64,000 bases of DNA from an uncultured Rickettsiales bacterium (GCA_964383745.1 CAYLHV010000002.1:19625-83624), one strand, 5' to 3'. Positions 1-64,000 are shown, numbered from the stretch's first letter. The notes: generated from the letters alone by a model not told the origin. Translations and numbers: made by a program.

Positions 1-1373
1 GCACTTTGTCTGGTGGAGAAAGTCAAAGAATTCGCCTTGCTTCACAAATTGGTTCCGGCTTGAGTGGTGTGCTTTATGTGCTTGACGAACCTTCGATTGG
101 ACTGCATCAATCTGACAATCGGAGATTGATTAAGACATTGAAAAATCTCAGAGATCTTGGAAATACGGTGATTGTTGTTGAGCATGATGATGAAACAATG
201 ATTGAAGCAGATTATTTAATTGACGTTGGTCCTGGCGCTGGTGTTCATGGTGGCCAAATTGTGGCACATGGAACTCCCGATGAAGTAAAAAGTCACGAAG
301 AAAGCATCACTGGTCAATATCTCAAAGGAAAAAGGAAAATTCAGATTCCTGAGAAAAGCAGAGCTGGTCATGCTGGTAAGGAAATAGCTCTAAAAGGTGC
401 AAGATCGAATAATTTGAAAAACATTAGCTTCAAAATTCCGCTTGGCACTTTCACATGTGTTTCTGGTGTTTCTGGTGGCGGAAAATCCACCCTAATCATG
501 CATACACTATATAAAGCGGCCATTAGAAAAATGGATGGTAGCAAGGTGATTCCTGGAGAATATGACGAGATTTTGGGGCTGGAACATATTGACAAAATCA
601 TCAAAATTGACCAGTCACCAATTGGGCGCACTCCACGCTCAAACCCCGCCACCTATACTGGCGCTTTTACACATATCAGAGATTGGTTCGTTGATTTGCC
701 CGAATCAAAAGCAAGGGGTTATAAAGCCGGACGTTTTTCCTTCAATGTGAAAGGAGGACGCTGCGAAAGTTGTCAAGGTGAAGGATTAATCAAAATTGAA
801 ATGCATTTCCTACCAGATGTCTATGTGGTTTGTGACGCATGTAATGGCATGAGATATAATCGCGAAACTTTGGAGATTAAATATAAAGGAAAATCAATTT
901 CAGAAGTTTTAACAATGACGGTGGAAGAAGCTTCAGAGTTTTTTGAAAATGTTCCATTAATTAATGAGAAAATCAAGGCCTTAATGGAAGTTGGGCTGAA
1001 TTATATTAAAATTGGACAGCCGGCAACGACATTGTCGGGTGGTGAGGCTCAAAGAGTGAAATTGGCAAAAGAATTATCAAGAAAATCAACAGGTAAGACA
1101 TTATATATTCTCGACGAACCCACAACTGGACTTCATGTGCATGACATTAGCAAATTATTGCAAGTGCTCCATAAATTGGTTGAATTGGGCAATACTGTGC
1201 TTGTGATTGAGCATAATATGGATGTGATTAAAACTTCTGACTATGTGATTGACATTGGCCCTGGTGGAGGAGACAAAGGCGGGGAGCTTGTTTTTGCAGG
1301 AACTCCAAAAGAATTAGCAGAACATGAAGTCAGCGTGACGGGGAAATTTTTGAAGCCCTACATGAAAAATTAA
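1..1373 (+). CDS. uvrA: Excinuclease ABC subunit UvrA, C-terminal part (5' end lies outside the window)
   Basis: ABC signature LSGGE(S/A)QR occurs twice, followed by the Walker B motifs [11 protein letters not shown] and [12 protein letters not shown] Walker A motif GVSGGGKST and the zinc module CESCQGEG...CDACNG are present. The ORF is open to the window edge. Confidence 0.95.
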
Positions 1374-1453
1374 TGCATTTTCCTGTTGACATTTGGGCTT
1401 TATATGTTTAAATTATGATCATAAAAAAAATTTTACATATGTAAAAATTTGGC

Positions 1454-1642
1454 ATGAATGAAGAGAACAGACCTGGCTTGGTTGACATTTGCATGGAAAT
1501 TGTTGCTATTTTCTGTTTATTTTCATTTTTAGGTTGGATCGTTGACAGATTTTTCTCAAGTGAACCAGTCTTTTTGGCAGTTTTTGCAATTTTGTCTTTC
1601 ATAATTGTGATTTTCAGAATATATGTAAAAAATGTAAAATAA
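1454..1642 (+). CDS. Small two-TM membrane protein, AtpI/AtpZ-like (ATP synthase protein I)
   Basis: The 62-aa product has two hydrophobic helices and sits directly upstream of atpB, as in alphaproteobacterial atpIBEF'F operons. The pattern GW.VDR......P....VF...SF is typical of the AtpZ/AtpI family. Confidence 0.5.
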   Translation: MNEENRPGLVDICMEIVAIFCLFSFLGWIVDRFFSSEPVFLAVFAILSFIIVIFRIYVKNVK

Positions 1643-1669
1643 TTTATATGAGCTTTGAAAGAATCAAGA

Positions 1670-2398
1670 ATGTCTCACAGCCCTCTCAGTCAGTTTGAAA
1701 TCAAACCAATCATTGATCTTAATTTTCTTGGATTTGACATAAGTTTTACAAATTCCGCACTCTTCATGATGCTTTCTGTGGGAATCTTAGGCTTAATGAT
1801 TTTTTCTTTGAAGAGAAAATTGTCAATCATTCCCGGAAGAATGCAGTCTTTTTGTGAGATTATTTACGAATTCACTTCAAACACCATCACTGACAATGTG
1901 GGAAAAGCTGGTTTACAATATTTTCCTCTTGTTTTCAGTCTGTTTATTTTCATTTTATTTTGCAACTTGCTTGGCATGCTGCCCTATGGCTTTACTGTGA
2001 CAAGCCACATTATTGTCACTTTTGCGCTTGCTTTCTTGGTTTTTCTCACAGTGACCATTTTGGGTTTTGTGAAACATGGACTCAAATTTCTTTCACTTTT
2101 CTTGCCAAGCGGCACACCATTATGGCTGGCGCCTCTCATGATTGTCATTGAGCTTTTCACATATATGGCGCGCCCCGTCAGTCTTTCCATTCGTTTGGCG
2201 GCAAATTTGATGGCTGGCCACGTTTTACTGAAGGTCATTGCGGGTTTTGTGTTGATGATGGGGGTGAGTGGTGGTTGGCTGCCAATTCCGTTTTTGGTGC
2301 TTTTCACAGGATTTGAGATTTTTGTTGCAATTTTACAAGCCTATATTTTCACAATTCTGACTTGCGTTTATTTGAATGACGCTGTGAATTTACACTAA
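1670..2398 (+). CDS. atpB: F0F1 ATP synthase subunit a
   Basis: Multi-TM protein containing the conserved [13 protein letters not shown] motif, which includes the essential Arg. I prefer the ATG at 1670 ([11 protein letters not shown]) over the TTG at 1655 given in the ORF track. Confidence 0.93.
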
Positions 2399-2515
2399 AA
2401 AAACTTGATTTCTGGAATTTAATGCTGGACATTTACTTTACATTGTGATATATATTTGCTTTGAATAATTTTATGTCATTTATATTTTTAATTTTTCTTC
2501 AAGGAGACTCTAATC

Positions 2516-2740
2516 ATGGATTCTGAATCACTAAAATTTATCGCAATTGGTCTAATGGCATTTGGAATGCTTGGGGCTGCGATTGGCGTTGGAAGCATTT
2601 TCTCTGCACTCCTTAATGGAATTGCTAGAAACCCTTCAGCTGAAAATAAACTCACAAGATATGCCATCATTGGCGCAGGTATGGCAGAAGCCATGGGTAT
2701 TTTTGCTCTGGTTGTTGCTTTGATCTTGATGTTTAAATGA
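2516..2740 (+). CDS. atpE: F0F1 ATP synthase subunit c
   Basis: 74-aa helical hairpin with the loop motif GIARNP and the carboxylate helix [17 protein letters not shown]. An AGGAG Shine-Dalgarno sequence lies upstream. Confidence 0.93.
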
Positions 2741-2764
2741 ATTTTGAGACAAAATTTCTTGAGA

Positions 2765-2800
2765 AGCGCAAGGGTCTTTAATTGTCTCTTGCGTTTTTCT
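2765..2800 (+). terminator. Candidate rho-independent terminator or attenuator after atpE
   Basis: The stem CGCAAG (2767-2772) pairs with CTTGCG (2788-2793) and is followed by TTTTT. Flanking GAGAA/TTCTC could extend the stem. Confidence 0.45.
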
Positions 2801-2830
2801 CAATTTAACTTAACTATTTAAGAAAAATAA

Positions 2831-3325
2831 ATGCCACAGTTAGAATATAGCAGTTTTCTTCCACAATTATTTTGGCTTGCAGTTTCATTCACAGCCATTT
2901 TCTTCCTCACTAGAATTTTTGTCTCAAGAATTGGAGAAATTGTCTCTTTAAGACATGAAAAACTTCAAAAAGATCTTGAGATCATTAAGAAATCTCAAGA
3001 AGAAGCTGTGAGAATTGAAGAGACTTATGTAAATCATCTTAATTCTGTGAAAATTGAAGCCTCAGCCAAGATTGAAAATGCAATCAAAGAGGGAGGAAAA
3101 CGCTTCCAGACTAAAGAAAAGGAAATTGATGGTTCTTTGAAAGAAAAAATCGAGTCGGCAAAACAAGCAATTGATTCAGAAATTGTTAATGTTAGAAAAG
3201 AAATTCATTTTCTTCTTCCAACAGTCATTTCGCAAATGGTGAATAAAGTTGCTGGATTTGAATATAAGACTGATAACATTAAAGTATTTTTGAATAAATA
3301 TGCCAAAAATACGGATCAAGAATAA
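2831..3325 (+). CDS. F0F1 ATP synthase subunit b'
   Basis: The N-terminus MPQLE...FLPQLFWLAVSF is typical of alphaproteobacterial b'. The protein has a single TM helix followed by a long charged helix and lies between atpE and atpF. Confidence 0.85.
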   Translation: MPQLEYSSFLPQLFWLAVSFTAIFFLTRIFVSRIGEIVSLRHEKLQKDLEIIKKSQEEAVRIEETYVNHLNSVKIEASAKIENAIKEGGKRFQTKEKEIDGSLKEKIESAKQAIDSEIVNVRKEIHFLLPTVISQMVNKVAGFEYKTDNIKVFLNKYAKNTDQE

Positions 3326-3346
3326 TTACTTAGGTTTAAAGACATT

Positions 3347-3844
3347 ATGACAGAAATTTTTAACGAACAATTTTGGGTGGCATGTTCATTCTTCATTTTT
3401 ATTGCACTTGTTGGCAGGCCTTTTAAAAATGCTTTAATTAATTTTCTTGATGAAAGAGCTGCAAAAATTACAAAAGACCTTTCAAACGCTGAAAAACTTA
3501 ATGCAGAATCTCTGCGAAATTTAGAGCAGGTGCAATTATTGCATGATCAGGCAAAAAAACAGGCTGAGCAAATCATTGAAAAAGCCAGCAAAGAGGCTTT
3601 AAGAATTGCAGCTGATTTTGAGGCAAAAGCAGAAGAGATGATTAGGCAAAAAGAACTTATCGCAACTCAAAAAATTAAATCCTATGAAAATTTAGTCAAA
3701 GAAAATTTAAGAAAAGAAGCTGCAACCACAGCTATTGAAATTGTGAAACAAATCATTAATGAGCAGCTTGACTCAGAAACTGCGGCAAAAATCCTGGAAA
3801 ATTCCATTGAAAACATGATTTTAACAACAAAAAAGCTACATTAA
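3347..3844 (+). CDS. atpF: F0F1 ATP synthase subunit b
   Basis: Single N-terminal TM helix (FWVACSFFIFIALVG) followed by a long coiled helix. It is the second b-type gene of the operon. Confidence 0.85.
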   Translation: MTEIFNEQFWVACSFFIFIALVGRPFKNALINFLDERAAKITKDLSNAEKLNAESLRNLEQVQLLHDQAKKQAEQIIEKASKEALRIAADFEAKAEEMIRQKELIATQKIKSYENLVKENLRKEAATTAIEIVKQIINEQLDSETAAKILENSIENMILTTKKLH

Positions 3845-3950
3845 TTTTGTAAAATCAATCTCTGCTTGAAATGCTTCACTTTGTACTTTATAAAATCTTA
3901 TAATTTTGCTAAAATTATATTTTGGGTTTTGATCAATGATGATCTTGTAG

Positions 3951-5072
<1,122 letters not shown>

Positions 5073-5093
5073 AATTAAGTCATGAATTGATTA

Positions 5094-5930
5094 ATGGAAA
5101 CTCGTAAAATTGACCAAAGCAAGATGAATTCTCCTTGGAGTGTCTTTAAAACGCTCTTTAAAAGAATTTCTCTGGTCATTTCTTTTTGTTTAATTCTTCT
5201 CTTTTTCTTCACTTGGAAAACTGAAAATGTTCTTGCAAGAAAATTACGCTCTTCAATTCTTGACATTTGCTACCCTGCTTTGGCAAGCATGACTTCATTC
5301 GTGGATGCAAGCTATGAATTTGTGGAATATTCTAAAATATTCTTCACAATTAAAGATGAAAATCAAAATCTGAAAGCTAAGATTCAGCAGCTTGAAGGAG
5401 AGATTGAATTTTCTAAAAAATTTGAGAAAGAAAATCAAGAGCTAAAAAAACTTTTAAAATTTGTTGAAGAATCGGAATTTTTGTTTAAATCGGCAAAAGT
5501 CATTGGCTCTAGTAATAATAGTTTCATTAAATCAATTTTGATTGATATTGGGCTTAATGAAGGTGCGCAGGTTGGACAAGCGGTGGTGAATCATCATGGC
5601 GTTGTTGGCAGAATCATTGAGGTTGGCGACACACATTCTCGCGTTTTGCTTGTCACTGACTATAACTCAAAAATTCCAGTGATTGGAATGTCCAGCAGAG
5701 AACACGCAATTCTTTATGGGCAGAATGATGATCTTCTGAAATTGTCTTTCTATGAAAAAAATCACGATTTTGAAATTGGCGAAACTCTTATCACGTCAGG
5801 CGATGGCGGACTTTTCCCTCCGGGCTACCCAATTGCCACCATTGTGGATATTGAAGAAAACAGAATTCTGGCAACATCAGTCACTAAATGGAGCTTGATT
5901 GATTTTGTGAGTGTTTTATATAAAAATTAG
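5094..5930 (+). CDS. mreC: Rod shape-determining protein MreC
   Basis: N-terminal TM helix, coiled-coil segment (ENQNLKAKIQQLEGE), and beta domains containing GQAVVNHHGVVGRIIEVGDTHSRVLLVTD. It lies directly after mreB. Confidence 0.88.
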   Translation: METRKIDQSKMNSPWSVFKTLFKRISLVISFCLILLFFFTWKTENVLARKLRSSILDICYPALASMTSFVDASYEFVEYSKIFFTIKDENQNLKAKIQQLEGEIEFSKKFEKENQELKKLLKFVEESEFLFKSAKVIGSSNNSFIKSILIDIGLNEGAQVGQAVVNHHGVVGRIIEVGDTHSRVLLVTDYNSKIPVIGMSSREHAILYGQNDDLLKLSFYEKNHDFEIGETLITSGDGGLFPPGYPIATIVDIEENRILATSVTKWSLIDFVSVLYKN

Positions 5931-6116
5931 AGCTCTCCATCATGTGGATTTTGGGCGATTAGGTTGATTACAAGAGTGCAGCGTGATAAATTTACTACGT
6001 TTATTTTCAAATTATGACAAAATAGAAGGGGATTTTTTAATTTTTGATTAAAAGATCATATACACGTACTAGATTAGCTTCGGGAATATTAATTTAATAT
6101 ATTTTATAGGTTTGCT

Positions 6117-7049
6117 ATGGGTACTATCGATAGAAATATCATGAATTTTTTTGGAAAACGCTATCTTCCTAGAGAAGTAGTGCAGGAGTATGAGGATTAT
6201 GTTTTATACATAAAGGAAAAAATTCTTGCAGGCATTGATACTTTTAAGGTGGATCAAGATCCTCCAGATAATGCAATTACAATACCAAAAGACTTATATG
6301 CCGATGAAAAGATTATGGATGAATTAGTGAAAATTCTGGAGAATTATGACGACGTTATTTGGGTGGATTTTGATCGGACATATTTAACAAATGAGCAAAC
6401 TGCAAAGATTTATGCAACTCAGAATGATAAAGTTAAAATTAATTTTAGAGCAGAAATTTCTTACAAATTTACATTAGAGAAAACGCAAAATATTTTAGAA
6501 AATCTTGTTGAAAATTCTGCACCAACTGAGTTAATTGTAAATTTGAAGAAACAAGAATATGCGGAGTTATTAAAAAAATATGTTAATGATATTAATGTGA
6601 CTCAGTTTCAATTTGTGTATGAATGTGATGCTGTTGATAATATTATTTTTCTCCCGGTTGCTGAATATGATTACAAGAACAATGTTGAGAGACCTAGAAA
6701 TGAAGCCATCTTTGAGATGGCATTAAGTAGAATTAAAAAATATCAAGCATGTGAAACTATTGATCTTCCTCATGATGATGCGACTTTAATTCAAATTGCA
6801 AATCATGAATTATATCATTTAGAGTGGAATTTGGGTCTTTTTGGGAGTTTTTCTAAATATTATCAGCGCCAGGGGAAATTTCATATTCCTGAACTTATTG
6901 CTAAAGCCTTGGGTTCGAAAATAATGTTTGATGAGGATGAGTCTAAAATTAAATATTTTCAAGATCATGTAGAAAATGGCCAGTCTCCGAGCCCAGAGGC
7001 TTTAGAAGAAGCTTGGGAGAATTTATGGTATAAGGCTGATTTGGCTTGA
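6117..7049 (+). CDS. Hypothetical protein with a single HExxH motif (family not recognised)
   Basis: 310-aa ORF with no TM helix or signal peptide. HELYH is encoded at 6804-6818. The gene follows a 186-nt spacer after mreC, and its 3' end overlaps the convergent dapF by 27 nt. Confidence 0.6.
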   Translation: MGTIDRNIMNFFGKRYLPREVVQEYEDYVLYIKEKILAGIDTFKVDQDPPDNAITIPKDLYADEKIMDELVKILENYDDVIWVDFDRTYLTNEQTAKIYATQNDKVKINFRAEISYKFTLEKTQNILENLVENSAPTELIVNLKKQEYAELLKKYVNDINVTQFQFVYECDAVDNIIFLPVAEYDYKNNVERPRNEAIFEMALSRIKKYQACETIDLPHDDATLIQIANHELYHLEWNLGLFGSFSKYYQRQGKFHIPELIAKALGSKIMFDEDESKIKYFQDHVENGQSPSPEALEEAWENLWYKADLA

Positions 7050-7859
7050 GAGAGATGTTCTATCTATGCGACCTTGGAAAATTATTTCTGCTGGGCCTTC
7101 CATTAGAAGATTTTCATTTTCATCTAAAGTGATGGAAATCACGCCGCCTTCATTGATGGTGGCAATTTTACTGTCTCTTGGTAAAATTCCTCCCATGATT
7201 CCAGCGTATACCGAAGCTGTGGCGCCGCTTCCGCAGGCAAGAGTGAAGCCAGATCCGCGCTCATGAGTCACTAGTTTGATTTTGTTTTTTTCTAGAATCT
7301 CAACAAAATTCACATTGATTCCATTTTCAAAAAATAAATCTAGTGCTTGAGAAAATTTTTTTATATCGCTTTTGTCAGGCATGTTTTTGACGAAAATCAC
7401 TAAATGTGGATTAGAGACATTCACCAGGAAAATAGATTCACTGACTCTCCTTAAAATCTTAGCAACGCTGCCAGGCGGTTCTTGCAGTTCAGCCTTTCCC
7501 ATGTTGACCATGAATGAGTTTTTTGAAATGGATTTCACATTAATGATTCTTCTTGAAACTAAAATTTTGACTTCTGCAATGCCCTGCTCTTGGCTGATGA
7601 TTTTTGCCACGCAGCGAGTTGCATTTCCGCATGCTTCTGCTTGAGAGCCATTTTGATTATGAATGATCATTTCGCAATCAGCTGCTGCAGAATTTCTGAT
7701 TAAAATTAACTGATCAGCGCCAATGCCGAATTTACGGTGACATAAAAATTGAATTTCTTTGACAGTTAGATTTTTTTGTTTCTCTCTCTCATCAATGATG
7801 ATGAAATCATTTCCGGCACCATGCGCTTTGATGAAAAAAATTTCTTTCTCAAACTTCAT
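7023..7859 (-). CDS. dapF: Diaminopimelate epimerase
   Basis: Contains KAHGAGNDFIIID and both catalytic Cys contexts, GNATRC and LACGSGATAS. Confidence 0.92.
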   Translation of the reverse strand: MKFEKEIFFIKAHGAGNDFIIIDEREKQKNLTVKEIQFLCHRKFGIGADQLILIRNSAAADCEMIIHNQNGSQAEACGNATRCVAKIISQEQGIAEVKILVSRRIINVKSISKNSFMVNMGKAELQEPPGSVAKILRRVSESIFLVNVSNPHLVIFVKNMPDKSDIKKFSQALDLFFENGINVNFVEILEKNKIKLVTHERGSGFTLACGSGATASVYAGIMGGILPRDSKIATINEGGVISITLDENENLLMEGPAEIIFQGRIDRTSLSSQISLIP

Positions 7860-8850
7860 AAAAATTCTTTGCTTGCAACATGATTTCAGAGATGATCTCT
7901 GCAGCGGGTTTTTCTGACTTCACCATGCCAACTGCTTGACCAGCCATTAAAGAACCATTTTCAACATCTCCGTCGATGACGGCTTTGCGCAAGGCTCCGG
8001 CCCAAAAATGCTCAATTCTCAGCTGGGCTTCTTCTTTTGTCACTTGACCATTTTCAAAAAGATTAATTGTTTCCCTTTGCACTTTGATGAAATTCTTGCT
8101 TGCTTGATTTTCAATTGCTCTGACAGGAATGACTGGAAAATTTTCGTCAACTTGCACAGAAGCCACCGCATCACGCGCATTTGCTTTAATGAAAACTTGC
8201 TTAAAATTTGCATGAGCAATTGACTCATTTGCGCAAACAAAAACAGTGCCAAGCTGACAACCAGCAGCACCCATTTTGAGATAGGCCACCATGGCTTCTC
8301 CGCGGGCAATGCCACCAGCAACAAAAACTGGCACTAAATCTTTTACCTCAGGCAGAATTTCTTGGGCAAGAACTGAAGTTGAGACTGGGCCAATGTGACC
8401 ACCAGCTTCCATTCCTTCAATCACAAGCGCATCAGCACCATGTTTGATTAATCTTTTTGCAATGACTAAAGCTGGAGCGAAACAAATCACTTTTACTCCG
8501 CATTCTTTTAGTCTTTTAATTTGGTTTTGTTTCGGAATGCCGCCCGCAAGCACGACATGCGTCACAGAATTTTTAATGCAAGTCTCAATTAATGAGTCAA
8601 TTTCTGGATGCATTGTGATTAAATTAACTCCAAAAGGCTTGTCAGTTAGTGCAAAAGTTGCTTTAATTTCTTGCTCAAGCAAAGCAGAATTCATTGAACC
8701 ACATGCAATGACACCGAAACCGCCAGCATTTGAAATTGCAGCAACCAGATTTCTTTCTGAAACCCATGACATTGCTCCACCCATGATTGCGAATTTGCTT
8801 CCTAGAAAATCTGTCCCTTTCTTGCAAATTGCATCAAAATTTTGTGACAT
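7849..8850 (-). CDS. Nitronate monooxygenase family flavoprotein (FabK-like enoyl-ACP reductase II candidate)
   Basis: TIM-barrel FMN motifs are present: GGAMSWVS, AISNAGGFGVI, IEGMEAGGHIG, VAGGIARGEA and CQLGTVF. I chose the ATG at 8850 (MSQNFD), preceded by GGAAGAGG. Confidence 0.8.
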   Translation of the reverse strand: MSQNFDAICKKGTDFLGSKFAIMGGAMSWVSERNLVAAISNAGGFGVIACGSMNSALLEQEIKATFALTDKPFGVNLITMHPEIDSLIETCIKNSVTHVVLAGGIPKQNQIKRLKECGVKVICFAPALVIAKRLIKHGADALVIEGMEAGGHIGPVSTSVLAQEILPEVKDLVPVFVAGGIARGEAMVAYLKMGAAGCQLGTVFVCANESIAHANFKQVFIKANARDAVASVQVDENFPVIPVRAIENQASKNFIKVQRETINLFENGQVTKEEAQLRIEHFWAGALRKAVIDGDVENGSLMAGQAVGMVKSEKPAAEIISEIMLQAKNFYEV

Positions 8851-8851
8851 T

Positions 8852-10138
8852 TTAAACCTCTTCCGTTGCAAGAGCGTTGATTCGGTCAAGACCAAAAACT
8901 GCATGCAAAGATTCAACTGCTCTTTTCATGTGAATTGCGTCAATGACAAGGCTGATTCTCATCTCTGATGTTGAAATGACTTTTATGTTAATGGAATTTT
9001 TGGCGAGTATTTTGAAAATTTCCATGGCAACAACAGAATTATTTTTCTGGCCATTTGTTTTAATGCCAAGACCAATTACTGAAATTTTGCTGATTTCTTC
9101 TTCAATTAGAATATTTTCATATTTTATAACATTTTTGTTATTTTCCAGTAAGTTATGAGCTTTTTTGATTTGCATTTTAGGAATTGTGAAGCTGATTTCA
9201 ACGTGAATATTATCTTTGCTTGCTGTTTGAACAATTGTGTCTGTGATGATTTCTTCATCGGCAAGGAGAGAAAAAATGTTTGAGATGACTCCTGGCTTGT
9301 CAAGAAGTCCGGTCAAAGTCACAATTGCTTCATTTTCTTTACATGCAATTCCCGTTACAGGGTTTTGAGAAAGCAAATCTTCGTCATTATAGGTGATTAA
9401 AGTACCGTCATTTTCTGAGAAACTTGACAGAACTTTTAAGGGCATGTTATGTTTCATGGCCATTTCAACCGCTCTTTCATGCACAACTTTTGCGCCTAAA
9501 GCGGACATTTCCAACATTTCTTCGTAAGATATTTTATTGATTTTAGAAGCATTTACGGTGATTCTTGGGTCAGTTGTATAGACTCCGTCAACGTCAGTAT
9601 ATATGTCACATCTTTCGGCATTTAATTTGACACTTAAAGCGACAGCGGAAATGTCTGAGCCTCCTCTGCCAAGTGTCATGATTCTGTTTTTCTCGTTAAC
9701 TCCTTGAAAACCTGCAACAATTGGCACAATTCCTTCTGCAAAATCTTGCTCCAAAAGAGAAATGTTCACATTTTCGATTTTTGCATTACTATGTGACCCT
9801 TTAGTGCGAAAAGGAAGCTGCCAGCCAAGATAGGATTTTGAACGAATGCCATTAGAAAGCAAGGCAAGAGCAAGCAAACCTGAGGTCACTTGTTCTCCAG
9901 AAGAAATGATTGCGTCATATTCTGCAAGCTCTTCATCTGTAAAAAAATCTTTATTTTTCTTATTTGCAGCTTGGCGAGACCATTCAACAAGTTGATCTGT
10001 GACGCCGGCCATTGCGGAAACAACCACAGCAACTTTGCTGCCTTTTTTAAGCTCAGCTTCCACTTTTTTTGCCACATTTCTGATGTGATTAATGTCTGCA
10101 ACAGATGTTCCACCAAATTTTTGTACAATTATGCTCAT
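8852..10138 (-). CDS. lysC: Aspartate kinase
   Basis: Contains VQKFGGTSVADI, GRGGSDISAVAL and YTDVDGVYTTDPR, followed by C-terminal ACT repeats. Start taken at MSIIVQKFGG. Confidence 0.92.
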   Translation of the reverse strand: MSIIVQKFGGTSVADINHIRNVAKKVEAELKKGSKVAVVVSAMAGVTDQLVEWSRQAANKKNKDFFTDEELAEYDAIISSGEQVTSGLLALALLSNGIRSKSYLGWQLPFRTKGSHSNAKIENVNISLLEQDFAEGIVPIVAGFQGVNEKNRIMTLGRGGSDISAVALSVKLNAERCDIYTDVDGVYTTDPRITVNASKINKISYEEMLEMSALGAKVVHERAVEMAMKHNMPLKVLSSFSENDGTLITYNDEDLLSQNPVTGIACKENEAIVTLTGLLDKPGVISNIFSLLADEEIITDTIVQTASKDNIHVEISFTIPKMQIKKAHNLLENNKNVIKYENILIEEEISKISVIGLGIKTNGQKNNSVVAMEIFKILAKNSINIKVISTSEMRISLVIDAIHMKRAVESLHAVFGLDRINALATEEV

Positions 10139-10299
10139 TTCTCGTGACTCAAAAACCAATAAATTTCGAATATATTCAAATAACTTTCATGATTAATGAA
10201 TCATCAAATCACAGTTATTCCAAACTCATTCTACGTCATATTATCAAATTATGCAAGAGATTTTGCTTAAATTAAAGCTAGAGTCGCTAGTTTTATTAC

Positions 10300-11316
10300 T
10301 CAAATCTTCTTTAAGTAAGCTTCAAGCTCCTCTATTGTAGGCAGCTCTGACTTGATATTTTCTGGGATTGCCTTATCAATTCTATATTCAGATAGGCCTA
10401 TTGGTTTTGACATGTCTCTTAAGGCATATTCTGCTAGAACGTTGTTTTTTGTTTTGCATAAAATCAATCCTATTGATGGATTGTCTGATTCATGTTTTAA
10501 AAGATCATCAACTGCTGAGAGATAAAAATTCATTTTCCCAGCATATTCTGGTTTAAACTCTTGATCTTTAAGCTCAATTATGATGAAAGATCTGAGTTTT
10601 ATATGATAAAATAATAGATCAATGTAAAAATCTTGATCAGCAATCTCCAAATGATATTGCCTTCCTACGAATGCGAATCCGGCTCCTAATTCTAGAAGAA
10701 ACTTTTCTACATATTGAACTAAATTTTTCTCCATCTCTCTTTCATGGGCTTGTTTACCTAAATTGAGAAAATCAAAAATATAGGGGTCTTTCAATATGTT
10801 ATTTGCAAGTTCCGATTGTGTGCTTTCCAGTGTTTTATCAAAATTTGTGATTGCTTTGCCTTTTCTCTGATGAAGTTTTGCTTCAATTTGTGAAACCATG
10901 ACATTTCTGGACCAATTATTCTCTATGGCTTCTTTAATGTAAAATAACCTGGTTCTTTTGTCTGAGATTTTATCAATTAATGTTATGTTATGATACCAGG
11001 TCAATTGTGCAAGAGGCGCTTGCACAAATTCATAATCGGGATATTCCTGGGCAAATTTTCTCATATATTTCAGACTCCTAGGAGAAAATCCCTTCATTTG
11101 TGGAAATTCTGACTTTAAATCTTGTGATAATTTATCAATGATTTTTGCTCCCCAGGCATTTTCTTCTTGAGATTTCAATATCATGAGACCTATGGCGTGA
11201 TATAGCAGAATTAGCTCTTTATTAACATATTGCGCGGCTCTGCTTTGTGATTTTGAGACTTGATTTTTAATTTGTGCAAAAAAATCATTATATTTTTCAG
11301 TTGTGATTTCGCTCAT
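10300..11316 (-). CDS. DUF1016 / YhcG-like PD-(D/E)xK nuclease family protein
   Basis: The C-terminal core FYIDLLFYHIKLRSFIIIELK matches the PD-(D/E)xK pattern D...ELK. The N-terminal helical region resembles YhcG-type proteins. The gene stands alone, with non-coding flanks of about 130-160 nt. Confidence 0.8.
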   Translation of the reverse strand: MSEITTEKYNDFFAQIKNQVSKSQSRAAQYVNKELILLYHAIGLMILKSQEENAWGAKIIDKLSQDLKSEFPQMKGFSPRSLKYMRKFAQEYPDYEFVQAPLAQLTWYHNITLIDKISDKRTRLFYIKEAIENNWSRNVMVSQIEAKLHQRKGKAITNFDKTLESTQSELANNILKDPYIFDFLNLGKQAHEREMEKNLVQYVEKFLLELGAGFAFVGRQYHLEIADQDFYIDLLFYHIKLRSFIIIELKDQEFKPEYAGKMNFYLSAVDDLLKHESDNPSIGLILCKTKNNVLAEYALRDMSKPIGLSEYRIDKAIPENIKSELPTIEELEAYLKKI

Positions 11317-11448
11317 TATTCTCCTGCTTTGGTTGAAATTTGACTATAAAAAGATATATAGATGATTTTTAGCAGATTTGCTCCTTTTGATCAATAGCAA
11401 ATTTATCAAATTGATGCGAAAATTTGTAAGAAATTCAATGGCCTCAAA

Positions 11449-12387
11449 TCAAAGCTTTAAAGAGGTCATTAATTCTGACCATTCTCTTTTGTTAAGCTCA
11501 CTTGTCTCTTGAGTCACTTTTTCTCCATTAATCAACCGCTTAATCACGTCAATGCCTTTTGCAGAAACATTTACTGCACCAATCCGATAGTCGCTAAAGG
11601 CTTCGTAGGAAAATGGGACCCATTTTTGTAAAATGTCCATAATCACGTCAGCATAGGCTCTGATCTCATATTGAGCATGGGAATCAGCACGGAGTCTTGC
11701 AAAATGGAATAAATTATGAAGATCTGTTTTCCAATACCATTCTGTGTAATAGTTCAAATTTAGGTTCATTCTGGCAAGTTCTCTGGCAAGACAGGCTTTG
11801 CTTTCGTCAATGACATTTCCTTGGTCATCTTGATTCAACATTTCACTATAGTGTTTATAGCATCTTTCAGAATCTTCATGGAGAATTTGCAAAACTCTGT
11901 TTGCTTCAGCTTCACTTAAATTTTTCTCCTCCCTGCCCTGCCTGTTAGAGATTGATTGGGCGGCTAGATGTTCTTTTTTGGGAATGTAGAATTCTTTGGC
12001 CAAAATTGAATAGCGCGCGGAATATTCATTAACATTTGCAGTTCTGTGCCTAATCCACTGTCTTGCAACGAAAATTGGGAGTTTAATGTGAAATTTAATT
12101 TCACACATTTCAAAAGGAGTTGTGTGATGATGGCGCATTAAATAGCGGATTAAGCCTTTGTCTTCATTGACTTTTTTCGTTCCTTGGCCATAGGACACTC
12201 GGGCAGCTTGCACAACAGCATTATCATCACCCATATAGTCAATCACCCTGATGAAACCATGATCTAGAACTGGAAGTTTTGCATATAATATGTCCTCAAG
12301 AGAGTCAACTGTTGCTCTTAAAGTTTGCTTTTTAGCTGACCTTGATTCTTCAATTTCTTTTTTTCTTAAATTTTCTAGATCTGTCAT
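11449..12387 (-). CDS. thyX: FAD-dependent thymidylate synthase ThyX
   Basis: Contains a ThyX motif region [16 protein letters not shown], plus HTTPFEM and [12 protein letters not shown]. Confidence 0.93.
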
Positions 12388-12478
12388 TGATTGATGCCTC
12401 TCATGTGATTTGGTTAAATGTTATAATCTAGGGTCTAAAATTCTTCGAAGTAAGAAACTGTAACTATACGTTATACGC

Positions 12479-12550
12479 CATTGCGAAGGAAGAAGTGATT
12501 AGCAATCCAGTTTTGTGATTTCTGGATTGCCGCGCCTTTGGCTCGCAATG
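12479..12550. repeat. Imperfect palindromic element resembling Rickettsia-type palindromic repeats
   Basis: The outer arms CATTGCGA (12479-12486) and TCGCAATG (12543-12550) are inverted repeats, as are the inner arms GCAATCCAG (12502-12510) and CTGGATTGC (12522-12530). A partial third copy, CTCGCAAGACGG, lies at 12595-12606. Confidence 0.5.
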
Positions 12551-12789
12551 ACGGTTCTGACTATATTTCCCGAATGCGGTTTTTGGTTACGCTTCTCGCA
12601 AGACGGATGATTACAGGTTATTATTCGAATTTAATGGCCCTGGTTATATTCTTAAAGAAAGATTTTAAGTTATTAAAAAAAATCTTCAAGTATTAATTTG
12701 CCAAATTGCAATATTTTTTCCTTTTATATCGCGTGAAAAAAGTATATAATTGGTAATGCAGAGTCATTTCATGATGAAGCTATGGTAAT

Positions 12790-13200
12790 AAACGTGGCTT
12801 GAAATAGACGTTACGGACCCGGGGGCAGTACCCGGCGTCTCCACCAGTTGTTTTTGCGGGGACGACCAAGATTCGACGTGCGTAATAAAGAAGTTATTTT
12901 TACCCAGGATGATTCCTCTGGAGAGTTTTCTCTTGCTTGGGTCAAAAACAATAAATGCAAACGATAATAATGCATCTGTAGGGTTTAACGCACTAGCTGC
13001 TTAACCTTACGCGGGTTTGGGTGTCCCGGGCAACAGAAACACCCAACCTTAAGATAACACATATATTTTCTTCCTGCCTGGTACGTCAGGTTTCTGAAGT
13101 CTGAGGACCGATATTTTTTTATTGATGGGTGCTGTCTCTGTCTAAGCCGTGGCTTAGTTATATGGCGCCCCCCTTACAATTAGGGTCGTCAAGTCTCATA
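12790..13200 (+). ncRNA. ssrA: Two-piece (circularly permuted) tmRNA gene; outer ends are approximate
   Basis: The tRNA-like 3' end CGTCTCC-ACCA (12836-12846) comes before the 5' end GGGGACGACCAAGATTCGACG (12858 onward). These form a 7-bp acceptor stem whose third pair is G-U, the alanine identity element. The tag reading frame at 12957-13004 encodes ANDNNASVGFNALAA followed by a stop. Confidence 0.8.
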
Positions 13201-13248
13201 TTTTCCAACGGCCAAGGTGGGAAGATTCTGTTTTAGCGATGCCTCATC

Positions 13249-13773
13249 ATGACAATTGATCAACAAAAATCTCAGTTGCGAATGAAATTTAAAGAAATTC
13301 GAAATTTAATGAGCAATTCTGAAAAAGAAATTGCGGAGAAAATTATTTTTGAGAAATTTCTTCACCATTTGGAAAATTTTAAATATAAAAAAATTGGCCT
13401 CTATGTTCCTTTTGGTAGTGAGATTAATTTACTACCATTGATTGAAACTCTGTGGCAGAGCGGCTTTGAATGTTCTGTGCCTGAAATGAAATTAGGGAAT
13501 GAAATGGATTTTCACATTTGGAAATTTGGAGAAATTGGTGAAAAAACCACTCCTGAATTGCTGGTGATTCCCGCTCTTTCTTGTGATGAATTTGGCTCTA
13601 GACTTGGTTATGGCAAAGGGTGCTATGATTTATTTCTGAAGAAAAATCCTGACATTCGAAGAATTTCTCTCTTGTTCCAAAAACAAATTAGTGCAACGAA
13701 ACTTCCAACCAATGAGCATGACCAGAAAATTGATTTAATTTTCACAGAGGCAAATATTTACTTTACAAAATGA
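13249..13773 (+). CDS. 5-formyltetrahydrofolate cyclo-ligase
   Basis: The 174-aa size, the N-terminal KSQLRMKFKEIR pattern and the C-terminal motif GSRLGYGKGCYD fit the MTHFS family. Confidence 0.8.
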   Translation: MTIDQQKSQLRMKFKEIRNLMSNSEKEIAEKIIFEKFLHHLENFKYKKIGLYVPFGSEINLLPLIETLWQSGFECSVPEMKLGNEMDFHIWKFGEIGEKTTPELLVIPALSCDEFGSRLGYGKGCYDLFLKKNPDIRRISLLFQKQISATKLPTNEHDQKIDLIFTEANIYFTK

Positions 13774-13808
13774 TATAAAATCTTCTAGAATGCTCTCAAC
13801 TAAATTTT

Positions 13809-14894
13809 GTGGTGAGATCAAACGTGGAATTTTTGATATATTTAACTTCATTTTCTTTTGTCATGCTGGTGATCATTTCTTTTCATGAGTTTGGACATTA
13901 TTATGCGGCTAGAAAAGTTGGAGTGCATGTGGAAATTTTCTCAATTGGCATGGGGCCTGAGATTTTCTCCTTTAAAACTAAATCTGGCACAAAATTCAGA
14001 ATTGGAGCGCTTCCCGTTGGTGGATATGTGAAAATGTTTGGCGAAGATGAACAGAATCAACTCTCGCAAGAAAATAAAGAAAAATCTTTTTTCTTCAAAC
14101 CAATTTGGGCAAAATCAGTCATTGTTGCCAGCGGACCGATTGCAAATTTTCTTATGGCAATTTTCATTTTGACATGCTTCAACATGATTTATGGAAAAAT
14201 TCAACATTCAGCAAAAATTCATGAAGTCCTGAAAGACAGCCCAGCTGCTGATGCTGGGCTTTTAAGTGGAGATGTTATTTTAGAGGTTGATGGTTTTGCA
14301 ATTAATGATTTTGCAGATTTTCAAAATGTCATTTTAATTCACCCAGAAATTCCTTTGCAAATCACTTTCAGAAGAAATGATGAAATTATGAAAAATGTGA
14401 TTTCGCCAAAAGCCACCATGCGAAAAGATTTCCTTGGTCATGAAACAAAAGTTGGGACTGTGGGAATAGTTGCTGGTGAAGCTTCTGCACAGAAACTTTC
14501 TTTTGCGGCATCACTTTTTGAAGCAGCGATTTTTGTTAAACAAACTTGCCATTTGACACTTAAATTTCTTGGTAATTTGATCAGTCATGGCACAGGAATT
14601 GAAAATATGGGAGGGCCAATTAAAATTGCACAATATTCCGGCAAGTCAGCCCAAGCTGGCTATGTGTCTTTGATTTGGCTGATTGCAATTTTATCAATTA
14701 ACCTTGGCCTCATTAATTTACTGCCAATCCCCATGCTTGATGGTGGGCATTTATTTCTTTATTTGATTGAAGCAATTTCAAGAAGAAAAATTTCACCAAA
14801 AATTCAAGATTTTGCTTTTAAAATGGGGGCTTTATTTTTAATTTCAACTATGCTATATTTTACGTTTCATGACATTAGGTCACTATTTCTTTAA
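13809..14894 (+). CDS. rseP: RIP zinc metalloprotease RseP (site-2 protease)
   Basis: HEFGHYYAARKVG (HExxH) sits in TM1. There is a central PDZ domain (GLLSGDVILEVDG) and a C-terminal NLLPIPMLDGGH motif. The start codon is GTG. Confidence 0.9.
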   Translation: MVRSNVEFLIYLTSFSFVMLVIISFHEFGHYYAARKVGVHVEIFSIGMGPEIFSFKTKSGTKFRIGALPVGGYVKMFGEDEQNQLSQENKEKSFFFKPIWAKSVIVASGPIANFLMAIFILTCFNMIYGKIQHSAKIHEVLKDSPAADAGLLSGDVILEVDGFAINDFADFQNVILIHPEIPLQITFRRNDEIMKNVISPKATMRKDFLGHETKVGTVGIVAGEASAQKLSFAASLFEAAIFVKQTCHLTLKFLGNLISHGTGIENMGGPIKIAQYSGKSAQAGYVSLIWLIAILSINLGLINLLPIPMLDGGHLFLYLIEAISRRKISPKIQDFAFKMGALFLISTMLYFTFHDIRSLFL

Positions 14895-14914
14895 ATTTAA
14901 AACTTAGGTGTTAC

Positions 14915-17218
14915 ATGCGTTTTTTCAAATCAAAGCTGATTTTAGCGATCTCAATTTTTAATCTCCTCTTCTGCCATCACTCTTTTGCAGAAACTGTCAA
15001 TTCATTCTCAATTAAGGGATCTCAGAGAGTTGAGAGAGAAACAATCTTGTCTTATTTGGACATTAAAAAAGGACAAAATGTGACTAAAGAAGACATTGAC
15101 AAAAGCTTGAAAAATCTTTATGCAACTAACCTTTTTGCTGACGTGTCTGTGTCAATTTCAAATGGAATTCTTGTGATTGAGTTAAAAGAAAATCCAATGG
15201 TGAATAACATATATTTTGAGGGAAATAAGAGGGTGAAAGACTCAGATTTGCTTCCTTCATTAAGCCTCAAGACACGCTCGATTTTCACAGCATCAAAAAT
15301 TCAAAATGACACTAACAGAATCATCACAATCTACGGTAAACAAGGAAGATATGCTGTTAGAGTGGTGCCAAAAATTATTCAGAAAAGTAATAACCGGGTT
15401 GATGTGGTTTATGAAATTGACGAAGGACCAAAAACACCTGTGAAAAAAATTATTTTTGTCGGAAATGAAAATGTGAAAGACAGCGAACTGAAATCTGTGC
15501 TTGTGACAAAAGAAGAAGGTTTGTTTAGTTTCCTGACTGGAAGCGGGCGCTATGAGCCTGAAATTGTGGAATTTGATAAAGAAACACTCAGAAAATTCTA
15601 TAATTCAATTGGATATGCTGATTTTAAAGTCCTTTCAGCCTACACAGAATTTTCTCCAAGCAAAGATGCGGCCTATGTCACTTTTGTGATTGAAGAAGGT
15701 TTGGTTTACAAATTTGGAGAAATTTCAATTCACAATAACATTAAAAATGTTAATGTCGAAGATCTGAAAAAAGAAATTCTCACTAAAACAGGAAAAACTT
15801 TTGATGGAGATAAAGTGGAGGACAGCATTGATGCCATAACCAAAAAACTTAATGACATGGGTTATGCTTTCGTGAATATTTCTTCAAATAGCACCATTGA
15901 TTCAGCGAACAAAATCATTCATCTGAATTATGAAGTTTTGGAAACAACAAAATTTTATGTGAATAAAATCAACATTGAGGGAAATGTCAGAACACATGAT
16001 AAAGTCATTAGAAGACAATTCCGCTTCGATGAAGGTGACGCATTTAATGCGACAAAAATGAAAAGATCCGAACAAAGACTCAGAAATTTGGACTATTTTG
16101 AAGATGTGAAAATTGATAATTCTCAAAACCCAAATTCATCTGACAAAATTGATGTTAATGTGAAAGTCACAGAAAAATCAACAAGCCAAATTAAAGTTGG
16201 TGGCGGCTATTCTTCTGTTGAAGGCTTTATTGTTTCTGTCGGTTCTTCCGAGACAAATCTTTTTGGAACCGGACGGGTGCTGAGTTTGGGGGCTGAAAAA
16301 GGAAAAAGAAAGCTTGACATTAATGCTGGAATTTTTGATCCACATATTTTTGACAGCGACTTTGGCCTTGGTTTTGATGTTGATTTTAATAAATCAAATA
16401 GAAGCAGCTATAGACCTTATGACAAAAAACATCAAAGCTCTTCTATTAGGGTTTCTCACGCGCTTAATGAGTTTTTAGCTCACGAAGTTGACTATAGCCT
16501 CAGCCATAATGAAATTATGAATTTGAGCTCAAATGCTTCAAATCACATTAAAAGACAGGCAGGAACTAGGAACACTTCAAAAATTGCTCACTATTTTAAA
16601 TATGACAGAAGAGATGGGCGTTTTAAAACCACCACTGGCTATTATGTCAATTTCGGACAGGAATTTGCAGGACTTGGCGGGAACACAAAACATGTTAAAC
16701 ACACTGTCGAAGGAAAATATTATATTCCAATTCACAAAGATTCTGTGATTTTAAAAGTCAGCGCTTCTGCAGGACATTTAAAATCTCTAAAAAAACAAGA
16801 TCTTGTGTTTAATCCAAACTTTTTCTTCCTTGGGGGCGATTCCTTGAGAGGCTTTGATTTTGGAGGAATTGGTCCAAGAGATAAAATTATTGGTGCTTCT
16901 GGCAAAACTGGTGACCCGCTGGGTGGAAATTTCTATTATGGAAGCTCTGCTGAGTTGAATTTCCCAGTTGGTCTTCCAAAGGAATATGACATTTATGGGT
17001 TAACATTTGTTGACATTGGAAGCGTCACAAATTTGAATCTACCTGCAGATCAAAAAGACACCATACATAATGACCGCAAATTGCGTGCTAGTGCTGGTTT
17101 TGGGACAGTGTGGTTGACTAATGCTGGTGTCATTAGCTTGAACTGGGGTTTCCCTTTCATGAAGCAAAAATATGACGTACAAAGAAAATTCACATTTAAC
17201 TTCTCTACAAATTTTTAA
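14915..17218 (+). CDS. bamA: Outer membrane protein assembly factor BamA
   Basis: Signal peptide, POTRA repeats (IKGSQRVERETILSYLDIKKG..., IEGNVRTHDKVIRRQFRFDEGD) and a C-terminal barrel ending in F. It lies between rseP and skp. Confidence 0.93.
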   Translation: MRFFKSKLILAISIFNLLFCHHSFAETVNSFSIKGSQRVERETILSYLDIKKGQNVTKEDIDKSLKNLYATNLFADVSVSISNGILVIELKENPMVNNIYFEGNKRVKDSDLLPSLSLKTRSIFTASKIQNDTNRIITIYGKQGRYAVRVVPKIIQKSNNRVDVVYEIDEGPKTPVKKIIFVGNENVKDSELKSVLVTKEEGLFSFLTGSGRYEPEIVEFDKETLRKFYNSIGYADFKVLSAYTEFSPSKDAAYVTFVIEEGLVYKFGEISIHNNIKNVNVEDLKKEILTKTGKTFDGDKVEDSIDAITKKLNDMGYAFVNISSNSTIDSANKIIHLNYEVLETTKFYVNKINIEGNVRTHDKVIRRQFRFDEGDAFNATKMKRSEQRLRNLDYFEDVKIDNSQNPNSSDKIDVNVKVTEKSTSQIKVGGGYSSVEGFIVSVGSSETNLFGTGRVLSLGAEKGKRKLDINAGIFDPHIFDSDFGLGFDVDFNKSNRSSYRPYDKKHQSSSIRVSHALNEFLAHEVDYSLSHNEIMNLSSNASNHIKRQAGTRNTSKIAHYFKYDRRDGRFKTTTGYYVNFGQEFAGLGGNTKHVKHTVEGKYYIPIHKDSVILKVSASAGHLKSLKKQDLVFNPNFFFLGGDSLRGFDFGGIGPRDKIIGASGKTGDPLGGNFYYGSSAELNFPVGLPKEYDIYGLTFVDIGSVTNLNLPADQKDTIHNDRKLRASAGFGTVWLTNAGVISLNWGFPFMKQKYDVQRKFTFNFSTNF

Positions 17219-17230
17219 AGGATATTTATT

Positions 17231-17782
17231 ATGTTTAATATGAAAAAAAATCTTAAAATCTGTTTTATTTTGATTGCCTTTTTTGGCGCCTCCGCACAAG
17301 CAGCTGATTTTGTGCTTTCTGAAAAAATTGCTGTTGTTGACATTCAAGATGTGACAGCAAAATCGGAAGTTGGAAAAAATGCTGCTTCAGTTCTGCAGAA
17401 AAAAGCAAATGAATATCAATCTTACGCAGATAATTTGCAAAAAGAAATTCAGAAAATGGACAAAGAATTGATGAACCAAAAATCAATTTTGTCAGAAAAA
17501 GCATTTGATGAAAAAATGCAAAAAAGAAATGAAAGATTTGTTGAAGTAAATAAAATTGTTCAAGATAAAAGATATAGCTTTGATAAAGCAAAATATGACA
17601 TTGACAATGAAATCATGGAACATGTTTTTCATGTGATTGAAGAGATTTCTAAAGAAAGAAATTTTGAACTTGTGTTGCCAAGCAATGGAAATGTCCTTTT
17701 CTTTCATAAAAATCTTAACATCAGCAATGAGGTTTTGAAAAGACTTGATAAGAGAGTTAAAAAACTCAAAATCACATTTTGA
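17231..17782 (+). CDS. skp: OmpH/Skp periplasmic chaperone
   Basis: Signal peptide ending in ASAQA, a lysine- and glutamate-rich helical body, and the conserved position between bamA and lpxD. Confidence 0.8.
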   Translation: MFNMKKNLKICFILIAFFGASAQAADFVLSEKIAVVDIQDVTAKSEVGKNAASVLQKKANEYQSYADNLQKEIQKMDKELMNQKSILSEKAFDEKMQKRNERFVEVNKIVQDKRYSFDKAKYDIDNEIMEHVFHVIEEISKERNFELVLPSNGNVLFFHKNLNISNEVLKRLDKRVKKLKITF

Positions 17783-17795
17783 GGATGTTTAGATT

Positions 17796-18872
17796 ATGGT
17801 AGATGAAGTTTTTTTTGATAATTTTGGGCCTTTTTCTGTTGAAGAAATCATAAAAATTTCTGGAGCTGAATTAAGAATTTCTCATGGTGACTTCAAACAA
17901 GAAGAAGTCATGAAAAAATTGATCAATTCTGTTGAGCCTCTTGACAGGGCAACTGAAGGTGATTTGACTTTTTTGCATAATAAAAAATATGCCTCAATTG
18001 TTGCTTCAAGCCATGCTTCAATTTGCATTTTGCAAGAAAATTTTCTTGAATATGTGCCATCTCATATGATTGCACTGGTTGCTAAAGACCCTTACCTTGC
18101 CTATGCGAAAGTTGCAAATGCCTTTTACCCTTCCGACTTGTCACTTTTGGCTGGGAATAATCCAATTTTAAAAAATTCCATTTCACCAAAAGCGATTGTG
18201 TCTGAAAGAGCAATCATTGGAAAAAATGTGTCAATTGGGCCAAATGCTGTGATTGAGTCTGACGCAATCATTGGTGATGGTTGCCGCATTGAGCCTAATG
18301 CTTATGTCGCTTCTAATGTGGTGATTGGGGATTCATGCGTGATTGGAGCTTCTGCTTCAATTTCTCATGCTATTATTGGTAATTTTGTCAAAATATATCC
18401 TAATGTGAATGTTGGGCAAGATGGGTTTGGCTTTGCTTTTGACGGGAAAAGGCATTTGAAAGTGCCGCAACTTGGCAGAGTTGTCATTGAAGATGACGTG
18501 GAAATTGGTGCAGGAACTTGCATTGACAGAGGCTCTGGCCATGACACTGTCATTGGAAAAGGCACAAGAATTGACAATTTGGTGCAAATTGGACATAATG
18601 TGAAAATTGGAGAAAATTGCATCATCATTTCCCAAACAGGAATTGCTGGCAGCACGAAAATTGATGATTTCGTCGTCATTGGAGGGCAAGTTGGAATTGC
18701 TGGCCATTTGAAAATTGGCAAATATGCACAAATTGCTGCAAAAACTGGGGTGGGGAAAAATGTGGCCGAAAAAGAAGTCATTGGCGGCTATCCTGCAATG
18801 CCAATTAGAACATGGCACAGACAGACAGCCATGCTGAAAAAATTAGTTGAAAAAAATAAGGAGGAAAAATGA
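17796..18872 (+). CDS. lpxD: UDP-3-O-acylglucosamine N-acyltransferase
   Basis: Long left-handed beta-helix hexapeptide repeats, the segment GQDGFGFA, and the position upstream of fabZ. Confidence 0.92.
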
Positions 18873-19300
18873 TTAATATTGAACAAATCATTAAAATGAT
18901 TCCACATAGATATCCGCTTTTGCTCGTTGACAGGGTGATTGAAGTTAATCCGATGGAATCTGCTGTTGGGCTTAAAAATGTGACTTTTAATGAACCACAT
19001 TTCATGGGACATTTTCCTGACAAGCCAGTAATGCCAGGTGTTCTGATTGTTGAAGCAATGGCTCAAACTTCCGCAGTTCTTGTGGCGCAGTCAATTGAAA
19101 ATATGGAAAATAAATTGGTTTATTTTATGTCAATTGAAAATGCTAAATTCCGCCAAATTGTTTCTCCAGGTGACACAATGAAAATTCACATTCAGAAAAA
19201 ACAAAATCGGAATAATGTTTGGAAATTTGAAGGCAAATGCTATGTCGAAGAAAAATTAGTTGCTGAAGCAAGTTTTACAGCAATGATTGTGGATAAATGA
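18869..19300 (+). CDS. fabZ: 3-hydroxyacyl-ACP dehydratase FabZ
   Basis: Contains [36 protein letters not shown]. Confidence 0.93.
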
Positions 19301-19310
19301 GAGGAAAAAA

Positions 19311-20102
19311 ATGATTCATGAAACTGCCATTGTTTCTAAAATGGCGAAAATTGGGAAAAATGTTCAAATTGGGCCCTATTGCCTGGTTGGAGATCATGTT
19401 TCGCTCGCTGATGGGGTGGTTTTAAAATCACATGTGGTGATTGAGGGAAACACGGAAATTGGCGAAGGAACAAAGATTTTCCCTTTCGCGTCAATCGGCT
19501 CAGACCCGCAAGATCTTAAATTTGCAGGGGAGAATTCTCGCATCATCATTGGAAAAAATAATCTAATTCGAGAATATGTCACAATTAACCCCGGCACAAA
19601 ATCTGGCATCATGGAAACAAGAATTGGGAATGATTGCCTTTTGATGATTTCATCCCACATTGCTCATGATTGCGTGATTGGGGATCATGTGATTTTGGCA
19701 AATAATGTCACTCTTGCAGGCCATGTGACAATTGAAGAACATGCAATCATTGGCGGCATGTCGGCCATTCATCAATTTGTTAGAGTTGGTGCTCATGCCA
19801 TGATTGGCGGCATGTCAGCAATTGAAAAAGACATCATTCCTTTTGGCATGGCTTTCGGTGAAAGAGCAAATTTAGCTGGGCTTAACATTGTTGGCATGAA
19901 ACGAAGAAATTTCACTAAAGATGATATGAATGCTTTGAGAAGCGCCTATGACATGATCTTCGTGGAAAATAATGACCTCACTTTTGCTGAAAGATTGCAT
20001 CATGTGGGGGAAGCATTTGCAGAAAATGTGATTGTTTCGCAGCTTGTGAATTTCCTGAAAACAGACAGCTCAAGAGCAATTTGTACACCAAAAAAGAATT
20101 AA
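19311..20102 (+). CDS. lpxA: UDP-N-acetylglucosamine acyltransferase
   Basis: IHETAIV start, hexapeptide repeats, GSDPQDLKF and a C-terminal helical domain. I chose the ATG at 19311, preceded by GAGGAAAAAA. Confidence 0.92.
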   Translation: MIHETAIVSKMAKIGKNVQIGPYCLVGDHVSLADGVVLKSHVVIEGNTEIGEGTKIFPFASIGSDPQDLKFAGENSRIIIGKNNLIREYVTINPGTKSGIMETRIGNDCLLMISSHIAHDCVIGDHVILANNVTLAGHVTIEEHAIIGGMSAIHQFVRVGAHAMIGGMSAIEKDIIPFGMAFGERANLAGLNIVGMKRRNFTKDDMNALRSAYDMIFVENNDLTFAERLHHVGEAFAENVIVSQLVNFLKTDSSRAICTPKKN

Positions 20103-20920
20103 TGCACATGAAAGAAAAAATTGGAATCATTGCTGGAGAGGGAGTTTTACCAATTGAAATTTGTAAATCTCTGATGGAATCTCATGCGGAAATTGCAATT
20201 TGCTCATTTAGAGAATCAAATGAATTTTTTGAAATCTCACGAATTCCACATTTAGCAGCCTCTTTTGGGAAAGTGCAGCAAATTATTGATTTTTTTAAAA
20301 AGCATGAAATTCAAAAAATTATTCTTGCAGGCTCACTCAAAAGACCTGATTTCAGCTCTCTTAAAATTGATTTCACAGGCACAAAACTCCTTGCTGAAAT
20401 CATGAAAGCAAAATTAATTGGTGATGATAATCTCTTAAAAATTGTGATTCAGTTTTTAGAAAAGCAAAATTTTAAAATTGTTGCCTCGCAAGAAATTTGC
20501 CCCGAACTGCTCATGCCTTCTGGTGTTCTGACAATCAAAAAACCAACTGAGAAAAATTTAGCTGACATCAAAATTGCCACAGATTTTCTGAAAGCCACCA
20601 GCAGCTTTGATGTTGGGCAAGCAGTCATCATTTCTTCTGGTGTCATTATTGCAGTTGAAGCTGCTGAAGGCACAGATGAAATGATTAAAAGATCAAAAAT
20701 ATTTTGCCATAAACAAAAATCTGCTATACTCGTCAAAACACTCAAGATCAATCAAGAGTTGAGAGTTGATTTGCCTTCAATTGGACTTCAAACTGCGGTT
20801 CATGCAAAAGACATTGGACTTGAAGGCGTTGCAATCTCTTCATTCGGAGCATTTCTTCTTGAGAAGGAAAATTTGATTAAATTTGCTAATGAAAATGGTT
20901 TATTCATCGTTGGAATTTAG
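20102..20920 (+). CDS. lpxI: UDP-2,3-diacylglucosamine diphosphatase LpxI (DUF1009)
   Basis: Contains IGIIAGEGVLP, VGQAVIISSGVIIAVEAAEGTDEMIKR and DLPSIG, and lies directly after lpxA. The start could be the ATG at 20102 or the one at 20108. Confidence 0.8.
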   Translation: MHMKEKIGIIAGEGVLPIEICKSLMESHAEIAICSFRESNEFFEISRIPHLAASFGKVQQIIDFFKKHEIQKIILAGSLKRPDFSSLKIDFTGTKLLAEIMKAKLIGDDNLLKIVIQFLEKQNFKIVASQEICPELLMPSGVLTIKKPTEKNLADIKIATDFLKATSSFDVGQAVIISSGVIIAVEAAEGTDEMIKRSKIFCHKQKSAILVKTLKINQELRVDLPSIGLQTAVHAKDIGLEGVAISSFGAFLLEKENLIKFANENGLFIVGI

Positions 20921-20944
20921 TCATTCAACTTTTGGAGTTAAAAA

Positions 20945-22057
20945 ATGGCAGAATCATCCCAAGAACATAATCTAAAATCTTTAAAATTATTTGACTTTTC
21001 TGACTTTGAGCTAGATTCATTTCCCAAAAAGGCCGATAATTTAATTGAACTCACTCTCGTTAACGGAAAGATTTCTAAAGATTTAAGTGAGAGAATTGCT
21101 GAAATCAGCTCTTTGCAACAACTGACAATCATTGACTGTAATGTTGATGAGAATTTTGTCGAGATTTTCACAAATTTTGCAAAATTAGAGAATTTAAAAA
21201 AAATGGAAGTGGTTGATTCTGAAATCACAAGCCGTGGTTTTCTTGAGATTGCAAATAAATTCCAAAATTCAAAAATCGAAAAACTTGCTTTTGCAAATAA
21301 TGTCATTAGCGATGAATCAAAATATTTTTCCGAAGCAATTGATTCTCTTAAAAAAATGAAATCTCTATCTGCAATTTCTCTTTCAAATAATGCAATTTCT
21401 GATGCAGGTGCTGCAAAAATTGCAGAATTAATTAACGAAAATCTCATCATTAAAAATGTTTTATTAGCAAAAAATGCAATTTCTAATGATGGAGCTTTCA
21501 GTCTTTTAGGTGCCATCTCGGAACATCCATCTTTTGAGAGATTGATTCTTGATGACAATTTAATCGGTGACATACCTGCATTGAGCGGTCTTTTAATGAT
21601 GAACCAGAATGAGAATTTGCATTTAAGCTTCAGTGATAATTTCCTGACAGATTTTTCTGGTAAATTCTTTTTAGAAAATTTCCAAAATGGGCATGTGAAA
21701 CCTTTGCAAGCTCTAATTCAAAAAAATAAATTTTCCCATGATCTTCAGGAAAAAATAAATAATATCATTCATCCTCATGTGATAAAAATTCAGAATTTAC
21801 TGACAGAATTCAATAATATTGAGCTGACCGTCACAGAAGATCTAAAATTAAAAATGCCAGAATTTCTAAGACATTTTAGTTTGAACTATGAAAATGTTAA
21901 TTTGCCAGATTTTAAAAATGTTGAAGCTCCAATGGAAGAAATTTGTGCAAATCAAAAAGAGATCAGGCTTTTGCAAAAACCAAGCGGCATTCTTGAGGAA
22001 ATGGCTTTTTCTGACATTTGGGGCGAAATTAATGATGTAGTTTGTGAATTTCTCTAA
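20945..22057 (+). CDS. Leucine-rich repeat protein, ribonuclease-inhibitor (RNI) type
   Basis: Repeats of about 28 residues, for example LSAISLSNNAISDAGAAKIAELI and NVLLAKNAISNDGAFSLLGAI. No signal peptide. Confidence 0.75.
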   Translation: MAESSQEHNLKSLKLFDFSDFELDSFPKKADNLIELTLVNGKISKDLSERIAEISSLQQLTIIDCNVDENFVEIFTNFAKLENLKKMEVVDSEITSRGFLEIANKFQNSKIEKLAFANNVISDESKYFSEAIDSLKKMKSLSAISLSNNAISDAGAAKIAELINENLIIKNVLLAKNAISNDGAFSLLGAISEHPSFERLILDDNLIGDIPALSGLLMMNQNENLHLSFSDNFLTDFSGKFFLENFQNGHVKPLQALIQKNKFSHDLQEKINNIIHPHVIKIQNLLTEFNNIELTVTEDLKLKMPEFLRHFSLNYENVNLPDFKNVEAPMEEICANQKEIRLLQKPSGILEEMAFSDIWGEINDVVCEFL

Positions 22058-22770
22058 ACCCCGAAGCTTTTCACAAGATTTCCGCAAATTAAATACCAGC
22101 CATCAATGATGACGAAAAATATGATCTTAAAAGGCATTGAAATCATCACTGGTGGCAACATCATCATTCCCATTGCCATTAAGATTGCGGAGATTGCAAT
22201 GTCAATTACAAGAAATGGAATGAAAATTAGGAAGCCAATTTCAAATGCTCTTTTGAGTTCACTGATCATGAAAGCCGGAACCAGTGCCTGAATTGGAACT
22301 TCTTCTGGCTTCTCAAGTTTAGGAGTTTTAGAAATTTGTAAAAATAGTTCCAGATCTTTTTCTTTAACATTTTTAAGCATGAATTCTTTAAATGGCCCTA
22401 CCACCGGAACCAGAGCTTGTTCTTCTGTGATTTTCCCTTCAATGAGCGGCACCACGCCTTCTTTATAGGATTTTTCAAAAACAGGACCCATGATGAAAAA
22501 TGTTAAAAACAGCGCAAGGCTGATTAGAACTGAGTTTGGAGGGCTTTGTTGCAGGCCAATGGCGCTTCTTAAAAAAGAAAAAACCACAATGATTCTGGTG
22601 AAGCAAGTCACCATGATTAAAATTGACGGTGCTAAACTCAAAATGGTGATGAGAAAAATCATTTGAAAAACGCGACTTGTCAAATCACCACCCAAATCAA
22701 ATGGGAGACCATCTGCTAACGCAAATTCAGGATTTAGAAATAATAAGATTAATAAAAAATATTTTCTCAT
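22054..22770 (-). CDS. fliP: Flagellar type III export gate protein FliP
   Basis: Signal-like N-terminus and four TM helices. Conserved segments include FTRIIVVFSFLRSAIG, PPNSVLISLALFLTFFIM and FKIIFFV..DGW. Confidence 0.92.
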   Translation of the reverse strand: MRKYFLLILLFLNPEFALADGLPFDLGGDLTSRVFQMIFLITILSLAPSILIMVTCFTRIIVVFSFLRSAIGLQQSPPNSVLISLALFLTFFIMGPVFEKSYKEGVVPLIEGKITEEQALVPVVGPFKEFMLKNVKEKDLELFLQISKTPKLEKPEEVPIQALVPAFMISELKRAFEIGFLIFIPFLVIDIAISAILMAMGMMMLPPVMISMPFKIIFFVIIDGWYLICGNLVKSFGV

Positions 22771-23036
22771 ATGTTCTTTTTCTCACATTTTAAAAGGGTT
22801 TCAGAGTCGCGACCAAGCAAGATTGTGAATTCTTCTGATTCGTCAATTGTGAAAATGATGATTTTGCGTTTTTGATCTAGAATTTTAACTTCACTGATTT
22901 TAATTCTCTTATTTTGCATTTGGATTTTGAAATTATCAATTAACCCTAATTTACGCATGATCAAGAAGGCAGCCAGCATTAAAATCAGAATGAAAGCAAG
23001 TCCTGTGAAGACTCTGATGATCATTTCATTTTCCAT
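22767..23036 (-). CDS. fliO: FliO-like single-TM protein
   Basis: 89 aa with one N-terminal TM helix followed by a beta-rich segment (KILDQKRKIIIFTIDESEEFTILLG). It overlaps the fliP start by 4 nt, the usual fliO-fliP arrangement. Confidence 0.55.
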   Translation of the reverse strand: MENEMIIRVFTGLAFILILMLAAFLIMRKLGLIDNFKIQMQNKRIKISEVKILDQKRKIIIFTIDESEEFTILLGRDSETLLKCEKKNI

Positions 23037-23361
23037 TTTCTTGACTCACAAAATTTGCATCAATATATTTCCGATGTTTTTCTGCATTTAGAGAAATATC
23101 GAGAATCGCATCTCGGAGATTAATCATTTTCTGATCCCAAAATTTTTGCCAATTCTGCAGCACAGAAGCAATTTCTTCTAAAAAAGTTACATATTGTTTT
23201 TTATGATCATCACTAAGCTGATTTAATTCTGCAATGAATTCCATCACTTTGTCGTGATATTCATTAAACATTTCAACTTGCGCTTCCATGATGTGATGTG
23301 CGTTTCTCTTTTCAATTTCTCTGATTTCGCTGATGATTTTTGTGATTTTTTTATTCATCAT
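23026..23361 (-). CDS. Hypothetical all-helical 111-aa protein in a flagellar export operon (possibly chaperone- or FliJ-like)
   Basis: The ORF begins 1 nt after the stop of the FlhB-like gene and overlaps the fliO start by 11 nt. No family was recognised. Start taken at MMNKKITK. Confidence 0.45.
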   Translation of the reverse strand: MMNKKITKIISEIREIEKRNAHHIMEAQVEMFNEYHDKVMEFIAELNQLSDDHKKQYVTFLEEIASVLQNWQKFWDQKMINLRDAILDISLNAEKHRKYIDANFVSQENGK

Positions 23362-23362
23362 T

Positions 23363-23632
23363 TTAACCCTTATGTTTATTTTGATAAATGAAAGATAGAA
23401 TCTCTGCGACCGATCCATAAACCTCAAATGGAATTAGCGAATCTACCTCTAAAATTGAGAGAATCTGCACTAATTCTTTATCTTCCTTGATGAGAATTTG
23501 ATTTTCTTTTGCAATTTTGAGAATCTGTTTTGCAAGCTCGCCGCGACCAGAAGCGGTGATTTTTGGTGCATCCATGATGTCTTTATCATATTTTAAAGCA
23601 ACTGCAAGCATTTCTTTTTCTAAATTTTTCAT
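23363..23632 (-). CDS. Small FlhB C-terminal-domain-like protein (EscU/YscU/HrcU family stand-alone domain)
   Basis: AVALKYD....APKITASGRGELAKQILKIAKENQILIKEDKELVQIL......IPFEVYGSVAEIL matches the FlhB cytoplasmic domain downstream of the NPTH cleavage site. There are no TM helices. Confidence 0.75.
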   Translation of the reverse strand: MKNLEKEMLAVALKYDKDIMDAPKITASGRGELAKQILKIAKENQILIKEDKELVQILSILEVDSLIPFEVYGSVAEILSFIYQNKHKG

Positions 23633-23827
23633 TAATCTGCACTTGTAAATTCTAATTCTAGTCACCATTTAAGCTTATATGCCTGGACATATATTTTAAC
23701 TTAAAGAATATGTTTGTGAAGATGATATCAACTTTTAGTCTTTTTAAAAATAGATATTTTCAAAACTTGACTAAGTTTAAGAAAAAATGTAGTCTATGAA
23801 GCAATTGTCTACCAATAAATTTAAATT

Positions 23828-25102
23828 ATGAACGGAGAAATTATCTTGAGCAAATTTTTAACACCTTCAAATAGAAAAATACTTAAATATAGTTTCTTCA
23901 GCAGCTTGCTTGAGCTTTATGAATTTGCTTTATATGGAGTGATGCTTTCAATTCTGTCTAAAAAATTCTTCCCAGGAAATGCGCAGACGCAGATTGTGCT
24001 GGCATATTTGGCTTTTAGCCTCACTTTCTTAGTGGCACCAATCTCTTCCTTCATTTGGGGATATATTGCTGATAAACGTGGCAGGGTTAAGATGATTCGA
24101 ATGACTTTGAATTTAATGGCATTCCCATCTTTCATCATTGCTTTCCTGCCAACCTATGACGAAATTGGCGTTTATGCTTGCGTGATTTTGGTCATTTGCA
24201 GAATCTTGCAAGGAATCAGCTCTAGTGGGGCTTATGGTGGAATTAAAATTTTTGCTTTTGAATCAATTGGTAATGACCATTTAGGTAAAACAGCAGGGAT
24301 CTTGAGCTGTGCCGGCGCCTTGGGCGTCTTAAGCGCGAACTTTGCTTCTTTCATTGTGACAAAGAATCCTCATATGGAAGATCTTTGGAGATATGCTTTT
24401 TTAGTTGGTTCTGTGCTGGGTGTCATTGGCTTTTTAATTAGAAAAAGGCTCATTGAATCATCAGAATTTCTGAAAGCTAAACCTCCGAAACCTGAGGAAT
24501 TAACATTCAAAGCATTAATGACGACCTATAAAAAACGAATTATTGTCATTTTCTCAGTCAGCTCCTTTCTTGGTTTATTTTCCTATTCAATGCATGCTTT
24601 CATGGTGGTGCATTTAACTAGGCTTGGATTTGAGCATAGTTTTGCCTATTTGCTTTGCATCATGGCACTGAGCTGCACGTGCATTTCTGCAATTTGCATC
24701 GGTTTCAAAATTGATTTCACAAAAAATGAAAATCATATCACAAAAGTTCTGGCATGCTTGATTTTTGTGTTTCCATTTTGCTATTCTTTATTCTTAAGTC
24801 AGGAAAAATGGCAAGCACTTGTCGCAATGGTGATTCTTGGACTGTTCTTAGGTTGCTATTCCCCAACAATCAATATCATCAACTATAAACTCTTTCCAAC
24901 TGCATTAAGAGGCAGAATGCTCCTTCTGTGCTATAGCCTTGGCGTGGCGTCTTTTGGTGGTTTTGCTCCGACGATTTTGAATCAATCAATCAAAATTCCG
25001 CAAAATCTCATTGACCCGAATCTTGTGCCAGGTTTTGTCTTGTCTTTTGCAAGTTTTGTTGTTTATTTGCTTATCAAATTTAATAGACCTAACTCTCAAT
25101 GA
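23828..25102 (+). CDS. MFS transporter (ProP-like)
   Basis: About 12 TM helices, with the MFS loop motif GYIADKRGR between TM2 and TM3. Confidence 0.85.
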   Translation: MNGEIILSKFLTPSNRKILKYSFFSSLLELYEFALYGVMLSILSKKFFPGNAQTQIVLAYLAFSLTFLVAPISSFIWGYIADKRGRVKMIRMTLNLMAFPSFIIAFLPTYDEIGVYACVILVICRILQGISSSGAYGGIKIFAFESIGNDHLGKTAGILSCAGALGVLSANFASFIVTKNPHMEDLWRYAFLVGSVLGVIGFLIRKRLIESSEFLKAKPPKPEELTFKALMTTYKKRIIVIFSVSSFLGLFSYSMHAFMVVHLTRLGFEHSFAYLLCIMALSCTCISAICIGFKIDFTKNENHITKVLACLIFVFPFCYSLFLSQEKWQALVAMVILGLFLGCYSPTINIINYKLFPTALRGRMLLLCYSLGVASFGGFAPTILNQSIKIPQNLIDPNLVPGFVLSFASFVVYLLIKFNRPNSQ

Positions 25103-28100
25103 ATTCATAGGCCTCTTCAATTGTCTTGATGATTGCGTCTTTGTTGTAGGGCTTTGTGATGTGCCCTACAACACCTAGTGAGAAAGCTTTGTTAATTTCA
25201 TCAATGTCAACCATGCCGCTTTGTAGAATGATGGGGATGTTCTTGAATTTAGGTTCTTTCTTAATCACCTCAATGAGGTCAATGCCATACATGTCAGGCA
25301 TCATCATGTCCATGAGAATTAGGTCAATTTCTTCATAATGCTCATAGAGCTTGCTAAGAGCTTCTAAAGCCCCCGCAGCTTCAATCACTCTAAGCCCGTG
25401 ACTGCTGATGACCATGTTTAATGCGTTACGGAGAATTTTCTCATCTTCAACAATTAAGGTGGTTTTCGAGGCTTTGGAAACATTGAAGTTTTTTAATGGC
25501 TCAGCTTTTATTTTCTTCTGATTTTGACTATATGGCAATGCAAAAGAAAATGTGGCTCCTTTTTCTAAATTATTCTCTGCCCAAATCACGCCTGAATGAT
25601 AGAAAATGATGTTCTGACAAATTGCAAGCCCAAGACCAGTTCCACCAGCGCCTGTTTTTGTGTTACTTCCTTGTTGAAAAGGTTCAAAAATTTTCGTGAG
25701 CTCATTTTTATCAATCCCAATTCCAGAATCAATCACTGAGAAACATAAATGCTTCGCGTTCATGGAGTTTTTATCGATTCTGAAAGTTTTATTATCAATT
25801 CTGACCAGAATTTCGCCATATTCAGAAAATTTTATGGCATTTGAAATTAAATTACGAATGACTTGCTTGATTCTTAAAACATCAAAAGGTGCAACTAAAT
25901 CTATGTCATCTTGAATTTCAAGGCGCAGAGAAATTTGTTTTTGCAAACAGAGAACTTTGGATTCTTCGATGATGTCTTCAGCAGCTTTTCTCAAATCATT
26001 TTTTTCAATTTCAAGAAGCATTTTCCCTGAATCAAATTTTGCTACTTCAAGCAAGTCTGACAAGAATGTCATAAGCCTGCTTCCACTGTCAGCAATCATG
26101 TTCACATAGGTCAATTTTTCTTCATCGCTGAAACTGCCCCATTGTCCTTGCAAAATCTCAGAAACGCTGATGATGCCTTGAATTGGCGTTCTGACTTCAT
26201 GGCTGATGTTATGGAAAATCTCTTTTTTATATTCCAACGCTTTCGCCAGCTTCCTGTCAGATTTAATATTATCATTATGAGATTTTTCTAGAGTTAAGTT
26301 GATTTTTTTATTTTGTGTGAGGGCATTTTCCAAATGAGTTGTTTTTTCTTCCACATTTTTCATTAACATTTGGTTCGCTTCTTTTAGCTGCATTTTTGTG
26401 TCTTCAAGCTCTGCATTTTTTATCAGCATTTCGCTATTTTTTTCTTCTAATAAGATTTTACTTGATTTTAATTCGGAAACGGCATTTTTGAGCAGATTAG
26501 TGATTCTTCTGAGGCGCTTTAAATCAAGTTCTCTTAAATATAGAATAAAATAGCTTAACACAGACGTACAAGCAGCTGCATAGATCACATAGTCATAGTT
26601 GTGAGTTAAAATTGTGAAATCTTCTTGTAAGAAATTTTGCACTACAAAAGCTGATGAAACTCCAATTACCATAATGGCAATGAAACTGACCCAATCAACA
26701 AGCAATGTTAAAATGAAAGTGGAAACCACTGTGTTTAAAATCCAAAAATCATCACTTGCCTTGCTGTCAATTGTTAAAAAAGTTGACAGAAATGGTAAGC
26801 AGAATAGTAAAGTAAAATACCAATAAAATGGCAGATATTTTGACGTTTTGGCTTCTTCTTCGCCTTTAGCAATTGTCCATATTACTAAACAGAAGCAAAG
26901 AGCACATGCAATTGCTCTTAAAGTGATTTCCACATGTCTAACGCCACCATTATAGGACCACATGAAATATGGGATGATGTAGATGGCCATTCCTATGAAA
27001 CCAAAAGTTAGATAATATTGTCTGCCATAATATCTGACTTTTTGATGCACAAATTCAATAATTTTAGAAAAGCTGAAAATTGAGAGAACTGCCCCAGAAG
27101 CCTTAGAAAAAAACTCCCGAAATGTTACGCCACCACCAGAATCTTCCGAATTTTTTTCTCCTTTAAAGATTCTTTGTCCACCAAATTGATATAGCACTAT
27201 GAAAAGAATGATGTCTAAAAATGTGATTGGGATGATTCCGTCAATGTGGAATTTGCTTTTCAAATAGAGAACCCATATAATGGATGAGCAGGAACCAAAA
27301 GCAACACAAATTAGGAAATTTCTTAAAGTTAGGATATAGCCCCAAATGCCAAAAATGAATGGTACTAAAAGAATTGTGACCCAAAAATAGGCTGAAAACA
27401 CCACAATCTTCAGAATGTTTTTATACATTAATGCAATGAAGAGAGTTGAACTTCCTAAAAAGAAAGTCATGACTCTGGCAATGATTAATTCTTTTTTCAC
27501 TCCCAAAGAATTTTTGAAAACTGGCTTAATCACATCATTCACAATGGCAACACCAGCAACATTTAAATGTGAATCAGCTGTTGACATGATGACAGCAACA
27601 AGGCCAGAAATGATGATTCCCCTGAGTCCCACAGGCATGATGTTATCAACCAAATAGAATAAAACACTATTCGCCTCTAGCCTGGGGTTAAGTACGTAGC
27701 CCATCATGCCAATTAGAACAATTATGACCGACAGAAACAGACCTATGAAAGCAGCGATCCGAAAACTATTAATGGCCTGTTTGGAGTTTTTTGACAGAAG
27801 AACTCTTTGCAAAATTGTTGGCGTGATATATAGAAAACAAAAAGTCATGAAGAGCATGAAATGTTCCTTAAACCCTTCCATGTCAGCAGTGAAGCTCATT
27901 TTTTCTTGCGGTAATGCATCAAAGAAATTCCTGTAACCACCCACAACTTCCAAAGTCTCAGTATAGACAATTGGAATGGCAATGATGAGAATGGCAAATT
28001 GGAAAAGATCTGTTTTAACAACAGAATTAATGCCGCCAAAGGTTGAATAGAAAATCACAATTCCATAGCCAATGACCACACCATATTCATATGGTATGTG

Positions 28101-28556
28101 TAAAAAATAGTGCATTAGGGAACCAATTGCAAAAATCTGCGCTGCAACGCTTGCAATTGAAATGGCACCCACAGAAATGCCAGAAATAATTTGCCCAACT
28201 CGACCATATAGTTGGAGGAAAATTTCACCAATTGAAATTGCTTGATTGAAATGTTGCTTAATTTTTGGGGCAATCAGCTCAGAAATCACTAAAGGTTTGA
28301 TTGAAAATCCAAATGTCACAATGATATATAAAATGCCATATGTGAAAGATTCAGTGACAGAGCCAATGATGGAATTCCCCCCGATCATTGTTGCGAAAAT
28401 TGTGGCAACCATGACAAAAGTGTGATAGTTCCGATCATGAACAGCATATTGAGAGAAATTTCTGATTTTCTTTCCAGAAAAATAACCAATGGACATTGTG
28501 AATAATAAATAAAAAATCACGATCCAAATGTCAATTGAAATTGAGCTTCCTAACAT
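25089..28556 (-). CDS. Hybrid sensor kinase: sodium/solute symporter (SSS) domain, second polytopic block, coiled coil, HisKA-HATPase and receiver
   Basis: The first ~470 aa are SSS-like (13-TM pattern, GGNSIIG and STADSHL contexts). About six further TM helices follow. The kinase carries the H-box HNISHEVRTPIQGI, N-box RNLISNAIKFS and G-boxes DSGIGI and GTGLGLAI. The receiver has ILMDMMMPDMYG and a conserved HITKP. Confidence 0.85.
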   Translation of the reverse strand: MLGSSISIDIWIVIFYLLFTMSIGYFSGKKIRNFSQYAVHDRNYHTFVMVATIFATMIGGNSIIGSVTESFTYGILYIIVTFGFSIKPLVISELIAPKIKQHFNQAISIGEIFLQLYGRVGQIISGISVGAISIASVAAQIFAIGSLMHYFLHIPYEYGVVIGYGIVIFYSTFGGINSVVKTDLFQFAILIIAIPIVYTETLEVVGGYRNFFDALPQEKMSFTADMEGFKEHFMLFMTFCFLYITPTILQRVLLSKNSKQAINSFRIAAFIGLFLSVIIVLIGMMGYVLNPRLEANSVLFYLVDNIMPVGLRGIIISGLVAVIMSTADSHLNVAGVAIVNDVIKPVFKNSLGVKKELIIARVMTFFLGSSTLFIALMYKNILKIVVFSAYFWVTILLVPFIFGIWGYILTLRNFLICVAFGSCSSIIWVLYLKSKFHIDGIIPITFLDIILFIVLYQFGGQRIFKGEKNSEDSGGGVTFREFFSKASGAVLSIFSFSKIIEFVHQKVRYYGRQYYLTFGFIGMAIYIIPYFMWSYNGGVRHVEITLRAIACALCFCLVIWTIAKGEEEAKTSKYLPFYWYFTLLFCLPFLSTFLTIDSKASDDFWILNTVVSTFILTLLVDWVSFIAIMVIGVSSAFVVQNFLQEDFTILTHNYDYVIYAAACTSVLSYFILYLRELDLKRLRRITNLLKNAVSELKSSKILLEEKNSEMLIKNAELEDTKMQLKEANQMLMKNVEEKTTHLENALTQNKKINLTLEKSHNDNIKSDRKLAKALEYKKEIFHNISHEVRTPIQGIISVSEILQGQWGSFSDEEKLTYVNMIADSGSRLMTFLSDLLEVAKFDSGKMLLEIEKNDLRKAAEDIIEESKVLCLQKQISLRLEIQDDIDLVAPFDVLRIKQVIRNLISNAIKFSEYGEILVRIDNKTFRIDKNSMNAKHLCFSVIDSGIGIDKNELTKIFEPFQQGSNTKTGAGGTGLGLAICQNIIFYHSGVIWAENNLEKGATFSFALPYSQNQKKIKAEPLKNFNVSKASKTTLIVEDEKILRNALNMVISSHGLRVIEAAGALEALSKLYEHYEEIDLILMDMMMPDMYGIDLIEVIKKEPKFKNIPIILQSGMVDIDEINKAFSLGVVGHITKPYNKDAIIKTIEEAYEFIES

Positions 28557-28800
28557 AATGCAAATTCTCCATTAAACGAAACATAAATTTCCTGAGACTG
28601 TTTTTTGACATAATTCACAAAATCAAGTACCAGTCACCATGTTAATTAAGTGTTACCGCTTCCTTAAAACTTCAAGACAAGAAAAACATATTTTTCAGGA
28701 TAACATAACCAAAAAAGAACACGCAAAGAAAATTATACTTTAACCAAATTAAATGAAGCAAATTCTAAAAATGTAATAATTAATACACAATTAATGGATT

Positions 28801-29727
28801 TTATCCCTTTTTGTTTAGTGGATGCTTTTTTTCTATTTCTACTAAAAGCTTTCCAGAATTCACATGTGTGTAGATCTCTGTGGTGCTGATGTCTGAATGG
28901 CCGAGTAGCTCTTGAATGCTTCGTAAATCTGCTCCTGCAGAAAGTAAATGAGTTGCGAAACTATGTCTTAAAACATGTGGAGAAACCAAAGAAGGGTCAA
29001 GACTGCATTTTAAAGCAATTTCTGCCAGAAGCTGATGGAATCTTTGTCTGGTGATGTGACCCTCTTTAGAATTTGATGGAAAAAGCCATGCGGAATCTTC
29101 ACAATTTTTTGGAAAAAATTCTTTCCTAATTTGCAGATATTCTTCCAAAGCCTTGATTGCTTTTGAGTTTAAAGGCACGATTCTTTCTTTTTGACCTTTC
29201 CCAATGATGAAAAGATGGTCTTTCACTTCACCTGAGCCAAGAACTGAGATTTTTAATGTCACTAATTCTGAAATTCTCATTCCGCTGGCATAAAGCATTT
29301 CAAGCATAGCATGGGTTCTTCTGTCTTCCTTAGAGAGATTTTGACTTGCAAAATCAAGTAATTTGAAAATATCTTCTTCACTTAAAAATTTTGGCAGCTT
29401 CTTTGAGATTTTGGGAGTTGAAATTAAAATTCCAGGATCATCATTCCGATGATTCTCATTAACAAGGAATTTATGAAAATGCTTGATGGAAGAGGTTTTT
29501 CTGGCAATGGTCCTGGCGCTTAGCCCCTGCAAATGAAGTTGCTCTAAAAAGCCAGATAAATGTTTTTTTTGCGCATCAAGAATTTTGATTTTTTTCTCTT
29601 TCAAAAATTGATGATATTGCTCAAGATCATTTTCATAGGAAATGATGCTGTTTCTAGCAAGATTCTTTTCAGCAACCAACATTTCTAGAAAAAATTCTAT
29701 TAAACTATTTTCGTTTTTTAATGTCAT
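28801..29727 (-). CDS. xerD: Tyrosine recombinase XerD (XerC/D family)
   Basis: Catalytic region HVLRHSFATHLLSAGADLRSIQELLGHSDISTTEIYTHV, plus the N-terminal SIISYENDLEQY. It is divergent from aroK, as is common for xerD in alphaproteobacteria. Confidence 0.85.
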   Translation of the reverse strand: MTLKNENSLIEFFLEMLVAEKNLARNSIISYENDLEQYHQFLKEKKIKILDAQKKHLSGFLEQLHLQGLSARTIARKTSSIKHFHKFLVNENHRNDDPGILISTPKISKKLPKFLSEEDIFKLLDFASQNLSKEDRRTHAMLEMLYASGMRISELVTLKISVLGSGEVKDHLFIIGKGQKERIVPLNSKAIKALEEYLQIRKEFFPKNCEDSAWLFPSNSKEGHITRQRFHQLLAEIALKCSLDPSLVSPHVLRHSFATHLLSAGADLRSIQELLGHSDISTTEIYTHVNSGKLLVEIEKKHPLNKKG

Positions 29728-29751
29728 TATCTTGGATTATAGAATAAAAAA

Positions 29752-29786
29752 AAGCCTCTTCAAATAATAACAAATAAAAGAGGCTT
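29752..29786 (-). terminator. Rho-independent terminator (minus-strand sense)
   Basis: AAGCCTCTT (29752-29760) pairs with AAGAGGCTT (29778-29786). On the minus strand the hairpin is followed by T7. It lies downstream of the small ORF and only about 18 nt upstream of the xerD start. Confidence 0.45.
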
Positions 29787-29810
29787 ATTCAAAAAAAATC
29801 ATAAATGATT

Positions 29811-29969
29811 TTAATTTAATGTGTCAGAATTTTCAATTTTTTGTAAAAATTCTTGAACTGAATATTGCGTGATAATGTCTGTTGGTTTATATTCGGCAGC
29901 ATCATTTGCCACAAAATAGACACCAGCAGAAACCAGCAATCCAGCAACTAATTTTAATGTGATATTCAT
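29811..29969 (-). CDS. Small 52-aa membrane-anchored protein (below the ORF-track cutoff)
   Basis: ATG at 29969 preceded by AAGGGGTG. The translation is MNITLKLVAGLLVSAGVYFVANDAAEYKPTDIITQYSVQEFLQKIENSDTLN. A terminator hairpin follows. Confidence 0.4.
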   Translation of the reverse strand: MNITLKLVAGLLVSAGVYFVANDAAEYKPTDIITQYSVQEFLQKIENSDTLN

Positions 29970-30203
29970 AAGTACACCCCTTAATTTCACGTTAAAAAAT
30001 ATTTACAATATGGATTTTTACTGTTTGAATCTACACAAAATTAGTGTATATTCTTTAATGGAGCTTTGAATTTATTGAGTCGCAATTTTTTAAACTTAAA
30101 GTTGAGATTCATAAATAGCAGCGCCCTCAAAATCAATGTTATCCTTACTTTTCAAGAAAGTAAAGATTTTTTCGTTCAATCAATAGTTTGAGGCATAAAA
30201 AAA

Positions 30204-30755
30204 GTGTCACTATATTCTGGCATATTAAAATATATCACAAAACCGATTGTGATTGTTGGCCTTGAAGGTTCAGGCAAAACAACAGTTGGAAGAAGGCTTG
30301 CCAGAAAGCTGAACATGCCTTTCTTTGACAGTGACCAACAAATCATCAATAAATTCGGCCTAAACATAACAGAAATCTATAATGAAAAAGGCGAAAATTT
30401 CTTCAAAGAGCAAGAACATGAAACTCTGAAAGAACTGTTGCAAAAAGGTCAATCAATCTTGTCAACTGGTGGCGGCACTTTCGTTGCAAAAAATAATTTT
30501 GATCTAATTAAAAATCATGCAGTTTCTGTTTGGATCAAAACTGACATTGAAACCGTCATTTCGAGAATTGTGAAAAAAACAAATCGCCCAGTTCTTGCAA
30601 GCGGTGACAAAAGAGAAATTCTTGAAAAGCTCATGGAAGAAAGATTTCCAGTCTATGAAAAAGCCGACATTCAAATTGAGACAAGCATTGAATTAAATCA
30701 TATGGAAGTTGTTGATGGCATCATTGAACTTCTCGAAAATCATTTTTCAATTTAA
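30204..30755 (+). CDS. aroK: Shikimate kinase
   Basis: Contains IVGLEGSGKTTVGRRLA (P-loop), FFDSDQQI and STGGG. The start codon is GTG. Confidence 0.85.
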   Translation: MSLYSGILKYITKPIVIVGLEGSGKTTVGRRLARKLNMPFFDSDQQIINKFGLNITEIYNEKGENFFKEQEHETLKELLQKGQSILSTGGGTFVAKNNFDLIKNHAVSVWIKTDIETVISRIVKKTNRPVLASGDKREILEKLMEERFPVYEKADIQIETSIELNHMEVVDGIIELLENHFSI

Positions 30756-30760
30756 ATTTC

Positions 30761-32392
30761 ATGAAAATTTTCCTCGCACAGCTTAATCTTACAATTGGCG
30801 ATTTTGAAAATAATTTTATTAGAATCGCTGATTCTTTCCAAAAAGCTGAAGAAAAAAAAGCTGATTTAATCATCTTTCCCGAAATGGCCATTTCTTCATA
30901 TCCTGTGCAGGACATGATTCTGAGGCACTCTTTTTGTGAAGAAAATGAAAAATATTTGCAAAAAATTGTTGCTTTAACGCAAAATCATCATTGCGCAATT
31001 CTGATTGGAAGCATTCATAAGGAAAAAGAACAAACATTTAATGCTGCTTTTGTGATTCAAAATGGCGAAATTAAAAATCTCACAACTAAACATATTTTGC
31101 CAAATTTTAGTATTTTTGATGAGTCGCGCCACTTCACTTCCAAAATTCAAAATAATCATTTCACAATTGCGGGACGAAAATTTTCAATTTTGATTTGCAG
31201 AGATGCTTGGTCAGAAAATCTTTGCGAGAATGTTATTGAAAATGATTCAGATTTCATCATCACCATTAACGCCTCCCCCTTTGAGAAAAATAAATTTAAT
31301 TCAAGAATCAAACTTGCTCTCTCATATGTGGAAAAATATCAAAAACCATTTCTTTATGTTAACTTGGTTGGTGGGCAAGATCATGTTATTTTTGATGGTG
31401 GGTCATTCGCACTCAATGAAAAAGGCTCCTTTTTAAATGAGGTAGGCTTTTTTAAAGAAAATTTAGTTGAAATTAACTTAAATTCAAATCTCACTTTCCA
31501 AATGCCAAAAATTGATGATCAGCGCTTGATTTATGAAGCTTTGATGATGTCTTTAAGAGACTATGTGGGCAAAAATGGGTTCAAATCTGTCGTTTTTGGC
31601 CTCTCTGGCGGCATTGATTCAGCCCTCACTTGCGCAATTGCCATTGATGCTTTGGGAAAAAATGCTGTGCATGCAGTCACTCTTCCTTCTAAATTCTCCT
31701 CTACAGAAACTTTTCTCGATGCAAGCATGTGTCAGAAATTGATGGATATTCAGAAAATTGATGAAATTGCCATTCAAACTATTGTTGATGAGGTGGAAAA
31801 AACTTTGGCTCCGTTTTTTATTGGCAAAGAGAGAGACAAAACTGAAGAAAATCTTCAAGCTAGAATTCGTGGTTTAATTTTAATGGCATTAAGTAATAAA
31901 TTTGGCTCAATGCTTCTGACAACTGGTAATAAATCAGAACTCGCAACAGGCTATGCAACTCTCTATGGTGACATGTGTGGGTCCTATAATTTGCTAAAAG
32001 ATTTATATAAAACAGAAGTTTTTGCCCTCGCAAAATGGCGCAATCAAAATTTCCCAAACAATGCACTTGGCAATCATGGCATGGTGATTCCTGAAAATGT
32101 CATTAATAAAGCACCTACTGCCGAATTAAATTTTAACCAAAAAGACTCCGATTCTCTCCCGCCCTATGACATTCTTGACGCAATTTTGGTTGAATTAATT
32201 GAAAATGAACTTTCAATTAATGAGACTGCGCAAAAACTTTCTTTTGATGAAAAAATTGTTTCTCATGTGGCATTTTTGATTAAATCATCAGAGTTTAAGC
32301 GCACGCAGGCAGCTCCTGGGGCAAGACTCTCTCTGAAGTCTTTTAACAATGGTGACAGAAAATTTCCCATAACAAATAAGTTTTTATACTAA
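30761..32392 (+). CDS. nadE: Glutamine-dependent NAD+ synthetase
   Basis: N-terminal CN-hydrolase domain (FPEMAISSYP, ILICRDAW) and C-terminal PP-loop domain (FGLSGGIDSAL, TTGNKSELATGYATLYGD). Confidence 0.9.
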   Translation: MKIFLAQLNLTIGDFENNFIRIADSFQKAEEKKADLIIFPEMAISSYPVQDMILRHSFCEENEKYLQKIVALTQNHHCAILIGSIHKEKEQTFNAAFVIQNGEIKNLTTKHILPNFSIFDESRHFTSKIQNNHFTIAGRKFSILICRDAWSENLCENVIENDSDFIITINASPFEKNKFNSRIKLALSYVEKYQKPFLYVNLVGGQDHVIFDGGSFALNEKGSFLNEVGFFKENLVEINLNSNLTFQMPKIDDQRLIYEALMMSLRDYVGKNGFKSVVFGLSGGIDSALTCAIAIDALGKNAVHAVTLPSKFSSTETFLDASMCQKLMDIQKIDEIAIQTIVDEVEKTLAPFFIGKERDKTEENLQARIRGLILMALSNKFGSMLLTTGNKSELATGYATLYGDMCGSYNLLKDLYKTEVFALAKWRNQNFPNNALGNHGMVIPENVINKAPTAELNFNQKDSDSLPPYDILDAILVELIENELSINETAQKLSFDEKIVSHVAFLIKSSEFKRTQAAPGARLSLKSFNNGDRKFPITNKFLY

Positions 32393-32465
32393 TAATTGAT
32401 TGTCATTTAAATTAATGCTACCATTAGATATTGGCATTCAACTTTTAGTTAATGGAGACTTTATT

Positions 32466-32981
32466 ATGTCAATTGAAGATGGGATTAGACGAGATGATGC
32501 ACCAATCGAAGCACAATCTGATGCACAAGCTGTGGTGGCATTAACTTCTTTCAGCGCTTTTTTGGGCTATTCATCAACCGCTTTTAGCAGCACTTTCACA
32601 TCTAGAAATATTGGTTACACAGTCTGTAAGGCTTTTGTATTAGGAATTGGCATGACCATTGGCCTTTCCGCTTATGCTGCCATTGTTGGAACTGGGGTGA
32701 TTAAAAGATTGCTCGGAGAATCTTGGTGTGACACTAAACTCACAGTTTTAAATGAAGAAATTGGCGGAAATCCGTTTGAAATTTCTTTTGGAAGGTCAGA
32801 CACTTTTTGCTCGGTTAATGAAATTGAAAAAGACGCAGCCACATATGGCCCAAAACTTGGCTATAGGCACGAAATTGTTAATAATCAAACAATTACAATC
32901 ATTGGCGCAGATGATTATAAACTAATTGGTGAATATGAATTTGATCAAAATGATTTAAAGTGTGATTGTCATAAATATTAA
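32466..32981 (+). CDS. Hypothetical membrane protein
   Basis: ATG at 32466 preceded by GGAGA. Two predicted TM segments and a Cys-containing C-terminal domain. The stop TAA abuts the nhaA ATG directly. Confidence 0.5.
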   Translation: MSIEDGIRRDDAPIEAQSDAQAVVALTSFSAFLGYSSTAFSSTFTSRNIGYTVCKAFVLGIGMTIGLSAYAAIVGTGVIKRLLGESWCDTKLTVLNEEIGGNPFEISFGRSDTFCSVNEIEKDAATYGPKLGYRHEIVNNQTITIIGADDYKLIGEYEFDQNDLKCDCHKY

Positions 32982-34148
32982 ATGATCAAAATAAAAATAT
33001 CAGCATTAATAAAATCTGAAATCATCTCAAGCATGTTGCTCATCATCAGCTTTGTGCTTGCAATGTGCACTTCTAACATTGACTGGCTTTCTGAGTCTTA
33101 TAGAAATTTTGTTTTCTACCCAATTTCCTTTGGTTATGGGGAATTCATATATAAAAGCCCTTTAATTAATTTAGTCAATGATGGTCTCATGACTTTATTT
33201 TTTCTGCTGATTGGATTGGAGTTAAAATTTCATTTGATTTGCGGAGAATTTAAAGATCACAAGACTCTGATTATGCCCTCTTTTGCAGCTTTTGGTGGGA
33301 TTGTGGTGCCCGCTTTGGTCTATGTTCTCTTCAATTATGACTCACCAACAATTGAAGGCTGGACAGTTCCAATTGCAACAGACACTGCTTTTATGCTTGG
33401 GATTCTGTCTTTTTTTAGTAAAATTCTGTCATCAAAACTCAGAGCTTTTATCATTGGCTTCTCATTAATTGATGACACCATCGCTTTAATTCTTCTTGCA
33501 TTACTTTACACCAAATCTTCAGATATCATTGCGATTTTTGCTTCTGTGATTTTAGTGATTCTCCTATTTTTACTAAATCGCTTTAAAGTTCAAAATGGTT
33601 TTTATTATATTTTTATTGGTATTCTTTTGTGGGTGGCAATGGTTGAGGCTGGAATTCACGGAACTTTATGTGGCGTCATTTTGGCGCTCACAATTCCTGT
33701 TGAAATTGATGGTGCTGTCAACAAATTCTTTCATCAACTTGAAAATTCTTTAAGACCATTAGTATATTTTCTGATTCTTCCTCTCTTTTCTTTCATTAAT
33801 TCAGGAATTAATTTTGATAGTTTTTCTAGTGAAATTTTGACTTCTCAAATCACTTTGGGAATCATGATGGGGCTTTTTCTTGGCAAACAATTAGGGATTT
33901 TCTTATGTTCCTATCTTGCAGTGAAAAGAAAATTATGTTCATTACCAGAAAATGTTTCCTGGATGCATTTTTATGCAATTTCAGTTCTGGGAGGCATTGG
34001 TTTCACACTCAGCCTTTTCATTGGTGATTTGACTTTTGAAACAGCTGAACCAAACTATGCAATGCGTGCAGGAGTGACATTTGGATCTCTAGCTTCAGCC
34101 ACTTTAGGAACTTTCATTCTTATTTATCTATCAAAAAAGAAAAAGTGA
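32982..34148 (+). CDS. nhaA: Na+/H+ antiporter NhaA
   Basis: Contains LVNDGLMTLFFLLIGLELK, VPIATDTAFMLG and SLIDD. Confidence 0.92.
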   Translation: MIKIKISALIKSEIISSMLLIISFVLAMCTSNIDWLSESYRNFVFYPISFGYGEFIYKSPLINLVNDGLMTLFFLLIGLELKFHLICGEFKDHKTLIMPSFAAFGGIVVPALVYVLFNYDSPTIEGWTVPIATDTAFMLGILSFFSKILSSKLRAFIIGFSLIDDTIALILLALLYTKSSDIIAIFASVILVILLFLLNRFKVQNGFYYIFIGILLWVAMVEAGIHGTLCGVILALTIPVEIDGAVNKFFHQLENSLRPLVYFLILPLFSFINSGINFDSFSSEILTSQITLGIMMGLFLGKQLGIFLCSYLAVKRKLCSLPENVSWMHFYAISVLGGIGFTLSLFIGDLTFETAEPNYAMRAGVTFGSLASATLGTFILIYLSKKKK

Positions 34149-34296
34149 ACCCTAGATCATTGTTTTGAAACAAGCACATTTCAAAATAAAAAATCCATCA
34201 ACCAGTGGTTATGTAATTTTTTTTCTTATGTAATCCAGAGTTTTGAGTGTAAAATTTAATAGAGACTTTATACTAAACAGTAAATTAGGTGAGAAA

Positions 34297-34911
34297 ATGT
34301 CAGAAGAAAAAGATGCTAAAGAGCCAAATGGTCTAGATGTTGAAGCTGAGCTTTCGGAAGAAGATGCCGCTGCAGCTGCTAAAAAAAAGAAAAAGAAAAA
34401 GCTCATCATCATTTTGGGGGTGATTCTACTTGCAGGAGGAGTGGGGGCTGGTCTTTTCTTCACAGGCATCATTGGAAAAAAAGCCGAGCATGCAAACATT
34501 GAAAATCCAGAAGAAGCTGGAGAAAAAGACCCACATGCAGAAACAAAGTCTGACCCACATGCTGACCCACATGCAAAAGCTGAGACAAAAACTACTGAAG
34601 ATAATCAATCACTATATTTAGACATGGAAGATTTCATTGTTAATTTAAATAGTGAAGATGGAAAACCAAGCTTTCTGAAAATGGCAATTGCACTGCATGT
34701 CAAAGGAGCAAAAGACGCTTTTGAAGTTAAAGCAAATTTCCCAGTCATCAGAGACACTTTCCAAATCTATCTCAGAGAATTAAGACCTGAAGATTTAAGA
34801 GGCTCTTCTGGTGTCTATCGGCTCAAAGAAGAATTATTACTCAGAGTGAATAAATCTCTTTACCCAGTTAAAGTGACTGACATTTTATTTAAAGAAATTT
34901 TGGTGCAATAA
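34297..34911 (+). CDS. fliL: Flagellar basal body-associated protein FliL
   Basis: Lysine-rich N-terminus, one TM helix, then YLDMEDFIVNL.......FLKMAIALHV and a C-terminal ILFKEILVQ. Start taken at the ATG at 34297, preceded by AGGTGAG. Confidence 0.85.
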   Translation: MSEEKDAKEPNGLDVEAELSEEDAAAAAKKKKKKKLIIILGVILLAGGVGAGLFFTGIIGKKAEHANIENPEEAGEKDPHAETKSDPHADPHAKAETKTTEDNQSLYLDMEDFIVNLNSEDGKPSFLKMAIALHVKGAKDAFEVKANFPVIRDTFQIYLRELRPEDLRGSSGVYRLKEELLLRVNKSLYPVKVTDILFKEILVQ

Positions 34912-34915
34912 AATC

Positions 34916-35926
34916 ATGACTCTTGAAAATGAAACACAGACAGACACAGAAGGAGACCAAGACATAGCTTCAGTCATGGAAGATAAAAATTCTGCACAAA
35001 ATCAGAATTCTAAGACTAATGTGCAAACTAATGGCATTAAAGCCATGATTGATCAGGCAATGCAGTCATATGAGAAACTACCCATGCTTGAGGTTGTTTT
35101 TGACCGTTTTGCGAGAGTTCTTTCCACTAATCTCAGAAATTTTACATCAGAAAATGTTGATATTGATATTAAAGAAATTTCTTCTTTAAGATTTGGGTCA
35201 TATATCAGCACATTACCTCAACCTTGCCTGATTTCTGTCTTTAAGGCCTTGGAATGGGGAGGATTTGGGCTTGTGATACCCGATGGAAATCTGATTTATG
35301 GTCTGATTGACGTTCTGTTTGGTGGCAGAAAAACACCAAACCCAACAAAATTCGAAGGCAGACCTTTCACAATCATTGAACAAGGGTTAGTTTCCCAACT
35401 CACAAGCTTGATTTTGGAAGATCTTGGATCAGCTTTCGATCCGCTCAGCCCTTCAACATTTGAGCTTGACCGAATTGCTTCAAACCCAAGCTTTGCTTCA
35501 ATTGCACGCCCTGGTGATTCAATCATCCTACTGAAACTACAAATTAACATTCAAGATCGTGGTGGAGGGATTGATATTTTAATTCCATATACTACACTCG
35601 AACCAATCAGAAGCTTGTTGCTGCAAGTGTTCATGGGAGAGAAATTTGGAAAAGACTCTGAATGGGAGGCCTATTTGGAAGGACAAATTTACTATACACC
35701 AACAATCCTGGAAGCTGTGTTGAATAGTAAGCTTGCAAATTTGCAAGAAATTGCTGCTTTGAAAGTTGGCAGCACAATCATCATGGATAATTCACCAGAA
35801 GATGAAATTCTCCTTCACTCTAATGGTGTCAGACTTTTCTCAGCAAAATTAGGGAAAGTTGGCAATGCAATCGCCGTTTCAATTGATGGAGTTTTTAAGA
35901 AAACAGATTTGGAGGAAAAATCATGA
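34916..35926 (+). CDS. fliM: Flagellar motor switch protein FliM
   Basis: Contains LPMLEVVFDRFARVLSTNLRNFT, GGR and a C-terminal SpoA-like domain (LKVGSTIIMD). Confidence 0.9.
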   Translation: MTLENETQTDTEGDQDIASVMEDKNSAQNQNSKTNVQTNGIKAMIDQAMQSYEKLPMLEVVFDRFARVLSTNLRNFTSENVDIDIKEISSLRFGSYISTLPQPCLISVFKALEWGGFGLVIPDGNLIYGLIDVLFGGRKTPNPTKFEGRPFTIIEQGLVSQLTSLILEDLGSAFDPLSPSTFELDRIASNPSFASIARPGDSIILLKLQINIQDRGGGIDILIPYTTLEPIRSLLLQVFMGEKFGKDSEWEAYLEGQIYYTPTILEAVLNSKLANLQEIAALKVGSTIIMDNSPEDEILLHSNGVRLFSAKLGKVGNAIAVSIDGVFKKTDLEEKS

Positions 35927-36396
35927 TTTTGGACATTGGAATGTCAATTTTGCTTTTAGTGAGCATTTTCTACTCTTGGAAGCTGAGTAGCAAAATTAAA
36001 GAGCTCAGAAAAAATCATGAACAATTCCATCAATTGGTCAGTAAACTTGACCGCGCAATTTTAAGTGCAGAAAGCAGCATCAGCGAATTGAAAAGTATTT
36101 CTGCATATTCAACATTGGAAATTCAAAAAAAAATCGACAGCGCAAATGTCATTGCCGATGATTTAGAATTCATCACTGACAGAGCAATTAATCAAATTAA
36201 AAAACTTGAGAATTTAACTCAAATGCATGTGAAAGAAACGAGTTCTTTCATTGACGAAAAACAACCCGAAACCATTGTTAAAGAAGACAGAACAGAGGCA
36301 ATTAAAGAAATTTTAGACAGAATTTCTAATATTAAGAAAAAACCCATGAAACGTAATTTGCAAAGCTCCATAGAATTTGAAGGTGAGGAATTTTAA
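35923..36396 (+). CDS. Membrane-anchored coiled-coil protein of the flagellar cluster (possibly DUF6468-like)
   Basis: N-terminal TM helix followed by coiled coil. It overlaps the fliM stop by ATGA and its stop overlaps the next gene in a TAATG junction. The family name is recalled from alphaproteobacterial flagellar clusters and was not verified. Confidence 0.55.
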   Translation: MILDIGMSILLLVSIFYSWKLSSKIKELRKNHEQFHQLVSKLDRAILSAESSISELKSISAYSTLEIQKKIDSANVIADDLEFITDRAINQIKKLENLTQMHVKETSSFIDEKQPETIVKEDRTEAIKEILDRISNIKKKPMKRNLQSSIEFEGEEF

Positions 36397-37106
36397 TGAA
36401 AATCAGAATTCTGCCAATTTTAATTTTTTTCTTGATGCTGAATTTGGCATTTAAAGTCTCTTCAGTGCTGAATAAAGACATCATCAGCAAAGAATCATTC
36501 TCTGACATCACTCTGACAATTAAGGAAGCTGAAGCACAAGAAACCAAGCATGGTGAAGAAAAAGCACAATCCCCTGAGGAAATTGAGCAAGCAAAAATCA
36601 AGGCCGAAAGAGAGGAAAAAATCAAAAATGCTTCCTCAACAATTCCTGGCGCTTCAATTAAAGAACCAGAACATATTGAAAAAAGCGAATATAGCCCCGT
36701 TGAGCTGGAAATTCTTAAAAATCTTTCATCACGCAGAGCAAAACTAGATCTATGGGAACAGGAAATTGAAAGACAAGCTAATTTACTTAAAGCAACAGAA
36801 AAAAAATTAGACAAAAAACTGAGCGATTTAAAATTTCTAGAAAAAGAAGTCAAAGATCTTTTAGTGTTTTATGAAGCAAAAGAAGACGCAAAAACTGAAA
36901 GATTAGTGGCAATTTATGAAAATATGAAACCTAAAGACGCTGCACAGATTTTTGAAGTTCTAGACATGAATGTTCTGCTTCCTGTTTTCTTTCGGATGAA
37001 AGAAGGAAAAATCGCCTCAATTTTATCTAACATGACACCAAAACGCTCAACAGAAATCACAGTGCAATTCACAGAATTTAAAAAACTGAAAAGACCTCAA
37101 AATTAA
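36396..37106 (+). CDS. MotE-like flagellar protein (MgtE-N-type domain)
   Basis: Signal/anchor N-terminus, charged coiled coil, and a C-terminal LVAIYENMKPKDAAQIFEVLDMNVLLPVFFRMKEGKIASILSNM. Confidence 0.7.
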   Translation: MKIRILPILIFFLMLNLAFKVSSVLNKDIISKESFSDITLTIKEAEAQETKHGEEKAQSPEEIEQAKIKAEREEKIKNASSTIPGASIKEPEHIEKSEYSPVELEILKNLSSRRAKLDLWEQEIERQANLLKATEKKLDKKLSDLKFLEKEVKDLLVFYEAKEDAKTERLVAIYENMKPKDAAQIFEVLDMNVLLPVFFRMKEGKIASILSNMTPKRSTEITVQFTEFKKLKRPQN

Positions 37107-37143
37107 AGGTCCCAAATTTGATTTCAGGACCTTACATTAATTC

Positions 37144-39477
37144 TTAAAACAGAAAAGTTTTTCTTTTTTTAACTGGTGGTTCATCTTTCGAATTACCATT
37201 TTTGTCATGATTAATGTTTCCAGATTCGTTGCCTTTTGGAGCACGTCTACGATCACCTCTGTCTCCTCTGCGTTCGCCTTTCTCACTGCGATCAGAGAAA
37301 TCTCTCGATTTTTTTGGACCAGACGAGGAAGGTTTGCCAGAAACTTCGACATAGCCCTCAACATCTTCGCCAGTTTCCTGATTAACAGCTCTCATGCTCA
37401 GCCTGAATTTACCACGATTATCAACTCCTAAAAGTTTCACTTTAACCATTTGGTCAATGGCAATGACATCTTCAACTTTCTCAACTCTTTCATCGTTAAT
37501 TTCGCTGATGTGAACAAGTCCGTCTCTTGAGCCTAGGAAATTAGCAAAGAAACCAAATTCCATGATTTTCACAACTTTAGCGTCATATATTGCACCAACA
37601 TTTGCATCTTGCACAATGTCCATGATCATTTTGTGAGCTATTTTTGCTTTTTCTGAATTTGGAGAAATGATTAGCACAATGCCATCATCATCAATTTCAA
37701 CTTTACAGCCACTGACTTCGCAAATTTCTCTGATGACTTTGCCGCCTGAACCAATCACATCTCTGATTTTTTCTTTGTTGATGATGATTTTATCAATTTT
37801 AGGAGCATTTTCATTAATTTCATTTCTTGAGACACCTAAAGATTCTTGCATTTTGCCAAGAATGTGAATTCTGCCTTCTTTTGCTTGCTCAAGGGCTTTT
37901 TTCATGATTTCAACAGTGATTCCCCTGATTTTAATGTCCATTTGAAGTGCAGTCACGCCAGCATCTGTTCCTGCAACTTTAAAGTCCATGTCTCCCAAAT
38001 GATCTTCATCACCCATGATGTCTGAAAGAACAACAAATTTTTCTTGCTCTTTAATGAGACCCATGGCAATTCCTGCAACTGGCTTTTTGAGAGGAACACC
38101 AGCATCCATCATGGAAAGAGATGCGCCGCAAACTGTGGCCATTGAAGAGGAACCGTTAGATTCAGTGATTTCAGACACAACACGAATTGTGTAGGGGAAT
38201 TCTTCTTTTGTTGGCAGAACATGTTGCAGTGATCTGAAAGCAAGTTTTCCATGCCCAATCTCCCTTCTTCCGGGGGACCTCATTGGCGCAGCTTCGCCAA
38301 CAGAATAAGGTGGGAAGTTATAGTGTAGCATGAAAATGTCACGAGTTTCTCCACTCAATTTGTCAGAGATTTGCTCATCTTGAGTGCTGCCAAGTGTTGA
38401 AACCACTAAAGCTTGCGTTTCACCTCTTGTGAAAAGAGCAGAGCCATGAACCATTGGTAAAATTCCAACTTCTGTGACAATTTGTCTGATTTGTGAAGAA
38501 TTTCTTCCATCAATTCTCAGACCTTGATTTAAAATTCTGTCACGCACAATTTTTTGCTCAAGCTTCTTGAAGAAAGTTGAAATCTCAATTTCTTTAAATT
38601 CCTTTGCAACTAAAGCTGAAATCACTTCGTTTTTGGCTTCATCAATTTTTGCATATCTTGTAGATTTAATTTTCTCAGAATAAGCTTCGGCAAGTTTTGA
38701 AGCTGCAATTTTCTCAATTTCTGATGAAAGTTCTGCATTTTCTTGGCTTCTGAACTGCCAATCTGTGAATTTTTTTTCAATTGCTTTTTCTTCAACTTCT
38801 TTGGCAAATTGAGAAATCATGTCAATCATTTCTTTGCAATGATCATGACCAAATTGAACAGCTTCAAGCATTTTCTCTTCAGTTAATTCAGCAGCTTCTG
38901 ATTCAACCATCAAAACAGAATCGCGAGTTCCGGCAACCACCAGGTCCAAACGACATTCTGGCGAATTCATTTGATCAAAAGTTGGATTCAAAACAAATTC
39001 ACCTTTAATTTGCGCCACTCTTGCACCTGCAATTGGCCCATCAAAAGGAGCACCAGAAATTGCCAAAGCTGCAGAAGCACCAACCATTGCAGCAATGTCT
39101 GGAGCATGGTCTGGGTCATAGGACAAAACTGTGCAAACAAGCTGAACTTCATTATGGAAGCCATCTTTAAAAAGCGGCCTAATTGGGCGGTCAATTAATC
39201 TGGAAGTCAGAACTTCACTTTCGGACGGCCTGCCCTCTCTTTTGAAAAAACCACCAGGAATTCTGCCTGCAGCATATGTTTTTTCAATGTATGTCACTGT
39301 AAGCGGAAAAAAATCAATGTCATCTTTTGCCTTTTTAGCCGTCACAACTGTGCATAGCACTTTTGTTTTGCCATAGGTTGCAATCACAGCACCATCGGCT
39401 TGTCTTGCAATTTTACCAGTTTCAAGACTCAGAGTTTTCCCACCCCAATTAATTTCTTTTATTATTTCGTTAAACAT
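37144..39477 (-). CDS. pnp: Polyribonucleotide nucleotidyltransferase (PNPase) with an extended basic C-terminal tail
   Basis: Starts [31 protein letters not shown]. It has two RNase PH domains (one containing GHGKLA), a KH domain ([12 protein letters not shown]) and an S1 domain. About 75 residues of low-complexity sequence ([11 protein letters not shown]) follow the S1 domain. Confidence 0.95.
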
Positions 39478-39525
39478 TAAATTCATTTTCCTTTGTTTAA
39501 TTTGATTCATATATTCTAAGGCAAT

Positions 39526-39557
39526 AAATGCCTCAATTTGAAATTTTTGAGGCATTT
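39526..39557 (-). promoter_or_regulatory. Stem-loop in the rpsO-pnp intergenic leader
   Basis: An 11-bp stem, AAATGCCTCAA (39526-39536) with TTGAGGCATTT (39547-39557), and a 10-nt loop. Its position matches the rpsO terminator / pnp leader processing hairpin known in other bacteria. Confidence 0.45.
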
Positions 39558-39569
39558 ATTTGGCTTTTT

Positions 39570-39839
39570 TTATTTTCTTAAACCTAAAGCTTCAATCAGT
39601 TTTTGATAGCGATTTAGGCTTTTGTTTTTTAAATAGTCCAGAAGTCTTCTTCTGCGGCCAATCATGATTAAAAGGCCTCTGCGAGAGTGAAAGTCTTTTT
39701 TATGAGTTTTAAAATGCTCTGTTAGACTTTTAATTCTTTCTGTTAAAATTGCACATTGCACCTCAGCTGAACCAGTGTCACCGTCATTTTGTGCAAATTG
39801 TTTGATAATTTCAGATTTTTTTTCATCAGTAATCGACAT
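39570..39839 (-). CDS. rpsO: 30S ribosomal protein S15
   Basis: Contains [38 protein letters not shown]. Start taken at MSITDEKK, with AGGAGA 7-8 nt upstream. Confidence 0.93.
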
Positions 39840-40777
39840 CAACATTCTCCTTTAATTGATATATTAAAAACTCTTAAGGGTTTCAAAATTGGGTTATTTT
39901 CTCCTAAAATTTCTGCTAAAGCAAAAAAACGCTCGCGGTTATAGCATTTGATGATTTTTTCTCTTTTAACAGAATTTTCAAGGGCAATTTTTTGACCATT
40001 TTTAAGTCTGATTGAGTCTCCATCAGACAAAGTTAACGCAGGGATGTCGTCCAGCACTTTGTCCATTGGCAAAATTTCCTCATTCAGTTGCTCATTATGC
40101 ACTAATTTTTCAAGTAAGTCTAGAGTTAATGTGTCTTTTATTTCAAATTTCCCAACCTTCTCACGCCTTAGTTGAGAAACATGTCCGCAAGATCCAACCT
40201 CGGTTGCAAGATCGACAGCAAGTGACCTCACATATGTGCCTTTGCTGCAATTAACCCGAAATTCTGCTTCTTGCTCTTCTTCATGAAAATTCAGCATTTC
40301 AAGTTGGAAAATGCTAACTTCTCTTGCAACCATTTGATCTTCATTGATTTTTCCTTCTCTTGCCAGATCATATGCCCGCTTTCCGTCAATTTTAATGGCA
40401 GAAAAAATGGGAGGTTTTTGCATGATTTTGCCGGAAAATTTTACTAAAGCTTCCTCAATTTCATTTTTTGTGACTTTTTTGTTTGATTGCGCAATCACCA
40501 ACCCTTCTTTGTCTGCGGTTGAGGTTGCTGAGCCAAATTTGACGGAGAATAAATAGGTTTTTTCAGATGCAACTAAATGGGACATCAATTTTGTGGCTTC
40601 TCCAATTGCAAGGGGCAAAACCCCTGTTGCAAGAGGGTCTAAAGTGCCAGCATGGCCAATCTTTTTGACATTGAGCAGTTTTTTGACAATTGCCACTAAT
40701 TTTGCGGAACTCATGTTAATTGGCTTGTCGATTAATAGCCAGCCGTTAAATTCATTATATATTTTGTTTTTTCCCAA
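39839..40777 (-). CDS. truB: tRNA pseudouridine-55 synthase
   Basis: Contains [24 protein letters not shown] and a C-terminal PUA-like region. The stop overlaps the start region of rpsO. Confidence 0.92.
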
Positions 40778-40801
40778 ATTTCACATCCTTCAAAAAAATT
40801 A

Positions 40802-40831
40802 AACAGCTCCACTAAATTTAGCGGAGCTGTT
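40802..40831 (-). terminator. Rho-independent terminator of the porin gene
   Basis: AACAGCTCC (40802-40810) pairs with GGAGCTGTT (40823-40831). On the minus strand the hairpin is followed by AATTTTTTT. Confidence 0.55.
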
Positions 40832-40872
40832 TTCGAACCATTTTTCAATGATTCAGACAGAACTCAAATCAA

Positions 40873-42081
40873 TTAGAAAGTGAGTTTTGCACCAAGTAAG
40901 AACACAGAACCACTGTGGTTTTTCTTTTTACCATCAGCAGCTGCTACTTGATTCTTTTCTAATAGTTTATGCTTGAATTTTGTGAATTCAGCATATGGCA
41001 TCAAACCAGGAGCCATTTTATAGTCTACACCAAGTGACAATGCATTAAATTTAACTTGTTGTGAATCTGTACTTTTCATGTAAGTTAAACTTGTGCTCAT
41101 TGGACCTTGTTCATAGCCAACACCAGCTGTCCAGAATTTTGGTTTTTTCAAAGATGAATTATTGATAGTGGTTTTGTCCTTACCGTCCTCAACAATTTGC
41201 TTGTAATAATCAGCTTTGCCATGTGTTCCATAAGAAGCAGCAACTTTAAAGCCTTGAGATTCTACTTTAGCACCAACTTGATAGGACAAAACATCTTTGA
41301 ATTGGTGATGATTGTCTTTATCTGTGAAAATCTTTGCCCCAGAAGCTTTGTCAGCAACTGCAGACACAGTCACTTTTGTGTCATTATCAGCTTTATGCTC
41401 ATATGAAAGACCTAAGCTGAACACATTTTTTCTTGTGTTTTTCTCAAATTGCTCAACTTTTTGATCTTTAGTAAATGGTGAAGCTGTGTCTGGTGCAAAG
41501 CTCAAACCAACTTGGAATCCATTAATCATTGGTGAATAGAAAGCAATTGTATTATGCTTTTGTCTATCTGCAACTAGGTTAATATTGTCAATATATAGTT
41601 TTGGAGCAACTAAAGAGCTTTCTGTAGCACCAACTTCAGTGCCAATTGTGTAGCTTTTCCAGTCACCGTCAATTCCGCCTGTTGCAGAAGCGATTGTGCC
41701 AGCATGAATTGCCATGGCTGTTGATGGAGATTTCACTTGACCAAATTGGACTTTACCGAATCCGCCTTCAACGAAAAGGTGGTTTTTCATGTCGCCTGTT
41801 GAGTCATGTTGTCCATTATTTTTCAAAGAAACAACGCCACCATATGTTAAGCCATTATCAGTTTTGTTAAGAGCTTTCACATAAGTTTGGACTTCAGTGT
41901 TGAATTTATGATTCTTTTGATTAAGAGTCAATTTTTCATTGTTTACATATTCTTTAGTTTGTTTTTTGAAACCAGATTGGAACTCAACTGTTCCACCAAG
42001 TCTCACATCCATTCCACCAGCGAAGGCAGAAGCTGCGAACAAACTAGCGATTGCTGTTGTGCTTAATAAAATTTTTTTCAT
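40873..42081 (-). CDS. Outer-membrane porin
   Basis: Signal peptide MKKILLSTTAIASLFAASAFA, alternating beta-strand pattern, aromatic girdles and a C-terminal ...LGAKLTF. Confidence 0.8.
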   Translation of the reverse strand: MKKILLSTTAIASLFAASAFAGGMDVRLGGTVEFQSGFKKQTKEYVNNEKLTLNQKNHKFNTEVQTYVKALNKTDNGLTYGGVVSLKNNGQHDSTGDMKNHLFVEGGFGKVQFGQVKSPSTAMAIHAGTIASATGGIDGDWKSYTIGTEVGATESSLVAPKLYIDNINLVADRQKHNTIAFYSPMINGFQVGLSFAPDTASPFTKDQKVEQFEKNTRKNVFSLGLSYEHKADNDTKVTVSAVADKASGAKIFTDKDNHHQFKDVLSYQVGAKVESQGFKVAASYGTHGKADYYKQIVEDGKDKTTINNSSLKKPKFWTAGVGYEQGPMSTSLTYMKSTDSQQVKFNALSLGVDYKMAPGLMPYAEFTKFKHKLLEKNQVAAADGKKKNHSGSVFLLGAKLTF

Positions 42082-42285
42082 GATAGATAAACCCTATAGA
42101 AAAAGTTAAAATTTTGAGTCTGAAAAAACACAGACTTTTTAGTATTACATATAAAAACACAAATTATTTGCGCTTCCTTAGTTAATATTAATCATAATGC
42201 ATCGGAGATTCAAGTTCCTTTGAACAAAAATATCACATATTTGTATTTTTACCACGGCACACTTGCAAATTTGTCACATGATGAT

Positions 42286-42314
42286 TTGACAAATTTGTTT
42301 ATTCATGATAACAT
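42286..42314 (+). promoter_or_regulatory. Candidate sigma-70 promoter upstream of yggS
   Basis: TTGACA (42286-42291), a 17-nt spacer and TAACAT (42309-42314), about 44 nt upstream of the ATG at 42358. Confidence 0.35.
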
Positions 42315-42357
42315 CAATCTAGATATTACAAGGCTTTATAGGGAATTTTATGGCGAA

Positions 42358-43017
42358 ATGATCGAGAAATTTAACTCACTCAAAAATAAAGTAACTTTTC
42401 TAGAAAAACAAAGAAAAGACTCTTCCAGAGCCCATTTTAATAAAATTGAAATTTTGCTTGCGACAAAAGGGCAAAATGAAGAAAAAATATTGAAATTAAT
42501 AAATGAAAATCAAAGGATCTTTGGCGAGAATCGAGTTGAAGAAGCTTTTGAAAAATGGCATAAAATCAAGCAAAACCACTCAAAAATTGAGCTTCACCTC
42601 ATTGGTCATTTGCAAAGCAAGAAAGCTGCTGAAGCTTTTGAAATTTTCGACGTCATTCAAACTTTAGATAGTGAGAAAATTGCTGGAATTTTCTGTGAGC
42701 TTGAAAAGCAAAATAATGTGAAAAAAACCTATTTTGCGCAAATTAACATTGGGCAAGAAGCGCAGAAAAATGGGATCTCTCCCAGCGAATCTAAAGATTT
42801 CATCAGATTTTGCCGCCATGATTTGAATTTGAACCTAAAGGGTCTCATGTGCATTCCGCCAGTTTCTGAAAAGCCACATTTTCATTTTGCTTTAATGCAA
42901 AAAATTGCCCGTGAGAATCAAATTAATCATTTAAGCATGGGAATGAGCAGTGATTTTGAAGAAGCCATCAAATTTGGATCAACAATGATCAGAATTGGTA
43001 ATTTTGTTTTTGGTTGA
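42358..43017 (+). CDS. yggS: YggS-family pyridoxal phosphate homeostasis protein
   Basis: Contains LLATKGQ (PLP lysine), HLIGHLQSKK, LKGLMCIPP and LSMGMSSDFEEAI. The ORF-track start at 42220 (TTG) would add an atypical 46-aa extension, so I prefer the ATG at 42358. Confidence 0.85.
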   Translation: MIEKFNSLKNKVTFLEKQRKDSSRAHFNKIEILLATKGQNEEKILKLINENQRIFGENRVEEAFEKWHKIKQNHSKIELHLIGHLQSKKAAEAFEIFDVIQTLDSEKIAGIFCELEKQNNVKKTYFAQINIGQEAQKNGISPSESKDFIRFCRHDLNLNLKGLMCIPPVSEKPHFHFALMQKIARENQINHLSMGMSSDFEEAIKFGSTMIRIGNFVFG

Positions 43018-43020
43018 ATT

Positions 43021-43878
43021 TCAAAAAGCAATTTTTGTGGAAAGAAGACAAATTTTTTCAATGGAAACTTCCTCTGCTCTAGCATTTTCTTTGATGCCAC
43101 ATTCTTGCAAAATTCTTCCAATTTCCTCTTTAGATGCATTTGATTTCTTCAAACAATTTGAAATGGTTTTTCTTCTTTGATTAAATAAATGCCTTGTCAG
43201 ATTTTCTAAATTCTTCCTATCTGCCTCAAAAGCAGGCTTTTTTCTTGGTTTAATTCTGACCACGGCAGAAGTGATTTTTGGTGGTGGAGTGAAAAATTCT
43301 GGTCCAATTTCCATCAATTCCTCAGTTTCACAAAGCCAATTGCACAAAATGGCTAATCTGCCATAGTGACTTGAGCCGGCTTCAGCAGTGATTCTTTCCA
43401 CAACTTCTTTTTGAAACATGAGAATCATTTCATCAAAAAAAGCTTCTTGATTTGGCAAAATTTTTTCAAGCCATTTAATTAACAATCCTGTTGCAATATT
43501 ATAAGGCAAATTTGCAACAATTGTGAGCTTGGGCGTTTCTGCATTTAAGAAATCTTCTTCCTTAACTCTCAGAGCATCTGCATTCACAATTTGCACTTTC
43601 CCGCCTGAAATGTCAGAAATTTCCTTTAGAATTGCAATGAAGCGCTCGTCTTTTTCAATTGCAATGACAGATTTCGCGCCAGCATTTAAGAGAGATTTGG
43701 TAAGACCAGCCGGACCAGGTCCAATTTCTAAAATCACTTTATCTTTAATGTTTGTCACAAAAGAGGCAATTTTATCTGTAATAAAATCTTCTGTGAGAAA
43801 ATTTTGCCCTAAAGATTTTTTGGCAAAAATTCCGTGTTTTTTCAGAGAATCCATTGTTTTTGGGAAGTTATTTTTCAT
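43021..43878 (-). CDS. rsmA: 16S rRNA (adenine1518/1519-N6)-dimethyltransferase
   Basis: Contains KKSLGQNFL, EIGPGPAGLT and ANLPYNI. Confidence 0.92.
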   Translation of the reverse strand: MKNNFPKTMDSLKKHGIFAKKSLGQNFLTEDFITDKIASFVTNIKDKVILEIGPGPAGLTKSLLNAGAKSVIAIEKDERFIAILKEISDISGGKVQIVNADALRVKEEDFLNAETPKLTIVANLPYNIATGLLIKWLEKILPNQEAFFDEMILMFQKEVVERITAEAGSSHYGRLAILCNWLCETEELMEIGPEFFTPPPKITSAVVRIKPRKKPAFEADRKNLENLTRHLFNQRRKTISNCLKKSNASKEEIGRILQECGIKENARAEEVSIEKICLLSTKIAF

Positions 43879-45248
43879 TCTATTTTGCCAATTATTTTTT
43901 CTATGAACTCTTTTGCAGCTTTTTTAAATTTTGCTTCCACACTAACATTTTTCATTGCCCAATCTTCAATCCAGGGTTCTGCAAGCTCCCACATGTTCAC
44001 ATCAGGCCAAAGCTTGGCTCCAATTCCTTCAACTAAGATTGTGGTTTTTTGCAACAAAAGCAATTGTGGTTGAATTTCCATGTCAAAATCTTTTGTCAGC
44101 TCAAATAGTTGCGAAAGCAGTTTTCCCACTGAAATTTGCTTCAAAGACTTTCCGACAATTGGCTCTCCAACTGCTCTAATTGCTTGAGAGAACATTCCAA
44201 AAGACTTGTCTTTTTTGACATAGCCTGCGTCAAAATGAATTTGCGCCACTTTTTTATAGTCTCGTCTCATGAAACCTTGCAAAATTCCAGTCACATATAG
44301 CCTGGTTTCATCTGTCATCCTCCCCATGATGCCAAAATCTATCACGGAAATTTGCCCTTTTTCATTAATCAGAATGTTACCTGGATGCAAATCTGCATGG
44401 AAAAAACCATCTCCATAGGCCTGATTAAAGAAGAAAATGGCAAAATTTCTTGAAATTTGTTCAAGATCATGGCCTTTTTGTTTTAAAATTTCAACCTCGT
44501 CAATATTAATACCTTCAATCCAATCTGTGGTGAGAATTTTTTTTGTAGTGAGCTGCCAATGAACATTTGGAATGAAAATTGAGTTATCTTTCCGGAAGTT
44601 ATCTTGCATTTCTGAACAAGCTCCTCCTTCGAGGCGCAAATCCATTTCAAATTTTATGATTTCTCCAAGAAGCCTCGCAATTTCTTTCAACTTGAATCTT
44701 TTAAATTTATTTTTCTTGTCAGCTTTTTGACTCAACCAATTGATTAAATTCATGTCTCTTTCAAACAAAAATTCAATGTCTGGTCTTAAAATTTTCACCG
44801 CAACCACATTTCCACTTTTTGTCACAGCTTTGTGAACTTGGGCGATTGAAGCAGCGGCAAATGGTTCATGGTTGAATGAGGAAAACAAATCTTCAATTTT
44901 TTTGCCAGTCTCTTTTTCAATGATTTTAATTGCTTTCTCGGAGGAAAAGGGTGGCAGATCATCTTGCAATCTTGCCAGTGACTCTGCAATCTCATTTCCA
45001 ACAATGTCTGGCCTTGCAGAGAGAGTTTGGCCAAATTTCACAAAAATTGGCCCTAATTCTTCTAAAGCATTTGCCAGCCTTGCGCCTTCGGTTAATTTGT
45101 CATTTTTCTTTGAGAAAATTCTAAAAAGAAAAACAGAAATGGGAGCAATGGAATGTTTTTGCAGAGGAAAGGCTGCATCATGCTTTGCAAGAATTCGTAC
45201 AATTCTCAATAAGCTGATGATATTTTTGATTGATGAAAAAATTCCCAA
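43875..45248 (-). CDS. ubiB: UbiB/ABC1-family ubiquinone biosynthesis kinase-like protein
   Basis: Contains GPIFVKFGQTLSARPDIVG, AAASIAQVHKA, VAVKILRP and FHADLHPGNILI. Confidence 0.88.
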   Translation of the reverse strand: MGIFSSIKNIISLLRIVRILAKHDAAFPLQKHSIAPISVFLFRIFSKKNDKLTEGARLANALEELGPIFVKFGQTLSARPDIVGNEIAESLARLQDDLPPFSSEKAIKIIEKETGKKIEDLFSSFNHEPFAAASIAQVHKAVTKSGNVVAVKILRPDIEFLFERDMNLINWLSQKADKKNKFKRFKLKEIARLLGEIIKFEMDLRLEGGACSEMQDNFRKDNSIFIPNVHWQLTTKKILTTDWIEGINIDEVEILKQKGHDLEQISRNFAIFFFNQAYGDGFFHADLHPGNILINEKGQISVIDFGIMGRMTDETRLYVTGILQGFMRRDYKKVAQIHFDAGYVKKDKSFGMFSQAIRAVGEPIVGKSLKQISVGKLLSQLFELTKDFDMEIQPQLLLLQKTTILVEGIGAKLWPDVNMWELAEPWIEDWAMKNVSVEAKFKKAAKEFIEKIIGKIE

Positions 45249-45265
45249 AAAATTCCTCTCTTTTC

Positions 45266-46030
45266 CTAAATTTTATAGGCAGAGTGAATGGCCACAATGC
45301 CTCCAGTGATATTTTGATGTTTGACCATTTTAAAGCCAGAATTTTCAATCATGTTGGAAAATGTTGCTTGGTTTGGAAATTGTTTAATGCTTTCCACCAG
45401 ATATTGATATGCTTCTTCGTTTTTTGCAACCATTTTCCCAATTTTTGGAATGATTTTAAAGGAGTAGAAATCATATATTTTTGAAAAAATCTCATTTTCT
45501 ACTTTAGAGAATTCTAAACAGATGAATTTCCCACCGACTTTTAAAACTCTGTGCGCTTCTTGCAAAACCTCATTAATGTTTGTGACATTTCTGATGCCAA
45601 AAGCAATTGAATAGAAATCAAAGCTTGCATCTTTAAAAGGGAGCTCTTCCGCATTAGCCGTGCAATGGGAGAATTTTCTTTCCGGAGAATTTTTGTCAAT
45701 TAATTTCAGAACACCTTTTTTGAGCATGTCAAAATTAATGTCACAACTGGTGATTTTTGGAGCGATCACGCCAGACTCAATGGCTTTTTCATAAAATAAA
45801 TTAGCAATGTCACCAGTTCCAGAAGCCATGTCAAGCAATGAACCTCTGAAATTTGGGAAATGTTTCATCATTTCTTTTTTCCAGAGTTTGTGAATTCCAA
45901 AACTCATTGCATCATTCATCAGGTCATAGTCCCCAGCAACGGCGGAAAAAACATTCCCAACTAAAGTTTGTTTTTCTGATTTTTCCACTTGTTTAAAGCC
46001 AAAATGTGTTTTATCTTGCTTTTGAGACAT
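45266..46030 (-). CDS. ubiE: Ubiquinone/menaquinone biosynthesis C-methyltransferase
   Basis: Contains THFGFKQV, YDLMNDAMSFGIHKLWKK, LDMASGTGD and FGIRNV. Confidence 0.92.
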   Translation of the reverse strand: MSQKQDKTHFGFKQVEKSEKQTLVGNVFSAVAGDYDLMNDAMSFGIHKLWKKEMMKHFPNFRGSLLDMASGTGDIANLFYEKAIESGVIAPKITSCDINFDMLKKGVLKLIDKNSPERKFSHCTANAEELPFKDASFDFYSIAFGIRNVTNINEVLQEAHRVLKVGGKFICLEFSKVENEIFSKIYDFYSFKIIPKIGKMVAKNEEAYQYLVESIKQFPNQATFSNMIENSGFKMVKHQNITGGIVAIHSAYKI

Positions 46031-46065
46031 TTATTTTTTGATTTAATTAAATTTAGCAAAGCAAA

Positions 46066-46902
46066 ATGCCAGAACTTCCCGAAGTTGAAACAATTTGCCA
46101 ATCTCTTTCCAAAAAGATTATAGGCAAAAAAATCTCTAAAGTCATACAAAATCGTCACGATTTAAGAATTAATTTACCCACATCTCTGAAAGATTTAGTG
46201 AATTTTGAAATTTCTTCTGTCAAGCGCAGGGCAAAATTCATTTTAATTTCTTTCAAGAATCACCCTGAAACTCTCGTAATTGGGCTTGGCATGACTGGTC
46301 GAATGCTGTTTAATGCAACAGGAGTTGATTTGGACATGAATTCTCATGAGGTGAAATATGCGAAACATAATCACGTTATTTTTGAATTTTCTGATCAAAG
46401 CAGATTGATTTATAATGACATTAGAAGATTTGGCTTCATGCTGATTGCAGAAAATATTGAGAATTTTGAAATGATCAAAAATCTTGGCCCTGAGCCATTA
46501 AGTGAAGATTTTAATTCGCTTTATTTCTCTGAATTTGTGAAAAAAAGACAAACTCCCATAAAAAACCTACTTATGTCTAATGATTTTGTGGTTGGAATTG
46601 GTAATATTTACGCCTCTGAATCTTTGTTCAATGCACAAATTCTTCCTTATAGACCAGCATCAAGCCTCTCTAAAGAGGAAATCATGAGATTAATCACTGC
46701 CATTTGTGATGTTTTAAAATGCGCAATTGAAGCGGGCGGCTCCAGCCTTAAAGACTATGTGAATGCTGAAGGGCAGTCTGGCTATTTTCAACATAAATTC
46801 AAGGTTTATGGAAAAAATAAATGCTCAGAATGTGAAAGTGAAATTAAGAAAATTAAACAAGCCGGCCGTTCAAGCTTTTTTTGCCCAAATTGCCAAGTTT
46901 AA
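46066..46902 (+). CDS. mutM: Formamidopyrimidine-DNA glycosylase
   Basis: MPELPEVE N-terminus, H2TH region and a C-terminal zinc finger CSECES...FFCPNCQ. Confidence 0.93.
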   Translation: MPELPEVETICQSLSKKIIGKKISKVIQNRHDLRINLPTSLKDLVNFEISSVKRRAKFILISFKNHPETLVIGLGMTGRMLFNATGVDLDMNSHEVKYAKHNHVIFEFSDQSRLIYNDIRRFGFMLIAENIENFEMIKNLGPEPLSEDFNSLYFSEFVKKRQTPIKNLLMSNDFVVGIGNIYASESLFNAQILPYRPASSLSKEEIMRLITAICDVLKCAIEAGGSSLKDYVNAEGQSGYFQHKFKVYGKNKCSECESEIKKIKQAGRSSFFCPNCQV

Positions 46903-47609
46903 TCTTCCATGGGACCCATTTTTTTAATTTCAAGAAATTTCAAAATTGCCACATGACCATCATTCTTGGCTGCATCATAAATTCTGTCATACCAAGGATT
47001 TTCAAGCAATTCGGGGTTTTTCTTGATCAGAATTTTAATTGAAGAAAGTTCATCATTTTCAACAGCTTCAAGTGCCATTTTGAAAAAATCGTGAATTGAA
47101 TATCTTGAAAAATTTAGATGCGAATTTTCAACTGAATCAGCGTTGCTATATAGGCTCCGATCAAGCTTGGGGCTGGTTTTATAGTTCAAACTCATGAATT
47201 TATTGATTGATTCAAGGCGTTTTGCCAATTTTTCTTGCATCAATTTTTCATAGTCAGTTTTTTCAGGAATTTTTGGCTTAACACCTAAAATTTCTGGTTC
47301 AATTTCAATTTCATTTTTCTTCACAATTTTTTTCTTTGCTTCTTCATCAGCATTTTGCTTATTTTTCAATTCAAGTCTTTTTTCTTGAATGAATTTTTCA
47401 AGCTGTTGGTCTTGCTGATTTTCAACTGGTTTGATTGAGTCATCATCTTGAGTTGGAACTGCTCCAGCTTCGTTAAGAATCACCTCTCCAGGGACAAATT
47501 CTTCAATTGGCATGTTTAAATCAGGGAATGTAATTTCTTTCTCTTCTGCAAAAGACAGAAAAGGGGAAATAATCAAGAGAAATAATGTAGCTAAACTTCT
47601 ATTCATCAT
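46899..47609 (-). CDS. Hypothetical secreted protein
   Basis: Signal peptide MMNRSLATLFLLIISPFLSFA, a charged repeat-poor middle and a helical C-terminal domain. The start overlaps the last codons of the popZ-like gene. Confidence 0.55.
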   Translation of the reverse strand: MMNRSLATLFLLIISPFLSFAEEKEITFPDLNMPIEEFVPGEVILNEAGAVPTQDDDSIKPVENQQDQQLEKFIQEKRLELKNKQNADEEAKKKIVKKNEIEIEPEILGVKPKIPEKTDYEKLMQEKLAKRLESINKFMSLNYKTSPKLDRSLYSNADSVENSHLNFSRYSIHDFFKMALEAVENDELSSIKILIKKNPELLENPWYDRIYDAAKNDGHVAILKFLEIKKMGPMED

Positions 47610-48201
47610 TTTTCGGCAAAATGTGTTTAATTTCTTTCTCAACAATATTTTGCACAATTCCTGGCAAATTTTTGTCAAGCCAGCCACTTAATTGTGGCCT
47701 AATTGCCTCAATGATGAGTTCTTCAACAGTCATTCCTGAACGAAATGACAATCCATCAGAAAGGGGTTTGCTGGCGGTGTTAATTAAATTTTGAATGGCT
47801 GCTCTAGAAATTTCAGCAGTTTTCTCAGAAATTAAATGCTCTGTATTTGTGTTTGCTGCTTCAGCTTTAGCAACAATTTTGACCTCTTCTTCAACTTTTG
47901 GAGCTTCTTGAATTGATGGCTCAACTGTTTTTTCTTCTTTTGTCTCATCATAGACATTTTTCTCAGCTCCAGCATTTTCAAGCACTGAATCAATTTCATC
48001 AATGATGTCACTTTGCTTTTTTTGCACTTCCACCACAGAGCCATCTTCTTGAATTTCTTGTGTTAATTCAAGAATATCTTCTTCATTTTCATTTTTGATA
48101 TTTTCTATTTTTTCTTCACTCATATCTTGAGACACCACTTTTCTGATGGTTTGTAAAATTTCCTCCATTGAGGGTTCATGCTTAATTTTAGTGTCTAACA
48201 T
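47599..48201 (-). CDS. PopZ-like pole-organising protein (DUF2497)
   Basis: The N-terminal EPSMEEILQTIRKVVS and C-terminal TVEELIIEAIRPQLSGWLDKNLPGIVQNIVEKEI match the two conserved ends of Caulobacter PopZ, with an acidic linker between them. tolC is adjacent, as is usual for this family. Confidence 0.75.
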   Translation of the reverse strand: MLDTKIKHEPSMEEILQTIRKVVSQDMSEEKIENIKNENEEDILELTQEIQEDGSVVEVQKKQSDIIDEIDSVLENAGAEKNVYDETKEEKTVEPSIQEAPKVEEEVKIVAKAEAANTNTEHLISEKTAEISRAAIQNLINTASKPLSDGLSFRSGMTVEELIIEAIRPQLSGWLDKNLPGIVQNIVEKEIKHILPKNDE

Positions 48202-48329
48202 AAAAAACTCATTTGATATTTGTAAATAACGTTTTTTACCCTAGAATTCATATAATATAGTAGAAAGATTAAAAAACCATTAAATTAATGATAACTCGAG
48301 AGTGAAAAACATGCAAGAAAATAAACTTT

Positions 48330-49631
48330 TTACCCCTTCTTTTTTTCTTCATCAAGACCTATATAGATGGAATTTAACTCTCCAACTGCTGCCTTGATTC
48401 TGAAATAGGATTTGACAATTTCGCCCCTTGCCTCAATTAATTCTGTGCGAACTTTGAATAATTCTGCTTCGCTGTCTAAAACAGCTGTGATGCTTTCTGT
48501 TCCAAATTCCAGCCCTTGTTTCATTGCATCTAAATCTGTTTGTTGCGCAGAAACTGCTTCATTATTTGACTCAAGAGAAATTAAAGAAGTGCGATATTGA
48601 TTATAGTTAGCCATGATTTGCGCGGTTACATAGCCTTTGGCGCTTTCATATGAATTTTCGCTTGAGGCTTGCCTTAAATGTGACCTTCTGATCTCTGTCC
48701 AAATTGCTGGAGCAACAATCGGAATTTCTGCCGTAACGCCCACATATCTGGAGTGAGATTTGTAATCAGGCATGGCTTCATGAATTGGGTTATTATTATT
48801 TTTAGAATATTGCGCAGTCAAATAAACTCTCGGAGCAAGCTTCATTAGTGATTGTTTTTTTCTATATGACTCAAGCTTCTCTTGATTTTGCACAACTAAA
48901 AGCTCAGGGTTGTGTTCTAAAGCCAAAGCGGTCAATTCCTCAGACGGCTCTTTAATTAACTCAAGTTTTGGGAATTCCAATTTTTCTGGCGCCGGACCTG
49001 TTGTGGTTTCAAAATTAATGATTGCATTTGAGAGTTGCCCTTGAGTTTGAGTCAGCCTTGTTCTTGCCTGTGCAAGCCTTGTGCGTGACTTTGCTTCTGC
49101 GCCAATTGTTGCAGTTCCTGACTTGAATTTTTCACTCATCATTTCCAGATATTTTGAGTGAACTTCAACATTTTTGCTTGCAAGTTTCAAATGCTCTCTA
49201 AATTTCATGATGTCAATGTAATTGTTAATTGCTCTCAAGAAAATTTCTTGTTCTTTTTTTATATATTCATTTTTAGCAATGTTAATTTCTGTCTGAGCTT
49301 GACCGATGATGAAAAAATTTGCCCCACCATTATTATTAAAAATCGGTTGGTTAAGCGAAAATGTATTCGTCTTATTTTTCAAACTTCTGCCAAAATCCAT
49401 TTTATCTTCTATGTAGGATTTTTGGGAAGATTTTGTTGTGGAAAATGAAAGATTCGGCAGCCAAGTTGCATATGCATCTATTAATTTGGTCTCTTCTGCT
49501 TTTAAACTGTCTTTCAGTGACTTAATTCCTTGATTATTTTTGTAGGTCTCCATGATGAGTTCATCAATTGTCATGGCGAATGATTGCGCAGGTAGCAATA
49601 TGATTAGAATTAGTTTTAACAGTCTTTTCAT
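48330..49631 (-). CDS. tolC: TolC-family outer membrane efflux protein
   Basis: Signal peptide, followed by two repeats of the OEP helical/barrel pattern. Confidence 0.85.
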   Translation of the reverse strand: MKRLLKLILIILLPAQSFAMTIDELIMETYKNNQGIKSLKDSLKAEETKLIDAYATWLPNLSFSTTKSSQKSYIEDKMDFGRSLKNKTNTFSLNQPIFNNNGGANFFIIGQAQTEINIAKNEYIKKEQEIFLRAINNYIDIMKFREHLKLASKNVEVHSKYLEMMSEKFKSGTATIGAEAKSRTRLAQARTRLTQTQGQLSNAIINFETTTGPAPEKLEFPKLELIKEPSEELTALALEHNPELLVVQNQEKLESYRKKQSLMKLAPRVYLTAQYSKNNNNPIHEAMPDYKSHSRYVGVTAEIPIVAPAIWTEIRRSHLRQASSENSYESAKGYVTAQIMANYNQYRTSLISLESNNEAVSAQQTDLDAMKQGLEFGTESITAVLDSEAELFKVRTELIEARGEIVKSYFRIKAAVGELNSIYIGLDEEKKKG

Positions 49632-49741
49632 CTTTTTCTCTGAATTTTAAAATATGGTTTGATATTAAAGATAGATATTTTTTTCATCAAGATCAATTCA
49701 TTTTTTACAAAAATGCAAAAATTTATCTGACATGAAGCATT

Positions 49742-50770
49742 TTAATTAAAAAGAGGCCAGCGTGCTTTGGGTTCAAAATCTAGCGAATCAAACTGATTTG
49801 CCAGAAATTTCTCAATTGCAACCCAGCCAATCATGGCAGCATTATCTGTGCAAAGTTGCATTGGTGGGGTTGTGAGTTTCATTGAATTTTTTGCAGCAAT
49901 TTGCGACATGATTCCAAATAAATATTTATTCGCAGCCACCCCGCCAGCCATCACAATATTATCACTTGCATGTTTTTCTTTGAACAGGGCAATTGCATTT
50001 TTCATTCTAGATTTCAAAATCTCACCCACAATTTTTTGGAAAGAAGCACAAATGTCAAATTTATCTTGCTCTGTGACTTCCCCATTTTCATGCTTTAATG
50101 CAATGATCTCATTCCTAACGGCGGTTTTAAGGCCGGAAAAAGAAAAGTCACAATTTTTCTTTCCTTTCATTGGAATTGGAAAATTGAACCGATTTTCATC
50201 ACCTTTTAATGCGAATTTTTCCACAATTGGGCCGCCAGGATAGCCCAGTTCAAGCATTTTTGCAACTTTGTCAAAAGCTTCACCGAGAGCATCATCGAGC
50301 GTTTCTCCAAATTTTTCATATTTTCCAAGGCCCAAAACTGCCAAAATCTGACAATGCCCGCCAGAAATTAACAAAAGCAAGAACGGATAGGGCACATCAT
50401 TTGTCAATCTGGCAGTGAGCGCATGCCCCTCTAAGTGATTCACAGCAATGAATGGCTTATCTACCAAAGAGGCAATCATTTTAGCACTCATCACACCAAT
50501 GATCACGCCGCCAATTAAGCCAGGTCCTGCAGTTGATGCAATTGCGTCAAGTTGGCTGAATTCCATTTTTGCATCTTGCATAACTTTAGCAATCACATCA
50601 TTCAAATGCTCTAAATGCGCTCTAGATGCAATTTCCGGCACCACTCCGCCATAAATCTCATGAGCTGTTTGGGAGATTGTGTGATGCGCAATGATTTCTT
50701 TATCTGAGGAAATGATGGCCACGGACGTTTCATCACAACTCGTCTCAATTGCCAGAATTTTAATTGCCAT
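49742..50770 (-). CDS. tsaD: tRNA N6-threonylcarbamoyladenosine transferase TsaD
   Basis: Contains ILAIETSCDETSVAI, VNHLEGH, SGGH, and CTDNAAMI. Confidence 0.95.
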   Translation of the reverse strand: MAIKILAIETSCDETSVAIISSDKEIIAHHTISQTAHEIYGGVVPEIASRAHLEHLNDVIAKVMQDAKMEFSQLDAIASTAGPGLIGGVIIGVMSAKMIASLVDKPFIAVNHLEGHALTARLTNDVPYPFLLLLISGGHCQILAVLGLGKYEKFGETLDDALGEAFDKVAKMLELGYPGGPIVEKFALKGDENRFNFPIPMKGKKNCDFSFSGLKTAVRNEIIALKHENGEVTEQDKFDICASFQKIVGEILKSRMKNAIALFKEKHASDNIVMAGGVAANKYLFGIMSQIAAKNSMKLTTPPMQLCTDNAAMIGWVAIEKFLANQFDSLDFEPKARWPLFN

Positions 50771-50852
50771 TTTTTTTATTGCTTAGCCTGAATTGTTCAA
50801 TTATGATGACATCATAATGGCTTTTTGAACTTTTTTCAAATGAAATCACATT

Positions 50853-51665
50853 GTGACAAAATTAATTGGAATTCTTAATCTCACTCCTGATTCTTTTTCT
50901 GATGGAGGAAAATTTTTTTCTGAGAAACAAGCAATTGATCAGACCTTTTCTCTGATTGAAGCTGGCGCAAATGTCATTGATGTTGGCGCTGAGTCAACCA
51001 GACCTCACGCAACCATTTTAACTCCTGAAGAAGAATGGCTGAGAATTGAGAAAATTCTTCCACAAATCATTAAAATCTGTCAAGAACATGAAGTTGAAGT
51101 CAGTTTTGACAGTGTCAAATTCATAAATCTCAAAAAAGCAGCTGAGCTTGGCACTCATTGGCTGAATGATGTTTCTGGAAAATTAGATTCAAACATCATT
51201 GAACTTGCAAAAAATTTTAACCAGAAAATTGTCTTAATGCATAGTTTGACTGTGCCTGCCAACCCAAAAGTCACAATTCCTGAAAGTGAAGATGTGGTTT
51301 TAGTCATTAAAAAATGGCTCTTTGATAAAATCAATCACCTCAAGAAATTTAATTTTAACATAGAAAATGCAATTTTTGATCCGGGCATCGGTTTTGGGAA
51401 AACCGCTCATCAATCAATTGAAATCATTAAACGCATTGAGGAATTCAAGGAATGTGGCTTGAAAATTTATGTTGGACATTCGCGAAAATCTTTTTTTTCG
51501 ACCTTTTCTAATGCTGCTGCAAATGACCGCGACATTGAAACATGTGTTCTTTCAACTTTTCTTTATGCAAAAAAAATTGACTATCTCAGAGTCCATGATG
51601 TGAAGGAAAATTTACGAGCCATTCAGACTTATAAAAAATTTTTTGGAGAATCAGAAAATGCCTAA
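50853..51665 (+). CDS. folP: Dihydropteroate synthase
   Basis: Contains GILNLTPDSFSDGG, IDVGAESTRP, DPGIGFGK, and RVHDV. The start codon is GTG. Confidence 0.9.
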   Translation: MTKLIGILNLTPDSFSDGGKFFSEKQAIDQTFSLIEAGANVIDVGAESTRPHATILTPEEEWLRIEKILPQIIKICQEHEVEVSFDSVKFINLKKAAELGTHWLNDVSGKLDSNIIELAKNFNQKIVLMHSLTVPANPKVTIPESEDVVLVIKKWLFDKINHLKKFNFNIENAIFDPGIGFGKTAHQSIEIIKRIEEFKECGLKIYVGHSRKSFFSTFSNAAANDRDIETCVLSTFLYAKKIDYLRVHDVKENLRAIQTYKKFFGESENA

Positions 51666-52974
51666 AATGCCTCATTGGCCAGTTCCAATCTGGCATTTGC
51701 CAACAATCCAAATGGATAAACTCACCAGAGTTGAGAATTTGCTCAAAGCTGTGGGTGACCCAATTTCTAAAATGCCTCCAATTGTTCATGTTGCAGGCAC
51801 AAACGGCAAAGGATCAACCATCGCATTTTTGCGAGCAATTTTGGAAGAAGCGGGCTATGTGGTCCATTCCTATAGCTCCCCTCATTTGCAAAATTTTAAT
51901 GAGAGAATTAACATCGGGGGCCGAAAAATTTTTGACTCTGAGTTGAAAGAAATTCTAGAAGAATGCCGGATTGCCTCTGAGAAAGAAGAGATTCCCGTCA
52001 CTTTTTTTGAAGGCACTACTGTTGCTGCTTTTAAGGCATTTGCAAAATTCCCTGCAGACATTTGCCTCATTGAAACTGGCATGGGAGGAAGGCTTGACGC
52101 CACAAATGTGATTCCCTCCCCTTTAATGACCATCATCACCAGCATTTCTCTTGATCACCAAGATTTTCTTGGTCACACATTGCAAGAAATTGCAAGAGAA
52201 AAAGCTGGAATCATGAAAAAAAATGCCAAAAATGTCATTAGTCAACAATATGAAGAAATTCTGCCAGTGTTTTTTGCTAAAGCGGAAGAAATTGGCACAG
52301 AGAATTTCATTTTTGAATATGATTTCATTGCGGAAATCATTAAAAATGAGCCATCAAAATTTCTCTATAAAGACAGAAATCGCGACCTAATTCTCAGCAA
52401 ACCAAATTTAGTTGGCGACCATCAAATCATCAATGCGTCAAATGCAATTTTTGCAGCATTTAATTTGGAAGGCTTCAATGTCACAGAAAATCATGTCCAA
52501 ACAGGCATTTTGAAAGCAAAATGGCCTGGGCGCCTTCAGAAAATCACTAATGGCAGGGTTTTTGAATATTTACAAAATGCATCTCTGAATTTTGAACTTT
52601 GGTTTGATGGAGCTCATAACATTGGTGGAGCTCAAATTTTGAAAAATTGGCTTGAAAAAGAAAAAGATTTTATTAATCTGGCAATTTGCGGCACCACAAA
52701 AGGGAAAGATTTCACTAAAATGCTGCAAATTCTGCAAAATGAAATCACTTTTTTATGCGGCCTGACTGTGGAAGGCGAACATTCGAGCTATTCTGCCTCA
52801 TTCATCACAGAAATGGCAAAATTAGCAGAAATCCCTGCCAAATCTGCTGATTCAATTGAAGATGCAATCGAGCTTCTTGTTGAGTTTGCAAGAAAAAACC
52901 ACCCTGAACAAAAAATCAGAATCATCATTTTTGGGTCTCTATATTTAGCTGAAACGGTGATTTCCGTCATTTAA
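51658..52974 (+). CDS. folC: Bifunctional folylpolyglutamate synthase / dihydrofolate synthase
   Basis: Contains HVAGTNGKGST, ETGMGGRLDATNV and DGAHN. The start is uncertain, at 51658 or 51667, and overlaps or abuts the end of folP. Confidence 0.88.
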   Translation: MPKMPHWPVPIWHLPTIQMDKLTRVENLLKAVGDPISKMPPIVHVAGTNGKGSTIAFLRAILEEAGYVVHSYSSPHLQNFNERINIGGRKIFDSELKEILEECRIASEKEEIPVTFFEGTTVAAFKAFAKFPADICLIETGMGGRLDATNVIPSPLMTIITSISLDHQDFLGHTLQEIAREKAGIMKKNAKNVISQQYEEILPVFFAKAEEIGTENFIFEYDFIAEIIKNEPSKFLYKDRNRDLILSKPNLVGDHQIINASNAIFAAFNLEGFNVTENHVQTGILKAKWPGRLQKITNGRVFEYLQNASLNFELWFDGAHNIGGAQILKNWLEKEKDFINLAICGTTKGKDFTKMLQILQNEITFLCGLTVEGEHSSYSASFITEMAKLAEIPAKSADSIEDAIELLVEFARKNHPEQKIRIIIFGSLYLAETVISVI

Positions 52975-53050
52975 AATTAGTTTTTGGGGTTGTAAATGGG
53001 AAAATAATCACTTATATTACACTCACATTTAAACTAAACGAAGGAAAAAA

Positions 53051-53875
53051 ATGAAAAAGTTTTTACCACTGGCAATTAACATCAGCAAATATTTTATATT
53101 TTTATTGGTAATTTCAGCCCTAACATTATTCGCCGGCAAATTTGTTGCAGACACATGTGGGTCGGACAGATTCAAATATGAATATTTTTTGGTGGCATTA
53201 GTGAATCTAATGCTTGGCTGCACAATATTTCACATTGCAATCAGCAAAGAAAAACTCTCGAAAATATTAGCCACCTTGTTAGCATGGACATCTTTATATG
53301 TTCTGATCATCACAAATTCATTGCCAGAATTAAGTGACCGGGGCCAGGATTATTATGAATTCACCTATGTTGCAATCAGCATGTGCTACTCGCTGGTCAT
53401 TGCATTCACTGGCTTAGTCCTTGGAAGCTATTATTTAGAAAATAAAATCAAATATTTTCTAGGCTTCTCATTTCTGATGATCATAATATATTTGATTAAT
53501 GATAGGGTAGAATTTGGTTTTTTCACAGACATAACATTAGTGCCTTTGACAATTTTATTATCAATTCCGGCAATATTAAAAACAAAAACTGCAGGAGAAA
53601 GTAAATATCAACTAATCCACAAACTCCTTCTTCCCTACATGGGCATAATTTACTCTGAATGGACTTTAAGACCATCTTCCCTCACAGGCTCTGATTATGT
53701 GATTGAACCATGCGCCATATCCATTGCTTTACTTGTTCTTCTTTATGGTCAATATATTTTTGTGAAATATAAAAAATCCCAAGCCTGGGATTTTTACAAA
53801 ATTTTGCTCACATTATTTTTGATGATTATAATCATAAGAAGCATTTTGAACATATTAAGAGCTGGATGGGTCTGA
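53051..53875 (+). CDS. Hypothetical polytopic membrane protein
   Basis: 274 aa with about 8 hydrophobic helices. AAGGAAAAAA lies before the ATG. No family recognised. Confidence 0.6.
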   Translation: MKKFLPLAINISKYFIFLLVISALTLFAGKFVADTCGSDRFKYEYFLVALVNLMLGCTIFHIAISKEKLSKILATLLAWTSLYVLIITNSLPELSDRGQDYYEFTYVAISMCYSLVIAFTGLVLGSYYLENKIKYFLGFSFLMIIIYLINDRVEFGFFTDITLVPLTILLSIPAILKTKTAGESKYQLIHKLLLPYMGIIYSEWTLRPSSLTGSDYVIEPCAISIALLVLLYGQYIFVKYKKSQAWDFYKILLTLFLMIIIIRSILNILRAGWV

Positions 53876-55234
53876 AAATGAACAGACTTTATTTCTGCCC
53901 AGCTCTTTTGCTTTATATAAATTCGCATCTGCCCTTTTGATGCAGTCAGAAATTGGCCCTTCTGGATTTAGTGAGCTCACTCCAAAACTTGATGTGATGC
54001 TTAGGCTTTTTTCAAACTCTGAAATGACGAATGGGTGAGATTCGACATTTTGCCTGATTCTTTCAGCAACTTTAACCACCTCTTCTTCTGATGTGTTTGG
54101 CAGCAAAATGATGAATTCTTCTCCTCCAAATCTTGAAACTAAATCAGTGATTCTAACAGAATCGAAAATGATTTTAGCAATTTGTTTCAGAATTTCATCA
54201 CCAGCCATATGACCATTTTCATCATTCACTTTCTTGAAACGGTCAATATCCATCATGATCATGCCAAGTTCTTTTTTCCCTTCTCGAGAAACTTGGGCAA
54301 GTCTTTCAAAATGCACATCAAAATATCGCCGATTATGCACGCCCGTTAAAGCATCAGTGACAGACATGCTCAAACTATCTTCATAACTTTTGACTAATTC
54401 TTCTTGATATTTTTTCCTTTTCACCTGTGAAGAAGCGCGTGCCAGCATTTCATTAATGTCAATTGGCGTTGTGATATAGTCACTGACCCCTAAATCTAGC
54501 CCTTTAATGATTGATTCACTGTCTCCATCTTCCACCATCAGCAAACAGGGAACATGTCTGATGGATTTTTGCGCTTTAATTTGCGAACAAACTCTCAAAC
54601 CGTCATAGTTTGTCATTTGCGAGCTGATGATGAAAAGATCATAGTTTTTTTCATAAATTTCATTATTAATGACATTTGGGTCAGAGATTGAATCAACCTG
54701 TCCAACATAGTGGCTTAATTTTCCTTTCAGATTTTTATTTTCAATTTCATCATCATCAATTAACAGTAACTTTGCTTCTTTTAAGCTATAATTTTTCATT
54801 TCGCCACTGCTGATTCCAAGCAAATTTCTGCTTTGATCCCTTAATTTCAGCTCATCAAGCATTCTCTTTGTGCGAATGAGCGATCTGATTCTTGCGAAAA
54901 GCGCCATGTCATTAATTGGTTTAGTCAAAAAATCATCGGCCCCTGATTCAAGCCCAGCAACCCGGTCTTCAATTTCACTTAAGGCTGTGACCATCACCAC
55001 AGGAATATTGGTAATTTCAGGGTCTGATTTAATGAATCGGCAAACCTCAAAACCATCCATTTCTGGCATCATCACATCAAGCAAAACCAAATCAACCTGA
55101 CTATTTTTTAAAATTGTTAGAGCTTCTGCACCACTTCGAGCAGTCAAAACTGTATAATATTCATTTAAAAGCTTAGTTTCCAACAGCTTAACATTTGGTA
55201 AAAGATCATCGACAACGAGAATGGTTGCTGTCAT
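53855..55234 (-). CDS. pleD: PleD-type response regulator diguanylate cyclase (REC-REC-GGDEF)
   Basis: First receiver has ILVVDD...LLDVMMPEMDG...TKP. A second, adaptor-like receiver follows. The GGDEF domain carries the active site GGEEF and the I-site RITD five residues upstream of it. Confidence 0.88.
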   Translation of the reverse strand: MTATILVVDDLLPNVKLLETKLLNEYYTVLTARSGAEALTILKNSQVDLVLLDVMMPEMDGFEVCRFIKSDPEITNIPVVMVTALSEIEDRVAGLESGADDFLTKPINDMALFARIRSLIRTKRMLDELKLRDQSRNLLGISSGEMKNYSLKEAKLLLIDDDEIENKNLKGKLSHYVGQVDSISDPNVINNEIYEKNYDLFIISSQMTNYDGLRVCSQIKAQKSIRHVPCLLMVEDGDSESIIKGLDLGVSDYITTPIDINEMLARASSQVKRKKYQEELVKSYEDSLSMSVTDALTGVHNRRYFDVHFERLAQVSREGKKELGMIMMDIDRFKKVNDENGHMAGDEILKQIAKIIFDSVRITDLVSRFGGEEFIILLPNTSEEEVVKVAERIRQNVESHPFVISEFEKSLSITSSFGVSSLNPEGPISDCIKRADANLYKAKELGRNKVCSFSDPSSS

Positions 55235-55415
55235 TTTTTCCTCCCATGAATATTATTAATCTCATCTTAATATAATTATACGACATTTCAGACCCATAAT
55301 CAACTAATAGTTTAAGATTATAATAATATTTTTATAAAAATTTGAAGTTTTATACAAATTACCTCTTGCATATATGCATGTTTTAATATATATTAACTAT
55401 ATCAATTATTAATAA

Positions 55416-56810
55416 ATGGTTAAAATTATGAAAAAATATATTTCATTTACAAACGCAGACATAGAAAAATGTCTTTTAAATTCACATACATATGATGAAA
55501 CAGTTGCTAGATATTTAGTTTTAAAGTCAGTGTTGAAATTAAATGGCTTAAGTAAATTAAAATCCATGCTTGATGATGATTCAAAGACCATTAAAACCAT
55601 CAGGAAATTATGTGAAAATGACCTTTGGGAAGATTTATCAATGTTCTTAAAAAGAGACCCAGAAAAGGACGATTATGAATCACATTCAAAAACCCAAATC
55701 TTGAAGGATTTTGAGAAATTTTCCTATGCTAGTAGGGTGATTGAAAAAATCTCTGCCTCATCTCTGGCATTATTAATGCAGAAATGCAGCAAAGAAGAAT
55801 TAAAAAAATATGTTAATGAAGAGCTTGAAAAATATAAAGCAATTTCACAAAAACAAACTGCTAAGGATTTACCTAGAAATGCTCTGTTTTTAAGCATTAA
55901 TAATGGAGATCTCAAATTAATTTCCGAAGATTTTTTAATGAACTCACCAGATCTGCCACTAACTGGCGAACAAAGAGAATTTCTTACACATGCGTGGGAT
56001 CAAGCAACTTTTGATTCTGGTTGGTTTGCAATTTCTGGCTTTTCCCAATTCATTAGACCAAATTTAATGCTAGAATATAATTCCAGAACTAACATGTTAA
56101 TTGACGTTTCTGAAGGTAAAGTTACGGTAAGTAATGGATCAACCGCTGTTTTCCGAGACGAAGATGGAAACATACCTGATGATAATCCTGCAATTAATGC
56201 AGCCTTTACCGTTGACATTTCAGCATTAAAAGGTGATCATTTCACTTTTGGCTGTGCAACTGGAGATGTAGAATTTTATTTCGAACATGAACTTAAAAAT
56301 ATTCATTCTGCTTTAACTGTCACTAAATTACCTCTTCCAAGAACTCTTCCAGTTTCCATTACTGGTGGTCTGATCCCTTCTTTGCATGAGCGCATGACTT
56401 CTTGGCTTGTGGATGAACTTCTTCAAAATGGCAACATGAGCTCTAAGGTGAAGGGTGTATTAAAAGATTTCAACACACAAGAATTGCTTTATTTGAAATT
56501 AGAAAAAGCGTCAAAAGTTGATGTAATCAAAGCACATCTGTTAGACTATCTTTCTGAAGATGTGGCACATCAAGCTGCTACAAAATTATATTGCGCTTTA
56601 TATAATAGATGTTGTGATATTGATGAAGACTCATTCTCTGATGAGTATTATTTTACCTCAAAAAATCCTAGTAGTGAATCTAGTAGTGAATATCCAATAG
56701 GGGTAAGATATCCTTACCCAAGTGAATCTTTTTCAGAAAGATTCACCAATGCCTTCACCTCTTTAGGATCAAAAGTTTTAGAAAGGATCCAAGGTGGTCG
56801 AGGCAAATAA
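55416..56810 (+). CDS. Orphan hypothetical protein (464 aa)
   Basis: Long ORF with no TM helix, no signal peptide and no motif I recognise. It has an acidic, Ser-rich C-terminal region and is preceded by a 181-nt very AT-rich spacer. The start could be 55416 or 55428. Confidence 0.6.
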   Translation: MVKIMKKYISFTNADIEKCLLNSHTYDETVARYLVLKSVLKLNGLSKLKSMLDDDSKTIKTIRKLCENDLWEDLSMFLKRDPEKDDYESHSKTQILKDFEKFSYASRVIEKISASSLALLMQKCSKEELKKYVNEELEKYKAISQKQTAKDLPRNALFLSINNGDLKLISEDFLMNSPDLPLTGEQREFLTHAWDQATFDSGWFAISGFSQFIRPNLMLEYNSRTNMLIDVSEGKVTVSNGSTAVFRDEDGNIPDDNPAINAAFTVDISALKGDHFTFGCATGDVEFYFEHELKNIHSALTVTKLPLPRTLPVSITGGLIPSLHERMTSWLVDELLQNGNMSSKVKGVLKDFNTQELLYLKLEKASKVDVIKAHLLDYLSEDVAHQAATKLYCALYNRCCDIDEDSFSDEYYFTSKNPSSESSSEYPIGVRYPYPSESFSERFTNAFTSLGSKVLERIQGGRGK

Positions 56811-57506
56811 CGCAAGGCAAATTGCCGGTGCAAAAGGAAAAACCTTGCTTTGGGAAATTTTGTTCCAAAGCAAGGAGGTTCCAACGCCGAAAATTCCACA
56901 TAGAAAAAGGAAAAATGGAATTTGACTCCATTTAAGCATTAAAAAACAAAGACTAAATAATTTCACATCTCCAAATCCTAAGGAATCTTTTTTAAGAATT
57001 TTTGTGAAAATATAATTTAAGAAAATGAAAAATAATAAGGCAAAAATGGCCATTGAAAACATTTCAACCAAGGTTTTTCCATTTTCAAATCCTAAGAAAA
57101 TTGCAATTGGCAAAATTGCAACAAGCAGCGAATCACAGATGATGTAATGCTTCAAATCAATCACAGAAATTGTGATTAAAATGGCAGAAAGCATCATCAA
57201 AATGAAACTTTTTTGACCAAAGCCAAATTTGCTTTGAATTAATAGAAAAACCGTGATTGTCAGTAATTCAACAGCTAAATAGCTGATTCCTATTGATTTT
57301 TTACAATTCACACATTTGCCACGCGCAAAAATCCAAGAAAAAACTGGAATTAAATTTCCCATTTTTAAAATAAAGCCACATTTCACACAATGAGACCTTT
57401 TAAAAATGATGTCCAAACCTCTTGGCAGCCTATGGCATAACATATTGATAAAGCTGCCAATTATGCCACCTAAAATTAAAATGATGATTTTCTCAAGCAT
57501 GATCAA
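56778..57506 (-). CDS. Prepilin peptidase (A24 family, PilD/GspO-like)
   Basis: N-terminal Cys pairs CHR...CVKCG...CVNC, a polytopic body, and the two catalytic Asp contexts SVIDLKH and GFGDVKLF. Confidence 0.85.
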   Translation of the reverse strand: MIMLEKIIILILGGIIGSFINMLCHRLPRGLDIIFKRSHCVKCGFILKMGNLIPVFSWIFARGKCVNCKKSIGISYLAVELLTITVFLLIQSKFGFGQKSFILMMLSAILITISVIDLKHYIICDSLLVAILPIAIFLGFENGKTLVEMFSMAIFALLFFIFLNYIFTKILKKDSLGFGDVKLFSLCFLMLKWSQIPFFLFLCGIFGVGTSLLWNKISQSKVFPFAPAICLALFASTTLDPF

Positions 57507-57584
57507 GATTTTTTTATGGAATTACGTAAATCGCTATTATATCATATAATTCAATTGTTAGTTTAATTATATGATATCAATATC

Positions 57585-58520
57585 ATGGATTTATTGCAAA
57601 GATTTAGATCAAATAAAGCATTTTCGCTCATTGAGATGTCAATGGTTTTAATCATCATTGCCACAATTTCAGGTGGAATGATTGCAATGTCAGTCTCTCA
57701 AAGTGAAAATGCAAACAGGGAACAAACACAAAATAAATTTAAAATCATTGAGAAATCTCTTTCAACTTTCATTTCAATTAATAAACGCCTCCCTTGTCCT
57801 GCAGACCCTGCTCTTTCTGAAAATGATGCTAATTTTGGCGTTGAGAGATGCAATTGTAATGAATTTAGAGGCTCAATTTCAGGCAGCTTTCCGGCCCCAG
57901 CTGACTATTCTTGCGCTGCCGCAGATTCTTACAGTGGCGGAGATGTTCCTTTTGTCACGCTTGGCCTGCCCAAACAATTTGCCTCTGATGGCTGGGGGAA
58001 TAAAATTTTCTATTCAGTCAGCGACGCTTTCACTGGCACTAACGCAGCAAATTGTCAAATTGGCACACCTGAAACTCTGTTTGACTTTAATGAATGCAAC
58101 AAAGGGCTTCTCAAAATTCTTGATGCAAATGGCAATGTGAAAACAGACGATGCCGCAATTGTGCTGCTCAGTTTCGGTCCAAATGCGCAAGGGGCTTATT
58201 ATAAAAACATAGATAGCCGCGTTGTTCCAAATCCAACTTCCATTGAATCCGTAAATGCAGATTTGGGAGATGGAAGATTCACGGATAAGATTGTTGAAAA
58301 ATCTGATAATGAAACCATCAATTTTGATGATGTCATTCTCTATAGGACAAAGGAACAATTATTAGGAAATTTAAATATTTCAATATCAAATGGCACTTGC
58401 ACCATTGCAGAAGAAATTCTCAGTTCTGATGATTTATTTTGCGGCAATAATCCTGGTGACGCAAATTGCGCGGCTTATATGTCAAATCTGGCAAATCACA
58501 TTAAGAAACTCTGTCTGTGA
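57585..58520 (+). CDS. Large prepilin-type protein 1 (GspG-like core plus Cys-rich extension)
   Basis: Class III leader MDLLQRFRSNKA followed by FSLIEMSMVLIIIATISG. Internal blocks SDGWGNKIFY and LLSFGPNAQG. 10 Cys. Paralog of the next gene. Confidence 0.75.
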   Translation: MDLLQRFRSNKAFSLIEMSMVLIIIATISGGMIAMSVSQSENANREQTQNKFKIIEKSLSTFISINKRLPCPADPALSENDANFGVERCNCNEFRGSISGSFPAPADYSCAAADSYSGGDVPFVTLGLPKQFASDGWGNKIFYSVSDAFTGTNAANCQIGTPETLFDFNECNKGLLKILDANGNVKTDDAAIVLLSFGPNAQGAYYKNIDSRVVPNPTSIESVNADLGDGRFTDKIVEKSDNETINFDDVILYRTKEQLLGNLNISISNGTCTIAEEILSSDDLFCGNNPGDANCAAYMSNLANHIKKLCL

Positions 58521-58531
58521 GAAAGTTTAAA

Positions 58532-59497
58532 ATGATGAAAAATAAAAAAAATAACTCTGGCTTCTCCTTGGTGGAATTGTCACTTGTAATGGTGATTTCC
58601 TCGGTCATCATTGGCCATTTGCTTGGTTTTGCAACGGAAAAACAACATGACAGTAAACTGAAATCCACAAAAGATAATTTCTCAATTGTTGAAGAAGCAA
58701 TCTCAGATTTTCTGATTAAAAATGGCAGACTCCCTTGCCCATCATCTTTTACAGAAGACATATATTCCTCAAATTCTGGCATAGAAAATTTAAGTTCAGA
58801 CAAGCTTTCATGCATTGGCACTGTCACAAATCCCTATGAATCAACAACAGCAAATGATTTTCTTGCAATTGGAACCATTCCAACAAAATCTCTTGGCATT
58901 CCTGATGATTTGGCTTTAGACTCATGGGGAAGAAGAATGACTTATGTTGCTGTGAAAGCCTGCGCTCAATCTCAAACAGGAGGAAATACTAAATTTTTCA
59001 GACATGCCGACAATACTTGCGGCAATGGAAGCTCTGGCCATTTAAGAATTTTAGATCAATCTGGCGGCACCATCAGCCTAGATGCAGTTTTTGTGATTGT
59101 CAGTCATGGAAGTAATGGCCATGGCGCAATTTCTAGGCTTTCCTATGACAGAATAAAATCATCAGAAAAATTAAGTGAAGATGAAATCAAAAATGCTCAA
59201 TTAGATGCAAATGGCCAAATTGTCAGTAATGATGGTGTTTTTGTGCAAAGAAGCATGAATCTTAATAAGAGCGATGGTTATTATGATGATTTAATTTCCT
59301 ATCAAACAAGAAATCAAATCATACAAAATTCAAATGGCCTTCTCAAAAATGGATCATATTTAAGTTATTTATGCAAAATCTCAGACAAAATCCCAGATCT
59401 GGCTGCAGCTCAGCAAATTTGTGGACCAAATGCTAATGTGGATTGCGCACAAAATCTGACTTCTCTTGCAGGAGAAATAGGAAGAATCTGCTATTAA
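58532..59497 (+). CDS. Large prepilin-type protein 2 (paralog of 57585-58520)
   Basis: Leader MMKNKKNNSG followed by FSLVELSLVMVISSVIIG. Internal blocks LDSWGRRMTY and IVSHGSNGHG. 8 Cys. A GTG at 58517 is an alternative start. Confidence 0.75.
   Translation: MMKNKKNNSGFSLVELSLVMVISSVIIGHLLGFATEKQHDSKLKSTKDNFSIVEEAISDFLIKNGRLPCPSSFTEDIYSSNSGIENLSSDKLSCIGTVTNPYESTTANDFLAIGTIPTKSLGIPDDLALDSWGRRMTYVAVKACAQSQTGGNTKFFRHADNTCGNGSSGHLRILDQSGGTISLDAVFVIVSHGSNGHGAISRLSYDRIKSSEKLSEDEIKNAQLDANGQIVSNDGVFVQRSMNLNKSDGYYDDLISYQTRNQIIQNSNGLLKNGSYLSYLCKISDKIPDLAAAQQICGPNANVDCAQNLTSLAGEIGRICY

Positions 59498-64000: not shown

Follow-up and report, generated by a model that had tools for sequence, protein, structure and literature searches.

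A prepilin peptidase gene and two adjoining pilin-like genes, A and B, in the 64-kb window (the whole stretch of DNA analysed here) most probably encode an enzyme that processes the subunits of a type IV pilus (T4P)/MSH-like filament, and two of those subunits. Filaments of this kind are catalogued in Rickettsiales- and Holosporales-like Alphaproteobacteria; we put the probability of this reading at about 0.6. A and B would be subunits of a dispersed alphaproteobacterial T4P-like system, in which the pilin variant is new and the system itself is already known.

A prepilin peptidase gene faces two paralogous pilin-like genes

As the earlier note had reported, a PilD/GspO-type (A24A) prepilin peptidase gene (56778–57506, minus strand) lies upstream of genes A and B and faces these two co-oriented paralogues on the opposite strand. 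Its ORF is 242 aa long from a TTG and 240 aa from the ATG at 57500, the latter being the likely start. The product has both Pfam domains of the enzyme above cut-off (A24_N_bact: 1.1e-26, 93.1 bits, cut-off 23; Peptidase_A24: 4e-13, 50.2 bits, cut-off 26.5) and no NCBIfam equivalog match. D117, D125, D180 (in GFGDVK) and K182 are invariant when the protein is aligned with five relatives and with E. coli GspO; a CxxC...CxxC motif is also present. The protein is 32–36% identical to the peptidases that adjoin pilin arrays at the related loci L001, L006, L008, L009 and L020. The sequence, in which neither A24 domain nor any catalytic aspartate has been lost, reads as that of an intact PilD-type A24 enzyme. 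The enzyme is probably bifunctional and would also act as an N-methyltransferase.

The genes for the peptidase and pilin A are separated by an AT-rich divergent intergenic region of 78 bp (57507–57584), delimited by reading the sequence, that presumably houses the promoters of both. We found 13 sigma-70-like matches in it compared with 10.4 expected from shuffled sequences. Because such matches are no commoner than in the shuffles, no promoter was assigned.

Gene A (57585–58520, plus strand) encodes a large pilin-like protein of 311 aa with 10 cysteines, and gene B (58532–59497, plus strand) one of 321 aa with eight. The former was identified by its N_methyl/TIGR02532 match, AlphaFold model and family residues, and the latter by its N_methyl match, AlphaFold model and best matches in relatives. 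The length of B is counted from the ATG, which the public gene call also takes; starting instead from a GTG at 58517 would lengthen the protein to 326 aa. Since B starts 11 nt past the stop of A (ATG) or overlaps A by 4 nt (GTG), the two genes are probably co-transcribed.

No other ORFs in the 64-kb window have a class III signal. In protein A the signal reads MDLLQRFRSNKA before the cleavage site and FSLIEMSMVLIIIA after it, with a 12-residue leader ending in RSNKA; cleavage is predicted between A12 and F13 (mature start at nt 57621), with Glu at +5. In protein B the 10-residue leader MMKNKKNNSG is followed by FSLVELSLVMVISS, with predicted cleavage between G10 and F11 and, again, Glu at +5. 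Matches to N_methyl (PF07963/TIGR02532) support both signals; the N_methyl match of B is above cut-off (4e-05, 23.3 bits).

The two proteins are 28.9% identical over 332 columns (E 6.7e-39), and the comparison still gives E 7e-25 without the N-terminal helix. Judged by sequence, they are paralogous far beyond chance, which reproduces their earlier description as paralogous class III signal ORFs with exactly these cysteine counts. Both belong to a very large family that occurs mostly in Rickettsiales-like bacteria; at E ≤ 1e-30, an exhaustive profile search returned representatives of 4,351 clusters. Typical members are 290–350 aa long; the size of A and B, previously described as double, is therefore real but normal for the family rather than peculiar to the pair. 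The class III signal is maintained across the family (Glu5 in 131 of 131; Phe or Tyr at +1), and LPCP regularly falls 57 residues past the cleavage site. The globular part of the family has no Pfam or NCBIfam model. Protein A keeps all of the invariant family residues (L69, P70, C71, P72, G85, G119, P122, L126, D135, Y143, S196, G198, D248 and D249), as does protein B, and both have even numbers of cysteines. All three ORFs are intact, and A and B are ∼70% diverged from all relatives.

Predicted structures of A and B

The high-confidence AlphaFold model of protein B (pLDDT 90.6, pTM 0.87) has a helix at residues 13–64, then five or six strands, among them 111–115, 137–141, 171–174, 180–191 and 254–259, and helices at 260–318. 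The model of protein A (pLDDT 72) has a helix at residues 15–66, then a beta-sheet and then C-terminal helices. As modelled, both proteins have pilin architecture, with an N-terminal helix of ∼52 residues followed by a beta-sheet domain. The model of B ends in a helical module of ∼60 residues with four conserved cysteines, which probably form two disulfides.

When the model of B (pLDDT 90.6) was compared with the PDB using Foldseek, nothing was found at E ≤ 0.001. The best matches were Neisseria PilE 1ay2 (E 0.65, TM 0.20/0.38) and 2hi2, over 58 columns that correspond to the helix; with the first model, GspG 3g20 and PulG 1t92 appeared at E 4–5 only. In these searches the globular domain of A and B has no significant structural likeness to solved pilins or pseudopilins, and their C-terminal module matched no known domain. 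The structural check proposed earlier thus yielded the pilin helix and beta-sheet in both A and B, but neither a significant Foldseek match nor an identity for the extra domain.

Relation to the GspG/PulG family

Several sequence blocks in A and B had been taken as the hallmark of the GspG/PulG family (TIGR01710, PF08334). These blocks are true conserved motifs, kept family-wide, but A and B have no significant direct match to GspG. The N-terminal likeness consists of a class III signal with Phe1 and Glu5 and the long helix; the first 67 residues match the GspG profile with 96% probability and the PpdD profile with 92% (HHalign). Against TIGR01710, A scores 20.5 bits and B 18.6 bits (cut-off 88.85), in both cases over residues 12–74 only, which is the helix, and neither protein matches PF08334. 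For the family globular profile against E. coli GspG the probability was 0.2% (E 0.3), the best local block being ISHGxN against LLSAGPDG.

Beyond the helix, the likeness lies in collinear motifs, namely (N)xxxP at the helix end, DxWGxxY, an SxGxxG strand and DD(I/V)xx(W/Y), and is significant only for a short family member, P0009. This protein matches A at E 2e-17, TIGR01710 at E 4e-13 (residues 12–124, 104 of 134 positions) and E. coli GspG at E 2e-5, the last collinear across DxWGNxY and DD(I/L)xxW. Its operon contains GspE- and GspF-like genes: the models on which its ATPase and platform score highest are those of GspE and GspF. The sequence comparisons therefore link the A/B blocks to those of GspG via the intermediate P0009 and not directly. 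On this reading, the globular part of A and B would be built on a GspG-type core into which extra segments have been inserted.

The differences from GspG are considerable. At 311 and 321 aa, A and B are more than twice its size (145 aa), with three insertions and the C-terminal four-Cys helical module of ∼60 aa. They carry 10 and 8 cysteines, whereas GspG-family proteins are stabilised by Ca2+ and not by disulfides. There is no Gsp operon in the window or at 64 related loci, and the secretin that accompanies the pilins of relatives is MshL-like, not GspD-like.

Genomic arrangement in relatives

The gene-neighbourhood set comprised these 64 loci, mainly from Rickettsiales- or Holosporales-like MAGs; the window organism is distant from any sequenced relative (PNPase ≤64% identity). 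Family genes occur in tandem arrays of one to four. A peptidase gene adjoins them at six loci, from six independent genomes, and an MshL-like secretin gene at two, being absent beside the pilins at the other 62. At L001 the order is secretin and peptidase on the minus strand followed by A-type and B-type genes on the plus strand; at L006 a single strand carries A, B, peptidase, secretin, u255 and u227; and at L008, L009 and L020 the peptidase is divergent from three pilins. The combination of peptidase and paralogues therefore recurs in relatives, answering the earlier question of whether it is conserved. At L001 and L006 the block extends into a gene for the MshL-like secretin and two more for conserved membrane proteins. 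The A and B types, and their order, are kept in distant relatives: A finds its best reciprocal match in the leading gene of each pair at L001 and L006, and B finds its best match in the second one.

None of the 64 loci has an ATPase or platform gene beside the pilins, and the same is true of GspC, L and M homologues and of the minor pseudopilin set GspH–K. No related locus contains a complete pilus operon, and neither profile searches nor these loci placed A or B in a described minor-pilin family beside one.

Assembly genes

The window itself contains no secretin, ATPase or platform gene, as the earlier note had observed. The secretins of relatives gave no tblastn match in it, and phmmer searches with E. 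coli GspC–O, HofB and HofC against window ORFs of at least 70 aa matched the peptidase alone, while the positive control worked. By Pfam, the large window ORFs are housekeeping and flagellar genes. An orphan 464-aa ORF, without a homologue anywhere, occupies the place of the secretin of the closest relatives.

Absence of nearby machinery is the rule in the family (0 of 64 loci) and is therefore not evidence for a stand-alone module. The genome UBA2645 holds two family loci (L061 and L063). For this genome, Supplementary Data 4 of Schoen et al. (2022; PMC9352585) lists two T4P_pilA and one each of PilB, PilC, PilD and K12282 mshL secretin. UBA2645 thus joins family loci to a published T4P gene set and, going by that list, has PilB and PilC elsewhere in a family-carrying genome. 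Together with the pilin architecture, the conserved arrangement and the secretin in two relatives, this favours a dispersed type IV filament with enlarged subunits, one of the alternatives originally offered. The pilus system could be incomplete in the window organism.

Comparison with catalogued pilus systems

The secretins beside the pilin–peptidase block at L001 and L006 resemble that of the MSHA-type pilus, scoring best on MshL (TIGR02519, 181–193 bits, compared with 88–94 for GspD and 72–79 for PilQ). However, these scores are below the MshL cut-off of 250.2, the msh operon (mshI–Q) is absent, the window is without a secretin, and A and B match no MshA–D model. KEGG K12282 (mshL) is the assignment of the secretin in the table of Schoen et al. 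(2022; PMC9352585).

Also close are the T4P gene sets (PilB, PilC, PilD, mshL-type secretin and expanded pilins) catalogued in Rickettsiales by Schoen et al. (2022; PMC9352585) and Castelli et al. (2024; PMC10847448). The lineages are the same, and PilD, an mshL-type secretin, multi-copy pilins and a single PilB and PilC elsewhere are shared. Comparative genomics infers T4P to be ancestral in Rickettsiales and repeatedly lost, with a proposed role in host attachment. The table in Schoen et al. (PMC9352585) shows PilT and PilM/N/O/P absent from most crown Rickettsiales that retain PilB, PilC and secretin, and Dittmer et al. (2023; PMC9992710) describe most Holosporales as having ‘incomplete type IV pili’.

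These three papers (PMC9352585, PMC10847448 and PMC9992710) report presence or absence via generic TXSScan and KEGG profiles, and the window organism is not among their genomes. Their passages and tables consulted here do not describe pilin size, the Cys-rich C-terminal module or the proposed GspG-derived core, nor do they describe A/B conservation, tandem arrays or modular fusions. The earlier proposal of an undescribed module is supported in part: A and B fall in no described minor-pilin family, but T4P gene sets are already catalogued in Rickettsiales and incomplete ones reported for Holosporales.

Alternative explanations

Loss of the secretin, and perhaps of the ATPase and platform, could have left a remnant in which the peptidase, A and B are decaying or have been repurposed as non-polymerising membrane-anchored or periplasmic proteins. 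The secretin and two conserved neighbours of L001 and L006 are missing from the window, with the orphan ORF instead, and it would also fit that Rickettsiales have lost T4P repeatedly and that ‘incomplete type IV pili’ are reported for most Holosporales (PMC9992710). We nevertheless consider a remnant unlikely: none of the three ORFs is disrupted, the peptidase has lost none of its catalytic aspartates, A and B keep all invariant residues and even cysteine counts at ∼70% divergence, and 62 of 64 loci have no secretin next to the pilins, which makes this the normal state. Quite improbable, in our judgement, is a T2SS-like periplasmic pseudopilus, in which A and B would act as a piston that drives folded proteins, such as hydrolases or effectors, out by way of the MshL-like secretin, with no external fibre. 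The GspG-related core (via P0009), the best scores of the P0009 operon ATPase and platform on the GspE and GspF models, and the lack of PilT and PilM/N/O/P in most crown Rickettsiales with PilB, PilC and secretin (PMC9352585) all point that way. Yet major pseudopilins are ∼145 aa and Cys-free while A and B are ∼320 aa and Cys-rich, GspC, L, M or GspH–K adjoin the pilins at none of the 64 loci, and the secretin of relatives is MshL-like rather than GspD-like. The variable C-terminus, binding-module fusions and expanding tandem arrays also fit surface-exposed adhesive subunits.

It is hardly credible that the likeness to pilins is superficial, with A and B being ordinary secreted or membrane proteins next to a peptidase gene by coincidence. 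The globular domain does lack a significant sequence or fold match to solved pilins, but the class III motif is near-perfect across the family with Glu5 invariant, the N-terminal 67 residues match GspG (96%) and PpdD (92%), the predicted 52-residue helix is a pilin signature, and the pilin genes adjoin a peptidase in six independent genomes and a secretin in two. Signal, helix, profile and adjacency evidence effectively refute this explanation.

Proposed assembly and role

If A and B are subunits of the catalogued T4P/MSH-like filament, the peptidase would cut after Ala12 of A and Gly10 of B and N-methylate the new Phe1. A PilB-type ATPase and a PilC-type platform, whose genes would lie in other parts of the genome, would draw the mature proteins from the inner membrane. 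The subunits would polymerise via their hydrophobic helices, Glu5 pairing with the N-terminus of a neighbour, and the fibre would leave through an MshL-like secretin with the C-terminal four-Cys helical module facing outward. Within a single fibre, A and B may play different parts, one perhaps as the major subunit and the other at the tip or as the initiator.

A bolder proposal, which is possible but which we regard as doubtful in its entirety, is that ∼320-aa proteins of the A/B type are the fibre subunits of a distinct type IV filament subclass, found mainly in Rickettsiales- and Holosporales-like Alphaproteobacteria. This subclass would lack PilMNOP and PilT, its machinery consisting of PilB, PilC and PilD together with an MshL-like secretin and a pair of membrane proteins specific to the lineage. 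Its subunits would have a globular fold absent from solved structures, in which three insertions and a helical cap locked by disulfides are added to a GspG core. Together, A and B would form a heteropolymeric adhesive fibre, incapable of retraction, with which the bacteria dock onto eukaryotic host cells.

In longer family members this pilin scaffold is extended at its C-terminus by a further module, either Gly_rich_2 (glycine-rich), C1q or a beta-propeller. Because other members carry these modules C-terminally, adhesion to a host or partner cell would be the most likely role, and A and B may likewise be adhesive. The layout of the long members, scaffold plus C-terminal module, resembles that of modular type IV pilins (Berry and Pelicic 2015; PMC4471445). 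Unlike in those pilins, the family scaffold is itself ∼250 aa long, and no solved structure matches its globular part. In the predicted models, A and B carry their small Cys-rich helical module at the same C-terminal position.

A prepilin peptidase gene and two paralogous pilin-like genes

All three ORFs were found where the earlier note had placed them. The prepilin peptidase gene (56778-57506, minus strand) encodes 242 aa when read from a TTG codon, although translation more likely begins at an in-frame ATG (57500). Gene A (57585-58520, plus strand) encodes 311 aa and gene B (58532-59497, plus strand) 321 aa; starting from the GTG at 58517 would lengthen B by five residues, and the public gene call starts at the ATG. 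The peptidase is of the A24 type, as proposed: both A24 domains far exceed their Pfam cut-offs, conserved Asp residues are retained at D117/D125 and D180 (within GFGDVK), and a CxxC...CxxC motif is present. Scans for sigma promoters and terminators at the locus gave background levels only.

Both A (RSNKA/FSLIEM, with cleavage at the slash) and B (KNNSG/FSLVEL) open with the predicted class III signal, with Glu at +5, and both are matched by the Pfam and NCBIfam N-methylation motif models. No other ORF in the 64-kb window carries such a signal. The two proteins share 28.9% identity across 332 columns (E 6.7e-39) and still align at E 7e-25 once the helix is removed; by these alignments they are clear paralogues, as the earlier note had held, and its Cys counts (10 in A, 8 in B) are exact.

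Assembly genes in the window

The earlier report that secretin, GspE/PilB-type ATPase and GspF/PilC-type platform genes are all missing from the 64 kb was confirmed. A tblastn search of the window with the relatives' secretin and its two neighbouring genes found none of them. Neither an ATPase nor a platform was found by Pfam on all large ORFs of 30-53 kb, by visual inspection of 0-30 kb or by phmmer of the window ORFs with the E. coli Gsp and Hof proteins; run as a positive control, the same screen recovers genes of these types (E 5e-94 and 5e-47). The other window content consists of housekeeping and flagellar genes.

An orphan ORF of 464 aa (55416-56810, plus strand) stands where the closest relatives carry the secretin and shares 33 nt with the peptidase gene, the two overlapping at their 3′ ends. 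It has no Pfam or NCBIfam match and forms a singleton cluster in a collection of 15 billion proteins.

A and B belong to a very large family

A word-indexed search recovered only 19 relatives. Exhaustive profile searching with HMMER, counted as 50%-identity representatives, returned 36,944 proteins at E<=1e-3, 9,390 at 1e-10 and 4,351 at 1e-30. Since most of these are 290-350 aa long and align end to end, the 'double size' singled out by the earlier note is normal for a very large family without a domain model: A and B are indeed about twice the length of GspG, but this is not peculiar to the pair. Nearly all sampled representatives are nameless metagenomic singletons, and the only names found on members are 'pseudopilin PulG', 'type II secretion system protein' and 'hypothetical protein'.

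The family core begins with the class III signal, followed 57 residues past the cleavage site by N(K/R)RLPCPAD and then by G.(V/I)P...LG, DGWG...(T/F)Y, (V/L)ISHG.NG.GA, E.EN and FDD(I/V); most members have four more conserved Cys in a C-terminal tail. The 139 members drawn from the window and related loci L001-L067 have a median length of 338 aa and mostly contain 6, 8 or 10 Cys. Glu5 is invariant among the members at the related loci. The canonical residue preceding the prepilin cleavage site is Gly; here 109 of 131 members, A among them, have Ala at −1, while B has Gly. A substrate preference on the part of this lineage of peptidases may lie behind the Ala.

Relationship to GspG

Direct assignment to GspG was tried and rejected. 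Curated profiles and PDB sequences match only the N-terminal ∼65 residues of A and B, and Pfam, NCBIfam, hmmsearch against PDB and helix-trimmed HHalign all reach only the N-terminal helix, so that the window proteins fail every one of these tests. Full-length profile similarity arises from the first 67 residues only, over which the T4P pilin PpdD (92% probability) and GspG (96%) match with about equal strength. When the helix was trimmed, the family profile gave a 0.2% probability against authentic E. coli GspG, the best local match being 11 columns in which the family 'SHGxNG' faces the GspG 'SAGPDG', a block named by the earlier note.

A distant GspG ancestry is nevertheless suggested by P0009, a short member of 248 aa. 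Window A by itself matches this protein at E 2e-17, and the two have the same motifs. P0009 also matches the TIGR01710 GspG model at E 4e-13 over 104 of 134 profile positions; against Pfam T2SSG it scores 20.7 bits (cut-off 21). Its alignment with E. coli GspG (E 2e-5) is collinear through LxNxxxP and DxWGNxY, and an additional DD(I/L)xxW segment is collinear as well. P0009 thus appears to bridge the two groups, and given its matches to both, the likeliest reading of the family is a GspG-type core that has acquired insertions and been extended at the C-terminus. The GspG-like blocks described earlier stand as conserved family motifs, and their connection to GspG is recovered through P0009 rather than directly.

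The gene for P0009 closes an operon (L070, 2-6715) that also encodes a GspE-like ATPase, a GspF-like platform and proteins of 495, 198, 118 and 411 aa, which is probably a non-canonical T2SS/T4P-like system.

Predicted structures

The AlphaFold model of A, built from 16 sequences, was moderate (pLDDT 72), and that of B, built from 122 sequences, was confident (pLDDT 90.6, pTM 0.87). The B model comprises a helix of 52 residues (13-64), strands at 111-115, 137-141, 171-174, 180-191 and 254-259, and a C-terminal helical module (260-318) that bears four conserved Cys; the predicted architecture is that of a pilin. Assignment of the fold through Foldseek was dropped, as neither model had a significant match in PDB. 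The best matches were full-length Neisseria pilins aligned via the helix (E 0.65), and GspG and PulG gave only chance-level matches to the weaker model. The structural check therefore returned a pilin helix and strands without a significant structural neighbour in PDB.

Genomic context in relatives

A scan of species-representative genomes with seven closer sequences as query gave 60 loci, almost all in MAGs labelled Rickettsiales or unclassified Alphaproteobacteria, together with Holosporaceae bacterium 'Namur'. Context was counted over 64 non-redundant loci (909 kb). Family genes occur singly at 17 loci and in arrays of two (23), three (21) or four (3), the genes of an array being separated by a median of 4 bp. 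A peptidase adjoins at 6 of the 64 loci and a secretin at two; an adjoining ATPase or platform was found at none, so the family is as a rule encoded apart from the motor genes. 'No machinery nearby' is thus true of the window, but the locus is not an orphan module. Apart from the peptidase, the window flanks show no synteny with the 64 related loci.

The arrangement itself recurs. In the Rickettsiales endosymbiont of Stachyamoeba lipophora, secretin and peptidase genes on the minus strand precede A-type and B-type genes on the plus strand, and two conserved genes follow the secretin. In a metagenomic relative, A, B, peptidase and secretin lie on one strand, along with the same pair of conserved genes. 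Conservation of the A and B types, and of the order in which they occur, is borne out by reciprocal best matches. The relatives' secretins score best against MshL (181-193 bits, cut-off 250), far over GspD or PilQ.

The two genes after the secretin (L006, 13513-14938; L001, 4966-6442) encode proteins of ∼255 and ∼230-243 aa, each with a hydrophobic N-terminal segment and neither with a Pfam or NCBIfam match; they may serve as lineage-specific alignment-complex or pilotin-like components. Elsewhere, four tandem paralogues of 342-382 aa (L003, 6739-11143, on the same contig as L011) have no peptidase or secretin within 10 kb, and several MAGs have two separate family loci (L040/L059, L061/L063, L024/L062 and L032/L056).

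C-terminal modules and function

C-terminal Pfam Gly_rich_2 domains were found in five of eight long members tested, and the long member P0012 has a C1q domain. These modules (PF21722 and PF00386, respectively) lie at the C-terminus of members of 478-805 aa at L019, L024, L037, L040 and L052 and in P0012. A separate pilin with a Laminin_G_3 module is encoded at L003 (17119-18006). At L073 (10001-12507), a 259-aa short member is immediately followed by one of 573 aa whose C-terminal half matches a beta-propeller, a fusion resembling PilY1-type tip adhesins. A sugar cluster of NeuB, aminotransferase, epimerase and acetyltransferase genes adjoins the pilin pair at L005 (913-9464), and also at L030 and L031, suggesting possible pilin glycosylation in the L005 lineage.

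Grafted C-terminal modules, conserved Cys and tandem expansion are as expected of surface-exposed adhesive subunits. Binding-type modules, C-terminal Cys and paralogue expansion accordingly favour an adhesive T4P/MSH-like fibre whose subunits would be processed by the adjacent peptidase, a reading to which we give a probability of roughly 0.6. The same features fit less well with the periplasmic pseudopilus of a T2SS-like secretion role, which we consider improbable. That the window genome holds only a remnant system is rather unlikely. The earlier note's first interpretation, a dispersed type IV filament system whose subunits carry an added domain, was therefore broadly right.

Type IV pili in these lineages

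Rickettsiales bacterium UBA2645, which has two family loci (L061 and L063), is one literature link from the family to motor genes elsewhere in a genome. Supplementary Data 4 of Schoen et al. 2022 (PMC9352585) flags two of its genes as T4P_pilA and lists PilB, PilC, PilD and a K12282 mshL-type secretin, one each. As reported there, the same gene set occurs in basal Rickettsiales, Jidaibacter, Deianiraea and others, pilin families reach 57 copies, and PilM/N/O/P/T are mostly missing in crown groups. The T4P apparatus is inferred to be ancestral, is proposed as the means of host attachment of early-branching and extracellular Rickettsiales and features in evolutionary reconstructions of obligate host association (Schoen et al., PMC9352585; Castelli et al., PMC10847448). 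In what these studies report on pili, they are scored as presence/absence only; the supplementary text of Castelli et al. 2024 (PMC10847448) holds no pil gene table. Most Holosporales are described as having 'incomplete type IV pili' (Dittmer et al., PMC9992710).

The locus is probably the peptidase-plus-subunit portion of a dispersed type IV pilus-like system known from these lineages, and no new kind of machine is revealed. What is new is the characterization of the subunit family as very large, unmodelled, probably GspG-derived, Cys-rich and modular; it has a distinctive architecture, no domain model and no structural relative in PDB. The pilus subunits would form one family of thousands of metagenome clusters with repeated C-terminal gain of binding modules. 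Defining it would improve annotation of members now called 'PulG', 'type II secretion system protein' or 'hypothetical', account for the 'incomplete' scoring of these systems and supply host-adhesion candidates for experiments in cultivable symbionts.

The window organism

The window has a GC content of ∼35%. Its PNPase is at most 64% identical to those of scattered Alphaproteobacteria, and its peptidase shares only 32-36% identity with those of relatives. From such comparisons, the organism is a deep-branching alphaproteobacterium with no close sequenced relative. It is probably host-associated; leucine-rich-repeat and ankyrin-repeat proteins are typical in host-associated bacteria, and a leucine-rich-repeat-like protein (20945-22057) and an ankyrin-repeat protein (62497-63588; both plus strand) were read from the translations. 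Genes for FliP (22054-22770, minus strand), an FlhB-C-terminal-like ORF (23363-23668, minus strand) and FliM (34916-35926, plus strand) are dispersed amid housekeeping genes, and the organism is probably flagellated. The translation of 25089-28556 (minus strand) reads as a protein of 1,155 aa in which a solute symporter-like membrane domain is fused to a histidine kinase and a receiver.
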